Notes under the pieces: generated by a model | Database searches by the model: none | Told to the model about the DNA's origin: nothing | The model's input: the letters and a program-made list of their open reading frames with translations, nothing else | Virus record (IMG/VR): IMGVR_UViG_2617271072_000007 | Source: a virus | Taxonomy: Duplodnaviria > Heunggongvirae > Uroviricota > Caudoviricetes | Strand: one strand, 5' to 3' | Length of the DNA stretch: 41,644 nt | Shown here: positions 1 through 41,644 of the stretch, one piece after another | How the letters are laid out: every line of letters begins with the position of its first letter | Numbering within the stretch: position 1 is the first letter of the stretch | Translations under genes and position numbers: made by a program

Positions 1-420
1 ATGAAAACACACATTGATAATATAAAACCGGGACAAATGTTGATTCTCACATTCCCTGTAGGGGATGATAATTTCACATTCTATGAGCAAAATGCGAATG
101 TCATTGCAAAACTAAATGATTCTGCTAGAGACTCAATAATTAACATATACACATATTCACGCTCATTAATACAATCATTTAAAGGAAACAACAAACTCAT
201 TGAGGATTATGAAAAAATCCTTATTGGCATGGCAGACAATAACAAAGATAAAACCATGTATAAGAGATTACATGATGCAAAAATAAATGTAATGGTAGAT
301 TATGCTCAAGGGATAAAAAATATTGATGCAGAGCTAAGAGATGCAGTCAATAAGGGATTCGACATTATCGACCAAGAAGTAAAGTCACTACAAATGAAAT
401 TAAACAAATTAGCTTCATAG
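1..420 (+). CDS. hypothetical AT-rich cargo protein; may be 5'-truncated by the window edge
   Basis: 139-aa ORF starting at nt 1, much lower GC than the phage backbone, convergent with the invertase gene; no recognisable motif. Confidence 0.4.
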   Translation: MKTHIDNIKPGQMLILTFPVGDDNFTFYEQNANVIAKLNDSARDSIINIYTYSRSLIQSFKGNNKLIEDYEKILIGMADNNKDKTMYKRLHDAKINVMVDYAQGIKNIDAELRDAVNKGFDIIDQEVKSLQMKLNKLAS

Positions 421-469
421 AATGCTCCACTCCCTGTTCAATATTTTTACAAGCTTATCAGCCAACCGC

Positions 470-494
470 AGCACGTTCTTGCATACGACGTGCT
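470..494. terminator. putative hairpin between convergent genes
   Basis: 7-bp stem AGCACGT / ACGTGCT with 11-nt loop; weak T tract after it. Confidence 0.3.
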
Positions 495-500
495 ACGGTT

Positions 501-1055
501 TCATTTATCTCCCACCGGAAACCTCTTATACAAAGTCGATATGCCAACATCATAGATGATCGCTACCTTCAGGCGAGGAACTCCTGATGCAATTAATCGT
601 CCGGCCTGTGCCCATTGTTCTGGTGTAAGTTTGGGACGTCGTCCACCAATTCGTCCCTGTGCGCGAGCAGCTTCCAGTCCTGCTTTTGTTCGTTCAACAA
701 TCAGTTCACGTTCCATTTCAGCCAGGGCACCCATCACATGAAAGAAAAAGCGCCCCATTGGGGTACTGGTATCAATTGAATCCGTCAGACTACGAAAGTT
801 GATGCCTCGTTCGCGCAACTCCTCCACCAGCACGACAAGATGCCGCATACTGCGCCCCAGTCGGTCCAGTTTCCAGACCACCAGCGTATCACCTGCCGAT
901 AATGTCCTGAGTAGTTTTTTCAGTCCCGGCCTTTCGGACTTTGTACCGCTTATCTTGTCTTCAAAAATCAGCTCGCATCCTGCACAGTTCAGCGCATTAC
1001 GTTGTAGATCTGTGTTCTGGTCATTTGTTGACACACGTACATAGCCAATAAGCAT
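501..1055 (-). CDS. serine recombinase, DNA invertase (Pin/Gin/Hin/Cin family)
   Basis: N-terminus MLIGYVRVSTNDQNTDLQ with catalytic Ser, VVWKLDRLGRS and C-terminal HTH; RBS GGGAGA before the ATG at 1055; track ORF 501..1091 starts earlier in frame. Confidence 0.9.
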   Translation of the reverse strand: MLIGYVRVSTNDQNTDLQRNALNCAGCELIFEDKISGTKSERPGLKKLLRTLSAGDTLVVWKLDRLGRSMRHLVVLVEELRERGINFRSLTDSIDTSTPMGRFFFHVMGALAEMERELIVERTKAGLEAARAQGRIGGRRPKLTPEQWAQAGRLIASGVPRLKVAIIYDVGISTLYKRFPVGDK

Positions 1056-1121
1056 GGTAGATCTCCCTGACAAAAGCAGGAATGATGCCATTTGCTCGTT
1101 ATTTCTGCATTTTCATAAACG

Positions 1122-1149
1122 TTGGTTTTGGAGAAGGTGCTAACTGGGT
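1122..1149. repeat. left crossover (gix/hix-like) site of invertible segment
   Basis: TTTTCATAAACGTTGGTTTTGGAGAAGG; inverted match to 2919-2946 (about 18/20 in the core). Confidence 0.55.
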
Positions 1150-1417
1150 TATGTTACCTGGAGGAATGATAATTCAGCGTGTTTATCTTGGATTTCCTGT
1201 CGGAACCAATGTAAGACACATAACTTTCCCCCGGTCGTTTACAACAACGAACTATTCAATCTCAATTAACTGGAATGATATCGGTACTGCAACAACTGAA
1301 ACACAATCTCCAGCAAATGTGGCGGTTGTTCATCAAACAAAATCATTAACAGGGGCCAGCATCTGGCAGGCAGGTCCCGGGGGATTTAATGTGGACATTA
1401 TAGCGGTGGGGTATTGA
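1135..1417 (+). CDS. alternative tail-fibre C-terminal variable segment (silent orientation, no own start)
   Basis: Open frame beginning inside the left crossover site with GFGEG, matching GLGEG at the right site in the expressed fibre. Confidence 0.55.
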
Positions 1418-1848
1418 TATGTACGTATGGAGCGCTAAAGCAAATGGCTTTTTCCCCATATCGGAGAAAGAAAAAATTTGAGGCATCAGGTCTGTGGCCT
1501 GATGATGGTGTAATAGTCAGTGAAGAAGAACATAAAAAGTTATTTATGGATATTCCACCAAGAAAACAGATTGGAACACAGAATGGAAAACCAGCACTGA
1601 TAGATATTCCTCAGCCGACCAAAAAGGAATTAATCGCTATTGCTGAAGTTAAAAAATCCCAATTACGGGAAAAAGCTGACAGTGAAATATCCTGGCGTCA
1701 GGATGCTGTTGATGCTGATATCGCAACTGATGAAGAAACTTCAACTCTCACCGAATGGAAGAAATATCGTGTGCTGCTGATGCGTGTTGATACTTCAACA
1801 GCACCCGATATTGAATGGCCTACGCCTCCGGCAGTTCAGGCCAGATGA
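1414..1848 (+). CDS. alternative tail fibre assembly protein (silent orientation)
   Basis: C-terminus [13 protein letters not shown] parallels [13 protein letters not shown] of the expressed assembly protein; convergent overlap with it. Confidence 0.65.
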
Positions 1849-2422
1849 CATCCGGCGCGGTGCTGGTATCTGTTACCGTCACCGCGTCAATGTAATCCAG
1901 CACGGCGTTAAGTCGGGTTGTTTCTGCCTGCGTCAGCTTCCGCCCGGCCTGTAATTTCAGTTGAATCAGACTGATGGAAGCCATTGCAGTATCAATCAGT
2001 GACTGACGCTGTGCTTCTGCCGCTCCTACTGCGGCGCTATGCTGTGCCTCAGTATCGGTCACCCATTTCTCACCATCCCATTTATCGTATAGCGTTAATG
2101 GGGCGATAGTGGTTGTATTTTCAGGATAATCACCCGGTGCTGTGATTTCTTTCGATTCTCCTGTTTCGGTGCTATAGACGATTTCACTGCGATGGTCTGG
2201 CACATATTCCCACGAGTTATAATCTGCAGAACGGCAAATTGCATAACCAGCTTTATATGAGCCGGGAGCATCTAAACAGGAACATGCCGGAATGCCGACA
2301 CCCACAGCAAGATATTCAGTTGATGTGAAAATATATTCCCGTGTTTCACCATCATAGTTATAAACCGTAATATTTCCTGCCTGGGTGGCGATAAATTCGT
2401 TATTTAATACAGCGTAATCCAT
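1820..2422 (-). CDS. tail fibre assembly protein (expressed orientation)
   Basis: 200 aa; start overlaps the fibre stop (TAATG); typical Tfa-like sequence. Confidence 0.85.
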
Positions 2423-3288
2423 TATGCAGCCCTCACAATATACGCAAATGCCAGGTTACGTGGTCTGGTTTCTTTAATTAAAGAGGAGGCATCAGGTGAA
2501 CTCACTGATTCAGCACCATTTCTTCCACCAGTGGTATAAGTAAAAACTCGCTCACTGTTAGACCAGTAATCCACACCAACTGTTCTTGCTGATGAAAAAA
2601 TGGTTTCATCAGATATAACCTGTTCTATTCCATACGGGATATTAGTAACTGACCCCACTTTTGTAGGTATTCCATGATTATGAGAAATTACTGCATGCTC
2701 TTGATTCGTTAATAAAGTACGACCGCTATCCACTCCACGCCCGTCATCCCAGCCACGAATAAACTCACCACGTAAATCAGGCAATTTATTTGTCGGGTAA
2801 GCCTTTGCCAGTTCCGGGTATTCTTCAGCAGAAAAAGCCGCACCATTGCATTTCAACCAGCCTGTTGGCGGAGTGGCTGAAGGCCATGGAACAGGCACAC
2901 CAACAGGTAATGCAGAGCCTTCTCCCAAACCAAGGTTTTCGAGAGCCGTTTTCACCGTGCCGTCCGATTTGATATCGCCAAACGGATTCTTGCGGCTCAG
3001 GTATTCAACAGCAAACCCCGATCCCAGCAATTCAACAAAACCGGGCAGATCACCATTATCAAGCACATCCCGTTGCGTTTTATCACTTACAAACTGGGCC
3101 AGAGCTGCAGCAATAAAGCTGGCCTGCCGAATAACCTTATTGACTTGCGCACTGGAGGCTTTCCCTGCTGTAAATCCAGATAAAAGCACGGGCAACGCTT
3201 CCCATTCCTCCTGCGATATAACATTGGCATTTCGATCCGTTGCAAACGCTTTAAAGTCATTTTTCGCCATCAGAGTAATACTCCCCAT
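2422..3288 (-). CDS. tail fibre protein; constant N-terminal part plus invertible C-terminal part
   Basis: 288 aa; right crossover site lies inside the gene at about 2919-2946. Confidence 0.85.
2919..2946. repeat. right crossover site of invertible segment
   Basis: CCTTCTCCCAAACCAAGGTTTTCGAGAG, inverted copy of the 1122-1149 site. Confidence 0.55.
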
Positions 3289-3327
3289 GCTCCTACATCA
3301 AAACCACTGATGAATTCGTTATCCATA

Positions 3328-3951
3328 TCAAAACCCAAAAAATTTTGAGCCTTCCGATGGGGTTTCCACCGAAGGTGTTTCAATGCCACCCGCCCATACC
3401 CCGGCGGCTTTTACTGTGAGATACCCCTGTTTAATTGCCGCAATTAGCTCACGCGATACATCTGAAATATCAGTATCAGGAAAGACCCAGACCGATATCG
3501 TCATGTCCTGGTTATCGACTATCTGCATTCGCAGCCCGGATCCTGCTGTTGCCGCGTCAAGAATTGCCGGAAGCGAATCATTCCGTCCGTCCCAGTTATT
3601 AATCGCAATCTTCGCTTTAAGAATGACACGATAAGTTTCATCGCTGAGATACATGTATCCTGAATCAGGATCGTATGGTCCCTGCCATACCCCCTGATCA
3701 TATCCAAGCCCGTCGGTATCCCAGCTGAAATAGACACCTGAGATAGGCTGGCTGACAACACGGCTACGTCCGATCCACAATCCCAGAATGTCAAGTTGCA
3801 CACCAACCGCAGAGTCAATATCAAATGCAGTAATCAGCCCTCTGGTGGCCGCCGCAACATCAATAAGCGGCCGGGTCATCAGATCAACATGCGCAAGAAA
3901 TTTAGGTTTGGTGGCGTGGTAGTTCGTGATTAGTTCGGTGTATTTGCTCAT
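3328..3951 (-). CDS. tail/baseplate protein (P2 gpI / DUF2313-like)
   Basis: 207 aa between the baseplate J-like gene and the tail fibre gene; position and size fit. Confidence 0.6.
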   Translation of the reverse strand: MSKYTELITNYHATKPKFLAHVDLMTRPLIDVAAATRGLITAFDIDSAVGVQLDILGLWIGRSRVVSQPISGVYFSWDTDGLGYDQGVWQGPYDPDSGYMYLSDETYRVILKAKIAINNWDGRNDSLPAILDAATAGSGLRMQIVDNQDMTISVWVFPDTDISDVSRELIAAIKQGYLTVKAAGVWAGGIETPSVETPSEGSKFFGF

Positions 3952-5147
3952 GACTCCACCGTTATAACGATATTTTCCGGGGTACAGGACGCAGATTCGT
4001 TGTATCTGATATCAATGTTTGATGACGACAAAGCCCCCGGGGATTTCCCAATCGTCAGTTCCTGAATATCGTAATAGCGTGCATTCCCGCCACTCACCAC
4101 GCCAAGATTCGCCGGTGAGTAAATGCGACTTAAAAGGACCGAATCACCAATCATCAGACTATTGATATAGTCGGAAATAGCCTGCTGGATCTGCTGCCCT
4201 ATCTGTGAGGTATAACCCGTAAAAACTTTTAATTTAATCCGGGCATAAACAGGCACATCACTGGAACGCGAGAATTTGATTACATGGGGATTGCCGTATT
4301 TATCCGGAACCGTAACGGATGTTGTACCGTGAGTGGCTGTCCCCTGGCCTTTATTCCCTCTGATAGCCTGAGCAATATCCGTCACATCACCGCCATCTAC
4401 AATTACAGCAACAGAGTGTGGCGGTAACCCGTTACCGTCCTCCGAACCAGTATCGTTTTCATAGAGTTTGTGGCGGGTTACACCGGTAACATTAGAAACA
4501 GCACCATCCAGTGCTTCAAATGGGGTTATTGATGGCAACGCAACACTTTGCGACTGGCGGATACGTAACTCCGCATCAGTTTCTGCCGGAGTGCCCACAG
4601 TGGCTGCAGCAGGATTGGTTACCGAAACCCAGCCACGGGTTGGCGTATTAATTTCAGTGATAGTTCCAGCCAGCGCCGCCACTGCACCACTGACGGAACA
4701 TGTTGCGGTCACCATCACTGTACCATCCACGCCTACCACCACTGAAGCAGGCAAACGCCATATCACATTATTACTGTCTTTCACGCTGCCATTAATGATG
4801 GTTGTTCCGGCAGTTCCTGTAAGAAGCAAATCAACCGTAGAGTTCGTCGCGCCTTTACGTGAAATACCATTTATTTTCACGTTACTGGTCAGTGCAGCCC
4901 CATAGCCGGTTGCCGGTGAAAAACAGTTGTAGACAGTTATCGCCGTATTATTGGCATCATGAATCGCCAGCGCCATCAGAGCCACCATCTGGCCGTCTTT
5001 GCTGTCCGGTTCGAGGTAGGCATCACTACCATAAATCTGCTGAAAATAGCTAATCAGGGTGCTGAGTATCGTCTGATAATCAGGCGCACTGATCCCCTCC
5101 GCGGTTACCTTTGCAGATAAACCGAGAGAATCAAGGTTCAGAGCCAT
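3948..5147 (-). CDS. baseplate J-like protein
   Basis: 399 aa; conserved position between W-like and gpI-like genes. Confidence 0.8.
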   Translation of the reverse strand: MALNLDSLGLSAKVTAEGISAPDYQTILSTLISYFQQIYGSDAYLEPDSKDGQMVALMALAIHDANNTAITVYNCFSPATGYGAALTSNVKINGISRKGATNSTVDLLLTGTAGTTIINGSVKDSNNVIWRLPASVVVGVDGTVMVTATCSVSGAVAALAGTITEINTPTRGWVSVTNPAAATVGTPAETDAELRIRQSQSVALPSITPFEALDGAVSNVTGVTRHKLYENDTGSEDGNGLPPHSVAVIVDGGDVTDIAQAIRGNKGQGTATHGTTSVTVPDKYGNPHVIKFSRSSDVPVYARIKLKVFTGYTSQIGQQIQQAISDYINSLMIGDSVLLSRIYSPANLGVVSGGNARYYDIQELTIGKSPGALSSSNIDIRYNESASCTPENIVITVES

Positions 5148-5501
5148 TACGCCTCCGATGTAACAGTCGTTATTCCATAAAGAGTGTCGATTTCAGCGGA
5201 AAACATGACACGTCGGGTCGTGGTATCCACCGTCGTATTGAAAGAGAGGATTGATTTAACGCCCTGCGTTTCCAGAATGCGCTTACGGATCGCCAGGTTG
5301 TAGGTTTCCGGCTTCTGCCTGCCCAGCACGGACTGGATCCATGGAGTCCCTTCGGTGGTGTCGAGAAACCATTGCCCATACCACAATTCGAATCGCGTTT
5401 TTTACCGCCTGCGCCACGGCCTCCGGTGAGTTAATCAGCCAGGTGTCATCACCGCTGCCAAAGGTGTAATCACCATCGGCGTCTTCACGTCTGTATCGCA
5501 T
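5147..5501 (-). CDS. baseplate wedge protein (gp25/W-like); frame broken by a 1-nt indel
   Basis: ORFs 5283..5501 and 5147..5386 join into one protein if the A6 run (plus T6 at about 5398-5403) is A5. Confidence 0.6.
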
Positions 5502-6253
5502 CAGTTTACCCCATCGGTATTGCTTCCACCGCGCTGAACACCGCCATGAGTGTGCGTATCATCGATTGGCTTGCCGTTAGCCTTAACGCTCCCCAAGAAC
5601 TCAACAGCACCAATGATTTTTGAAGCCACACCAGAAACAACAGACCCCACCATGCCCCCCATCCAGGTTAACAGGCCATGAATGGTTACTTTCTCAGAAA
5701 AATCAGCCAGAGGGGCAACCACATCAAGACCACCCGGGGCGACAATTTTAATTTTCCGGGTATCAGGATTAAGCTCAAAATAGGTGCTGCCGTCGTCACT
5801 ACGCAACTGTGTGGCACTGGTATTAATACCGCTAATCTTCCTCGCCTGCGACTGGGGACCGACAATACAAAACGCATCCGATAAATCATGCATTCTGTCA
5901 TCGACCGGCTCCTGTATCCCACCGCTCTGCCACCAGAAATCAATACAACGATCGGCAAAAACGACAAGACACTCATCCCCGGCTTTAACCGGAAAAGTCA
6001 ACGTACAGCCTCCGCCGCGCGGAAATACCACTGGCACATCCACCAGCAACGGGTAATTTTTGGTAATGCGGTTACCGTCGTTATCCTTTTCAACCGAACG
6101 GATAGCTGGCTGCACAACCGCCGTCACCGCGTCGGGATCGAATGACTGAACAATGCCAGGCAAGGCGACACGGATCTGGTTCTTTGTTGTTTCCCGTTCA
6201 GATTTGAATGTTTCGGCAAGGTCGCCGCTGCGGGTCTGGTCAGATACTGCCAT
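5501..6253 (-). CDS. baseplate spike / assembly protein V-like
   Basis: 250 aa, follows the hub gene in conserved order. Confidence 0.7.
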   Translation of the reverse strand: MAVSDQTRSGDLAETFKSERETTKNQIRVALPGIVQSFDPDAVTAVVQPAIRSVEKDNDGNRITKNYPLLVDVPVVFPRGGGCTLTFPVKAGDECLVVFADRCIDFWWQSGGIQEPVDDRMHDLSDAFCIVGPQSQARKISGINTSATQLRSDDGSTYFELNPDTRKIKIVAPGGLDVVAPLADFSEKVTIHGLLTWMGGMVGSVVSGVASKIIGAVEFLGSVKANGKPIDDTHTHGGVQRGGSNTDGVN

Positions 6254-6270
6254 TTAGTAGGCTCCAGAAA

Positions 6271-6298
6271 GCAAAAAACCCGCCGGGTGGCGGGTTCA
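6271..6298 (-). terminator. rho-independent terminator
   Basis: Minus-strand stem AACCCGCC / GGCGGGTT with 4-nt loop followed by U6. Confidence 0.7.
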
Positions 6299-6312
6299 TT
6301 ATTGAAGTTTCA

Positions 6313-6552
6313 TTACTGCTTGTTTGCTTCTAACGCTTCAGCTATTCGGCGAAGATACTCATTGTTTTTAAATGAAACCATGATGCACTCAAAGAATATT
6401 CGGCAAAATACAGCACATAACAAAAGCACTAAAGCGCCAGCAGCCTTCCCATTAACAAACGTTATAATGGCGGCAACAACCAGAAGTAACATTGTGATGC
6501 CATACAGAACGTTGATGATTTTTGGAGTTATTAATTTATCAAATCCGAACAT
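6313..6552 (-). CDS. small inner-membrane protein (moron)
   Basis: 79 aa, two hydrophobic helices, RBS AGGAA, followed by its own terminator. Confidence 0.6.
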   Translation of the reverse strand: MFGFDKLITPKIINVLYGITMLLLVVAAIITFVNGKAAGALVLLLCAVFCRIFFECIMVSFKNNEYLRRIAEALEANKQ

Positions 6553-6605
6553 GCGACAAATTCCTTATCGTGAAAGTAGAAGTATCACATTATAATTACG
6601 AGTGA

Positions 6606-6947
6606 TTAATCAACAATCTTTTTGCATGGAAAGGAACCGATGATTTTCGGCGCATCCATGCTGTTCTGCAGCAGTTGGACATTCAGGAATCGCGTTTCGG
6701 TACCAGGGCGACGAATGTATTCAAAGCCGTAGTTGTTACCGTCTTTGGCAGGCATAAGCCCCATGTCTACTTTCAAACCATTGGTACCCAGTTCGGTGAT
6801 TTTTTGAGAGGTAACTTTTTCACCGTTGATTGTCGATAACTCGCCCTGGTTTGCAACCATAGTGTAGCCACCGCATTTAACCGTGAAGCCATCCGCCCAC
6901 GCACTGCACGCAGAAAAGACAGCTAACAGAAAAATAATACCCCTCAT
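6606..6947 (-). CDS. secreted protein or lipoprotein (moron)
   Basis: 113 aa; signal peptide MRGIIFLLAVFSAC with possible lipobox Cys; RBS AGGGGA. Confidence 0.6.
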   Translation of the reverse strand: MRGIIFLLAVFSACSAWADGFTVKCGGYTMVANQGELSTINGEKVTSQKITELGTNGLKVDMGLMPAKDGNNYGFEYIRRPGTETRFLNVQLLQNSMDAPKIIGSFPCKKIVD

Positions 6948-6950
6948 TGC

Positions 6951-8012
6951 TCATCCCCTTTGCAAAGCCGATTGCGTATACAGATCCGCCGCGCCACGCG
7001 CTTCGCACATCATATCCATGTACCACGCCTGGCCCCTTGTATCGCCACTGTACATAATCCCGCGCACAATATAAACGCCATCCGTTGCGATGCTGGCAGG
7101 CTGCGATGTGGTGCCGCTGAGCGTGATATTTCCGTCCGTGTTCTGGTCGGTGATCTGACCACCAGCCATCGCAATATCGTTGTTCGACAACGCGGTACGA
7201 TAGACGGAAGCCTGATCCAGCTGAATGAGCCCGTTAACCCGGATGTTCGGATTAATAAGAGCGCGGACGTTTACGCCGTTGCCGATGGTCTGCTGCGGCA
7301 TGCCAATAAGCCCGGTAGCACTGTTGAGCACAATCGCTTCGTGAACATATTCATTAGTCGCCACCATCTGGCGCTGACCGTCCACGAATTGCCATGTTGC
7401 GCCACATTGCTCGGCTACGTTATCCATTAGATGCCGCGTCATGCCAAAGAGCACCCGCCCCCGGGGGAATACAGTAGCAGGCATTTCAGGCGTCAGGCCT
7501 TCGGTCACACCTTTGGCTTCGAAGTCTTTCATCAGCGCACGGTTCACATCAGCGACCGTGTAACCGGCAGCCAGCGTCTGTGAGGTTATACTGGTGGCAA
7601 AAGCCAGATCAGTATCTGCTGCCTGAATCAGGACGTAGGAATCAACCGGACTGTCTTTTCCTGTGACCGAGTAGCGAATTTCACCGCTGAAAATCAGTCC
7701 GTAGTTGCGACCATCACTCTGGCCCACGTTCGCCGCGTCAACTTCCCGCACTGTCCCGACGTCGCTTGCCGACACCTCCGGCGCGATACCGTCGTAACCC
7801 GCAATCAGACGCACTTTCGAAAACTCCTGCCCGGTAATTCGGTTCACAGTATCTGCCGAAAGGTTATAAATTTTGATAGTCCCTACCCGGGACGCGCTGC
7901 TGATGTTGAACCAGTCGATCGTAAAGGTGACTTTGAAATCACTTAGCTCAATTCCCTGACCGTTCCCGTCCACAAGCTGCAGCTCGAAATGTCTCATCCA
8001 GTTCTGTGACAT
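6951..8012 (-). CDS. baseplate hub protein (P2 gpD / Mu gp44-like)
   Basis: 353 aa, position between tape measure module and spike. Confidence 0.65.
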   Translation of the reverse strand: MSQNWMRHFELQLVDGNGQGIELSDFKVTFTIDWFNISSASRVGTIKIYNLSADTVNRITGQEFSKVRLIAGYDGIAPEVSASDVGTVREVDAANVGQSDGRNYGLIFSGEIRYSVTGKDSPVDSYVLIQAADTDLAFATSITSQTLAAGYTVADVNRALMKDFEAKGVTEGLTPEMPATVFPRGRVLFGMTRHLMDNVAEQCGATWQFVDGQRQMVATNEYVHEAIVLNSATGLIGMPQQTIGNGVNVRALINPNIRVNGLIQLDQASVYRTALSNNDIAMAGGQITDQNTDGNITLSGTTSQPASIATDGVYIVRGIMYSGDTRGQAWYMDMMCEARGAADLYTQSALQRG

Positions 8013-8014
8013 GC

Positions 8015-8317
8015 TTACTCCGTTGATACCAGTAAATGACTGCGCCCGCCCAGGTCAGTTTTCGTGGGATAATCCTGTGTGTTGTCATCACAGACCACCA
8101 ACAGCTTAAAACCAAGTCCCATACAGGCGTACTGCGCCAGCAGATCAGCGCCAGTGACGAGAGGAATACCGGAGATTACCGGCTCCCCTCTGTCATTCAG
8201 CAGGTCCATAATCCAGTAAAGATCGCGCCATATGATGCTAATCCGCCAGGTGACACCACCCAGGACGATGCTGAACTGCTGGTTGTCCGCTGTCAGCGGA
8301 ATTTCCTGAATTGTCAT
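8015..8317 (-). CDS. tail protein, function unassigned
   Basis: 100 aa, translationally coupled inside the tail operon. Confidence 0.45.
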   Translation of the reverse strand: MTIQEIPLTADNQQFSIVLGGVTWRISIIWRDLYWIMDLLNDRGEPVISGIPLVTGADLLAQYACMGLGFKLLVVCDDNTQDYPTKTDLGGRSHLLVSTE

Positions 8318-8904
8318 TAGCCGCCCCCCAGTAATGACGCCACGTTACCCGTGATGCTTTTCAGCAGTGAAGTATCTGGAGGTTTTGTGGTTTTGTTGCC
8401 GCTGTTCTGTACCGCCGAGGTGCTGGCCCCTTCCTTCATATTGGTTTTATCCGCGACGGTAATCTGCTGTGTCCGGGAGATAAGGACCTCCCTCAGGGTA
8501 AGAACGGCGGACAGGACGTTTTCGGTTGTCTTGTCCGTCGTCACTTCCAGCGCCCGGATCAACATGTTGCTGTACAGTCGTTTACCGGTTACCACATCGA
8601 AGGGGATACGGCTTTCCTGCAGATCCAGTAGCTCCTGATACGTCTGCTGAGGACTCAGGCCGAGCAGGCTGGTAGCTGTCAGATTACTGGCAAAATCCAG
8701 CAATGCGCCGCCACCGGCGAAACCAACCTCCATCACCACTTCTGACGGTTTTTTATAGGCATGATCAGCGACAGCAGCCCCGACCTCTACCGGATGCTCT
8801 GTTATTTCAAGCATATCTGTATGCTTCTCTGAAATAACAACACTGGGAACAATCATTCCTATTTTTCTGCTCTGCTGATGAAAAAGTGTAGAGAGAATAT
8901 CCAC
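8317..8904 (-). CDS. tail protein, function unassigned
   Basis: 195 aa, immediately after the tape measure gene. Confidence 0.45.
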   Translation of the reverse strand: MDILSTLFHQQSRKIGMIVPSVVISEKHTDMLEITEHPVEVGAAVADHAYKKPSEVVMEVGFAGGGALLDFASNLTATSLLGLSPQQTYQELLDLQESRIPFDVVTGKRLYSNMLIRALEVTTDKTTENVLSAVLTLREVLISRTQQITVADKTNMKEGASTSAVQNSGNKTTKPPDTSLLKSITGNVASLLGGG

Positions 8905-10891
8905 TAACCCACCCTCACCTGATTACTTCGCATGACCTGAGCATTTGCAGACTGTTGCCGACGTGCAACCTCATTACCGACAGCGTGCGGATCTCCGCCA
9001 CCGTAAATGTGGTAAGTATTTTGCTGATTAACCTCTGTCATTTTGCCACTAATTCCCGCCACGGCAGCCTTATTAATCAGCTCTCGGGAATAGATATTTC
9101 TTCCATTTTCATGCTGGATAATGCTGCTCATCAATGCTGACATGGTTTGCGGCTCGCTCATATTCAGGGCAGCCCGGGGATCCACTCCCAGTCGTTGCGA
9201 TACAGCCCTGATATACGCAGTTGTGTTGTTATTATCAGACGCAGGTGCCCAGGTAGAGATAATTTTCTCCACACTGTTTATTCCCCGTCCGGCGTACAGC
9301 ATTAACTGACGAGCAAGAGCCCGTAATCCATCAAAAGCAGTTTCAAATCTGGCAAATCGCCCGCCCGGGCGTTCAAGAGAAGCCCCTGCCTGACCAGCAA
9401 AATTAAGGTTTCCCGGATTGTTATTCCGTTCTCCTCGTTTCGTAGCCTGTGCATATTGTTCCGGCTCATCATCACCAAACCAGCCGCGTACCGTCCGGCC
9501 CACGCTGCGGGGATCGAATCCCCAGTGCTCTTTAATCCAGTCGGCAGTACTGTTAGCGCTGTCTGTAACTATCGGCATCGCTGACGGATTTTCGCTGCCC
9601 TGATTAAGTATCTGTTTGCCGATGCTGACGGCATCAACCCAGCGGCCATCTTTGATAGCGTTGAGCAGGTCGGCGATCATGTTCAGCATTTTGCTGAATT
9701 CGCCCATCTGGTCGATGAAGTTGCTGAAATCCCACTTCAGGGACCATGATTTGGGGTCAATATTGAGCAGTTTCGCCAGCGCTTTCACCAGGTCGTTAAC
9801 GGTCGTTTTAAGGTCACGAACCATCTTCAGCGCGGCATCAACCTCCGGTTTCCACTTGCCCCAGTCAATCAGGCTGTCGCCGCCTTCCTTCCAGGTCTGA
9901 TAGTCCTCCCACAGGAGGGCAATCCCCGCCGCCAGCGCGGTAATGAGGCCAATCGGCGACATCCAGAACGTACTGTTCAGAATGCGCAGCGCAATCGTCA
10001 GTGCGCCAAACAGCGAGATCAACTCCCGCGTTTGCTTATCCAGCGATTGCCACCAGGTGATGAGGCTTGATGTTCCTTCAATCAGTCTGAAGAACAGCCG
10101 CCCGATAATATCCCCGAGCGCCAGAATGCCTTTTATGGCTTTCGTCAGGGTCTGCTCGATACGCGGGAAGTTGTCCAGGATATGGCGGCGCAGGGTGTCC
10201 AGCGAACCCGCAAGCCCACCCGCAAGATTAGAGCCGATTTTGTCACGGGCCATGCCTGCCATCGCGCTAAACTCACGCAGGGAGGTCATAAATTTGTTGG
10301 AGCTTCTGGCCGCCTCTTCAGCATTGAAGCCGATAGCTTTCGCCATTGCGCTGTACTGCCCGGAGAAACCACCCACACCCCGGCGCATCGCCATAAGGGT
10401 ATTTTCGTCAATGCCCAGCATCTGCGCATACTGGTTAGCCCGGTAATACGGCATGCCGCTGAGCTTCTGGCCTACACCTGTAAAAATAGCGGCCATGTCA
10501 CGCATGTTACCGCTGGCATCCCGTGTCTGTACCCCCAGGCGATTCAGAAATCCCTCTGCACCGGGATTGTTACGAATAAACCGGGAGAGGCTTTCCAGAG
10601 AAGATCGCGCAGCGTCCACGCTGCCGCCAACCCGCGAAACCGCATATCCAATAGACTGAATTCCCTGGACTGTCGCGCCAGTGCGCTGTGACGCCCAGTA
10701 AAGATTATCCAGGCCGGAGGCAATCTTAGCCGTAAAGGCCACCACGGACAGTGCAGCTCCTTCAACGGCCAGTCCCATTTTGATGACATTTGCAGTTGTA
10801 CCGGCGAGGACAGAACCGAATTTTTTGCTCCAGCATCATCCACACTGAAGCCAAGCGAGACGAGGAAATCTTTAATAGTTTCAGCGTTCAT
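8904..10891 (-). CDS. tail tape measure protein; frame broken by a 1-nt indel
   Basis: Start MNAETIKDF at 10891 with RBS GGAGAGAGG; frame switches at the A6 run (plus T6 about 10821-10826) into the 624-aa ORF 8904..10778; an A7 restores one frame. Confidence 0.8.
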
Positions 10892-11522
10892 TATCCTCTC
10901 TCCATTTCTCAATGCGCCGCTGGTTATCCGCTTTTACCGCCAGATGGTCATTCAAGAGAGCAATATCGTACAAATCGACAGAGCCATCTTTAAGTGCTGT
11001 ATAAGGAATTAACCCGGCGTCAACCGGATTGAGAAGGTAGGACAGCCCGTCCGGCAGGCTGTTAAACGTCAGCCCTGTTGCAGGCTCTGCGTCGTGCTGG
11101 TAAGGGATGTAGGCAAAAAAATTTCCCAGCGAATTGGCGACCACCCGCGCCACCAGCTGCAGCATGACCAGCAAGTCAATATCATCAAACATCAGTTCGC
11201 CCTGGGTAAATACCGGCACCCATCCGTCCATATGACGCCGCGATACCACCGCAAGACAGGGATGAATAATCGCATCGGTGTCATCTTCGGTCAGGGAAGA
11301 CAATTCCTCAGCGATACGCGGGAGCATGGTTTCAAACACCGGTTTTAACTGCTCGAATTTCACGGTGTCGATTTTGCCGTCAGCAGGCAAACGGGAGCGA
11401 ATGCTCCCGAAATCTGACATCATTCCTGCCAGCACCGGCAGAAGTTTGCGGGTCACTTTCAGCTGGTCAAAAACGCTGAGTTTTGCCGCGCGATATTTCA
11501 CGCCTTTGATTTCGAATTCCAT
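10881..11522 (-). CDS. tail assembly protein (possible chaperone)
   Basis: 213 aa between tube and tape measure genes. Confidence 0.45.
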   Translation of the reverse strand: MEFEIKGVKYRAAKLSVFDQLKVTRKLLPVLAGMMSDFGSIRSRLPADGKIDTVKFEQLKPVFETMLPRIAEELSSLTEDDTDAIIHPCLAVVSRRHMDGWVPVFTQGELMFDDIDLLVMLQLVARVVANSLGNFFAYIPYQHDAEPATGLTFNSLPDGLSYLLNPVDAGLIPYTALKDGSVDLYDIALLNDHLAVKADNQRRIEKWREDNER

Positions 11523-11525
11523 GTA

Positions 11526-11966
11526 TTAAAACTCCCCGAGAACCTGGTCAATCTTGCCGCAGTCAAACACCCACGGCATCGTATTACCGGTTTTAGCGTT
11601 GGCATTATCCGGTTGTTTCTGGAACGCAACACTACGTGCCGTGATGATGTCGCCGCTGACCTTGTTTCGGATCACAATAACGTTATTCCCCCATGTGGCA
11701 GAAGACTGGCTCTGTGCGTTATACGCCAGCGACAATTTTTTATTTGTCGGTGATGTCTTCAGAAGGTTAACGGTAATCGTCCCGCTTTTATCTGCATGGA
11801 GACTGTGCATCACTTCGCCATCAGCACCGATGGTCATGGTGTTTTTAGGACCGCCCATCGCAACCACAATCCCCTCTTCAGAACTTGCAGAACCGTACCC
11901 GAGGTCAATCGAACCGGTCGGCCCGGTCAGCGTCGCAGTGACATCCATAAAAGAATAGGTAGACAT
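11526..11966 (-). CDS. tail tube protein
   Basis: 146 aa directly after the sheath gene. Confidence 0.7.
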   Translation of the reverse strand: MSTYSFMDVTATLTGPTGSIDLGYGSASSEEGIVVAMGGPKNTMTIGADGEVMHSLHADKSGTITVNLLKTSPTNKKLSLAYNAQSQSSATWGNNVIVIRNKVSGDIITARSVAFQKQPDNANAKTGNTMPWVFDCGKIDQVLGEF

Positions 11967-11976
11967 TCACTTCCCC

Positions 11977-13122
11977 TTAGCGAACAACGTTAATCTGTAC
12001 GTCAGCGTAATGAACCGCGCCCGCAAGTTTTATTGCAGCCTGAATCACCGGAGCCTTACGGGCTTCACGTTCTGATTGTGCCTGTTCATTCAGCGGCTGG
12101 GCGTATACGTAATAACCTTTGGGCAGTGTGTCACCTGATGACAGCTGACCAAGGTCGCCCCCGTTCCATACGCCCGGAGCAATCAGTCCATTCTGAACGG
12201 CCTGATCCAGTGATTTTTCAACATTTGATAACAGTCGGGTAATACCGGCTTCAGTCTGGGGAACTTTCGTGGTGCTGGTATAAAGCAGGTTATAGAGGTT
12301 GGTCTGCACATAATTCTGTAACCAGTCCAGGCCGTGGCGTTCATCAAAGAAATCGCCGTTAGCCATCACTCCCTGCTGGAGGATAGCTGTATCATTCTGG
12401 TAGTACACGAACACATTGCAGTTTTTTGCATCAAGTGCCGATGCCTGGCTGACTGTCAGTGTTTCATACCCGACACCCGGCTCCTGCTTAAACTTGAGCG
12501 TAATCGCGGTATTACTGCCATTGAAATTAACCGTGAATGCCCGGCCAAATGCAGATAACGCAGCGTATTTATTACCCGATGAATACTGAATAAAACTGCG
12601 TGAATATCCGGCGGTTTTCAGTTTTGATGCCAAATCATCGCTGGATGCAGTCTGCAGGCATTTCTCATCGCTTGTCGTAATCGCCAGAATACGGCTTACA
12701 GAAGAGGATTCGATCGCCGCAGCCACTTTCAGCCAGTCTGCATCCGGAATATCTTCATCGTCTGCAATCCCCAGCCCATACCATGAAGTATAATCAAGCA
12801 TGGCATTCACAGCCTGCTCCAGCGTCTCAGGCGTGGCCTGTTCGCTGTCTCCCTTCGTTTTCACCCAACGACCAACAAAAACCTCCTGAGGTTTCGGTGA
12901 TTGTGAGAAAAACACCTGCGCAGCTTTATATTCTGGTGATTCCACGCCAAAATCTTTTCCAATATCTTCCGCGGCAGAATAACGGCGAATGCGCTCACTT
13001 ACCGGAATGATTGTGGACGGGCCGAGAATGAGTAATGCACCAAAATTTCGCCCTGATGCTGCACGCGGCGACATGATCACATCAACATTAACAACGTTTG
13101 ATACAGGCAAGCCCTGTGCCAT
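11977..13122 (-). CDS. contractile tail sheath protein
   Basis: 381 aa, conserved sheath-tube order. Confidence 0.8.
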
Positions 13123-13125
13123 AGC

Positions 13126-13692
13126 TTAATCTCCGAAAAAGATGACTGGTGCTTCCACCAGCGATTTAATACCGTACTCGCGCACAACCTTCCGGCGCAG
13201 ACGCACCGTCATATCGTAGCGGCGGACCCATTGCTGATTAATAAGTTCAGGGAAGGGAGTCAGACCTGTGTAATCGCCAAGAGACAGCCCCAGCGCATTC
13301 AGTGCTGCATTGTTCTGCGGTACAGATATACCGTCACGAAACCGGGACGCATACACCATCCCCGCCGGACCATAAAACGAAGCCATACACTCAATCGTTT
13401 CATGCCGCCAGAGCTGAGAGCCATCATCGGTCTGTCTGGTGAATGCCGGACTGTCATCACCTGACCATCCGATAACCCCAAACGCACACCAGTTCGTTTC
13501 AGCCGGTAGCAGTGGCGGCTGCTCTTTCTGCCAGCGCGGGCGAACCATCCCGGCAGACAGACCGGAAACGTTACGCATCCACTGGCTTAACAGCCTGTCG
13601 AGCGCTTCGTCATAATCCGGATCGCCACTGGTTGGTATTAACCATCCGCGCTCTGTACTGGTGTTATTGCTCAACCGGAGTTCCCCCATCAA
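13126..13692 (-). CDS. neck / tail completion protein (putative)
   Basis: 188 aa, between head and sheath genes. Confidence 0.45.
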   Translation of the reverse strand: MMGELRLSNNTSTERGWLIPTSGDPDYDEALDRLLSQWMRNVSGLSAGMVRPRWQKEQPPLLPAETNWCAFGVIGWSGDDSPAFTRQTDDGSQLWRHETIECMASFYGPAGMVYASRFRDGISVPQNNAALNALGLSLGDYTGLTPFPELINQQWVRRYDMTVRLRRKVVREYGIKSLVEAPVIFFGD

Positions 13693-14053
13693 ACGGCATC
13701 AACTCACAATGCGCCTGAACGAATCCGGCCCCATAAGCTGTATACGGGTCGACGAAGGTCACACGATAATCACGGTCCTGATACGTCACGATATCGGCAT
13801 CAAGGCCAGTCTGTCCCTGCGTCAGTCGCTCAGTCGTCACAATCAGAATTGCACCGCTGATTACCTGCCCTGCCTGCATACGGCGGTTTTCCAGAGAGCG
13901 ATCAACAGTTACGACTCCGGCAAACTGCTTTTTAACTTCACTGTCGCTGCCGATCCCGTCCTCATCCACCGTTTGCACTCGGCGTGTTACCCACAAATTG
14001 AAGTCGCAAAAATCGGGGTCAAAAAGCACATCTGTTACATCAAGAGTCGGCAT
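13664..14053 (-). CDS. head-tail adaptor (putative)
   Basis: 129 aa, position. Confidence 0.45.
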   Translation of the reverse strand: MPTLDVTDVLFDPDFCDFNLWVTRRVQTVDEDGIGSDSEVKKQFAGVVTVDRSLENRRMQAGQVISGAILIVTTERLTQGQTGLDADIVTYQDRDYRVTFVDPYTAYGAGFVQAHCELMPFDGGTPVEQ

Positions 14054-14594
14054 CTTTATCCCTCACAACATGGGTAATAGCTCTGCGATATTGCCCGGTA
14101 TCAATTAATGGTTTCGCCAGTTCGGTTCCCGGAGATTCGCCAGCAGCACGCCGGGCAAGTTCCAGTGTTGCCCCCTTGCGCCCCCGACGAGCCCGGGCTT
14201 CAACAGTGCTGTCAGCAAGCGGCGTAAAGCCGGTAATAGTCATGTAACGCCTGACGCCATTAGCGGCCAGCGTTCCGGCACGGTTGAGTGCGCTTTCTGC
14301 TCCCGCAGCATTACCATCAAGAGCAGCCTGCGCCGCGGTTTTGAGCTGCGGCACCGTCTGCTCTTCTGCCGATTTAACGCCGGGGACCAGGTGAGGTCGT
14401 GGCGGGATGTTCTGCTCTGGTGAGCCGTATTCGTTGAGGTAACCGATGCCCGCATTACCAAACGGAACATCATCCCGCTCGCTGTCTTCCGAAGGGATGC
14501 CGACCAGCACATCTTTTTTGGTTAACGACCTGAGCGCATCCAGAATGGCCTTAGCGTTATCCACCCTCGTTGTTACACCGCTTTTGAAACTCAT
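14040..14594 (-). CDS. virion morphogenesis / head completion protein (putative)
   Basis: 184 aa, position. Confidence 0.45.
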
Positions 14595-14998
14595 AGCTGG
14601 CGACCGCCTGCACCGAACATCGTGATCAACTGATAAAATTCAGCGCCATATCGGGTGTTATTCCAGAAACCTGCATCAAGATTCAGCGTCGCGCTGGTGT
14701 CATAGCTGACGCTTACCTTGTCAACGGACTTTGAGGACTGAACACCATTGGTTGAACCGCCCGGACCACCAGCCAGCATCGCTCTGCTGTCTGCCGCCCA
14801 GAGCGTCATGTAGTGCGCAACGAACAATCCGGCAAAGTACGGAAACAACTTTTTGCCGGTGACGTTTTCACTCAGCAGTTCATCGGCCAGATTCAGACGA
14901 AACTGGATTTGCGCTTCGGGATATTTGGCAGGGTCAGCAAACTGCGGGAAGTCGCGGCGAAAATCACTTACCGCTGGCAGACTTTGATTCTTTGGCAT
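14591..14998 (-). CDS. head-tail connector protein (DUF4054-like)
   Basis: 135 aa, position after capsid genes. Confidence 0.5.
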
Positions 14999-15185
14999 TT
15001 TTTACCTCGTTACGCGCGTCTGTGGCTTTGCCAACGGATACTTCCGCGTGCGCACGAGTGAACCAGTGCGTGGCAACGTCTTCCTCCACAGCATGACTGC
15101 CTTTAACAAACTCGCGCCGTGAACCGTCGGGAAGCGTGAGCACAAACGGGGTATGTACGTGTATTACTGCATTATTTTTTGCCAT
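14964..15185 (-). CDS. small head-associated protein
   Basis: 73 aa directly after major capsid gene. Confidence 0.4.
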
Positions 15186-15227
15186 CGGGTCATCCTTAAT
15201 GGCCCCCGCCAGGGGGCCATGTGGCTG

Positions 15228-16169
15228 TTAAATGCCATCAACGTACGAAATGGTTTCTTTGTACACTGGCTCAACCGCACCCAGCTTGCCGTAGTAAGTG
15301 ACGATCTGATACAGACCGCGATACTGCACCGGCACGCTCTGAAGCGGAACCAGCGGGTAGCGGACGTATTTTTTATCGTTGGTGTACGCAACCATGCGAT
15401 CCTTTTTCCCCACACCACGGCCTTTCAGCCATTTAACCGCGCGGATATTCAGCGGAACACCGTTCTGGTGATAGCTGATGGTGTTGGTCTGAAGATACGT
15501 CAACAGGGACTGGTTACCCGCAGATGAAACGATGATGCTGGACAACAGAGCAAACTGCTCAGGCGGGATCAGCAAATCACGCGGAACCACAGAGTAACCG
15601 GAAGCGGCCCACGCATCAGACAGCACCTGGTTAATGCTTGCGCGGATTTCGTCCGGTGTTGAGGTTGCCCACGTTTTAGCAGCGTTGTTGACAGGCACGC
15701 CGTCCAGGGTAACAAGGCCTTTCAGGTTTAATGCGGAATCGCCAACATATACCTGTTCATCGTTATCCATCTGCCATTTCAGTTGCATACCGTCATACTT
15801 CTGCGTATCAATCGGGCGGCCGACCTGCTGAGCAGCCTGCAATTCTATGACCGTCCAGCCAAGTTCCATCCCCCACAGGTTCAGCGGGTTACCGGATTTG
15901 CCGATATCCACGTTCACGCCAGCAATAGCGGTTGAGTCTTTGCCTACCCAGTTTTTGCCATTCGGATTTGCACCAGTACCCGCAGCGGCGAAGCTGGTAT
16001 TCGTCCAGCTGGAAATGTCATCTGCGATAGAGACATCTTCACGCAACTGAATATCGCGGGTCCAGGTGTACCCCACCAGTGGCAGGTTCAGCGTCTGGTC
16101 GAGTCGCTCCAGCTCCCCGATGAGAAAGGCACCAGAGCTGTCAACGGTTGCCTGATCAAAAGTAATCAT
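15228..16169 (-). CDS. major capsid protein
   Basis: 313 aa, follows scaffold and head genes. Confidence 0.85.
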   Translation of the reverse strand: MITFDQATVDSSGAFLIGELERLDQTLNLPLVGYTWTRDIQLREDVSIADDISSWTNTSFAAAGTGANPNGKNWVGKDSTAIAGVNVDIGKSGNPLNLWGMELGWTVIELQAAQQVGRPIDTQKYDGMQLKWQMDNDEQVYVGDSALNLKGLVTLDGVPVNNAAKTWATSTPDEIRASINQVLSDAWAASGYSVVPRDLLIPPEQFALLSSIIVSSAGNQSLLTYLQTNTISYHQNGVPLNIRAVKWLKGRGVGKKDRMVAYTNDKKYVRYPLVPLQSVPVQYRGLYQIVTYYGKLGAVEPVYKETISYVDGI

Positions 16170-16180
16170 TCGTCTGTTCC

Positions 16181-16687
16181 TTAAATCTTCCAGGAAATTT
16201 CTGCATTGCCGTCAGCATCACCGGCACCTGTGAATTCAGCGTTGGTCAGCACCACATTTTTGCCACTGACTGACGTGGACATGAATCCACCCAGCGGCAC
16301 TTTGATGGATTCATCAGTGGAGACGACAACGTATACCGGGTCGCCTTTTTTGATGGTGCTGGCATCAAAATCAGAACCGAGATTAACAGTCACGTAGCCA
16401 CGCTTCATGGCGTCGCCAGGGAAGTTCTTGCCTGTTCCCACCTGGCGAACCATGTCCGGCTGCGACGTGGTCGGATAAGGGCGCACGTAGATCCCCTTCA
16501 CCTTGTCTGCGGTATCACCATCTGCCAGCGGCACGAAAAAACCGTCATCATCGTATTTACCAGCCAGGCCATAGGCAGCGAAGGCGTTATCGGATTTAAG
16601 GACCACCGGTTCGACGGTTAAGTCCTGCGGGCGAGAGACAGCCCCGGCAATGCCAACAGGCATCCGGTACAGAAATACATTATTCAT
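16181..16687 (-). CDS. head protein (decoration or unknown)
   Basis: 168 aa between scaffold and capsid. Confidence 0.5.
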   Translation of the reverse strand: MNNVFLYRMPVGIAGAVSRPQDLTVEPVVLKSDNAFAAYGLAGKYDDDGFFVPLADGDTADKVKGIYVRPYPTTSQPDMVRQVGTGKNFPGDAMKRGYVTVNLGSDFDASTIKKGDPVYVVVSTDESIKVPLGGFMSTSVSGKNVVLTNAEFTGAGDADGNAEISWKI

Positions 16688-16689
16688 TT

Positions 16690-17913
16690 TTTACCCTTTA
16701 CGGTTTGCCCAGAATTCAGCGTTTTGTTTGTTCAGGGAAGCGATACTGGTCATGCCCATGTTTAGGCGCTGTGCATCGCCGGTGGTGGCGCGGGTGTTTC
16801 GCCCTTTGGCAATCTCAGACACGGCATTAAACGCCATGTCGACCGATTGTTTCGGCAATTTGCGGATATCCGCATCACCGACGATCTGGCGAACCAGCGT
16901 TTTTATCTGCGGAAGCCAGAACCTCGCGTTTTGAACTCGGTCGGTTTCATCTTACGGCTCAGATCGATACCCGGAACGATAACTTCGGCACGCCAGGCTG
17001 AGTCACCAGTAATCGTGGTTTCCTCTTCATCGTCCTCGCCGTCACCGGTCGGATTATCGTCAGGCTTATTATCGTTATCGCCCGTGGCATTTCCTTCCAG
17101 CTTAGCCAGCAGGGCTTTCAGTAATGTTTTGAGGTCATCATCACTGTCGCCGGTTGGACCTCCACCCATCTCTGGTGCTTTGTCCGGTAGTGGTTGCTGC
17201 GGGGACAGGTTGATGTTGAGATTAACGCCCTGCGGCAAATCCCCCTCATCTCCTGTAACCGATGCGGGAGCCGACTCCACCAGTTCGTTCATGGTGTCGG
17301 CATCTCCTGTCTTGATGGCTGCACGCATGCGGTTCCACCAGTTTTTTCTTTTGATTTGCCATTGTGTCTCTGTCTCCAATTGCACAACGATTTCCGGCTC
17401 TGCCTTTGGGGACAAGAGCCACATGGTTTCCGGTAATATCGACCTGCCCGGCTTTACCTGGCTCGGTCTGCTCGTACTCCGCGTCATAGCCGCACGACAC
17501 TTCACGCAGGCCATCTTCGATAAGCTGAATGGCGTTTTCGTCTTTGACGATAAGGTCAGCCAGCATCAAATCAGACTGCTCACCCGTCCCGCGCCGGACA
17601 TTCTGAAGATGCCCGACAGCAAGCTCTTTCCAGTTCTCGGGATTTACCAGCCGCACATTCCCGTTTTCATCTTCAGGATGCAGGATCGTGATGCTCATCC
17701 CTTCGAATGAGGCAAGCGTGGCCGGATGGAATACCTGCTCAGGAGAACGTGTGACGACTATTTCACCGAACTTATCGGGTTTCAGTTTTGGCAGGTCATC
17801 AGCACCATAGAGCTGCTTACCTGTTCGTCCTATCGGCACGTCTTTGCACAGCAACGAGCCGTCAGCCAGCTGGTAGCGGGTTTCTCCCAGCCGGGTATTG
17901 AAAAATATTTCAT
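16690..17913 (-). CDS. capsid scaffold / maturation protein (DUF2213-like); frame broken by three 1-nt indels
   Basis: [13 protein letters not shown] core, acidic Asp/Glu-rich middle; frame changes at homopolymers near 17901-17905, 17342-17347 and 16905-16935. Confidence 0.6.
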
Positions 17914-17927
17914 GGGTTACCTGCGAT

Positions 17928-18701
17928 TCAGGCGGGATAAGATTGGGAGGTGGGAAAAACGATTTCTTTATAACAGCGACAATTCGGGAGCTCGCCAGCA
18001 TGACCTGTCATGCCGTCAAGCGTTGGAGGTTTGCCCCATTCGACAAATTTACCTTCCATTTCCTGATGAGAATGCCTGACGTCACCATCTTCGGCTGTAC
18101 GCCAGATATAACCATTCGAACCAATTGACAGCGCACGCGCCTGATCCAGCGCGCCGGTTGCACGTCCAAGTTCAGTACGGGCAATCAGGTCAGCTCTGGA
18201 CTTTGCTATATCACCCGATGCGGCTATTTCTTTAGCAAAATGTTCCGCTCTCCCACCGGTAACAACAGCTTCTATCGCCCGATTCTGGATGTCGTACACC
18301 CTGTCAGCCGCCTCGAGGGGGAGCGATTTGATGTACTTAACCTGTTCAGCAACGATGGATTTCATCACCTGCCCTGGGGGGGCACTGTTTACCAGATTGC
18401 GTAGCTCACGGCTGATGGTTTTGCTGTGTTTACGCCACTGCTCATCATTCTTGCGCACAATGTCGGCGGTAAAGTTTTCCGCGACCTTTGTCGCCCAGGG
18501 GGTGATGATTTCACTGTAGCGTTCCAGCGCCTCAATAATTTCCGTGATACTGTCATTTGAACCATCGTAGCGACCATTTACGATGTCCCCGACCGCCCGC
18601 GCTATCCTGCGTAGACTGGTTCGATACCGGATTTCCGCCTGACGGTTCCTGCGGTTCGTCATCAGGTTCGCCGATGCCGGGCGGCGCTTCGTCTTCGGCA
18701 T
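17928..18701 (-). CDS. Mu F-like head morphogenesis protein
   Basis: 257 aa; likely true start MTNRRNRQ at about 18662. Confidence 0.8.
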
Positions 18702-20019
18702 TCTCTATGTCCTCGTCGGTAATGGATGCCCCGATGCCGGTTACGTCAGAATTTTCGCGCAAATCAGTCATAGCGGCTTTCAGTGTCATCAGACCATCAC
18801 CCAGCGCTGTACTGATTGCGTTGGTGGTATTTAACGCCACCGTTGAACGATCGACATCAGACATTTGCCAGAGCGGGTTAAACTCAAACGTGAAATCATC
18901 CGGGAGCGGCTTGCCAAGTTCCGAACGATGCATGATGTCCAGTATCCGCCGCACCGGAAGACGTAAACGCCTCTCCTGCAACGAGCTTACCCGGTCGTAA
19001 TAGTTGGCAAGGTCTGCATCGCCGGTAGAAAATCCCTTCGGGGACTGTCCGAACAACCGCACCAGTGGGATACCAACAGCGCCACTAATCTGTTCTGCAA
19101 ACTGTGAAAGGATGTCATCCAGACCACTGAAGCTGTACTGATGGGTTTCAAACTTATCCCGCGAGTCCATGAGAGTCATGCCTTCATTGCTCTGGAACTG
19201 TCGAATCAGGTCAATATTCTTCAGCAACGCTTCATACGCAGGACCACCAAGTGCGATAAGCTCGCGTAGCTTCTCCACGCTGTAGGTACGCAAATGCGCT
19301 TTGTAGACCAGCTGCGCCGCGCCGACAGTAGCGCTGTCGAACGCGGTAAGACGATCCCAGATACGCTCTACAACCGACATTCCCCATTCGTTCTCGGTCA
19401 TCTTCTGCTGAAATGGCAGCGTGACGCCATCAAAGCGAATCAGGCGACTGTGATGAATGCGCCAGGCAGGAATTCCCGTTGCTGTGGTCACCACATCGTA
19501 AAACTCAGGTTTACCCAGGTCCGGCCCCATATCTTTAATGCGGCGGGTCAGTACCGGGTCGATCATCCAGCGGTCGAGCGGGAGAATCCCCTTAAACTTG
19601 CCCTTACCGATGGTTTCGGGTCGCAGCGGGGTCATTGGTGCCTGCCCCTCAATCATGATGAAACCCACCGCGCCGCCGTAGAGGCGCGACCATTTCAGCA
19701 CGTCATTCAGCGCATCCCAGATTTGCAACTCATCCAGTTGTGATTCGAGAATGCCACGATCTTTTGCATCAATTTCCGAAGTGATGCGAATGCCTTTGCG
19801 GGTCATATCATCCGGGATAGCATCGACTGCTTCGCCGATGATCCAGGATGAACGATAGGACCATTCCACCAGCATGCGGTTACGACTGGTGAAATTAGCC
19901 CGGTAGGTGGATGCTGAGTGCTGGTTAGGTGTCTGCATCCCTACGCGGGCAATAAAATTCTCATAACCATCAGCTGTGGCCTGCGCAGTTCGCCGCAGGG
20001 CTTGTTTGTTTCGTGCCAT
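18553..20019 (-). CDS. portal protein (DUF935 / Mu gp29-like)
   Basis: 488 aa, acidic C-terminus, directly downstream of terminase. Confidence 0.85.
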   Translation of the reverse strand: MARNKQALRRTAQATADGYENFIARVGMQTPNQHSASTYRANFTSRNRMLVEWSYRSSWIIGEAVDAIPDDMTRKGIRITSEIDAKDRGILESQLDELQIWDALNDVLKWSRLYGGAVGFIMIEGQAPMTPLRPETIGKGKFKGILPLDRWMIDPVLTRRIKDMGPDLGKPEFYDVVTTATGIPAWRIHHSRLIRFDGVTLPFQQKMTENEWGMSVVERIWDRLTAFDSATVGAAQLVYKAHLRTYSVEKLRELIALGGPAYEALLKNIDLIRQFQSNEGMTLMDSRDKFETHQYSFSGLDDILSQFAEQISGAVGIPLVRLFGQSPKGFSTGDADLANYYDRVSSLQERRLRLPVRRILDIMHRSELGKPLPDDFTFEFNPLWQMSDVDRSTVALNTTNAISTALGDGLMTLKAAMTDLRENSDVTGIGASITDEDIENAEDEAPPGIGEPDDEPQEPSGGNPVSNQSTQDSAGGRGHRKWSLRWFK

Positions 20020-21643
20020 CAGGCCTGTCTCCCTAGCAGCTCCCAGATGTTCAGGGCTGAATTCATTGGGGCATAGTTGATCATCACCGAGTCGGCAAAG
20101 TTTGGCGATCGGGTTCCATCAGGCTGTTTATCAATAACGATTTTTCCCACACCATTAATGGAATAGGTCGGCTGCGAAAGCTCGATGATGAGTTTATCTT
20201 TGAGTGCCATGCTACTGCTGATTGAGATGATTTCGTCCGGGTTGTAAGCCATACCTTCAACCACGGCGCGCCAGGTATTCTGAAAAAAGTTTACGTAACC
20301 GCCACCAGCTCTGGGCTTTGGCGTTAGCGAAGAAGTCCTTGTTCAGACGTGCGGCTTGCCCGTTGTCCCCGCGAACAGCTTCATCATCCGGATCAAATAC
20401 CGCGCCACTACCTCGAAACGGTGTGGCAAGTATTGACGGTCGACGCGCAGCGTTACGCAGTTCGTTGATAGCGCGTGCATCGCCGCGAACGCCAGCGCCC
20501 AGCCCGTCCTCGTCAAAGCGAAACTCTTCGAGGTTGTCCTGTTCGCAAAAGCCGAAAACCTTCTCGACGGACTGATAAATGTCGCTGCCCACACCGGACC
20601 ATTCCCGCACATTTTCCAGGAGGAAGCCATGACGGGTGGAAAAGGCATTTTTGTCCCTGCCTTCATCGGCGACATCCATCGCGCCAAGTCGTTTGCCTGT
20701 TGGCTGGATCCCCAGTTTGATATGCGCATCAACGGCAGCCTGTACCCATTCGGATGGAATCAGAACGCCTTCCGCTGATGCGCTGTAGTTCAGATCAAGT
20801 TCCTGTGCTACCACCACCGGATTATCGATTTTCTCGCATTCCCTGCGATACCACTCTTCATCCTTGCGAGGATCATCCCGCCAGTGGAATGTGAATACCG
20901 GTATCTTCCCGCCATGACGCTTCTGAGCGAACGGGTTAGCCATGCCGTTAACTGAACTCAGGTCGATACGGCAACGCGTCGTTTTGTGACAACGCCGCAT
21001 CAATCAGCAGAGGACGCTGAAGGAATGCAGCCTCATCAACCAGATAAAGCGTGGTACGGTCACCACGACCAATATTATCGCCAGCCTCGCCTTTGATAAC
21101 GGCACCAGTTTCAGGAAACTCAACACGCATATATGGCGCGTGCTTCTTCTCGCTCCACGAACCGCGAAACTCTACAGGTAGCGTTTCCACGAACTTGCGC
21201 GCCTTCCAGAACAATGCTTTCGGGTCACCAGTGCTGTCGACGTATTCCTCTTTACGGGAGCCGAAACCGATAACCATTTCTTTGTTGAAGAGACAAAGCG
21301 AGCAGGCCAGTCCGATCGCGGTCCAACTGAGCCCCATTTCACGGGATTTTTCGGTAATACCATTCTCCCGATTGCTCCAGCGTTCCATAATCCAGTGGAT
21401 CCACTCCTCCTGCTTAGGGAAGAGTAAAAACGGAATGGTCACCGGCAGGCCATAATCAATATTACGCGGGTCCGTTGTCATGCCCCAGTCGATGATGAAC
21501 TGAGCCGGATTAGTTCGGTAAAACTGTTTTAGTGCAGGCAATATTTCAGGATTCTGGCGAATGCGCTGTAGGCGTTCCATCCGCCATTCAAAAACCATCT
21601 GGTAATCAGGATGTTTAAAATCGAAGGGGAATGGTAACGGCAT
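20019..21643 (-). CDS. terminase large subunit; frame broken by two 1-nt indels
   Basis: ATPase Walker [10 protein letters not shown] plus C-terminal nuclease domain; three ORFs join at plus T4 (about 20982-20985) and plus A6 (about 20283-20288). Confidence 0.85.
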
Positions 21644-21645
21644 AC

Positions 21646-22218
21646 TTAGCCCATTATTTTTCTATACGCCTCTGCAGCCTGCTCCGGCGTTAAGTTGGTA
21701 ATTTCTGTTCTGACTGGTCCTCCATCAGCGCCAGTCACTTCATTTTTGACGTTGTCTTTAAACGCCTGAACAGAAACATGACGCCCAAGCAACTCAAGGT
21801 TTTTAACCTTATCAGGCCACTTAATCTTTTTAAGGATCCCGACCATTTCTCTGTCATCTCCTCGCCCCTCAAACATTTCAGCGAGGTTAAATCCACTCAG
21901 GTACCGACGCCACGATTCCGGCCACGCAGACAGAGGCTTAATACTTAAATCGTCCTCCAGGATGTCAGCCACATCGAGCCTGTCGATCTCAACCAGTCGC
22001 ATCAGCACATAATTCGCATCAATGCCCAGTTGATCAATACGCTCCTGCTTTAGCTCGTTGATGCGGGCGCGTATCTCTGGTTTACCGTATAGTTCAGCCC
22101 CCGTAACATGTGCTCGCCTGGAGGCGTAGCCTGCGCGAATAGCTGCTTGTGTAGCATTAAGATCGACAAGAAACTCGCGACAAAACACCTCGTGTTTTGC
22201 TTTCAGCTTCTTAGTCAT
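21646..22218 (-). CDS. terminase small subunit
   Basis: 190 aa, N-terminus [27 protein letters not shown]. Confidence 0.8.
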
Positions 22219-22279
22219 TTTATTTTCCAGTTATCAGGTCATTATCGAAGCCCCTCCAAGAAGAGCTTCTGTAATGCTA

Positions 22280-22804
22280 TTACCGGGATTGTTCTATTTG
22301 TCGGACACCAGCCAACTGGTTATTCGCCTTCTCGATGGCTGCCAACAATGGGTTAATCCACAGAACAGCCTGGCAATATGTCAACGTTCTGGTGGTAGTG
22401 GCACGATCACCGGCTGAGTCAATGTCCCCGGAATCGGCGTGCAATGCGCTGGCGCGTAAACGGTTCGCGTAGTTGAGCAACCCGACAGCAATATCAACAG
22501 GAACAGGGAAATCACAGTTCTTTTCACGGAGCAGAACCTCACGGTATTTGATGACTGTCTTCTCGTGACCGATGTCGACCAGAGAATTTAATCGGCTTGC
22601 GTTTTCTGCTATCTGGTTAAAACGATTGAAGTTTAATGCCTGATTAGCTATCACTTTCCCTTGATATTCAGCTTCACCTTCCGCTTTATCAGCCCGCAAC
22701 TTTTCTGCCTGATACTTGCTGTGGTAATGGTTTGCAGACCAGACGAGCGCCCCAAAGGCAGAGAAGAAAAATGCCGCGATGACAATCTTATAAGTCAGCT
22801 TCAT
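22280..22804 (-). CDS. Rz-like spanin (inner-membrane component)
   Basis: 174 aa, N-terminal TM helix, overlaps the endolysin stop. Confidence 0.55.
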   Translation of the reverse strand: MKLTYKIVIAAFFFSAFGALVWSANHYHSKYQAEKLRADKAEGEAEYQGKVIANQALNFNRFNQIAENASRLNSLVDIGHEKTVIKYREVLLREKNCDFPVPVDIAVGLLNYANRLRASALHADSGDIDSAGDRATTTRTLTYCQAVLWINPLLAAIEKANNQLAGVRQIEQSR

Positions 22805-23264
22805 TTACCACCCCACCAGCATCTTTAAACCTGGAAATCAGGTCACCGATTTTATGTTCATACTGACCGTAACCTGCACCAGGTAACGACGCCCAGATAT
22901 TGCTGCAACGGTCGATTGCCTGACGAATATCGCCACGGTCAATCATCGGTAAAGCGCCACGCTCTTTAATCTGCTGCAGCGCCACAGCGTCCTGACTTTC
23001 TGGCGAAAAATCTTTCAGGCCAAGCTGCTTGCGGTAGGCATCCCACCAGCGTGAAAGAAGCTGATACCGGCCTGCGGCTGTTGATTTAAGCTTCGGGTTT
23101 AGCGTGACAAGTTTGCGAGGGTGATCGGAGTAATCAGTGAACAACTCACCTCCGACGATAACGTCATAACCGTGATTACGTGTCGGTTGTCGCCCGTTAT
23201 CCGTTCCTTCTGACCATGCCACCATATCCAGGAAAGCTTTACGTTGGGAATTTAGTGTCTGCAT
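22788..23264 (-). CDS. R: endolysin, lambda R-type lytic transglycosylase
   Basis: 158 aa, near-identical by recall to lambda R (QRKAFLDM-AWSEGTDNGRQ ... ALPMIDRGDIRQAIDRCSNIWASLPGAGYGQ). Confidence 0.92.
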   Translation of the reverse strand: MQTLNSQRKAFLDMVAWSEGTDNGRQPTRNHGYDVIVGGELFTDYSDHPRKLVTLNPKLKSTAAGRYQLLSRWWDAYRKQLGLKDFSPESQDAVALQQIKERGALPMIDRGDIRQAIDRCSNIWASLPGAGYGQYEHKIGDLISRFKDAGGVVNEADL

Positions 23265-23267
23265 GAA

Positions 23268-23609
23268 TTACTCCTTAGAGCCACCAAACTTGTTACCGAT
23301 TACTCGCATTGCAGCCCCACGAATAGCATCGACACCGATCAGCCCAACACCACCACCAATGGCAACAGAAAGAGATTTAGGCCATCCAACATACTCAAGA
23401 GCGGATGCAAAGGTCAGCGTCAGAGCACCACAGAGCAAAATCTCAAGCGTTTTTCGTTTCCAGCCGCCGCCACCGCCAAAATAGGCAATGCGCAAGCCAG
23501 CCATAACAATTGACATAACCACTGCGCCCAACGGCGTATCTCCACGCCACCAACTTTGTAAGAGTTCCAGTAAGTCAGGCCAGGAATGAGGAGCATTGTG
23601 CATTTTCAT
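23268..23609 (-). CDS. holin with dual-start MKM motif
   Basis: RBS GGAGGTG before ATGAAAATG; hydrophobic helices; directly upstream of the endolysin. Confidence 0.7.
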   Translation of the reverse strand: MKMHNAPHSWPDLLELLQSWWRGDTPLGAVVMSIVMAGLRIAYFGGGGGWKRKTLEILLCGALTLTFASALEYVGWPKSLSVAIGGGVGLIGVDAIRGAAMRVIGNKFGGSKE

Positions 23610-23710
23610 ACTTCCCACCTCCGCCATTACGGGGTGTTGTTGAAAGGCGGGCCCTGCGTATACGCCCGTAGGATTGGGTTATGAGCCGTCCTTCGGTGGG
23701 CCCTGAATAC

Positions 23711-23735
23711 AAAAAAAGTTCGCCATAGCGAACCT
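23711..23735 (-). terminator. rho-independent terminator upstream of the lysis cassette (tR'-like)
   Basis: Minus-strand hairpin GGTTCGC-TATG-GCGAAC followed by U7. Confidence 0.6.
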
Positions 23736-23960
23736 TGTTAAATTTGTTAAAAAAGGAAGTTATTTAACATAATGTACGTTATAGGAACCACACGATCACC
23801 GCTCGCAATAGATTTGCGATGAAAGGCCTATTTAATCAACTTAAGTGGTCCAGAATAGCAAAATTCGAGTGAATAAAAGGTGCATAAAAAAGGGCAAAAA
23901 CTGCATAGCGTTTTTTCGCGACGAAAACCCTGTTTTATTAACTTTTACTGAGAATAGAGC

Positions 23961-23990
23961 ATTAAAAAAGGCCCCCTTGCGGGAGCCTCT
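23961..23990 (-). terminator. rho-independent terminator after the 113-aa ORF
   Basis: Minus-strand hairpin GGCTCCC-GCAA-GGGGGCC (one mismatch) followed by U6. Confidence 0.5.
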
Positions 23991-24054
23991 TCGTGATGAA
24001 CTGTTTTCAACAGATATCAGGCTAATCGGCTTTTTGGAATTCCACAACTATTTT

Positions 24055-24396
24055 TTATCTTACCTTGATGCCTGATGCCGTCAGATGTTTACGACAGTCC
24101 TGAATACCTTCGTTATAACCCGCATCGTAGAAGCTATCCGGCTTTGCCTTCAGCGCAGGAAGCGTCACGCTGGTAGCTCTTCGTTCGGCCAGAACACCTG
24201 CCTGAAAGAGTGTCCACATCAACTGAACTGCTGAATCACAGTAAGTAACATCTTCACTGTACAATTCTCGTTCAATCCTGATGCCAAGTTGAGCCTTCAT
24301 TGATGCGCCAATATTACCTTTGACCTGCAACGACAGGTCTGGGTACCTCTGTTCCATGAAGCTTTCAAATCTGTTGCGAACGCTGATCAGAGCCAT
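24055..24396 (-). CDS. hypothetical protein between Q and the lysis cassette
   Basis: 113 aa, RBS AAGGGAAC, starts about 30 nt after the Q stop. Confidence 0.5.
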   Translation of the reverse strand: MALISVRNRFESFMEQRYPDLSLQVKGNIGASMKAQLGIRIERELYSEDVTYCDSAVQLMWTLFQAGVLAERRATSVTLPALKAKPDSFYDAGYNEGIQDCRKHLTASGIKVR

Positions 24397-24427
24397 CTGG
24401 TTCCCTTACGTGATTGATTGCTGGATA

Positions 24428-24851
24428 TTATGCCGCCGAGCAGCTCCTACGCAAAGTCCTGATAGCCTGAGGCTTTGACTGAACCGACTGATCCATTTCG
24501 AGCACCACATCCAGCATGGCTAAGCAACCGTCAATAAATCCCTCTGCCGCCTGAAGCCTCTTCAGAACGTGGGTGTGAGATACGCCGAGCTTCTCACCCA
24601 TCGCCCGCACGGGCATGGCCTGGACGTAATGCCACTCAAGGAGCGTGCACAGATACGGATCTTTTTTTCTTCAGGCAGCTCATAGCGGAGTTGATGATAA
24701 GACCGTCATTGTCACTGCATTTCAGCCTTCCAGACTGCGTCGCGGGTAGCAGATTCTTAAACCCGGCTGCAACAGGAGGAAAGTAGACGCTACCACCTTC
24801 ACTCGCTGCCCAGCCCCCCCAGCGCTCTAAAACCTGTTGAATATTACGCAT
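24428..24851 (-). CDS. late-gene antiterminator Q (phage 82 / QuuD-like); frame broken by a 1-nt indel
   Basis: MRNIQQVLERWGGWAA ... KRLQAAEGFIDGCLAMLDVVLEMD; two ORFs join if the A7 run (plus T7 about 24662-24668) is A6. Confidence 0.75.
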
Positions 24852-24980
24852 AGCTCTGACCTCTACGTTTTGCTACGAAAAAAAATTTTCTGAGAACTAC
24901 GTCTGTTTATCCGTGGGTGGGATAACGCAGTTCCGATTCGCTTATTACACGCTGTTATGTGCAAAAAATTCCTTGTTCGG

Positions 24981-25154
24981 CCTGTACCAACCTGTACCCA
25001 CCTGTACCAGCTCTTTTCAAACCTTTTCCCCAAGCGACTTATATATATATATGGGGTTCTTAGTAATTAGGTTGGTACAGATGGTACAGTTGGTACTGGC
25101 CTTTAAATTCAATTAGTTAAAATGTACCAACCTCTATTTTGAGGTTGGTACAGG
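24981..25154. repeat. iteron-type replication origin candidate
   Basis: Three tandem 10-bp repeats CCTGTACC(A/C)(A/C/G), a (TA)n tract near 25040-25052, then at least four more copies of the TGTACCAAC core in both orientations. Confidence 0.6.
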
Positions 25155-27327
25155 TTGGGACACCGCCTCAAAAATTCGAGTCATTTTCCCCCCAATTCGC
25201 CTTTGGGCACGCTTATACCCGCAATTTTGCAAAACATTACTAATTCGCATTTCTTCGCGTTTTCCGATGCGGTCAGGATTTAGCCCAATCGCATCACGCA
25301 AAACATCACTTGCGCGTAAAAATTCGCAATTTCGCGGAAGTTCATTAGTCATCAGGTCTGGCGTGTCGAGCCATTTCTCTACCGTTTCAAGCCAAGCATC
25401 CTTGATGGTGTACTGTTCATGGACACTCGCTGCCAGTTGTTCAGCCTCACGGAACTGGATACCCCCCAGACGCTGAAACACCTCACGAGCCTCAGCCCAA
25501 AGTAAAAGGAGATCTCTTTTTATCGCTTTCACGTCGACTTTCGACACTTCCACGGGGAGCCAGCGACGGTTACCAGTCTTGTCCGCAAGGAATTCGTCCT
25601 CATTGGTGGTACCAACGAACACCAGGCGACGAGGAAACTGGGTGGCGAACTCCCGGTATTTCGGGATCCAGTTTTCGTGAGTACGCGTCACAAACGCTTT
25701 GATTGACTCCAGCTCTTTGGTATTAAGTCCGCGCAGTTCACCAATCTCTGCCACCAGCCGACCACGCATTTTTTCGAGCGAGATCATCGTCTTTTTCGGC
25801 AAAAGAGATTTCAGTAAAAAACGCAGGATCAGGGCTCAGTGCCTCCACTCCGGAAGACTTACCGCAGCCCTGCGGACCAACGAGGATCGGCACCATATCC
25901 GCTTTGATGCCTGGCTCCAGTACTCGCCCCGCCAACGCGGTCCACATGAACATAGACACCGCACGGGTATAAGGCGTGTCGGCGGTACCGAAGTGCGTAT
26001 GGTAGAAACATTCGATGCGCGGCACGCCATCCCACTCCAGTCCGTTCAGCCAGGTGATCGCTGAATCGAATGGTTGTTCATCGGCTGCAAGTAACACCAC
26101 ATCGCGAATAAGTTCACGACCAACAGGTTTAAATCCCCGCTTTTCCATCGTGATGCGCAGGCGCGCATAATCCGCATCGGTGAATGCCCGCCATTGTCCG
26201 GATCCTGCAGGGGCAAACATGATTTCGTCGCGGAACTGGTCAAAGCGAATATCGATGTCCACAAAATCAGGGCGTACTACTGCTTTGGCTGCGTTGCTGA
26301 TGGTTGCCTCGATACGCCCCCATTTATCACGCTCGAAAGCAGGCAGCGGTAAAGGTTCCGCCACTTCGATGCTGGTCAGATCTTCGAAATCGTCGTTGCG
26401 GATCCCGATGGCATTCAGGAAATCTCCGTCATCACGATGCGCGCAACTGGCATGCAGGCATTTAAAATGCCCCTGCTCAAAGCCTGCGGTTCCCGCAGGA
26501 AAATAAACTGTGCTTGTTGGATCGCCTCCGCTACTGTGGCCGTCTTCAAACGGACAGCGGATATATCGTTCACCGTTTGCGCCATCCAGCAGCGTCCAGC
26601 CATTGGCATCAAGATATTCAGCTGTATCATCCGTCGCGCCGGGCGTGAATGCTGAACGGTCGCGCATCTTCGTGTTGCCCGCTTCGGTGGTTACCGACAC
26701 AGGGAGTTGTTCAGCCAGGCGCTGCCACAGCGTTTCAAGCTGCTCACCTGTAATAGCCGGAGGTTCATCCGGCAAACCACCGTCCCATTCAATACGCGCG
26801 CCGCTGCTGTGCGTACCACAGGCAACGAACTGCTGCCCGTTCGCCAGCAACTCGATAATGCCCATATCCCCCGCCAGGCGATGGATACGCTTACGGAAAT
26901 CACCATCAACGGCCAGCAGATACAGACACTTATTACTGTTTGCTCGCCAGCGTCGCGGCGGCGACTCACCCAGAAGTTGCACAAGTGTTTTGCGAATATC
27001 TGCCTGAATGTCTTCATCTTCGCTATCGCAGTCCAGCGCCAGCCAGCCATGGCCTGTACGCACGCAGATGCCATAATCCGGTTCATTCGACCAGCGGGCA
27101 AAATCATGCTCAGTAACAACATGCCCGGTCCATTGAGCAATACCGGTGACCTGGCGGTCCCGGTTATAGCGACTCGGCGTCTTACCCAACGCTTTCAATT
27201 TACTATCAGGGGATATGGTCGCACTGGGGTTACATACAACTGGGAGAAGATGAGCAGTCCGCCCCAATACCAGGTCGAAATGAAACCACTCATCAGGCGT
27301 AGCGCCCCATGGTTTGCTATCGGACAT
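25134..27327 (-). CDS. replication primase-helicase (prim-pol N-terminus, VirE/D5-type NTPase C-terminus); frame broken by a 1-nt indel
   Basis: Walker A GPQGCGKSS, Walker B-like VFVGTTNEDE; ORFs 25738..27327 and 25134..25802 join at plus T5 about 25792-25796. Confidence 0.85.
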
Positions 27328-27330
27328 GGG

Positions 27331-27531
27331 TTACACCTTTTGTCTAGCTGTCACTTCCTGAAAAAGTTTTTCTATCGCACGTACTGTAGAAAAGCGAGGG
27401 TCAGAATGAACCCCGGTAAGAAGCCGACTAATAGAAGACTGCTTCACGCCTGCAATTTCGGCAATTTGGTTTTGGGTATACCCTGAATCAATCAAGCTTT
27501 TGACCATCTCTTGTGGTGTTAGTCCGGACAT
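27331..27531 (-). CDS. cro: Cro-like HTH regulator
   Basis: 66 aa HTH (QNQIAEIAGVKQSSISRL), divergent from the repressor, RBS GGAGA. Confidence 0.75.
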   Translation of the reverse strand: MSGLTPQEMVKSLIDSGYTQNQIAEIAGVKQSSISRLLTGVHSDPRFSTVRAIEKLFQEVTARQKV

Positions 27532-27672
27532 ATTTAAGTCTCCACTTTCGTCTATAGCGCAAATTTATACGAAAACGGATTACTCAGCAATACAGCAATT
27601 CTATGTCATCCTAGATTAAAATATCCGATAACGCATAATCACCGTCCCTGTATACAACATGGATGAATCCAA
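27532..27672. promoter_or_regulatory. OR-type operator region with divergent pR/pRM promoters (not resolved)
   Basis: Intergenic between cro and cI; contains GATAACGCATAATCACCG and TATAGCGCAAATTTATACG, related to motifs at the pL promoter. Confidence 0.5.
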
Positions 27673-28348
27673 ATGATTGATACTACCGATATCCTTTCTC
27701 AAAACATCAAGTACCTGATGGACAAAGCCAAGATAAGCTCGATAACTGAGCTGGCACGTCGGTTACAGCTGAACCAACCAACGCTACACAGGCTGGTATC
27801 AGGAGAGGTGAAAGATCCGAAATACGCAACGTTAAAGCAGATCGCCAACTACTTCCACGTGTCACCAATAGACTTGGCAGAAAGGAGCCTTCAAGAAATG
27901 GAGAAAGAGGACGCGACAGGTATAAAAAACGTATATTTCTCTTAGGTTTAATAAAGTACCTGTTTTGGGAAACACTCAGCTAGGCGTTGGAGGACTTTGG
28001 AGCGACACCCAATATTCAGTAGGTAGCAGTGATGGTTTCATATACTGGCCGACAAAGGATGAAGATGCATACGCCCTGAAATGTGTTGGTGATTCAATGA
28101 TGCCTAGAATCAAAGAGGGGGAGTTCGTAATCGTCGAACCCAACCACGACTACACTCCTGGTGATGAAGTACTTGTGGTTACCCGGGACGGTGAGGTCAT
28201 GGTGAAAACCTTCTTGTTCGAACGCGATGGCCTGTTCCATCTAATGTCTGTAAATGAAGATCATCCACCAGTCAGAGTACCACGCGAAAACATTGAAAAA
28301 ATCCATTACGTGGCGGGGATCGCCAAATCCGCGCTACGTATGTACTAA
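27673..28348 (+). CDS. cI: CI-type repressor (HTH plus S24 LexA-like peptidase); frame broken by a 1-nt indel
   Basis: HTH in 27673..27945, GDSMMP peptidase motif in 27965..28348; frames join at the A6 run about 27924-27929. Confidence 0.85.
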
Positions 28349-28378
28349 CCTTTACAGTCTGATAACTTACTTCTGATC

Positions 28379-28408
28379 AAACCGCTCTCCACAAGGGCGG
28401 TTTTCTTA
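28379..28408 (+). terminator. rho-independent terminator after cI
   Basis: Stem AACCGC(TCT) / (GGG)GCGGTT of about 9 bp followed by TTTTCTTATTT. Confidence 0.7.
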
Positions 28409-28432
28409 TTTGCAAAATAATTCATTTTCGTA

Positions 28433-28483
28433 TTGACACAAAATCCCATAACGCATATAAATACGATATCGCATAATTAATGC
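28433..28483 (+). promoter_or_regulatory. pL-like early-left promoter with overlapping OL-type operators
   Basis: TTGACA (28433-28438), 16-17 nt spacer, TATAAAT; operator-like AACGCATATAAATACG and palindrome CGCATAATTAATGCG overlap it. Confidence 0.65.
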
Positions 28484-28497
28484 GTTTTTTTAATACT

Positions 28498-28509
28498 GGC
28501 TCTTTAACA
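28498..28509 (+). promoter_or_regulatory. boxA-like element (nut-type antitermination signal)
   Basis: GCTCTTTAACAA about 30 nt downstream of the predicted pL start; matches the rrn / lambdoid boxA core; no boxB hairpin identified. Confidence 0.45.
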
Positions 28510-28659
28510 AACTGAACCGCGTGACAGGTAAGCCGCAGTACTCCTGGCAAAACGAAATAGCACCCGATGGGATCGAGGTAAGCGCCGAGTCCGTATGCGT
28601 ACGGTAAGCGTAGAGGACAACACCGCGACAAACTGATAAGTCACGCAAGTTGAAACGCC

Positions 28660-28683
28660 CCGACGATGGGGCGCTTAGTTCCT
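28660..28683 (-). terminator. putative terminator of the 174-aa minus-strand gene
   Basis: Hairpin CGCCCC-GACGAT-GGGGCG; on the minus strand followed by UUUC. Confidence 0.45.
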
Positions 28684-28767
28684 TTTGGGGTGGGGTGAAG
28701 ATCAGTCCATTGAGTCAATCCGAAGTTCAGCATCTACCACTACACCACCACCAAAGAGAACTGCTAA

Positions 28768-29292
28768 TCATCTGGCAGGTTGTAACGGTGCAGGAATTTT
28801 GCCACTGACTTCTATATTTCGGGGAAATTTATATTCAGCGGAGCATTTATGACACTTGAGAATTTTATAAGCGGCATTAGAAGTATGGTATTGAAGTATA
28901 GACTTCATACCCGACTCATAGCATGTAGTACAAAGATAATGAGGCTTGAACTCAGGATCGTCAGTAGGCTTCAGTACATAGACCACCGTATTGGTAATCG
29001 GGTGGTACATTTCATAGTTCATTTTCTCACTATCCCAATCCTGTTTCTTTTCAAGAAGGGATTCGAGTTCAACAATGCGCTGTTTAGCTTCGTTCAAAAG
29101 CTCCGTTAGTGCGAATTGTCCAGTACGCGCATCAATTAGTTTATCAAGTAGATCGATAGTTTTACTTTTAACATTGTAATCCACCTGCAACGCATTAACT
29201 TCTTTTGCTAAATCAACAGCACCTTTCAAAGCACCACCAGCACTAGTGGCCGCCTCAGTTATACGCCGTACAAGTCCTTTTTCTTCAGACAT
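28768..29292 (-). CDS. coiled-coil protein with C-terminal C4 zinc ribbon; immunity-region cargo
   Basis: 174 aa; CTTC-x22-CHKC; transcribed towards the pL promoter, antisense to the early-left operon. Confidence 0.55.
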   Translation of the reverse strand: MSEEKGLVRRITEAATSAGGALKGAVDLAKEVNALQVDYNVKSKTIDLLDKLIDARTGQFALTELLNEAKQRIVELESLLEKKQDWDSEKMNYEMYHPITNTVVYVLKPTDDPEFKPHYLCTTCYESGMKSILQYHTSNAAYKILKCHKCSAEYKFPRNIEVSGKIPAPLQPAR

Positions 29293-29420
29293 CTTAATTC
29301 TCTCTAAAACTATAGGGGTAAAGAGATATTAGCCGAATTCTCGCTGTAGGGGTACAGAGAGAGCCATCTCGTCTGACGTGGTTAAAACTGACATCCATGT
29401 AATTGCTGTGTGTAGCCTTT

Positions 29421-29446
29421 GCCCGCCTCAAGTGACGGGCTTTTTT
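29421..29446 (+). terminator. putative plus-strand terminator (tL-like) before the early-left genes
   Basis: Stem GCCCG / CGGGC with 10-nt loop followed by T6. Confidence 0.4.
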
Positions 29447-29505
29447 ATGTCTGAAAGCGCACTCGCAACAGCGCGCTCCCCGATATGAAAAAAGGAATAC
29501 AACCG

Positions 29506-29655
29506 ATGAAACCTGAACACATCCATCGACTGACGGGGCGCGATGTTCTCCGTTATCGCCGTAAAAACTTCGATTTGATGACCGGTCTGGCCGTTGCCAC
29601 TGCGCTCGGTCTGATCATCACTTTCATTCTCCTTGTAGCGAGGACCACAGTATGA
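29506..29655 (+). CDS. small membrane peptide (49 aa); not in the ORF track
   Basis: RBS AAGGAA, Arg-rich N-terminus, C-terminal helix LAVATALGLIITFILLV; stop overlaps the next ATG (ATGA). Confidence 0.4.
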   Translation: MKPEHIHRLTGRDVLRYRRKNFDLMTGLAVATALGLIITFILLVARTTV

Positions 29656-30554
29656 GTTTAGAAACCAGTCTCGAACTTAATAATCAACTTCTGGCACAAC
29701 ATAATGCGCTGCTTGAACGTCTTATCCGCACAATGGCATCAGGTATTGTTATGCATCCTGACACGATTTCACGAGTGCAGGAATGTCGGGATACAGCAAC
29801 TGAAGCTGAAAACATGTCAGCGGCAATGACACTGGATGATCTGGAGTTCAGCGACGTTATCGCACTGGCTGGTTTCTACCCGGTAGCCACCCCTATCACA
29901 GAAGACATGCTGCAACGTGCTGTTGCCTACCGTGATGCTGAAGGCGATAAACGAGTAGTTCAGATTGATGCTCTCGACAGCGCATTACAGGGCGTCAAAC
30001 GAGCCAGGGCGCTGCTTAAACCTGCTCTCCTGGACCTGTCCCGTAACATTCTTAAGTTCTGGGACGACCTGCCAACCATCGGCGAGCGACGTGCTTTTGC
30101 CGAGCAGCTACTTGATGCACCTGCAGATGGGCGTGATGAAGTTAAGCCGAAAAAGGCCAGTAACAAAGATGGAGAACGCACGGGGCCGTTTTACGTCAAA
30201 AATGTATCCGGCACAGCAGCCAGTGAACTCCACACCTTACGCAAGTTGAACGAGATGCTTAAAAAAGGCCATATCGAGATCAACCGTGTTGAGTACCTTC
30301 AGCTGCAGGAAGAATTTGCACGCAAAGACGCAGCAAATTCCAGCCAGAATAATGACGCCAAAGATGACCATACAATTGATTTCGCGGCACTACGCAAACA
30401 AGCTGAAGGGTTGATCCTCCAGTTAGCAAAAGGGGGTTACCGGGCAGAAGCTATTGCAATTCTGGAAAAACAGGGAGCCAGGAAACTTGGTGAAGTAACG
30501 GATGAAAATCTCGCTGAAGTAATCACCCTGGCTGAAAAAGCACTGGAGGGTTAA
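29652..30554 (+). CDS. hypothetical early protein
   Basis: 300 aa, translationally coupled to neighbours, no motif recognised. Confidence 0.55.
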
Positions 30555-30556
30555 TT

Positions 30557-31858
30557 ATGCCAGACGTTCATGCACGACTTTCCCCGTCATCGGCGCATCG
30601 ATGGATGCGCTGCCCAGGAAGTCTGGCGCTGGAGGCCACACAACCGGATAAAGAAACAACTTTTGCAATCGAGGGCACTGCAGCGCACGCGCTTGCTGAA
30701 AAAGTTCTACGAAACAGGCAAAGCCACCCGGAACACTACGCCGGATGCAATGTTTCTATGTTTCTCGGCTCATACCCCCTTCGCGAAAATCCTGATGATA
30801 CATCTGGCCCACAGGTGGATGATGAAATGGTCGAAGCCGTTGGCCGGTATGTTGATACGGTCTGGACTCTTGCACAGAATAATGAACTATTGGTTGAACA
30901 ACGTGTTGATTTCTCACATATAACGGGTGTGGAAGAATCTTTCGGAACTGCCGACGGCATAATCATCGCGGGTAACGAATTACAAATCCACGACCTGAAA
31001 TATGGCAAAGGCGTCCGCATTGATGCAGAACAAAATGAGCAACTACAACTGTATGCTCTGGGTGCGCTCGAACAATTCAGCATGCTGTATGACTTTGAGA
31101 CTGTAAGATTATTTATTCACCAGCCAAGGCTCAACCACGTTTCAGAATGGTCGTTAACCGTACAGGAACTTCAGTCTTTCGGTGAACGGGCACTGGAGGC
31201 CGCAACCAGTGCGATCCTTGTTCTCAATATTGCTGAATGCGAAGGCATTGAGACACTACCGCTGGAAAACTTCATACCTGGAGAAAAACAGTGCCGCTTC
31301 TGTAAAGCAAAAGCTATTTGCACTGCCCAGAAAATGCAGCATTTACAAACAGCGGCCAGCGACTTTGAAGATCTGACAAAGCCTGTCAGCGAAATAATCA
31401 CCAATGCCAGCGCACGTGTACCTCTGTTAACCATTGAGCAGCTTGCGGAGATCTATAGCCAGGCCGACTTTATTGAATCCTGGCTAAAGGCAGTACGGGA
31501 CCGGGTTCATAATGAACTCAATGCCGGACATCCGGTACCGGGGTTTAAACTGGTAACAGGAAAACAAGGTAACCGGGCCTGGAGTGATGAAGAGGCAGCT
31601 CGCGCACTTCTGAAGGACCAGTTCAGGTACAAAACTGAAGAAGTATTCGACTTTAAACTTATTAGTCCCACAAAAGCCGAAAAACTTATCAAAAAGGCCA
31701 GTCCGCGCCGTTGGTCAAAAGTCGAGGCACTGATAACACGAGCTGATGGTAAACCCACCGTCGTTCCCGAGTCAGACCCACGCCCCGCACTCAATATCAA
31801 CCCTGTAAATGATTTCGACGACGTATCCGACGATACGCTAACCGCAGACCTCATCTGA
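30557..31858 (+). CDS. PD-(D/E)xK nuclease, DUF2800 / Cas4-like
   Basis: 433 aa; ADGIII ... IHDLKYGK nuclease motif and Cys cluster [10 protein letters not shown]. Confidence 0.7.
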
Positions 31859-31873
31859 TTTAAGGAAATACCC

Positions 31874-32422
31874 ATGAAACTGAAGCTGAACAATGTTCGT
31901 CTGGCCTTCCCGTCTCTGTTTGAAGCTAAAACTGTAAACGGCGAAGGCGATCCGCGTTTCTCCGCAGTATTTTTAATGTCTCCCAAACACCCACAACTGG
32001 AAGAAATCCGTAAAGCTATGAAGCAGGTAGCGAAGGAAAAATGGGGGGAGAAGTGGGAGTCCATTTATAACCAGCTGGAGAAAAAACTCAATCTGTGCCT
32101 GCATGATGGTGATGAAAAAGCAGAGTATGAAGGCTTTCCCGGCAATTTCTTCCTGAACGCTGCTAACAAAGCGCGCCCAGCTGTTCTTGATCGCGATCGT
32201 TCGCCACTAATTCAGGCTGATGGACGTCCCTATGCAGGGTGCTATGTAAACGCCGTTATCGATATCTGGGCACAGGACAATAATTTCGGTAAACGCATTA
32301 ATGCCTCACTCGGCGGAGTCCAGTTCCTGCGAGACGGCGATGCATTCGCTGGCGGCGGAGTGGCAAGCGCTGACGATTTCGACGATATCAGCGAAGGCGC
32401 TGATGCTGAAGCACTAATTTAA
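31874..32422 (+). CDS. DUF2815-like protein (ssDNA-binding-type partner of DUF2800)
   Basis: 182 aa, N-terminus MKLKLNNVRLAFPSLFEAK, acidic C-terminus. Confidence 0.65.
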   Translation: MKLKLNNVRLAFPSLFEAKTVNGEGDPRFSAVFLMSPKHPQLEEIRKAMKQVAKEKWGEKWESIYNQLEKKLNLCLHDGDEKAEYEGFPGNFFLNAANKARPAVLDRDRSPLIQADGRPYAGCYVNAVIDIWAQDNNFGKRINASLGGVQFLRDGDAFAGGGVASADDFDDISEGADAEALI

Positions 32423-32474
32423 AAAATATTCATCCCCCAGCTACGTGCTGGGGTATCTCATGAGGGAAAGTATA

Positions 32475-33116
32475 ATGTCACAGCCCGTATTAACTAATCA
32501 CCTTAAAACTCAAATCATCAATAACGCACTTGAGAAAGCGGGTATTCCCAAACGTAAATCAGCACTACGAGCTACTCGTGTTGAATGGGCCGAACGTGTT
32601 CGGCTTGCAGCTATCGGGGGCGTAGAGAAAGAAGCTGAAATATTAAAAAATATAAAAAGATTGAATCCATGGTCACAAAAATCCTCTGATTCATTAAAAA
32701 CCAATAGTTCTTTAATTCGAAAAGATTGCTGCATATATCTCAATCTGGCTGGAGCCAGAGCAAACATTTATTTCAATGGCAACTACAGAGGTTATGAATC
32801 AGGAGCCCCCGAGCATATTAATAAAATAGCACCTGCAGAATTTACTCTACTTGGCGAAGATCCTCTGGTAACGGAGTTTTATAGCTTTGATGCTCTCTAC
32901 ACACAAATTAAAAGTGATGAAACCGAAATCATACAGAACGTCAGCGCGGCTCTAAATAAAGTTCGGACAGTAAAACGATTACTGGATGTATGGCCCGAAG
33001 CTAAAGAACTGCTTCCAACAGACGCACCGCCAGTCCCTTTAGCACCAGCAGTACATCGAGAGACATTAAATGAAATGATAGGCCTTCCTACCAATACAGT
33101 GTCTGATACTCAATAA
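32475..33116 (+). CDS. hypothetical protein, AT-rich
   Basis: 213 aa from MSQPVLT with RBS GAGGGA; track ORF 32445..33116 starts at an upstream GTG. Confidence 0.5.
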   Translation: MSQPVLTNHLKTQIINNALEKAGIPKRKSALRATRVEWAERVRLAAIGGVEKEAEILKNIKRLNPWSQKSSDSLKTNSSLIRKDCCIYLNLAGARANIYFNGNYRGYESGAPEHINKIAPAEFTLLGEDPLVTEFYSFDALYTQIKSDETEIIQNVSAALNKVRTVKRLLDVWPEAKELLPTDAPPVPLAPAVHRETLNEMIGLPTNTVSDTQ

Positions 33117-33799
33117 CAAGGGGGATGCTTATTATATGATTTTGAACGTTTTACAATCTCGTTAAGAGGCGTGAAATCAAAATCTCTGAATAACACATCA
33201 GGATACTTCGCTCTTGCTTTATCCAGCAGACCAGTTAAAGTATTTTTTGTGTTACCCAACATTGTATTAACCGCCACTACATGTCTAATTTCTGGAGGTT
33301 TATCTATACCACCAGAAATTGCTTCATTAAGAACCGACGCCAGTGGGGTTTGTCCCTTACTTGTTGAATCCCACAGCGTCATTAACAGACGAGCTGCGTC
33401 TATAAATAGCTTTTTGTCAGCATTTGGCTTGACAGTAATACCAGAACTACCTGAGCCAGAACCGGAACGTTCTATTGCTGCACTGGTATCCGATTTCATA
33501 GGATTAAATAACGGCAGCTCTGTACAACCGATACGCCGAATGAAATCCTTTGCAACATCTCTACCACAGAAAAAAGCCCCTGTACAATTTTCATCAGAGC
33601 GTTTTTTAAATGAAAAACAATAGTACTGATCGGTTAACGGATAACCGGAATAACTGGTTTTAGTTTGTCCAGTAATAAGTTTCAGGTGTGCAACAGGCTG
33701 AATAATAAAATCCCGAACTATCGCATCTTTTATGTCGTTACCACGGTGACAATAATATTCAGGTAATCCATTAGGCTGTCTCTTATTACCCACAGTCAT
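33110..33799 (-). CDS. hypothetical two-domain protein, AT-rich, antisense to the operon
   Basis: 229 aa; Cys/His-rich N-domain, SGSGSGSSG linker, C-domain; convergent 7-nt overlap with the preceding gene. Confidence 0.55.
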   Translation of the reverse strand: MTVGNKRQPNGLPEYYCHRGNDIKDAIVRDFIIQPVAHLKLITGQTKTSYSGYPLTDQYYCFSFKKRSDENCTGAFFCGRDVAKDFIRRIGCTELPLFNPMKSDTSAAIERSGSGSGSSGITVKPNADKKLFIDAARLLMTLWDSTSKGQTPLASVLNEAISGGIDKPPEIRHVVAVNTMLGNTKNTLTGLLDKARAKYPDVLFRDFDFTPLNEIVKRSKSYNKHPPCY

Positions 33800-33860
33800 T
33801 AGTTGTCTCCTTTAATTCATGATATCTAGCATTTAACCATATACCATATGAGGATATTTT

Positions 33861-35924
33861 ATGTCCAATATACTATGGGGCGACCTGGAAACCTATTGTG
33901 ACATTCCGATCAACAACGGTACCCATGCGTATGCCGAAGGCGTTGAAGTGATGCTTTTCGCATGGGCTATCAACGACGGGCCAGTAAACGTGTGGGATAT
34001 CACTGCCGGTGGTGGTATTCCACACGGCTTATACGAAGCAATCGCAGACCCTGAAACCCTGCTTTATTTCCATAACTCTCACTTCGACCGCACCGTTCTG
34101 CGTTATGCAATGCCGCGACTGGCACCGCCAGTCGAACGTTGGCGCGACACGATGGTGCAGGCGCTGGCGCACGGTCTCCCGGGGTCTCTGGGGGAACTCT
34201 GCGAAGTACTAGGCGTCCCGCAAGACAAAGCGAAGGACAAAGAAGGTAAAGCGCTGATCCAGCTGTTCTGTAAGCCACGCCCGAAAAACAGCAAACTGCG
34301 TCGGGCCACCAGTAAAACCCACCCGGAAGAATGGCGGCGCTTTGTTGCTTACGCCGGACTGGATATCGAGGCAATGCGCGAAGTCTATAAACGTCTGCCG
34401 AAGTGGAATTATCAGGGGACAGAACTGGCGCTCTGGCATCGTGATCAGCAGATCAATGACCGGGGCGTCTGCATGGACATGCAACTCGCACGCGCTGCGA
34501 TCGAAGCGGTAGACCAGGAACAAAAGCGCCTGGCAAAGCGTACACAGGAAATGACTGATGGCGAAGTGCAGGCAGCCACACAACGAGACACGTTGATTAA
34601 GCACATTGTTGAATCCTACGGTGTGGAGCTACCAGACATGCAACGCAGTACTCTGGAACGTCGTATTGCCGACCCCGATTTACCATCTGCCGTGAAAGAA
34701 CTGCTGGCTATCCGACTGCAGGCCAGTACTACCAGCACCAGTAAATACAAGGCACTGATGAAAGGCGTAAGCCACGACGGGCGCTTACGCGGTACGCTAC
34801 AGTTCTGCGGGGCGTCACGTACCGGTCGTTGGGCCGGACGGCTATTCCAGCCCCAGAATCTTCCCCGCCCTTCACTAAAACAGGAACAAATAGACGAAGG
34901 CATCGAAGCACTGAAAGCCGGATGTGCAGACCTGCTGTTTGACAATATCATGGAACTAACCAGTTCAGCGTTACGTGGCTGCATTATCGCGCCAACAGGC
35001 AAAAAACTGGTGGTAAGTGACTTGTCGAACATTGAAGGCCGTATGCTGGCATGGCTGGCAGGAGAAGAATGGAAACTGAATGCATTCAGAGAGTACGACG
35101 CCGGAACGGGTTCGGACTTATATAAACTGGCGTATGCAAAAGCTTTCGATATTGCACCAGATGATGTTGATAAACACATGCGTCAGATCGGTAAAGTCAT
35201 GGAGCTCGGTCTGGGTTATGGTGGTGGTGTATCGGCTTTCATCACTTTTGCGCTGGTTTACGGTCTCGATCTCGACGAGCTGGCGAACGCCGCACTGCCA
35301 AACATTCCCCGCGATGTTATCCGCGAGGCGAAAAGCTGGTACGACGAATCGGTTAAACGCAAGTCAACCTACGGGCTTTCTGAACGGGTATTTATCGCCT
35401 GCGACTCACTTAAACGTCTCTGGCGCAGGGCGCACCCGGCGACCTGCGATTTCTGGTACGAACTGGAGCGCACCGTCCGCACAGCAATCGCCACACCGCA
35501 AAAAACATTGTATTGCGGCTATCTTAAAATCCGACGTGATGGCGCGTGGCTGCGCATACAGCTACCATCCGGACGCGCTGTATGCTACCCGTCTCCGGTT
35601 ATCGAAAAAGGGAATATCACCTACATGGGTGTTAACTCTTATTCGCGTAAATGGCAACGACTCAAAACCTACGGCGGAAAGCTGGTGGAGAACGTCACCC
35701 AGGCAGCCGCCCGCGACGTTCTGGCCGGAAACATGCCGCTTATCGAAGATGCCGGTTACAGCATTGTGTTGACGGTACACGACGAGGTGATCACCGAAGC
35801 ACCTGACACAGAAGATTTCAACGATAAAGCGCTTTCCGCGCTTCTCTCCACTAACCCCGAATGGGCACCCGATATTCCGCTGAATGCTGGCGGCTTTGAG
35901 GCGTACCACTACCGTAAGGAGTAA
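33861..35924 (+). CDS. family-A DNA polymerase with 3'-5' exonuclease domain
   Basis: 687 aa; DLETY exonuclease motif, [11 protein letters not shown] (motif A), [12 protein letters not shown] (motif B), VHDEV (motif C). Confidence 0.9.
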
Positions 35925-35931
35925 TACAAAG

Positions 35932-36960
35932 TCACTTAAAATCCCTAGATAACATCTGCGAAGCAGCTGATGCTGTATAAACTCCAGTATGTTTTATTTC
36001 TGCAGCTATTTTGTAGCCATCCTCCTTAAACTGCGTAAGCATTGAGCTTAAGGAACCAAGTTTTTTAGTATTCAACACCATTCTAACGACAGTTCCTTCA
36101 TGATAATGACCTAACTCTATATGCTTCTTTCCGTGTTCATCTAGATATATTGCATGGTCACCGCTACAAATAAGAAAACTACCGCCAAGTTTACATATAC
36201 GGCTGATCATATAAAGGCCAAATCCCGAATTATGCCAAGGATTTCTTGTATTGATTCTCGCCCCCTTAAAATTTTTACTAGAAATAGATGGCATTAACGC
36301 TAACTGAATGGCTTCAGAATCATTATCAGCTTCTATATAAGGGTTCTTCGATAGAGATTTTTTCATTCCTATACCATTATCAGAAATTGTTATTTCAACA
36401 CGGTCATAAGAAGGCCAATACTGTGCACAATATTCAATCACCTTTGAATCACTATGTTCCACAACATTACGCATAATTTCCCTAATAGAAAATGTCAAAG
36501 CATCAATGAGGTCGCCTTCTTCTTGGCGAGCAAGAATCTTTGCTAATTTACCAGATCGTTCCTCAACTATCTCTTGCACCTCAGTATATTTATCGTTAGC
36601 TTCATCTATAACTGTTTGAACACGAAGAATTGTAAATGGAACAAAATTATTATTTCCATCTGTACATCCCGGTTCACGGCCATGCTTTAACCCGAAGGCT
36701 CGAAAGAATGCCATATTTGCGGCATAATCCTTATTCTCATGCCCGCTACAAAAAAGTTTAAAACCATCAATGTTCTTTTTCTGTTTTCGATGGAAGTCTC
36801 GAATATGCTTAGCAACATAAACCATTGTAAATGGTTCAATCCTTCCCATATGCGAAAAATCGATTGTTATTTGCTGTTGACCTGAATGTTTTTCAATTTC
36901 ATTGCAAAAATTAAATATCTTTTCAGGATTACATGAAGAGGGAAATAAGATTCGTGACAT
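35932..36960 (-). CDS. GHKL-type (histidine-kinase-like) ATPase with unknown N-terminal domain; cargo gene
   Basis: 342 aa; N-box NVVEHSDS, G1 DNGIGM, G2 GFGLYM; AT-rich; opposite strand to the operon. Confidence 0.65.
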   Translation of the reverse strand: MSRILFPSSCNPEKIFNFCNEIEKHSGQQQITIDFSHMGRIEPFTMVYVAKHIRDFHRKQKKNIDGFKLFCSGHENKDYAANMAFFRAFGLKHGREPGCTDGNNNFVPFTILRVQTVIDEANDKYTEVQEIVEERSGKLAKILARQEEGDLIDALTFSIREIMRNVVEHSDSKVIEYCAQYWPSYDRVEITISDNGIGMKKSLSKNPYIEADNDSEAIQLALMPSISSKNFKGARINTRNPWHNSGFGLYMISRICKLGGSFLICSGDHAIYLDEHGKKHIELGHYHEGTVVRMVLNTKKLGSLSSMLTQFKEDGYKIAAEIKHTGVYTASAASQMLSRDFK

Positions 36961-37020
36961 ATTAATTCCTTATACTTGTTTTATTTGATACTACCCAATA
37001 AGTGTTAACAAGGCAAATTT

Positions 37021-37308
37021 ATGTCTTATGAACGTGAGAGCCTTATCGAAAAGCACCTCGTCGCTGAAGTGAAAAAGGCTGGCGGTGTGGCCTTTAAGTT
37101 CGTATCTCCCGGTCGCCGCTCGGTACCGGATCGCATTGTTCTGCTACCCGGCGGCCGTCTTGTTTTCGTTGAATGCAAAGCACCCGGCAAAGCACCACGC
37201 GCCGACCAGTTGCGCGAGCACGAGCGGCTGCGCGAGCTGGGCTTTACCGTGGTGGTGCTGGATAGCAAAAATCTGGAGGAAATTATTTTAAGCCGCAATA
37301 AAAGATAA
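37021..37308 (+). CDS. VRR-NUC nuclease
   Basis: 95 aa; PDRIVLLPGG ... FVECK PD-(D/E)xK core; GC-rich. Confidence 0.75.
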   Translation: MSYERESLIEKHLVAEVKKAGGVAFKFVSPGRRSVPDRIVLLPGGRLVFVECKAPGKAPRADQLREHERLRELGFTVVVLDSKNLEEIILSRNKR

Positions 37309-37320
37309 AAGACTTATGCT

Positions 37321-37905
37321 TTAATCCGTATTTTTAACACGTGTTTCGAAACACTCTTTTAATTTAGCTATTTCCTTTTTAGAGGACATAACTGTGAATT
37401 TCATCCCTTTTAAATCATTAACAAATTCAAATTTTGCGCTATTGGACTCACAATCACCAACAACAAAACCACTACCAAATGAATTGAGCAACACTTTAGT
37501 ATTACTACCATCTACCATATAATATTCGTTATTTTTAAATGCAGTAACCTTCCCGAAGGTATAGCTCAATATCAATAATGTCATCACCCCTAAAGGAAAA
37601 GCTGATTTTAGGATTTTTAAATCGATATAATAAAATACGTCTTTATACTCTGCAAGCCTCCCAAACTTTCTAATGCTATCCATATGATGTTCGTGTCTCT
37701 TACTATGGATTGACGCGGACACCGCATTGTGGTAATTCAACAAAAGCAGAGCAAATAATAAAATATCTCCAACACTCATCACAGAGGTTTCGGAGAAATA
37801 ACCAAAAGGCCAATGAAATCCTATTATGTAAAAATTAGGTATTAGCATAACCACTATAAATATAATAAATGGAACATAATATTTCCCTTTCAAATCAAAC
37901 ATCAA
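37321..37905 (-). CDS. membrane protein, AT-rich cargo
   Basis: 194 aa; three N-terminal hydrophobic helices plus about 80-aa soluble domain; likely ATG at 37902. Confidence 0.6.
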   Translation of the reverse strand: MMFDLKGKYYVPFIIFIVVMLIPNFYIIGFHWPFGYFSETSVMSVGDILLFALLLLNYHNAVSASIHSKRHEHHMDSIRKFGRLAEYKDVFYYIDLKILKSAFPLGVMTLLILSYTFGKVTAFKNNEYYMVDGSNTKVLLNSFGSGFVVGDCESNSAKFEFVNDLKGMKFTVMSSKKEIAKLKECFETRVKNTD

Positions 37906-38183
37906 TGTCGCGTATAAGGCACCGAGAAATAAAAACTAAAAAACAAAAGCCATACAGCCGAATACAATAGCGTATTTAAATCTATTTTAATAAAAAAGGG
38001 CTGGATAGCCATAATACGATGCAACACCTTTCTGAAAAGAATATGCCATCGCATAAGCTAAACGCTGAAAAAACAGTTAATAAAGAAACTTGTTTTGTAA
38101 GTATTTTTGCCAGGGGCATACCCGCCTCCGTTAGTTATATATATAGAGAGAGAATTGACACATATTCTACCATAGGTGTATTA

Positions 38184-39578
38184 ATGAATAACATATTCCA
38201 CCCCCGACTTTATCAAAACCTCATAATCAATCACCAAACCGACATTCTGCGCGGCAACATCTGGGCAGGGATGGGGATGGGTAAAACCGTAGCGACACTC
38301 ACCACGCTGGAAGATCTTTTCATGGCTGGAGCAGAAACACACCCCGCGCTGGTCCTCGCGCCGCTACGCGTTGCAGCAAGCACCTGGCCTGATGAAGCTG
38401 TTAAATGGGGGCATCTGCGTAATATTGAGGTACAGCCGATCATCGGTAACGCCAAAGCGCGCTCTACGGCGCTGGCGAACAGCAACGCGAGCGTGTTCAC
38501 CATCAACTACGATAACCTTGTCTGGCTGGTTGAAGAATTGGGAGAACGATGGCCGTTCGGAACTGTCATTCCAGATGAAAGCACCCGGCTAAAATCCTTC
38601 CGGCTGCGAGGTGGTGGTAAGCGCGCGGCGGCGCTGGGCAAAGTGGCGCATAAGTATGTCCGGCGCTGGATAAATCTCACCGGTACGCCAGCACCGAACG
38701 GCCTGGTAGATTTGTGGGGACAATCGTGGTTTGTGGACCAAGGGCAACGTCTCGGGCGCACTTACGGCGCGTTTACCTCACGCTGGTTCAACTCGATACA
38801 GTTTCCGGGACAGAGCTGGACTAAACTGGAACCTTTTGCTCACTCACAGGGTGAAATACAGCGAGCATTAGCCGATGTGACCCTCTCGCTGGATGCGGCC
38901 GACTGGTTCGATATCAAAGACCCCATCCATAACGTAATCCGCGTGGATATGCCCCCGAAGGCCCGTCAGCAGTATCGTGAAATGGAAAAGGAAATGTTCC
39001 TCGAGCTGAATGGCGAAGGCATCGAAGCACCGAACGCCGCGGCAAAGACACTGAAGTGTCTTCAAATCGCTAGTGGTGCAGTATACACAGACGACACCGG
39101 AAGTTGGTCAGAACTGCATGACACCAAACTACAGGCGCTGGACAGCATACTGACCGAAGCAGCTGGCGCACCTGTGCTGGTTGCTTATCACTGGAAACAC
39201 GATCTTGAACGCTTGCTTAAAGCATTCCCTCGCGGTCGTCACCTCGACCAGGATCCACAGACACTGCGCGACTGGAATTCCGGAAAGATTCCTGTTCTCT
39301 TTGCACACCCAGCCAGCGCGGGCCACGGCCTGAACATGCAGGACGGCGGAAATATACTGGTATTTTTCTCACACTGGTGGGACCTGGAGCAATATCAGCA
39401 AATTATTGAACGTATCGGCCCCACCAGGCAGATACAGGCCGGACACAATCGTCCGGTATTTATTCACCACATTATTGCTGCCGACACTATGGACGAAATG
39501 GTGATGGAGCGGCGCAACTCAAAACGAACAGTGCAGGACATCCTGCTCGATGCCATGAAAAAGAGAGGTATAGCATGA
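38184..39578 (+). CDS. SNF2-family helicase
   Basis: Walker A GMGKT, DExx box VIPDEST; start MNNIFHPRLYQ; the 38019 upstream extension is unlikely to be real. Confidence 0.85.
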   Translation: MNNIFHPRLYQNLIINHQTDILRGNIWAGMGMGKTVATLTTLEDLFMAGAETHPALVLAPLRVAASTWPDEAVKWGHLRNIEVQPIIGNAKARSTALANSNASVFTINYDNLVWLVEELGERWPFGTVIPDESTRLKSFRLRGGGKRAAALGKVAHKYVRRWINLTGTPAPNGLVDLWGQSWFVDQGQRLGRTYGAFTSRWFNSIQFPGQSWTKLEPFAHSQGEIQRALADVTLSLDAADWFDIKDPIHNVIRVDMPPKARQQYREMEKEMFLELNGEGIEAPNAAAKTLKCLQIASGAVYTDDTGSWSELHDTKLQALDSILTEAAGAPVLVAYHWKHDLERLLKAFPRGRHLDQDPQTLRDWNSGKIPVLFAHPASAGHGLNMQDGGNILVFFSHWWDLEQYQQIIERIGPTRQIQAGHNRPVFIHHIIAADTMDEMVMERRNSKRTVQDILLDAMKKRGIA

Positions 39579-39775
39579 GCGAGAAACCCGACGATTTACT
39601 CACCCCGGATGAAGTATGCCAAAAGTTAGGTATTACACAGAAAACGCTATGTGAGTGGAATATTAAGCATCGTCATCGGGCTATCCTGGCACCAATTCGT
39701 TTCAGTGCAAAAGTAGTTCGTTATGAGCGCCGCAATGTCGACGCTTTTATTCAAAAGTGTCGCAGCCGGTATTAA
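39575..39775 (+). CDS. xis: AlpA/Xis-type excisionase or DNA-binding regulator
   Basis: 66 aa HTH; start overlaps the SNF2 stop; convergent with the integrase. Confidence 0.7.
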   Translation: MSEKPDDLLTPDEVCQKLGITQKTLCEWNIKHRHRAILAPIRFSAKVVRYERRNVDAFIQKCRSRY

Positions 39776-41175
39776 CCTCGCCGCCGTAGCAATGCCACCT
39801 GCGCAAGTATGCTCCGCTCGTGAGCCTCGAAAGCTTCGCGCTTTAACGCAATCTCTTCCTGCAAAATCTCATCAGAAAAGTCGTAATGTTCTGCCATCGG
39901 GTCATCTGACTTGCTGGAGTGGTGAAGGCAAAGGAGGCTGATTTCCCTTCGGTCTGATCGGGAATAGCCTCTTTCCTTCATCAAGGCAATAACATTGCTC
40001 TTAAGGAATTTACGGCACATCGTATTAAATGCACCGTCTTTCCCTTTAACAGTCCCATCATGTTTTATTCCTTTTACAGCCCCATCCGGGCTGTATGTTT
40101 TCACTAGCTTATCCAGTGATCGTTTTGAAAATGGCTGCATTGGATCACGCGGCTGCAAAAATACATAATCCCTGTTGCACTCAGGAACTGAATCACGCCA
40201 TGCTTTCTGCTCGTCGATAATCCGCCGGATCTCCGGCGTTATTGGCAGGCGGAAAGCCTTTTGTGTTTTCATAGCCCCTCGCATGCCGATAACCCCTTCA
40301 GGATAAACAATTTCGCCAGTCTCCTCGTGAACGTAGTCCCAGCGCAGGTTATGGACATTAATCGGACGAACGCCGGTGATGATCATGAAGCGAACAGCAT
40401 TCTTCTGGTGTACAGAGGTGCAGGCGGCAACATTGAGCCAGAGCCGGGCGATTGACTCAATATCGGTAAAAAGCCGTGTGGGGGTGGGTTTCTGTACGCG
40501 GGAGGAAACATAATCATCTGGCAGACTGGCAGCAACATTGCGACCGTTACAAAGAGTAGGTGCGCAGAACTTCCAGAACCGACGGAGCTCGGCAAACAAC
40601 TCCAGGGCGTTATTGTTCGAGCGAGTGGCGATCCACTCGTCCAGCACTTCCACTAGCCGATTGTATGTTACGTCGCTGAACACCTCACGCTCGCCGAACG
40701 TTGCTTTAATCCGGTCGATACGCACCCCGTAGGTTGTGAAACTGTCCGGGCTCAGCTTCTGCCGGGCGACTTTGGCTTTGAGGTCATCCCGGTACATTTC
40801 CAGCGCTGCATGTACGGACTCTGCCCGCAAGCCACAGTCAGCCATACCTAGCGCTTTTTCGCGCGCCAGCTGGATAGCGAGCTCCGGCCACTCGCCGAGC
40901 TTTTTACCCTTGAGGCCCATCTTTTTTGGAAACTCGGCGTAAAATGTAACCTTACCGGCTTTGCTGAAATCGATACGGAGATAGTTCTCTTTTTCGTATT
41001 TGGAACGGCGAGCCACGCCGGAAGCAGCGAGGATGATTTTGGCGGCAGCAACACAGATTTTCATGTGTGCGCTGGTATAGGGGGGTTTACAGGCGTCCCA
41101 TTTTTCAGATGCGGCTAAAACATCGTCATTATTGGGGCTATCCGGATTATGTGTTACAGTGCGCGGCATTCTCAA
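39772..41175 (-). CDS. int: tyrosine integrase (P4-type)
   Basis: 467-aa ORF; true start may be MKICVAAAK at about 41064; sits at the prophage-chromosome boundary. Confidence 0.85.
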   Translation of the reverse strand: MRMPRTVTHNPDSPNNDDVLAASEKWDACKPPYTSAHMKICVAAAKIILAASGVARRSKYEKENYLRIDFSKAGKVTFYAEFPKKMGLKGKKLGEWPELAIQLAREKALGMADCGLRAESVHAALEMYRDDLKAKVARQKLSPDSFTTYGVRIDRIKATFGEREVFSDVTYNRLVEVLDEWIATRSNNNALELFAELRRFWKFCAPTLCNGRNVAASLPDDYVSSRVQKPTPTRLFTDIESIARLWLNVAACTSVHQKNAVRFMIITGVRPINVHNLRWDYVHEETGEIVYPEGVIGMRGAMKTQKAFRLPITPEIRRIIDEQKAWRDSVPECNRDYVFLQPRDPMQPFSKRSLDKLVKTYSPDGAVKGIKHDGTVKGKDGAFNTMCRKFLKSNVIALMKERGYSRSDRREISLLCLHHSSKSDDPMAEHYDFSDEILQEEIALKREAFEAHERSILAQVALLRRRG

Positions 41176-41374
41176 TCCTTATCTGCGTAGGCGCAGAAAA
41201 CAAGCTCACACATACAAGTCTTTTCTACGGGACAAAATGCAATGTGTTGCGGTTTTGTGTTGCTGGACTGAGTTTATCAAGGTTAAATACACTGGATCAA
41301 CATACAGTAAGTTAATGACAGTAAAGCATACAAACTCGATACAACTTACTGATTTTAAAATGATTTAACGGTAA

Positions 41375-41644
<270 letters not shown>

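What the first reader, a model, noticed from the sequence alone, without database searches (positions are those of the whole stretch)
32445..33799. Convergent AT-rich two-gene cassette between DUF2815 and the DNA polymerase
Two unknown proteins (213 aa on plus, 229 aa on minus) overlap tail to tail by 7 nt inside the early-left operon, and both are lower in GC than flanking genes. The minus-strand protein has a Cys/His-rich N-domain, an SGSGSGSSG flexible linker and a second domain. The convergent pairing and compositional contrast suggest a horizontally acquired module, possibly toxin/immunity or defence/anti-defence.
Basis: partly seen in the sequence, partly recalled or inferred. Interest (0 to 1): 0.55.

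Follow-up and report, generated by a model that had tools for sequence, protein, structure and literature searches.

The report
Prophage hotspot cargo: Nmad5 plus orphan gene
The two AT-rich genes are real but are not a functional pair: they are separately exchangeable cargo in a variable slot of an E. coli prophage's replication operon, and the minus-strand gene belongs to an uncharacterised family that nearly always sits beside known anti-phage defence genes, which makes it a candidate new defence gene.

Summary
A 213-aa plus-strand ORF (32475-33116) and a 229-aa minus-strand ORF (33110-33799) overlap tail to tail by 7 nt. Their GC is 0.41 and 0.39, against 0.49-0.54 in the flanking genes.

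The window is an E. coli prophage next to yfhL. Related prophages stop being homologous exactly at the DUF2815 stop codon (32422) and resume exactly at the DNA polymerase ATG (33861). Between these points they carry unrelated cargo: a SIR2 protein (PADLOC PDC-S25), a BRO-N protein, or 199-aa or 209-aa orphans.

The plus gene is an Nmad5-family protein (PF18757, E 1e-52). It is a dispensable accessory gene also found in lambdoid phages.

The minus gene belongs to PF27729 "UCP028583" (567 clusters). It is a soluble, basic, two-domain protein with no detectable fold relative. Outside E. coli it never sits next to Nmad5. In 11 of 13 independent contexts it lies within 7 kb of defence genes (Gabija, ThsB arrays, a type III-A retron, type I R-M, IetAS, Lamassu, BstA, SIR2).

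A toxin/immunity or defence/anti-defence pairing is not supported. Horizontal acquisition is supported. A lysogen-expressed single-gene defence role for the minus gene is the best hypothesis but is untested.

The parts
31874..32422 (+). DUF2815 / Enc34-type (Gp2.5-like) ssDNA-binding protein; left boundary of the slot
   Evidence: PF10991 E 2e-44 and phrog_112. Homology between cargo variants ends at its stop codon.
32423..33860 (.). Exchangeable cargo module (1438 bp) filling the DUF2815|PolA slot
   Evidence: blastn against L001, L026, L027, L028 and L029: identity of 96-99% stops at 32422 and resumes at 33861 (at 33867-33882 in L027 and L028). The same slot holds other cargo in relatives.
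32435..32453 (+). 7-bp GC-rich hairpin (CCCCAGC/GCUGGGG) between DUF2815 and Nmad5; no U-tract follows
   Evidence: RNA fold -17.1 kcal/mol, z -2.4. Function unknown.
32475..33116 (+). Nmad5-family protein, 213 aa, same strand as the replication operon
   Evidence: PF18757 at 179.6 bits (cut-off 27), covering 3-206 of 206 profile positions; phrog_1965. RefSeq annotates it as an Nmad5 family protein. GC3 0.285.
33076..33093 (-). Weak terminator-like hairpin 17 nt downstream of the minus gene's stop codon, inside the 3' end of Nmad5
   Evidence: Consensus scan only: 7 pairs, 3 of them GC, followed by TTTCATTT. Terminator-like sites are not enriched over shuffles.
33110..33799 (-). UCP028583 (PF27729) family protein, 229 aa; candidate lysogen-expressed accessory or defence gene
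   Evidence: The identical protein P0001 carries a precomputed PF27729 hit. The family has 567 clusters. AlphaFold2 model: pLDDT 81.9, pTM 0.80.
33491..33772 (-). N-terminal alpha/beta domain (residues 10-103), the most conserved part of the protein
   Evidence: Domain model pLDDT 93. Invariant or near-invariant residues: R19, H38, Q45, K47, S49, Y59, Y60, F62, G79, A83, F98, N99.
33437..33490 (-). Disordered Gly/Ser linker (residues 104-121, includes SGSGSGSSG)
   Evidence: pLDDT below 50. Length and sequence vary across the family.
33113..33436 (-). C-terminal helical domain (residues 122-229)
   Evidence: Six helices spanning 127-223. Conserved A135, W143, P169, N178, F209.
33833..33846 (-). 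Conserved 14-mer TGGTATATGGTTAA in the divergent intergenic region between the minus gene and PolA; resembles an extended -10 element (TGnTATAtG) on the minus-gene strand
   Evidence: Identical in L006, L023, L024 and L031, whose surrounding DNA is only about 68% identical. There is a single exact copy in the window. Its role as a promoter is inferred.
33861..35924 (+). Family A DNA polymerase; right boundary of the slot
   Evidence: RefSeq annotation. Homology between cargo variants resumes at its ATG.

Best explanation
The 'cassette' is the current content of a recombination hotspot between the DUF2815 ssDNA-binding gene and the family A DNA polymerase gene. The host is a temperate E. coli prophage integrated next to yfhL. 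The two genes are independent.

(1) The plus-strand gene is an Nmad5-family accessory gene, read with the replication operon. It is dispensable for this phage family.

(2) The minus-strand gene is a stand-alone member of the uncharacterised UCP028583 (PF27729) family.

Most likely mechanism:
- The minus gene is transcribed from its own signal in the 61-bp region it shares divergently with PolA. This runs antisense to the phage operon, so the protein would be made in the lysogen while the operon is repressed.
- The product is a soluble, basic, two-domain protein. The conserved N-terminal alpha/beta domain probably binds or processes nucleic acid or a nucleotide. The C-terminal helical domain probably senses or oligomerises.
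- It protects the lysogen against other phages as a single-gene defence or superinfection-exclusion factor.
- On induction, read-through of the operon across the 7-nt tail-to-tail overlap would dampen its expression.

Shown: the gene identities, the hotspot anatomy, the independence of the two genes, and the association of the family with defence genes. Inferred: the promoter, expression in the lysogen, the biochemical activity, and the protective phenotype.

The confidence value of 0.5 is for the whole statement. It is about 0.85 for the anatomy and independence and about 0.45 for the defence function.
For: Hotspot:
- Breakpoints lie exactly at 32422 and 33861.
- Alternative cargo in relatives: a 209-aa orphan (L001, L029), Nmad5 allele B plus an 89-aa orphan (L002), a 199-aa orphan (L026), a BRO-N protein (L027), and a SIR2 protein matching PADLOC PDC-S25 at E 4e-158 (L028).
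- The next slot (PolA|VRR-NUC) holds a GHKL ATPase here and a TIR protein elsewhere (PDC-S35, E 2e-109).
- The cargo is AT-rich.
- Only 27 of about 157 E. coli genomes with this backbone carry the minus gene.

Independence of the two genes.

The minus gene is real and acts alone:
- The family has 567 clusters at 50% identity, almost all 195-235 aa with no fusions.
- The structure models are confident.
- It occurs as a single cassette in the Vibrio parahaemolyticus chromosomal integron.

Defence association, 11 of 13 non-redundant contexts:
- GajA/GajB 33 nt upstream on the same strand (E 9e-216 and 6e-126).
- Four ThsB genes plus PDC-M50, with the family member 13 nt downstream.
- Type III-A retron RT plus PRTase.
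- Two type I R-M islands.
- IetA/IetS, LmuB, BstA, and a 1056-aa SIR2 protein.
- This prophage slot itself.

Other support:
- The gene has lower GC than its flanks in 10 of 11 loci.
- The protein is basic and soluble, and both domains are basic across the family.
- A 14-mer upstream of the gene is conserved in diverged phages.
Against: - There is no experimental phenotype.
- No hit to any of 5027 PADLOC models for 50 family members.
- The sigma-70 scan found no promoter upstream of the gene. The proposed -10 lacks the canonical final T.
- The gene sits at the same place next to PolA in two phage lineages (56-58% identity versus 70-72% for PolA). This could also mean a long-standing phage-beneficial role.
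- Guilt by association cannot separate a defence effector from a regulator or another island passenger. Two contexts (L007, L042) have no defence neighbour.
- The 13 contexts were sampled by hand, not systematically.
Confidence: 0.5

Rival explanations
1. The minus-strand protein serves the phage, as a counter-defence factor or replication-linked accessory protein, rather than the host. The slot would then be an anti-defence or accessory locus of the early operon, with Nmad5 as a second such gene.
For: - It sits at the same position, divergent from PolA, with a conserved intergenic 14-mer in two diverged phage lineages.
- Nmad5, its neighbour, is linked in the literature to escape from Tmn defence in Dhillonvirus (PMC11846954).
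- Early phage regions often hold anti-defence genes (general knowledge).
Against: - It is on the opposite strand to the operon.
- It is absent from about 83% of E. coli prophages of this backbone, from all 50,697 deposited phage genomes and from BFVD folds.
- Most homologues are chromosomal, in defence islands, R-M islands and integron arrays rather than in phages.
- The alternative cargo in the same slot is a SIR2 defence candidate.
Confidence: 0.15
2. The minus-strand protein is a nucleic-acid-binding regulator or accessory subunit that travels with many different defence systems (in the manner of BrxR/CapW-type regulators). It would not be an autonomous effector. In the prophage it could bind the conserved 14-mer and control the divergent promoters.
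For: - Both domains are basic across the family.
- It lies directly downstream, on the same strand, of Gabija (33 nt), a ThsB array (13 nt) and a HigB/HTH-M78 pair (7 nt).
- A conserved motif lies in its own upstream region.
Against: - It occurs as an isolated integron cassette and as an isolated chromosomal gene with no partner.
- Its partners are unrelated to one another, and the 14-mer is absent from the chromosomal loci.
Confidence: 0.15
3. One reading: Nmad5 and the minus-strand gene form a toxin/immunity (or defence/anti-defence) pair, held together by the convergent overlap.
For: - They overlap by 7 nt and have the same GC3 (0.285 and 0.283).
- In E. coli, 27 genomes carry the minus gene and 27 carry the matching Nmad5 allele.
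- A Dhillonvirus nmad5 could not be cloned, apparently because it is toxic (PMC11846954).
Against: - The E. coli copies are >=99% identical, so they amount to one acquisition event and not independent co-occurrence.
- Nmad5 allele B pairs with an unrelated 89-aa gene, and the breakpoint at 33089 isolates the minus gene as its own exchange unit.
- None of the 12 other family contexts contains Nmad5. In related phages the neighbour is DUF2303.
- 164 phage records carry Nmad5 and none carries the minus gene.
- The genes are convergent, not co-transcribed.
Confidence: 0.04
4. The minus gene is a selfish or neutral passenger with no selectable function in the lysogen, for example a decaying remnant.
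For: - Function is unknown.
- The flanking Nmad5 shows decay in some genomes: frameshifted in UPEC 26-1, truncated in EH2252, and an IS1 in the region in ECZP248.
Against: - The ORF is intact in all 27 genomes at >=99% identity.
- The family is conserved from Enterobacterales to Bacillus and Eubacterium, with invariant residues and confident fold predictions.
Confidence: 0.06

Closest known systems
Defence hotspots of P2-like prophages and P4-like satellites in E. coli (Rousset et al. 2022, PMC9122126)
   Same: A fixed position between conserved phage genes that holds many unrelated, AT-rich cargo genes in different lysogens. Here the cargo includes SIR2 and TIR proteins.
   Different: - A different phage family: a yfhL-integrated myovirus-like prophage with a VapE / DUF2800 / DUF2815 / PolA / VRR-NUC / helicase replication module.
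- The hotspots, at least three, lie inside the replication operon.
- None of this cargo has been tested.
- I found no paper describing hotspots in this phage family.
Nmad5 family, PF18757 (named by Iyer et al. 2013, NAR 41:7635, cited from the reference list of PMC11846954; studied in Dhillonvirus in PMC11846954)
   Same: The plus-strand protein matches the model over its full length. As in Dhillonvirus, the gene is dispensable for the phage: it is absent from about 100 of 157 related prophages.
   Different: - No nucleotide-modifying enzyme is annotated anywhere in this prophage.
- The Dhillonvirus proteins are longer and lie near the capsid genes.
- The biochemical activity is unknown in every case.
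PADLOC candidate systems PDC-S25 (SIR2) and PDC-S35 (TIR)
   Same: They occupy the same slots in sister prophages (ECONIH2, vB_EcoM-606R2). Like the minus gene, they are single genes.
   Different: No sequence or fold relation to the minus gene. They carry recognisable NADase-type domains and the minus gene has none.
Single-gene prophage or integron-borne defence proteins such as BstA
   Same: One gene carried by prophages and integron cassettes. BstA sits two cassettes away from a family member in the V. parahaemolyticus integron.
   Different: No homology. BstA has a defined DNA-binding architecture and a tested abortive-infection phenotype (general knowledge). The minus gene has neither.
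DUF151 / bifunctional nuclease domain (TM0160, PDB 1sj5)
   Different: The score is marginal (rmsd 3.6 Å, 10% identity). No family member hits the Pfam model. This is a lead only.

Membership tests
Nmad5 (PF18757), plus-strand ORF | Full-length match to the family HMM above the gathering score | tested here: met
   179.6 bits against a cut-off of 27; residues 16-215 match profile positions 3-206 of 206. Also phrog_1965, E 2.5e-55.
Nmad5 (PF18757), plus-strand ORF | Genomic linkage to nucleotide- or DNA-modifying enzymes (the basis of the family name) | tested here: not met
   The RefSeq annotation of the whole prophage lists no modification enzyme. The neighbours are DUF2815 and the minus gene. 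In lambdoid phages the homologue sits between nun and cIII, or in the nin region.
UCP028583 (PF27729), minus-strand ORF | Match to the family model and shared two-domain architecture | tested here: met
   The 100%-identical protein P0001 and all 62 homologues carry a precomputed PF27729 hit; the name comes. The model is missing from the local Pfam copy. Conserved columns in both domains.
Type II toxin-antitoxin pair (Nmad5 + minus gene) | Adjacent, co-transcribed genes that co-occur across independent lineages | tested here: not met
   The genes are convergent. Co-occurrence is limited to one >=99% identical allele set. Nmad5 is absent from all other family contexts.
Type II toxin-antitoxin pair (Nmad5 + minus gene) | Either protein matches a known toxin or antitoxin family | tested here: not met
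   No such hit in Pfam, NCBIfam or PADLOC.
Known anti-phage defence systems (PADLOC-DB v2.0.0) | Match to a model of a known or candidate defence protein | tested here: not met
   Only a chance-level IetA hit at E 0.03. Among 50 family members, no PADLOC family is matched by more than one member.
Anti-phage defence gene (generic, by association) | Enrichment next to known defence genes in unrelated genomes | tested here: met
   11 of 13 hand-sampled non-redundant contexts have a PADLOC or classical defence gene within 7 kb. There is no systematic background control.
Anti-phage defence gene (generic) | Protection against phage when expressed; loss of protection in a knockout | not testable with these tools
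   Requires plaque assays.
Prophage moron / accessory hotspot | Sharp breakpoints against conserved backbone genes, and unrelated cargo at the same site in relatives | tested here: met
   Breakpoints at 32422 and 33861. At least six cargo types. The cargo proteins are unrelated to the minus gene by hhalign.
Prophage moron / accessory hotspot | Composition different from the backbone | tested here: met
   GC3 0.28 against about 0.5. The region lies in the lowest 4.6% of windows.
Prophage moron / accessory hotspot | Own promoter and terminator, expression in the lysogen | tested here: inconclusive
   No consensus sigma-70 hit upstream and only a weak terminator-like hairpin. A conserved 14-mer resembling an extended -10 is present. 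No expression data.
   Of the 7 Cys/His residues in the N-domain, only H38 (47 of 50) and C78 (44 of 50) are conserved. C61 is I, V or L in about half of the family. There is no CxxC or HxxH pattern.
DUF151 / bifunctional nuclease | Significant fold or profile similarity | tested here: inconclusive

The most novel reading that the evidence does not exclude
UCP028583 (PF27729) is a new family of single-protein anti-phage defence with a previously unseen two-domain fold. It spreads as a stand-alone module through prophage hotspots, chromosomal integron cassettes and defence islands, from Enterobacterales to Firmicutes. In addition, this E. coli prophage family carries at least three unreported defence hotspots inside its replication operon.
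Probability: 0.4. Interest if true: 0.6.

Novelty: new member of a known kind. Interest (0 to 1): 0.42.

Why it matters
If the minus-strand gene protects lysogens, it adds a defence family that PADLOC v2.0.0 does not contain and that shows no recognisable effector domain. Its mechanism could therefore be new.

The three variable slots in this prophage's replication operon (DUF2815|PolA, PolA|VRR-NUC, VRR-NUC|helicase) would be a compact place to mine further candidates, as was done for the P2/P4 hotspots. Backbones of this kind occur in about 3% of complete E. coli genomes (157 of 5426), including pathogenic and probiotic strains.

If it does not protect, the finding is an ordinary moron locus.

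Tried and rejected
- **Known domains for the 229-aa protein.** Pfam, PHROGs, NCBIfam and PADLOC gave nothing, singly and for 50 family members.
- **Sequence search of PDB chains with the family profile.** No hits at E <= 10.
- **Foldseek against BFVD.** Nothing.
- **Foldseek against AFDB.** The library was not available.
- **Domain fusions as a functional clue.** Of 150 top representatives only a few are longer. One carries a PDDEXK_2 fragment and one a DUF5710 tail, with no recurrent fusion.
- **Zinc-finger idea.** Rejected, because the Cys/His residues are not conserved.
- **Are the 209-aa and 199-aa slot occupants divergent relatives of the minus gene?** No (hhalign probability below 1%).
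- **Rfam scan of 32300-34000.** No RNA family.
- **Genome-contig scan.** Only 4 loci with a usable pattern; the first alignment was too diverse to scan.
- **Literature.** No paper mentions UCP028583, PF27729 or WP_000215799.
- **Iyer et al. 2013 (origin of the Nmad5 name).** Not held, so it could not be read.
Full report
**1. The observation**

The ORF listing shows a plus-strand ORF at 32445-33116. It is 223 aa from GTG. A minus-strand ORF of 229 aa lies at 33110-33799, behind AAAGGAGA. The two share 33110-33116, so the 7-nt tail-to-tail overlap is correct.

Per-gene composition:

| Gene | GC | GC3 |
|---|---|---|
| Plus gene (Nmad5) | 0.407 | 0.285 |
| Minus gene | 0.394 | 0.283 |
| DUF2815 | 0.494 | 0.475 |
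| DNA polymerase | 0.538 | 0.564 |

The gene mean is 0.49 (sd 0.05). Only 4.6% of 1355-nt windows are as AT-rich. All of those lie either here or in two further AT-rich inserts at 35.6-37.3 kb.

**2. Where the window comes from**

The window is an E. coli prophage. It is 99.9% identical to one in strain MINF_2E, integrated beside yfhL. The prophage has myovirus-like structural genes. Its rightward operon reads: DUF2800 nuclease, DUF2815 ssDNA-binding protein, [cassette], family A DNA polymerase, VRR-NUC, DEAD-box helicase, then integrase.

Against MINF_2E the window differs by 9 substitutions and 24 single-base indels. This pattern is typical of assembly error. Two of the indels (at about 32654-32659 and at 32685) fall inside the plus gene and rewrite residues 62-71.

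**3. The plus gene**

It is a full-length member of Pfam Nmad5 (PF18757, E 1e-52) and phrog_1965. It is therefore not an orphan, although no biochemical activity is known for the family.

tblastn finds relatives in 164 deposited phage genomes. These include lambdoid phages with no DNA polymerase. In mEp235 the gene lies between nun and cIII. In SPN3UB it lies in the nin region.

In Dhillonvirus the gene can be deleted, a K-to-E change in it lets the phage escape Tmn defence, and it could not be cloned (PMC11846954).

In E. coli complete genomes with this prophage backbone (157-159 genomes), only 59 carry Nmad5. 27 have this allele and 32 have a 78%-identical allele. It is frameshifted in UPEC 26-1. 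Nmad5 is therefore not a conserved replication factor of this phage family.

**4. The slot**

blastn of the region against sister prophages shows 96-99% identity up to the DUF2815 stop codon (32422). Identity resumes from the polymerase ATG (33861), with nothing in between. The 1438 bp from 32423 to 33860 is an exchange unit.

Sister prophages carry the following in its place:

| Cargo | Locus |
|---|---|
| 209-aa minus-strand orphan | vB_EcoM-606R2, H10407 |
| 199-aa orphan | L026 |
| BRO-N protein | L027 |
| Nmad5 allele B plus an 89-aa minus-strand orphan | L002 |
| 500-aa SIR2 protein (PADLOC PDC-S25, E 4e-158) | ECONIH2 |

Against the allele-B variant, homology continues to 33089 and resumes at 33834. 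The minus gene is therefore exchanged on its own, taking the last nine codons of Nmad5 with it.

The next slot (PolA|VRR-NUC) holds a GHKL ATPase in the window. Elsewhere it holds a TIR protein (PDC-S35, E 2e-109) or ANR plus DUF7446. A third slot (VRR-NUC|helicase) holds a 265-aa orphan here and DUF6338 elsewhere. Most of this cargo is AT-rich, with GC from 0.29 to 0.46.

This is the anatomy of a prophage accessory or defence hotspot, as described for P2 and P4 (PMC9122126).

**5. The minus gene: family and structure**

It has no hit in the local Pfam, PHROGs, NCBIfam or PADLOC libraries. The identical database protein carries a precomputed PF27729 hit, named UCP028583.

A profile search of 1.84 billion representatives finds 567 clusters. 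Almost all are 195-235 aa, with no recurrent fusion. Members come from Enterobacterales, Vibrio, Aliivibrio, Dyella, Bacillus and Eubacterium.

AlphaFold2 gives a confident two-domain model (pLDDT 81.9, pTM 0.80; the N-domain alone scores pLDDT 93):
- an alpha-beta-beta-beta-alpha domain (residues 14-100);
- a disordered Gly/Ser linker (104-121, which includes SGSGSGSSG);
- a six-helix domain (127-223).

Conservation is strongest in the N-domain: R19, H38, Q45, K47, S49, Y59, Y60, F62, G79, A83, F98, N99.

The protein is soluble with pI 9.2. Both domains are basic across the family. The Cys and His residues are not conserved as ligands, so it is not a zinc finger.

No solved or viral predicted structure resembles it convincingly:
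- BFVD: best E 0.37.
- PDB sequence profile search: no hits.

**6. Do the two genes belong together?**

In E. coli the minus gene occurs in 27 genomes, and the matching Nmad5 allele also occurs in 27, one of them truncated. All copies of the minus gene are >=99% identical, so this is one acquisition. Elsewhere the minus-gene family never neighbours Nmad5.

In Pantoea and related prophages (56-58% identity) it sits at the same place, divergent from PolA, but beside DUF2303.

Other contexts:

| Context | Locus |
|---|---|
| Single cassette in the V. parahaemolyticus chromosomal integron, two cassettes from BstA | L008-L011 |
| Between hsdR and hsdS/M, behind a HigB / HTH-M78 pair | L004 |
| Next to a 1056-aa SIR2 protein in Dickeya | L015 |
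| 5 kb from LmuB in Enterobacter | L016 |
| 2.5 kb from IetA/IetS on a Eubacterium element | L012 |
| 13 nt downstream of an array of four ThsB genes plus PDC-M50 | L036 |
| In a type I R-M / AbiJ-like island | L038 |
| 0.6 kb from a type III-A retron | L039 |
| 33 nt downstream of GajA/GajB in Bacillus, before a 1908-aa STAND-like NTPase | L041 |
| At the edge of an integrase/Zot element | L042 |
| Alone in a metagenome-assembled genome | L007 |

Counting this prophage slot, 11 of 13 non-redundant contexts have a recognised defence gene within 7 kb. The gene has lower GC than its flanks in 10 of 11 loci. It is absent from all 50,697 deposited phage genomes.

**7. Regulation**

The 61-bp region between the minus gene and PolA contains TGGTATATGGTTAA (33833-33846, minus strand). 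This 14-mer is identical in the Pantoea-type phages, although the surrounding DNA is only about 68% identical. On the minus-gene strand it resembles an extended -10 element, but it lacks the canonical last T. The consensus scan did not call a promoter there. A weak hairpin follows the minus gene's stop codon. Expression in the lysogen and silencing by convergent read-through on induction are inferences.

**8. Interpretation**

The best-supported reading is a prophage hotspot carrying two independent passengers:
- an Nmad5 accessory gene read with the operon;
- a stand-alone UCP028583 gene on the opposite strand.

The distribution of the UCP028583 family points to anti-phage defence or superinfection exclusion by a single basic two-domain protein.

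My confidence in the anatomy and in the independence of the two genes is high (about 0.85). My confidence in the defence function is moderate (about 0.45). The rivals are:
- a phage-beneficial or anti-defence factor;
- a regulator that travels with defence systems;
- a toxin/immunity pair with Nmad5 (largely refuted);
- a functionless passenger.

**9. Novelty and score**

Prophage defence hotspots and morons are well known, and Nmad5 is a known family. What is new is modest but concrete:
- an unflagged family, absent from PADLOC v2.0.0, with strong defence-island association and no recognisable fold;
- three hotspots inside the replication operon of a prophage family found in about 3% of complete E. 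coli genomes.

I rate it a new member of a known kind, with interest 0.42.

Noticed in passing
window 35932-36960 (- strand): A second AT-rich minus-strand insert (GC 0.361) between PolA and VRR-NUC. It is a 342-aa GHKL/HATPase_c protein (phrog_3364, weak DrmA N-terminal hit). Sister prophages carry a TIR protein (PADLOC PDC-S35) or ANR plus DUF7446 at this position, so it is a second cargo hotspot.
   Followed up: partly
window 37321-38119 (- strand): A third AT-rich insert (GC 0.325) between VRR-NUC and the DEAD-box helicase. It is a 265-aa hypothetical protein in RefSeq with hydrophobic N-terminal stretches and no family hit. In the window it is broken by 1-nt indels at 37936, 37997 and 38062. 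ECONIH2 carries DUF6338 plus a small ORF at this position.
   Followed up: partly
whole window versus NZ_LR890651.1 (L025): The window differs from its closest relative by 9 substitutions but 24 single-base indels. Many genes therefore have lengths that are not a multiple of three (for example the tape measure, terminase and VapE genes). This looks like homopolymer-type assembly error, so frameshifts in this window should not be read as biology.
   Followed up: yes
window 1117-2938: This segment next to the pinE-type recombinase gene (501-1055) is inverted relative to MINF_2E. It contains tail-fibre and tail-fibre-assembly genes, so it is a Pin-type invertible host-range segment caught in the other orientation.
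   Followed up: no
window 28768-29292 (- strand): Another low-GC (0.406, GC3 0.331) minus-strand orphan of 174 aa. It lies between the cI-like repressor and the start of the replication operon and has a coiled-coil N-terminus and a Cys-rich C-terminus. It may be a further moron.
   Followed up: no
L036 3597-7615 (metagenome scaffold): An operon-like array of four ThsB-type TIR genes plus a PDC-M50A-like gene, with no recognisable ThsA effector. A UCP028583 gene follows 13 nt downstream. This raises the question of whether UCP028583 can serve as the effector of a Thoeris-like system.
   Followed up: no
L041 4232-7453 (Bacillus wiedmannii): A UCP028583 homologue lies 33 nt downstream of GajA/GajB on the same strand, as if it were a third gene of a Gabija locus. 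In this genome it is truncated to 150 aa. A 209-aa version exists in B. cereus.
   Followed up: no
window 33833-33846 and L006, L023, L024, L031: The 14-mer TGGTATATGGTTAA is perfectly conserved in the intergenic region between the UCP028583 gene and PolA in prophages whose flanking DNA is only about 68% identical. It is absent from chromosomal UCP028583 loci. It is likely a regulatory site shared by the divergent genes.
   Followed up: partly
E. coli genomes ECZP248, EH2252, UPEC 26-1: There are signs of decay around Nmad5 in some lysogens: an IS1 in the region (ECZP248), only the last third of Nmad5 retained (EH2252), and a frameshifted allele B (UPEC 26-1). The UCP028583 ORF stays intact in all 27 carriers.
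   Followed up: no
window 6313-6552 (- strand): A small DUF4282 gene with GC 0.375 is embedded among baseplate and spike genes of GC about 0.52. It is another compositional outlier inside the structural module.
   Followed up: no

Follow-up and report, generated by a model that had tools for sequence, protein, structure and literature searches.

CapK and VapK are GHKL serine kinases that couple the sensing of DNA damage to immunity through a separate STAS substrate. CapK, an HTH-STAS-GHKL protein activated by ssDNA, acts on the STAS-wHTH repressor CapS, whose Ser54 it phosphorylates (Chambers et al., EMBO J 2026, PMC13373217), and this phosphorylation de-represses adjacent immune operons (PMC13373217). 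VapK, which consists of STAS and GHKL domains, phosphorylates Ser48 of the STAS antitoxin VapS; this frees the PIN toxin VapC and confers about 2 logs of protection against phage Bas42 (PMC13373217). In the characterised relatives the phosphate goes to a STAS domain, where helix alpha-2 has its N-terminus, and the active-site asparagine that was mutated is N218 in CapK and N160 in VapK (PMC13373217).

The stretch of DNA analysed here (hereafter the window, 41,644 nucleotides) constitutes an entire prophage, some 40 kb long, whose integration site lies between yfhL and yfhH; it is 99.9% identical to one in Escherichia coli MINF_2E. One of its genes encodes a STAS-GHKL protein belonging to a much larger sister family of these kinases, with hundreds of clusters at 50% identity spread over prophages, islands and plasmids across phyla, which has lost, or never had, the separate STAS substrate. 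CapK and VapK are already known; what is new here is a VapK-like kinase that lacks a partner and carries a conserved C-terminal tail, and the large uncharacterised family that it represents. What, then, does a partner-switching kinase phosphorylate when it has no partner? The serines of the tail offer a testable answer, and if the family does protect against phages, it would constitute a widespread single-gene system missing from current catalogues.

The STAS-GHKL Gene and Its Product

The gene and the parts of its product are as follows.

35932..36960, minus strand: complete STAS-GHKL gene, 342 aa with an ATG start (ORF list)
35932..36960, minus strand: the same product as RefSeq WP_021529153, labelled "ATP-binding protein"; the identical gene is annotated in E. 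coli MINF_2E
36622..36960, minus strand: N-terminal STAS domain, aa 1–113, beta-alpha-beta-alpha-beta-alpha-beta
36511..36621, minus strand: helical linker from STAS to GHKL, aa 114–150 (model helices 114–123 and 128–144)
36070..36513, minus strand: GHKL (Bergerat) ATP-binding/serine-kinase domain of SpoIIAB/RsbW type, aa 150–297
36445..36480, minus strand: N-box E161-x3-N165-x2-E168-H169-S170-x-S172 (REIMRNVVEHSDS), a signature common to VapK and CapK
36364..36381, minus strand: G1 box DNGIGM, aa 194–199, with D194, G196 and G198 invariant
within the GHKL domain, aa 199–245: long ATP lid, preceding the G2 box
36208..36231, minus strand: G2 box N244-S-G-F-G-L-Y-M251, with G246 and G248 invariant, W242 and N244 nearly so
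35935..36069, minus strand: family-specific C-terminal extension, a long helix (aa 304–323) and a tail helix (aa 330–341)
within this extension: conserved tail motif A-S331-x-A-S334-x-M-L-x-x-x-F

The antisense ORF of 342 aa given in the initial annotation of the window matches the ORF list exactly, and the three motifs on which that annotation based a complete Bergerat fold are all present in the translation, at aa 165–172 (NVVEHSDS), 194–199 (DNGIGM) and 246–251 (GFGLYM). It is clearly a real gene, with 552 homologues, many of them full-length at high identity (the best 120 are full-length at 63–99%), which is far beyond chance. Both of the checks proposed for GHKL membership support it. Pfam HATPase_c covers aa 155–295 with 32.5 bits, above its gathering score of 26.4 bits (E 1.3e-7), and the confident AlphaFold2 model (pLDDT 94.2, pTM 0.92) contains the Bergerat alpha/beta sandwich. 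The N-terminal domain, which the annotation could not place, has a STAS fold. PHROG 3364, of unknown function, spans the whole protein.

Other searches were less informative. NCBIfam kinase models matched only about 45 residues of the N-box/G1 region, far under their cut-offs, neither the protein nor its profile found anything useful in sequence searches of the PDB, and a viral fold search of BFVD gave weak partial matches only. Pfam detected neither an HTH nor a HisKA family in the protein, whose chain opens directly at strand beta-1 of the STAS domain. The features of a two-component histidine kinase are likewise absent, with no DHp/HisKA domain (Pfam) and no regulator gene nearby.

Conservation was assessed in an alignment of 64 family sequences. 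Within the N-box, E161, R164, N165, E168 and H169 are invariant. The tail comes close to this level: S331 is present in 59 of the 64 sequences and S334 in 62, the other two having threonine, so that both serines are nearly as conserved as the catalytic residues. In the model the tail has a pLDDT of about 78–87, and isolated beta-bridges assigned by DSSP involve residue 209 in the ATP lid and residue 328 just before the tail.

Relationship to VapK and CapK

The CapK and VapK sequences used for comparison were those of Appendix Table S2 of PMC13373217, in which residue numbering equals NCBI numbering plus 5. With hhalign, the broad family profile aligned to the VapK family profile at 99.1% (E 1.3e-18) over 276 columns, positions 1–315 against 5–296, while the close-family profile reached VapK with 85% probability. 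Against single-sequence targets, the E-values were 1.6e-10 for VapK (239 columns) and 1.6e-6 for CapK (118 columns; hhalign 90%). Judged from these alignments, the protein is a true homologue, closest to VapK. That it belongs to the CapK/VapK superfamily, has an intact ATP site and is mobile accessory cargo is near certain.

With VapK it shares collinear STAS and GHKL domains, the G1 and G2 boxes, the lack of an HTH, and mobile or defence-associated settings, even though identity is only about 17–22% and the helical linker aligns loosely. The N-box pattern E-x3-N-x2-(E/D)-H-S-x-S is common to all three proteins (WEIYxNAFEHSxS in VapK, SELIGNVRDHSES in CapK), and N165 aligns with CapK N218 and VapK N160. 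The resemblance to CapK lies in the order of STAS and GHKL, in a Y-x4-G-F-F element and in the N-box/G1 motifs, the match covering only aa 74–207. Three differences stand out. CapK has an N-terminal HTH, whereas the window protein has none by Pfam or in the model. VapK ends where its GHKL domain ends, whereas the window protein continues for some 45 residues with the conserved A-S-x-A-S tail. Finally, CapK is always followed by capS and lies upstream of an immune operon, and the VapK operon contains vapS and vapC, while the STAS-GHKL gene has neither capS nor an immune operon, and neither vapS nor vapC adjoins it in any of the 32 loci surveyed.

The residues by which VapK contacts ssDNA differ as well: F54 and K180/K181 correspond to R40 and S184/Y185 in the window protein. 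Across the alignment, position 40 is W/F/H in 37 of 64 sequences and R in 11, and position 185 is K/R in 33 of 64. The window clade, a single lineage, looks like a swap in which R40 goes with Y185, and the chemistry of the STAS/GHKL groove fits nucleic-acid binding. That ssDNA or another nucleic acid is the cue for this protein is speculative and somewhat unlikely; the VapK contacts are not conserved as such, so the trigger could differ.

Serine Kinase or ATPase

The best structural match of the GHKL domain is SpoIIAB/RsbW, which it resembles in being a compact kinase domain without DHp or transducer, although sequence similarity to these proteins is negligible (PDB sequence searches). SpoIIAB/RsbW are serine kinases that act as anti-sigma factors, and their STAS antagonists SpoIIAA/RsbV are separate proteins, whereas the window protein fuses both folds in one chain, and no sigma factor or PP2C phosphatase partner is present here. 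The compact SpoIIAB-like domain, the lack of a transducer domain and the homology to proven kinases are the grounds on which we consider it likely that the protein is a serine kinase and not an ATPase. The alternative would be a GHKL ATPase, for example a MORC/MutL-like clamp or switch on DNA. This is quite improbable: only a 45-residue helical tail follows the Bergerat fold, with no transducer or second domain, the MORC-type Pfam family HATPase_c_3 gives no match, and the closeness in structure to SpoIIAB is accompanied by significant homology to VapK and CapK.

If the protein is a kinase, its own STAS domain does not seem to be the substrate. E42-P43-F44 sits where VapS has S48-P49-F50, with a helix beginning at residue 43 in the model, and position 42 is E in 33 of the 64 sequences and P/T/G/S in the rest. 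The family profile gave no significant alignment with VapS or CapS, and the equivalence of E42 to the phosphorylated serine is positional only. In this respect the protein differs from STAS domains of the SpoIIAA/RsbV type, which carry a phospho-Ser where it has Glu-Pro; such a residue at the phospho-serine position indicates that its STAS domain is not a substrate, like the internal STAS domains of CapK and VapK.

The tail is another candidate. In the AlphaFold2 model S331 stands at the N-terminus of the tail helix, which would be the same setting as that of the phospho-serine in STAS substrates, and the beta-bridges of residues 209 and 328 suggest that the tail packs beside the active site. 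On conservation and modelled position, the tail serines can be put forward as the phosphate acceptor, a speculative possibility that we rate as somewhat unlikely.

A Probable Kinase Without a Neighbouring Partner

Does a partner lie next to the gene in other genomes? ORFs were called around 32 copies from different species and all neighbours clustered. No neighbour recurs in these 32 loci apart from the kinase gene itself. Neither a sigma factor nor a phosphorylatable STAS antagonist was found in the window, in the prophage annotation or in the 32 loci. The annotation of the prophage lists no STAS or PIN gene, and no sigma factor gene lies nearby. Two more specific arrangements were considered and rejected. 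A two-gene system with the gene located 99 bp downstream in Shewanella and Pseudomonas fails, as the downstream proteins are unrelated and without Pfam domains, and the 3′ flanks are unconserved. A fixed operon with variable effectors fails too: defence genes independent of the kinase (RT, Shedu, AIPR) follow it in some loci and housekeeping or unassigned genes in others, and the window has the convergent polA in this position. In one lineage, on the Phaeobacter plasmid pP129_f (L043 6170–8014), the kinase gene starts 7 bp after the end of a 272-aa hypothetical gene, which may be an operon partner there; an N6-methylase lies nearby.

MlaB and the STAS domain of DauA are housekeeping STAS proteins. 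Together with CapS/VapS-like regulators or antitoxins of the host, they would be the candidate targets if the kinase is an orphan that works in trans, on STAS proteins from other loci, and so rewires a host pathway. The idea draws on the absence of a cis partner in the 32 loci, on a kinase domain structurally closest to SpoIIAB/RsbW, whose substrates are STAS proteins, and on the STAS substrates of all characterised relatives (PMC13373217). The very different hosts of the family, however, would not share a specific CapS or VapS, and a tail conserved throughout the family suggests a built-in element; we consider the trans reading decidedly unlikely.

The Family and Its Genomic Settings

When the profile was searched exhaustively, 2,415 representatives clustered at 50% identity were recovered, and for 460 the E-value was below 1e-30; nearly all of these relatives are 330–345 aa long and match end to end. 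Hosts include Gamma-, Beta- and Alphaproteobacteria, Chlorobi, Bacteroidota and a Firmicutes phage, with 63–75% identity within the family across classes and phyla. Outside prophages, the neighbours include Zorya II with RM (Shewanella) and Gabija (Pseudomonas), as well as DRT-type reverse transcriptases, a GHKL-Shedu protein, AIPR, SoFic, pAgo and Schlafen-like genes. The Methylophilus copy is found alone between hemH and LPS genes, a housekeeping setting. More distant full-length relatives are again carried singly: an Acinetobacter plasmid of 6.8 kb has one next to BrnTA, and others come from a Phaeobacter plasmid of 15 kb and a Coprococcus phage.

The initial annotation had held that single GHKL proteins of this layout belong to no defence system that could be named. 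As regards catalogued systems this stands: the proposed PADLOC check (PADLOC-DB v2.0.0) gave no full-length match to any system protein model, the sole hit being a local 29-bit match of aa 66–223 to positions 65–207 of the 1750 of DrmA (PDLC02567). As regards the literature, the statement has been overtaken by the 2026 work on CapK and VapK. Searches by accession, PHROG identifier and architecture found no description of the STAS-GHKL family, and the stand-alone gene is not reported in the recent defence-discovery papers searched; the GHKL protein of the WASA V. cholerae paper is a Shedu nuclease fusion of unrelated layout. The local match to DrmA implies that such a STAS-GHKL module is fused N-terminally in some DISARM-type helicases, and one relative of 699 aa (P0121) has an uncharacterised N-terminal extension of 360 aa.

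PcrA/UvrD Tudor domains are RNA-polymerase-binding modules, and the SSB tip is a module that binds SSB clients. Both kinds of element recur in the family. About 7% of its representatives add a C-terminal Tudor domain of UvrD/PcrA type, recognised by Pfam PF21196 in P0154 and by the motif G-x-R-V-x-H-x2-F/Y-G-x-G-x-V in ten others, and in four or five members the chain finishes with an acidic D-(L/I)-P-F tip similar to the C-terminus of SSB. This suggests that sister clades are recruited to RNA polymerase or to SSB-client proteins, and the presence of these modules hints that the family works at the replication or transcription machinery. Sequences carrying a Tudor domain or an acidic tip are P0144, P0147, P0154, P0160, P0165, P0168, P0172, P0192, P0195, P0209 and P0232; P0136 and P0210 are also listed among these sister-clade members.

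An RNA-polymerase-binding module raises the idea of an anti-sigma factor or RNAP-directed regulator that binds a sigma factor or RNAP of the host and reprograms transcription, as lysogenic conversion or as takeover, its kinase activity being secondary. For the window protein this is improbable. It has no Tudor domain and no sigma factor gene nearby, its nearest homologues, VapK and CapK, are kinases acting on STAS partners for which sigma binding is unreported, and the strict invariance of the ATP-binding residues argues for catalysis and not for binding alone.

The Prophage Cargo Slot and the Spread of the Cassette

The early region of the prophage encodes DUF2800, DUF2815, Nmad5, a family-A polymerase, VRR-NUC and a SNF2 helicase, and the STAS-GHKL gene lies in a slot defined by three features.

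33861..35924, plus strand: family-A DNA polymerase gene, polA (Pfam DNA_pol_A)
35913..37020, no strand: swappable cargo segment, the polA/VRR-NUC slot; sibling prophages lose homology at 35912/35940 and regain it at 37021
37021..37308, plus strand: VRR-NUC nuclease gene, divergent from the STAS-GHKL gene (RefSeq annotation; weak Pfam match)

The gene opposes both polA and VRR-NUC, as had been claimed, and it is indeed AT-rich, with a GC content of 0.35–0.36 over 36001–37000 against about 0.50–0.57 in polA and 0.48–0.55 in the helicase gene. The two flanking genes, on the other hand, are not normally adjacent, as the initial annotation had supposed: between them, siblings hold ANR and DUF4406 (L003), or a TIR gene (PDC-S35) with ANR and a small ORF (L002). 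The comparison of related prophages that had been called for shows that the STAS-GHKL gene is not a core gene, its siblings carrying other cargo at the same place. Since they do so and homology breaks at its edges, the slot is a cargo hotspot, for which the STAS-GHKL gene is one of several alternatives. The suggestion of an inserted accessory gene is right in that the gene is mobile cargo; it is not a simple insertion, since it replaces other cargo (35913–37020). Related prophages were found in 162 of 5,426 complete E. coli genomes, and polA/VRR-NUC is a mapped, swappable cargo slot of this common E. coli prophage family. The STAS-GHKL gene itself occurs in only 11 E. coli genomes, eight times in this prophage (at least 99.8%) and three times elsewhere (86%).

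The TIR protein of the slot (L002 3629–4390) corresponds to the PADLOC candidate single-gene system PDC-S35 (E 7e-109). It is, like the STAS-GHKL gene, AT-rich accessory cargo of the same variable slot in the same prophage family, but the protein and its chemistry are unrelated, and its gene is co-oriented with the operon whereas the STAS-GHKL gene is antisense. The TIR gene fills the slot in many siblings as well as in the induced phages vB_EcoM-606R2/689R2/611R5.

In a Serratia quinivorans prophage of the same type, a 75%-identical copy is found in the same place and orientation, and the two prophages are collinear over polA, the STAS-GHKL gene and VRR-NUC at about 69% nucleotide identity; the gene is therefore an old resident of one sub-lineage. 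It has also left the prophage. In E. coli ET490, E. coli TUM14664 and a Kluyvera strain it lies in a different island, and these island copies retain about 96 bp of the polA 3′ end, homology in L004 spanning 35836–37016 of the window. In ET490 (L045) the island is at tRNA-Thr and a frameshifted VRR-NUC fragment, a pseudogene, adjoins the STAS-GHKL gene; a PDC-M40B-like gene, IS elements and dptF/dptG stand beside the cassette (L045 6999–15027). Such decay of the flanks around an intact ORF argues for selection on the gene itself. Two proteins of 426 aa and 370 aa, without Pfam domains, accompany it in the tRNA-Thr island and are seen in the integrase-bearing islands (L045, L004, L013).

Expression

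Two putative expression signals precede the gene.

36988..37016, minus strand: candidate sigma-70 promoter TTGCCT, 17 nt, TAGTAT (8/12 match)
36967..36971, minus strand: Shine-Dalgarno sequence AAGGA, 6 nt 5′ of the ATG, kept in aligned copies

The candidate promoter, with its 8/12 match, fell below the 9/12 cut-off of the promoter scanner. Its hexamers and spacing are kept in the ET490 and Kluyvera copies (TTGTCT, 17 nt, TAGCAT), and the homology of the captured cassette stops exactly at 37016, that is, at the −35 element. The gene begins 60 bp from the divergent VRR-NUC start; at its other end, 7 bp separate its stop codon from that of the convergent polA, and this gap contains no terminator-like element. 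Given this convergence without a terminator, lytic transcription of the replication operon would cross the gene in antisense, and the layout appears to be that expected of a cargo gene expressed in the lysogen.

This bears on whether the gene could serve the phage as counter-defence. Its product would then be a decoy, resembling the CapK/VapK-type sensors of the host but without partners, and would absorb the activating signal or mis-phosphorylate host regulators to the benefit of the phage. That a phage carries a homologue of host immune sensor kinases devoid of output partners is what such a decoy would look like. Opposing the early lytic operon without a terminator is, however, a lysogen-type layout and not that of an early anti-defence gene, and the gene has outlasted its decayed phage flanks as an intact ORF, both in chromosomal defence islands and on small plasmids. 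A decoy function is very improbable.

A Working Model

Taken as a whole, the best explanation is that of a stand-alone CapK/VapK-like kinase, expressed in the lysogen, which senses a cue, phosphorylates serine and so brings about protection or a stress response; we place this full chain of events slightly below an even chance. In the lysogen, the gene would be driven by its own weak sigma-70 promoter, and in lytic growth this transcription would be opposed by read-through from the converging replication operon. The cue may be infection or DNA damage, probably as nucleic acid bound in the STAS/GHKL groove, by analogy with CapK and VapK, and the response would be serine phosphorylation. With the separate STAS substrate missing, the phosphate could go to the protein's own tail (S331/S334) or to some conserved protein of host or phage. 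The lysogen would thereby be shielded from superinfecting phages, or a stress response would be set off; we consider a role in defence or stress response in the lysogen plausible, at about even odds. Several observations speak against this explanation besides the altered ssDNA contacts: PADLOC offers no model for the protein beyond the local DrmA match; conservation in the family is unusually high (63–75%) for immune proteins, which often diversify; the surroundings at several loci, such as hemH/LPS in Methylophilus, are ordinary housekeeping genes; and the promoter is a weak match that the scanner did not report.

A bolder form of the same idea, which we deem unlikely, would place the logic of CapKS and VapKSC in a single chain, a one-protein immune or stress sensor in which a nucleic-acid cue lodged between the STAS and GHKL domains turns the kinase on and infection is arrested. 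The phosphate would then go to the protein's own A-S-x-A-S tail or to a universal replication or transcription protein, and the Tudor domains and SSB-like tips of the sister clades would be address labels for that same machinery.

Other Variable Sites of the Prophage

Further sites of variation were noticed around the slot. An AT-rich antisense ORF of 229 aa (33110–33799, minus strand) lies between Nmad5 and polA; it has no match in Pfam, PHROGs or NCBIfam and only a marginal one to IetA in PADLOC. In the TIR-variant prophage an unrelated 209-aa ORF occupies its place, which therefore looks like a second variable slot. Downstream of VRR-NUC, at 37321–38118 on the minus strand, the window has an interrupted version of the gene for the 265-aa hypothetical protein WP_021529155 of MINF_2E: three 1-nt indels, all in T-runs, reduce it to a 194-aa ORF and fragments; this could reflect sequencing error, decay or phase variation. 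Other siblings have a different 195-aa ORF at this site, pointing to a third variable slot. A functional link between the STAS-GHKL gene and the antisense 229-aa and 265-aa ORFs was considered and rejected, both being also present in TIR or DUF4406 prophages that lack the gene, and neither having family matches. Lastly, at the left end of the window, the tail-fibre end (L041 40157–41891), a pinE-type invertase gene stands beside opposed tail-fibre and tail-fibre-assembly genes, a layout typical of an invertible host-range switch.

What the first reader, a model, noticed from the sequence alone, without database searches (positions are those of the whole stretch)
37321..37905. AT-rich membrane protein inserted between VRR-NUC and SNF2 helicase
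VRR-NUC and SNF2 helicase genes are usually contiguous in phage replication modules. Here a 194-aa, very AT-rich gene on the opposite strand separates them, encoding three N-terminal helices plus a soluble C-terminal domain. That architecture and context fit a superinfection-exclusion or abortive-infection effector. It may act with the GHKL gene at 35932-36960, although VRR-NUC lies between them.
Basis: partly seen in the sequence, partly recalled or inferred. Interest (0 to 1): 0.5.

Follow-up and report, generated by a model that had tools for sequence, protein, structure and literature searches.

The report
Split membrane gene in prophage hotspot
The flagged 194-codon reading frame is the tail of a 265-codon gene that sequencing errors broke up; the gene encodes an uncharacterised inner-membrane protein and sits in a swappable anti-phage "cargo slot" of an E. 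coli prophage, so it is a reasonable but untested candidate for blocking other phages.

Summary
The ORF at 37321-37905 (-) exists and is AT-rich (33% GC against 54% in its neighbours). It is only the C-terminal 73% of a gene. In every complete E. coli genome checked, the same locus is an intact 798-bp, 265-aa CDS (window 37321-38119). The window differs from them there by three single-A indels. Across the whole window there are 23 such indels and only 6 substitutions against strain MINF_2E, which points to long-read sequencing error.

The protein has five transmembrane helices with the N-terminus in the cytoplasm. Its roughly 75-aa C-terminal domain faces the periplasm and carries a co-varying cysteine pair. 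The AF2 model is confident (pLDDT 91) and has no match in PDB or BFVD. The protein belongs to a sparse, multi-phylum family that carries a weak precomputed Pfam label, PF27470 "TfpB". No member examined lies next to a pilin gene, and no partner gene recurs.

In about 160 sibling prophages the VRR-NUC/SNF2 gap is a variable slot:
- this allele in 17 genomes
- a roughly 24%-identical allele of the same family in 22 genomes
- BstA, Arc/Rha or Dcm cassettes in others

The GHKL link is not supported. Superinfection exclusion is the best guess, at about 0.35, and is untested.

The parts
37321..38119 (-). Full gene as corrected: 265 aa, identical to WP_021529155.1 once the three indels are removed. 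In the window it is 799 nt long and broken by frameshifts.
   Evidence: RefSeq CDS of 798 bp at the same place in XH993, MINF_2E, A37, strain 48 and FDAARGOS_1059. Alignment to the window.
37321..37905 (-). It corresponds to residues 73-265 of the real protein: TM3, TM4, the basic cytoplasmic loop, TM5 and the C-terminal domain.
37930..38060 (.). Three single-base indels relative to all intact relatives: one A missing next to 37930 (an A5 run that is A6 in relatives), one extra A at 37992 (run 37992-37997), and one extra A at 38060 (AAA where relatives have AA). Most likely sequencing errors.
   Evidence: The window carries 23 such indels in total against MINF_2E.
37324..37548 (-). C-terminal domain of about 75 aa (residues 191-265). 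The model shows a four- to five-stranded beta-sheet plus a C-terminal helix. It is predicted to be periplasmic and contains Cys223 and Cys256.
   Evidence: AF2 model with pLDDT 91. Positive-inside rule, and cysteine co-variation of 36 both / 35 neither / 4 one.
37549..37878 (-). TM3 (residues ~81-101), a short periplasmic loop (HWPFGYF), TM4 (~113-131), a basic His/Lys/Arg-rich cytoplasmic loop (132-170) and TM5 (~171-190).
   Evidence: Hydropathy, AF2 helices, K+R densities.
37906..38119 (-). Frameshifted N-terminal part (residues 1-72): TM1, the family's signature motif Y..AY.[FY]Q.G.A.[YF][YF]G[YF]P..FI.[IL]D at the TM1/periplasmic-loop junction, and TM2.
   Evidence: Alignments A1-A3 and conservation table. 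A DNA pattern built from the motif hit only family members.
38125..38129 (-). Shine-Dalgarno sequence GGAGG, 5 nt upstream of the ATG at 38119.
   Evidence: Read from the sequence.
38136..38153 (-). (TC)4(TA)5 dinucleotide microsatellite between the SD and the putative promoter. Among relatives the copy number varies: TA 3-9, TC 4-5.
   Evidence: The spread of match lengths (872-883) across the 17 RefSeq genomes agrees.
38164..38172 (-). TGGTAGAAT, an extended -10-like element in the 64-bp divergent intergenic region. Identified by eye only.
   Evidence: Sequence. The consensus scan gave no more promoter hits than shuffled sequence.
37021..37308 (+). VRR-NUC nuclease, the left border of variable slot 2.
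   Evidence: phrog_93 6.6e-31; Pfam VRR_NUC weak.
38184..39578 (+). SNF2-family helicase, the right border of slot 2. The true start is 38184.
   Evidence: phrog_62 7e-154; Pfam SNF2-rel_dom; RefSeq CDS.
35932..36960 (-). GHKL ATPase, the cargo of variable slot 1 (pol to VRR-NUC). It assorts independently of the target gene.
   Evidence: Pfam HATPase_c 1.3e-7, phrog_3364. Co-occurrence tables.

Best explanation
The feature is the 3' three-quarters of a 798-bp gene (window 37321-38119, minus strand). In this assembly three homopolymer sequencing errors break up the reading frame.

Shown or predicted from tools:
- The intact gene encodes a 265-aa polytopic inner-membrane protein.
- Predicted layout: short cytoplasmic N-terminus, five transmembrane helices, a basic cytoplasmic loop between TM4 and TM5, and a ~75-aa C-terminal beta-sheet-plus-helix domain in the periplasm, probably held by a Cys223-Cys256 disulfide.
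- It belongs to an uncharacterised family that is sparse but found in many phyla. Conservation is concentrated on the periplasmic face.
- It is a horizontally acquired, AT-rich 'moron' with its own ribosome-binding site. It sits on the opposite strand in the second of two cargo slots in the replication module of a temperate phage integrated next to yfhL.

Inferred:
- The lysogen expresses the protein, and it acts alone at the inner membrane or periplasm to stop superinfecting phages from delivering their genome. This would be superinfection exclusion rather than cell-suicide defence.
- It does not act together with the GHKL gene.
For: Gene structure and sequencing errors.

Real, constrained gene: dN/dS 0.06-0.29. 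There are 154 sequences in its 90%-identity cluster, from E. coli and Salmonella.

Family:
- 74 representatives at 50% identity.
- Every one of the 39 hits to a motif-derived DNA pattern is a family member by HMM.

Architecture:
- AF2 pLDDT 91, pTM 0.85 with a 75-sequence alignment.
- K+R density is 0.15-0.18 in the N-terminus, loop 2 and loop 4, against 0.02-0.09 in loops 1 and 3.
- The two cysteines are both present or both absent in 71 of 75 sequences.
- The most conserved residues are Y22, G31, G37, P39, I43, D46 and G189, at periplasm-facing helix ends.

Moron and hotspot:
- GC is 32.6% against 54% in flanking genes.
- Slot 2 holds at least six alternative cassettes. They include BstA (1.4e-115) and a ~24%-identical second allele of this same family (HMM 1e-38) found in 22 genomes.
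- Slot 1 holds TIR/PDC-S35 or the GHKL gene.

Mobility: a 62%-identical copy sits in an unrelated lambdoid Enterobacter prophage.

Defence or mobile-element neighbours of distant members: a type II restriction-modification system, an Old nuclease directly upstream, a TIR gene, and integrases.

No recurrent partner gene.
Against: - There is no functional evidence of any kind.
- There is no similarity to any known exclusion or defence protein in PADLOC or PHROGs.
- No fold match is available to guide a mechanism.
- Expression in the lysogen is not shown, and the promoter scan found no more sites than in shuffled sequence.
- AT-rich genes in E. coli are often silenced by H-NS (established knowledge).
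- Many distant family members have ordinary housekeeping neighbours.
- Slot 2 also carries cassettes that are not defence systems, such as Arc/Rha regulators and an orphan Dcm.
- The only database label, PF27470 'TfpB', hints at type IV pilus biology instead.
Confidence: 0.4

Rival explanations
1. Abortive-infection or toxic membrane effector. The protein senses infection, perhaps through its periplasmic domain or basic cytoplasmic loop, then permeabilises the inner membrane and kills the infected cell, in the manner of RexB-type or other TM effectors.
For: - The same slot carries BstA, an abortive-infection protein.
- Neighbouring cargo consists of TIR and GHKL genes, typical of suicide-type defence.
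- Distant members sit beside an Old nuclease and a YafO toxin.
- Truncated or frameshifted copies recur among the second-allele copies in slot 2 (M-17 195 aa, A34 split in two), which might reflect toxicity.
Against: - There is no cytoplasmic domain that could sense phage components. The ~40-aa cytoplasmic loop is absent from the 230-240-aa family members.
- Conservation is on the periplasmic side.
- There is no recurrent partner or sensor gene.
- The frameshifts may simply be homopolymer sequencing errors in an AT-rich gene.
Confidence: 0.15
2. A TfpB/TfpY-like accessory protein. It binds the membrane-embedded segments of type IV pilins or pseudopilins, or another envelope machine, and so changes the cell surface (lysogenic conversion). 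Any anti-phage effect would be secondary.
For: - Precomputed Pfam label PF27470 'TfpB' on family members. It is unmarked (E<=1e-5) for P0006 and P0009 and 'weak' for most others.
- TfpY-like proteins are likewise ~240-aa inner-membrane proteins. They have a short cytoplasmic N-terminus, conserved TM helices and a variable periplasmic C-terminal domain (PMC11841053).
Against: - No pilin-like gene (G/FTLIE leader) occurs in any of the ~45 loci examined.
- No pilin family appeared among the listed Pfam hits of the neighbours.
- The AF2 model has five TM helices and one small sheet. TfpY-like proteins are described as having three TM helices and two beta-sheet modules (PMC11841053).
- TfpY gave no phage defence in Pseudomonas (PMC11841053).
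- The Pfam model itself could not be inspected because it is not in the local Pfam copy. That 'TfpB' refers to a Moraxella pilin-locus ORF is from memory only.
Confidence: 0.12
3. A moron or accessory membrane protein with a role unrelated to phage defence (envelope homeostasis, transport, niche fitness), or a helper for the phage's own lytic cycle.
For: - Several distant members are lone genes among housekeeping genes. Examples are Serratia, between proA and cytochrome b561, and loci next to GGDEF-EAL or hydrolase genes.
- Together the two alleles occupy about 24% of these prophages (39 of about 162), which is high for one family.
Against: - Opposite-strand orientation and foreign composition.
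- Replacement by BstA or other cassettes in most sibling prophages shows the phage does not need it.
Confidence: 0.2
4. In this particular strain the gene really is a pseudogene: the three frameshifts are true mutations.
For: None of the 5426 complete genomes matches the frameshifted form exactly. All three indels fall within 130 bp.
Against: The window carries 23 one-base indels and only 6 substitutions over 38.7 kb relative to MINF_2E, spread through many genes. That pattern is typical of long-read homopolymer error. The 2.5 kb around the gene has no substitutions relative to XH993.
Confidence: 0.1

Closest known systems
Pfam PF27470 'TfpB' (label seen only as precomputed hits)
   Same: Family members, including the 62%- and 27%-identical relatives, carry this Pfam hit. 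It is currently the only curated family that touches this protein.
   Different: - Hits to the closest relatives are flagged 'weak', and the query's own cluster has none on record.
- The model is absent from the local Pfam copy, so neither its extent nor its seed could be checked.
- No paper in the library describes it.
TfpY/TfpZ/TfpX/FimB pilin accessory proteins (Qaderi et al. 2025, PMC11841053)
   Same: Similar size. Inner-membrane proteins with a short cytoplasmic N-terminus. Conservation is concentrated in the TM region, and the C-terminal domain is periplasmic and variable.
   Different: [quoted passage not shown] This gene never is, in the loci examined.
- Three TM helices and two beta modules, against five TM helices and one sheet plus a helix.
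- Sequence homology was not tested, because no TfpY sequence was available.
Prophage superinfection-exclusion membrane proteins (P22 SieA, T4 Imm, HK97 gp15; from established knowledge)
   Same: A single prophage gene encoding an inner-membrane protein whose exposed part faces the periplasm, the compartment through which incoming phage DNA must pass.
   Different: No detectable sequence or fold similarity. This protein is larger and has more membrane passes than those examples. No phenotype is known.
BstA abortive-infection protein
   Same: Occupies exactly the same slot and strand (between VRR-NUC and SNF2) in sibling prophages.
   Different: BstA is a soluble DNA-binding protein with no homology to this one. 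The resemblance is positional only.
phrog_35408 (function unknown)
   Same: Distant family members P0013 and P0017 match it nearly end to end (1.2e-5 and 1.5e-4), so the family is present in sequenced phages.
   Different: The window protein itself does not reach the threshold, and the PHROG has no annotation.

Membership tests
This uncharacterised 5-TM family (Pfam label PF27470 'TfpB') | Significant profile match over the full length | tested here: met
   The HMM built from the 75-sequence alignment scores the intact protein at 7e-77 and the second allele at 1e-38. The profile search found 74 representatives.
This uncharacterised 5-TM family (Pfam label PF27470 'TfpB') | N-terminal signature Y..AY.[FY][QE].G...[YF][YF]G.P..[FL][IV]..D | tested here: met
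   Present at residues 22-46. A DNA pattern derived from it hit 39 stretches in three collections, all of them family members.
This uncharacterised 5-TM family (Pfam label PF27470 'TfpB') | Direct hit to the curated Pfam model above its gathering score | not testable with these tools
   PF27470 is not in the local Pfam copy. Only precomputed hits were available, mostly flagged 'weak'.
TfpY/FimB-like pilin accessory proteins | Gene lies immediately downstream of a major type IV pilin gene | tested here: not met
   No pilin-like ORF in the window locus or in ~45 related loci.
TfpY/FimB-like pilin accessory proteins | Three TM helices, then a mixed beta-sheet with a beta-alpha-beta unit, then an antiparallel three-stranded sheet (PMC11841053) | tested here: not met
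   The AF2 model has five long helices, then one 4-5-stranded sheet and a terminal helix.
TfpY/FimB-like pilin accessory proteins | Sequence homology to TfpY, TfpZ or FimB | not tested
   No reference sequences were obtainable. NCBIfam gave no hit at E<=1.
Superinfection-exclusion proteins | Encoded by a temperate phage outside its essential modules, and dispensable | tested here: met
   Replaced by other cassettes in most sibling prophages and in the induced phage vB_EcoM-606R2.
Superinfection-exclusion proteins | Located in the cell envelope | tested here: met
   Prediction only: five hydrophobic helices, positive-inside topology, periplasmic cysteine pair.
Superinfection-exclusion proteins | Expressed in the lysogen and blocks DNA entry of other phages | not testable with these tools
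   Needs transcriptomics and phage challenge experiments.
Superinfection-exclusion proteins | Homology to a known exclusion protein | tested here: not met
   No named PHROG, PADLOC, Pfam or NCBIfam hit. No BFVD fold match.
   - Only 7 of the 17 genomes with the target also carry the GHKL gene.
- The target also occurs with TIR or YfbU cargo.
- GHKL homologues at 86% identity occur without it.
- No GHKL gene lies near distant family members.
Known defence systems (PADLOC-DB v2.0.0) | Match to any system component model | tested here: not met
   Zero hits at E<=1 for the full-length protein and for eight diverse relatives.

The most novel reading that the evidence does not exclude
The family is a new, widely scattered class of single-gene anti-phage proteins that face the periplasm from the inner membrane, have a fold not yet seen in PDB or BFVD, and block superinfection. 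In these E. coli prophages its expression would be modulated by slippage of the (TC)n(TA)n microsatellite just upstream of the ribosome-binding site, in the manner of a contingency locus.
Probability: 0.2. Interest if true: 0.65.

Novelty: new member of a known kind. Interest (0 to 1): 0.38.

Why it matters
If the protein does exclude phages, it would add a defence or exclusion family absent from current catalogues (PADLOC, named PHROGs), with members from Enterobacterales to Planctomycetota. It would also come with a confident structural model on which to design experiments.

It documents a compact two-slot hotspot (pol | slot 1 | VRR-NUC | slot 2 | SNF2) in a common yfhL-integrated E. coli prophage. 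That hotspot could be mined for further cargo.

There is also a practical lesson: raw-sequence readers will mis-size AT-rich genes in long-read assemblies.

As it stands, this is an ordinary 'hypothetical membrane moron' with no functional evidence.

Tried and rejected
- Pfam, NCBIfam, PADLOC and PHROGs scans of the fragment, the full-length protein and diverse relatives gave no informative hit.
- AF2 with only 7 close sequences gave pLDDT 50, which is unusable. It was replaced by a run on the 75-sequence alignment.
- tblastn of the protein against deposited phages and plasmids found no match.
- The search for related loci with the broad alignments failed for lack of a conserved stretch. With the close alignment it found nothing in the one-genome-per-species set. 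A hand-made degenerate DNA motif was used instead.
- A profile query to the search for homologous proteins was swamped by hydrophobic words, and the P0009 query found only Serratia orthologues.
- Literature searches for PF27470, TfpB, tfpQ/tfpI and the RefSeq accessions found nothing on this family. The 'TfpB' of Acinetobacter baylyi is an unrelated PilB-like ATPase.
- The promoter/terminator consensus scan found no more sites than in shuffled sequence.
- GHKL coupling was considered and rejected.
- A recurrent partner gene was sought by all-against-all BLAST of neighbours. None was found.

Full report

An ORF does run from 37321 to 37905 on the minus strand (194 aa from TTG, 193 aa from the ATG at 37902). 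It lies between a small VRR-NUC nuclease gene (37021-37308, +; phrog_93 6.6e-31) and an SNF2 helicase (phrog_62 7e-154). It is strikingly AT-rich. The gene is 32.6% GC, against 54% for the polymerase, VRR-NUC and helicase genes and 36% for the GHKL gene.

The ORF is only a fragment. In E. coli XH993, which is 99.9% identical over 2.5 kb, and in A37, strain 48, FDAARGOS_1059 and MINF_2E, RefSeq annotates a single 798-bp, 265-aa CDS ending at the same stop codon. The window differs from these by exactly three one-base indels:
- an A missing beside 37930
- an extra A at 37992
- an extra A at 38060

Comparing the whole window with its nearest relative, MINF_2E, gives 6 substitutions but 23 one-base indels over 38.7 kb. 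Most of the indels are in A/T runs, and they are scattered through many genes. That pattern points to long-read homopolymer error, so the frameshifts are most likely artefacts. The true gene is 37321-38119 (-). The 519-aa 'SNF2' ORF starting at 38019 is likewise an over-extension; the annotated start is 38184.

**2. What the protein is**

The intact protein (P0001; WP_021529155.1 in RefSeq) has five hydrophobic helices, at roughly residues 13-30, 48-73, 81-101, 113-131 and 171-190.

AF2 with only seven close homologues was uninformative, with pLDDT 50. With a 75-sequence alignment of remote relatives the model became confident, with pLDDT 91 and pTM 0.85. It shows five long helices, a four- to five-stranded sheet (residues 200-243) and a terminal helix (247-264).

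Topology follows from charge. Across the family, K+R density is 0.15-0.18 in the N-terminus, loop 2 and loop 4, but 0.02 and 0.09 in loops 1 and 3. That places the N-terminus in the cytoplasm and the C-terminal domain in the periplasm. Two cysteines (C223 and C256) are invariant in one subfamily. Family-wide they are either both present (36 sequences) or both absent (35), with only 4 exceptions. This fits a periplasmic disulfide.

The most conserved positions are Y22, G31, G37, P39, I43, D46 and G189. They lie at the periplasmic ends of TM1 and TM5.

Orthologues in E. coli, Raoultella and a more distant 57%-identical orthologue (P0007) give dN/dS of 0.06-0.29, so the gene is under purifying selection.

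**3. The family**

A word-indexed search of 5.8 billion proteins found only seven clusters, sharing 57-100% identity. A full profile search found 74 representatives at 50% identity, 224-335 aa long.

There are two subfamilies. One has the cysteine pair. The other lacks it and ends in a (K/R)(I/V)GPL motif.

A degenerate DNA pattern written from the N-terminal motif hit 9 stretches in the species-representative genomes, 8 in IMG/VR and 22 in metagenomes. Every hit encodes a family member by HMM. The hosts include Planctomycetota, Phycisphaerales, Omnitrophota, Thermoanaerobaculia, Eremiobacterota, Chromatiaceae, Rheinheimera and Izhakiella. Protein searches add Serratia, Enterobacter, Raoultella and Salmonella.

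The only curated label is a precomputed Pfam hit, PF27470 'TfpB'. It is unmarked for P0006 and P0009 and 'weak' for most others. That model is not in the local Pfam copy, and no paper in the library mentions it. All source names are 'hypothetical protein'. Two distant members match phrog_35408, whose function is unknown.

**4. Genomic setting**

The window is a complete temperate phage integrated beside yfhL, with its integrase at 39772-41175.

About 162 of 5426 complete E. coli genomes carry recognisable flanks of this region. Between the family-A DNA polymerase and the SNF2 helicase there are two variable slots, separated by the conserved VRR-NUC gene.

Slot 1 (pol to VRR-NUC) holds one of:
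- the GHKL ATPase, as here
- a TIR protein matching PADLOC PDC-S35 at 7e-109, together with an ANR regulator
- ANR plus DUF4406 or DUF7446
- a hypothetical protein plus YfbU
- Ant

Slot 2 (VRR-NUC to SNF2) holds one of:
- this gene, in 17 genomes
- a 236-aa protein only ~24% identical but clearly of the same family (HMM 1e-38), in 22 genomes, truncated in M-17
- BstA, full-length match at 1.4e-115
- an Arc/Arc/Rha cassette
- Dcm plus a 106-aa protein
- two small plus-strand genes in the induced phage vB_EcoM-606R2

The gene is therefore accessory cargo rather than a core gene. The slot it occupies also hosts an experimentally established defence gene.

The gene is also mobile:
- An 87%-identical copy sits in the same slot of a Raoultella prophage, with TIR in slot 1.
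- A 62%-identical copy sits in an unrelated lambdoid Enterobacter prophage, between the lambda-P/DnaT replication genes and DinI/RusA.
- A 27%-identical copy is a lone gene between proA and cytochrome b561 in Serratia.

**5. The GHKL suggestion**

The GHKL gene occurs at >=99% identity in 8 genomes. Seven of them also have this gene, and the eighth (A4) has the second allele of the family. These are closely related prophages, not independent events.

In the other direction the association breaks down:
- 10 of the 17 genomes with the target lack the GHKL gene; the three of them examined carry TIR+ANR or YfbU cargo instead.
- The two other second-allele genomes examined (M-17 and 2013C-4465) carry different slot-1 cargo.
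- Three 86%-identical GHKL homologues sit in a decayed element without any family member.
- Among 38 loci holding family members, the only GHKL gene found is in an E. coli-like metagenome contig.

All-against-all comparison of neighbours found no recurrent partner of any kind. The protein most likely acts on its own or with host components.

**6. Neighbours of distant members**

The neighbours are mixed. The defence or mobile-element neighbours are:
- a type II restriction-modification pair immediately upstream in an Omnitrophota MAG (REase_II 1.1e-66)
- an Old-family nuclease directly upstream in Chromatiaceae (1.1e-90)
- a TIR_2 gene
- integrases
- an Ant-domain protein
- a YafO toxin
- an HD-CE protein

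Ordinary metabolic and signalling genes also occur. No pilin-like ORF occurs in any locus.

**7. Mechanism**

Shown or predicted from tool results:
- a real, constrained gene
- foreign composition and accessory status
- residence in a hotspot
- a predicted five-TM protein with N-in, C-out topology
- conservation on the periplasmic face
- no partner gene

Inferred: because the conserved surface and the only globular domain face the periplasm, and there is no cytoplasmic sensing module, the most economical function for a prophage moron of this kind is interference at the envelope. That would be superinfection exclusion, blocking passage of incoming phage DNA or ejection proteins across the inner membrane. 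I put this at about 0.35.

Alternatives, with probabilities:
- a suicide-type membrane effector, about 0.15. This is favoured by the company the gene keeps and disfavoured by the lack of a sensor.
- a TfpB/TfpY-like accessory factor acting on pilins, pseudopilins or another envelope machine, about 0.12. The Pfam label and the general layout resemble TfpY-like proteins (PMC11841053), but the pilin linkage and the predicted architecture do not match.
- some non-defence role, about 0.2.

**8. Comparison with what is known, and novelty**

The protein cannot be filed under any named exclusion or defence family. It is a member of an uncharacterised family that Pfam has only recently labelled.

I rate it a new member of a known kind: prophage-borne membrane morons in defence hotspots. 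Interest is moderate to low until a phenotype exists.

The features that raise its interest are:
- the confident model with no match in the structure libraries searched (PDB and BFVD)
- the very specific conserved motif
- the presence of two deeply diverged alleles of one family at the same slot
- a polymorphic (TC)4-5(TA)3-9 microsatellite just upstream of the ribosome-binding site, which invites a test for variable expression

Noticed in passing
whole window (e.g. 3334, 5398, 10820, 11115, 16900, 17342, 20283, 24662, 24878-24879, 28485, 32421): Relative to E. coli MINF_2E the window has 23 one-base indels, mostly in A/T runs, and only 6 substitutions. Other ORFs in this window are therefore probably split or mis-sized by assembly errors too.
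   Followed up: partly
window 1117-2938: This segment is inverted relative to MINF_2E. In that genome it spans tail-fibre and tail-fibre-assembly genes next to a pinE-type recombinase, so it is a Gin/Pin-style invertible host-range switch caught in the other orientation.
   Followed up: partly
window 38136-38153 (between the target's SD and the SNF2 start): A (TC)4(TA)5 microsatellite whose copy number differs among otherwise near-identical prophages (TA 3, 4, 5, 6, 7, 9; TC 4-5). It may tune expression of the divergent genes.
   Followed up: partly
window 35932-36960 (-): A lone 342-aa GHKL/HATPase_c protein (phrog_3364; weak similarity to the N-terminal part of DrmA). It is AT-rich (36% GC) cargo of slot 1 and is present in only 11 of 5426 genomes. 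Its function is unknown, and it is itself a candidate defence gene.
   Followed up: partly
window 33110-33799 (-): A third opposite-strand, lower-GC hypothetical gene (229 aa), between the Nmad5/DUF2815 genes and the polymerase. Relatives have different genes of 89-209 aa at this position, so it looks like another variable slot. It gave only a weak IetA-like hit (E 0.03).
   Followed up: no
L032 (E. coli M-17) 2531-3118; also A34, 8D, 97-3250: The second allele of the family is truncated (195 aa, ending in a poly-A run) or split in several genomes, and its matches are 712-713 nt long instead of 711. Either homopolymer errors recur or the gene is repeatedly inactivated.
   Followed up: no
L046/L050 5063-6793 and L065 3814-5544: In Chromatiaceae a full-length P2 Old-type nuclease (PADLOC 1.1e-90) lies directly upstream of a family member on the same strand, about 65 bp away. 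This may be a local two-gene arrangement. It is not seen elsewhere.
   Followed up: partly
L007 (E. coli ET490) 3999-7077: An 86%-identical GHKL homologue sits in a decayed element beside a truncated VRR-NUC gene and a 523-aa protein matching PADLOC candidate PDC-M40B (2.8e-16).
   Followed up: no
window 38019-38183: The mechanical ORF for the SNF2 helicase starts at 38019 and overlaps the target's 5' end on the other strand. The annotated start in all relatives is 38184, which leaves a 64-bp divergent intergenic region.
   Followed up: yes
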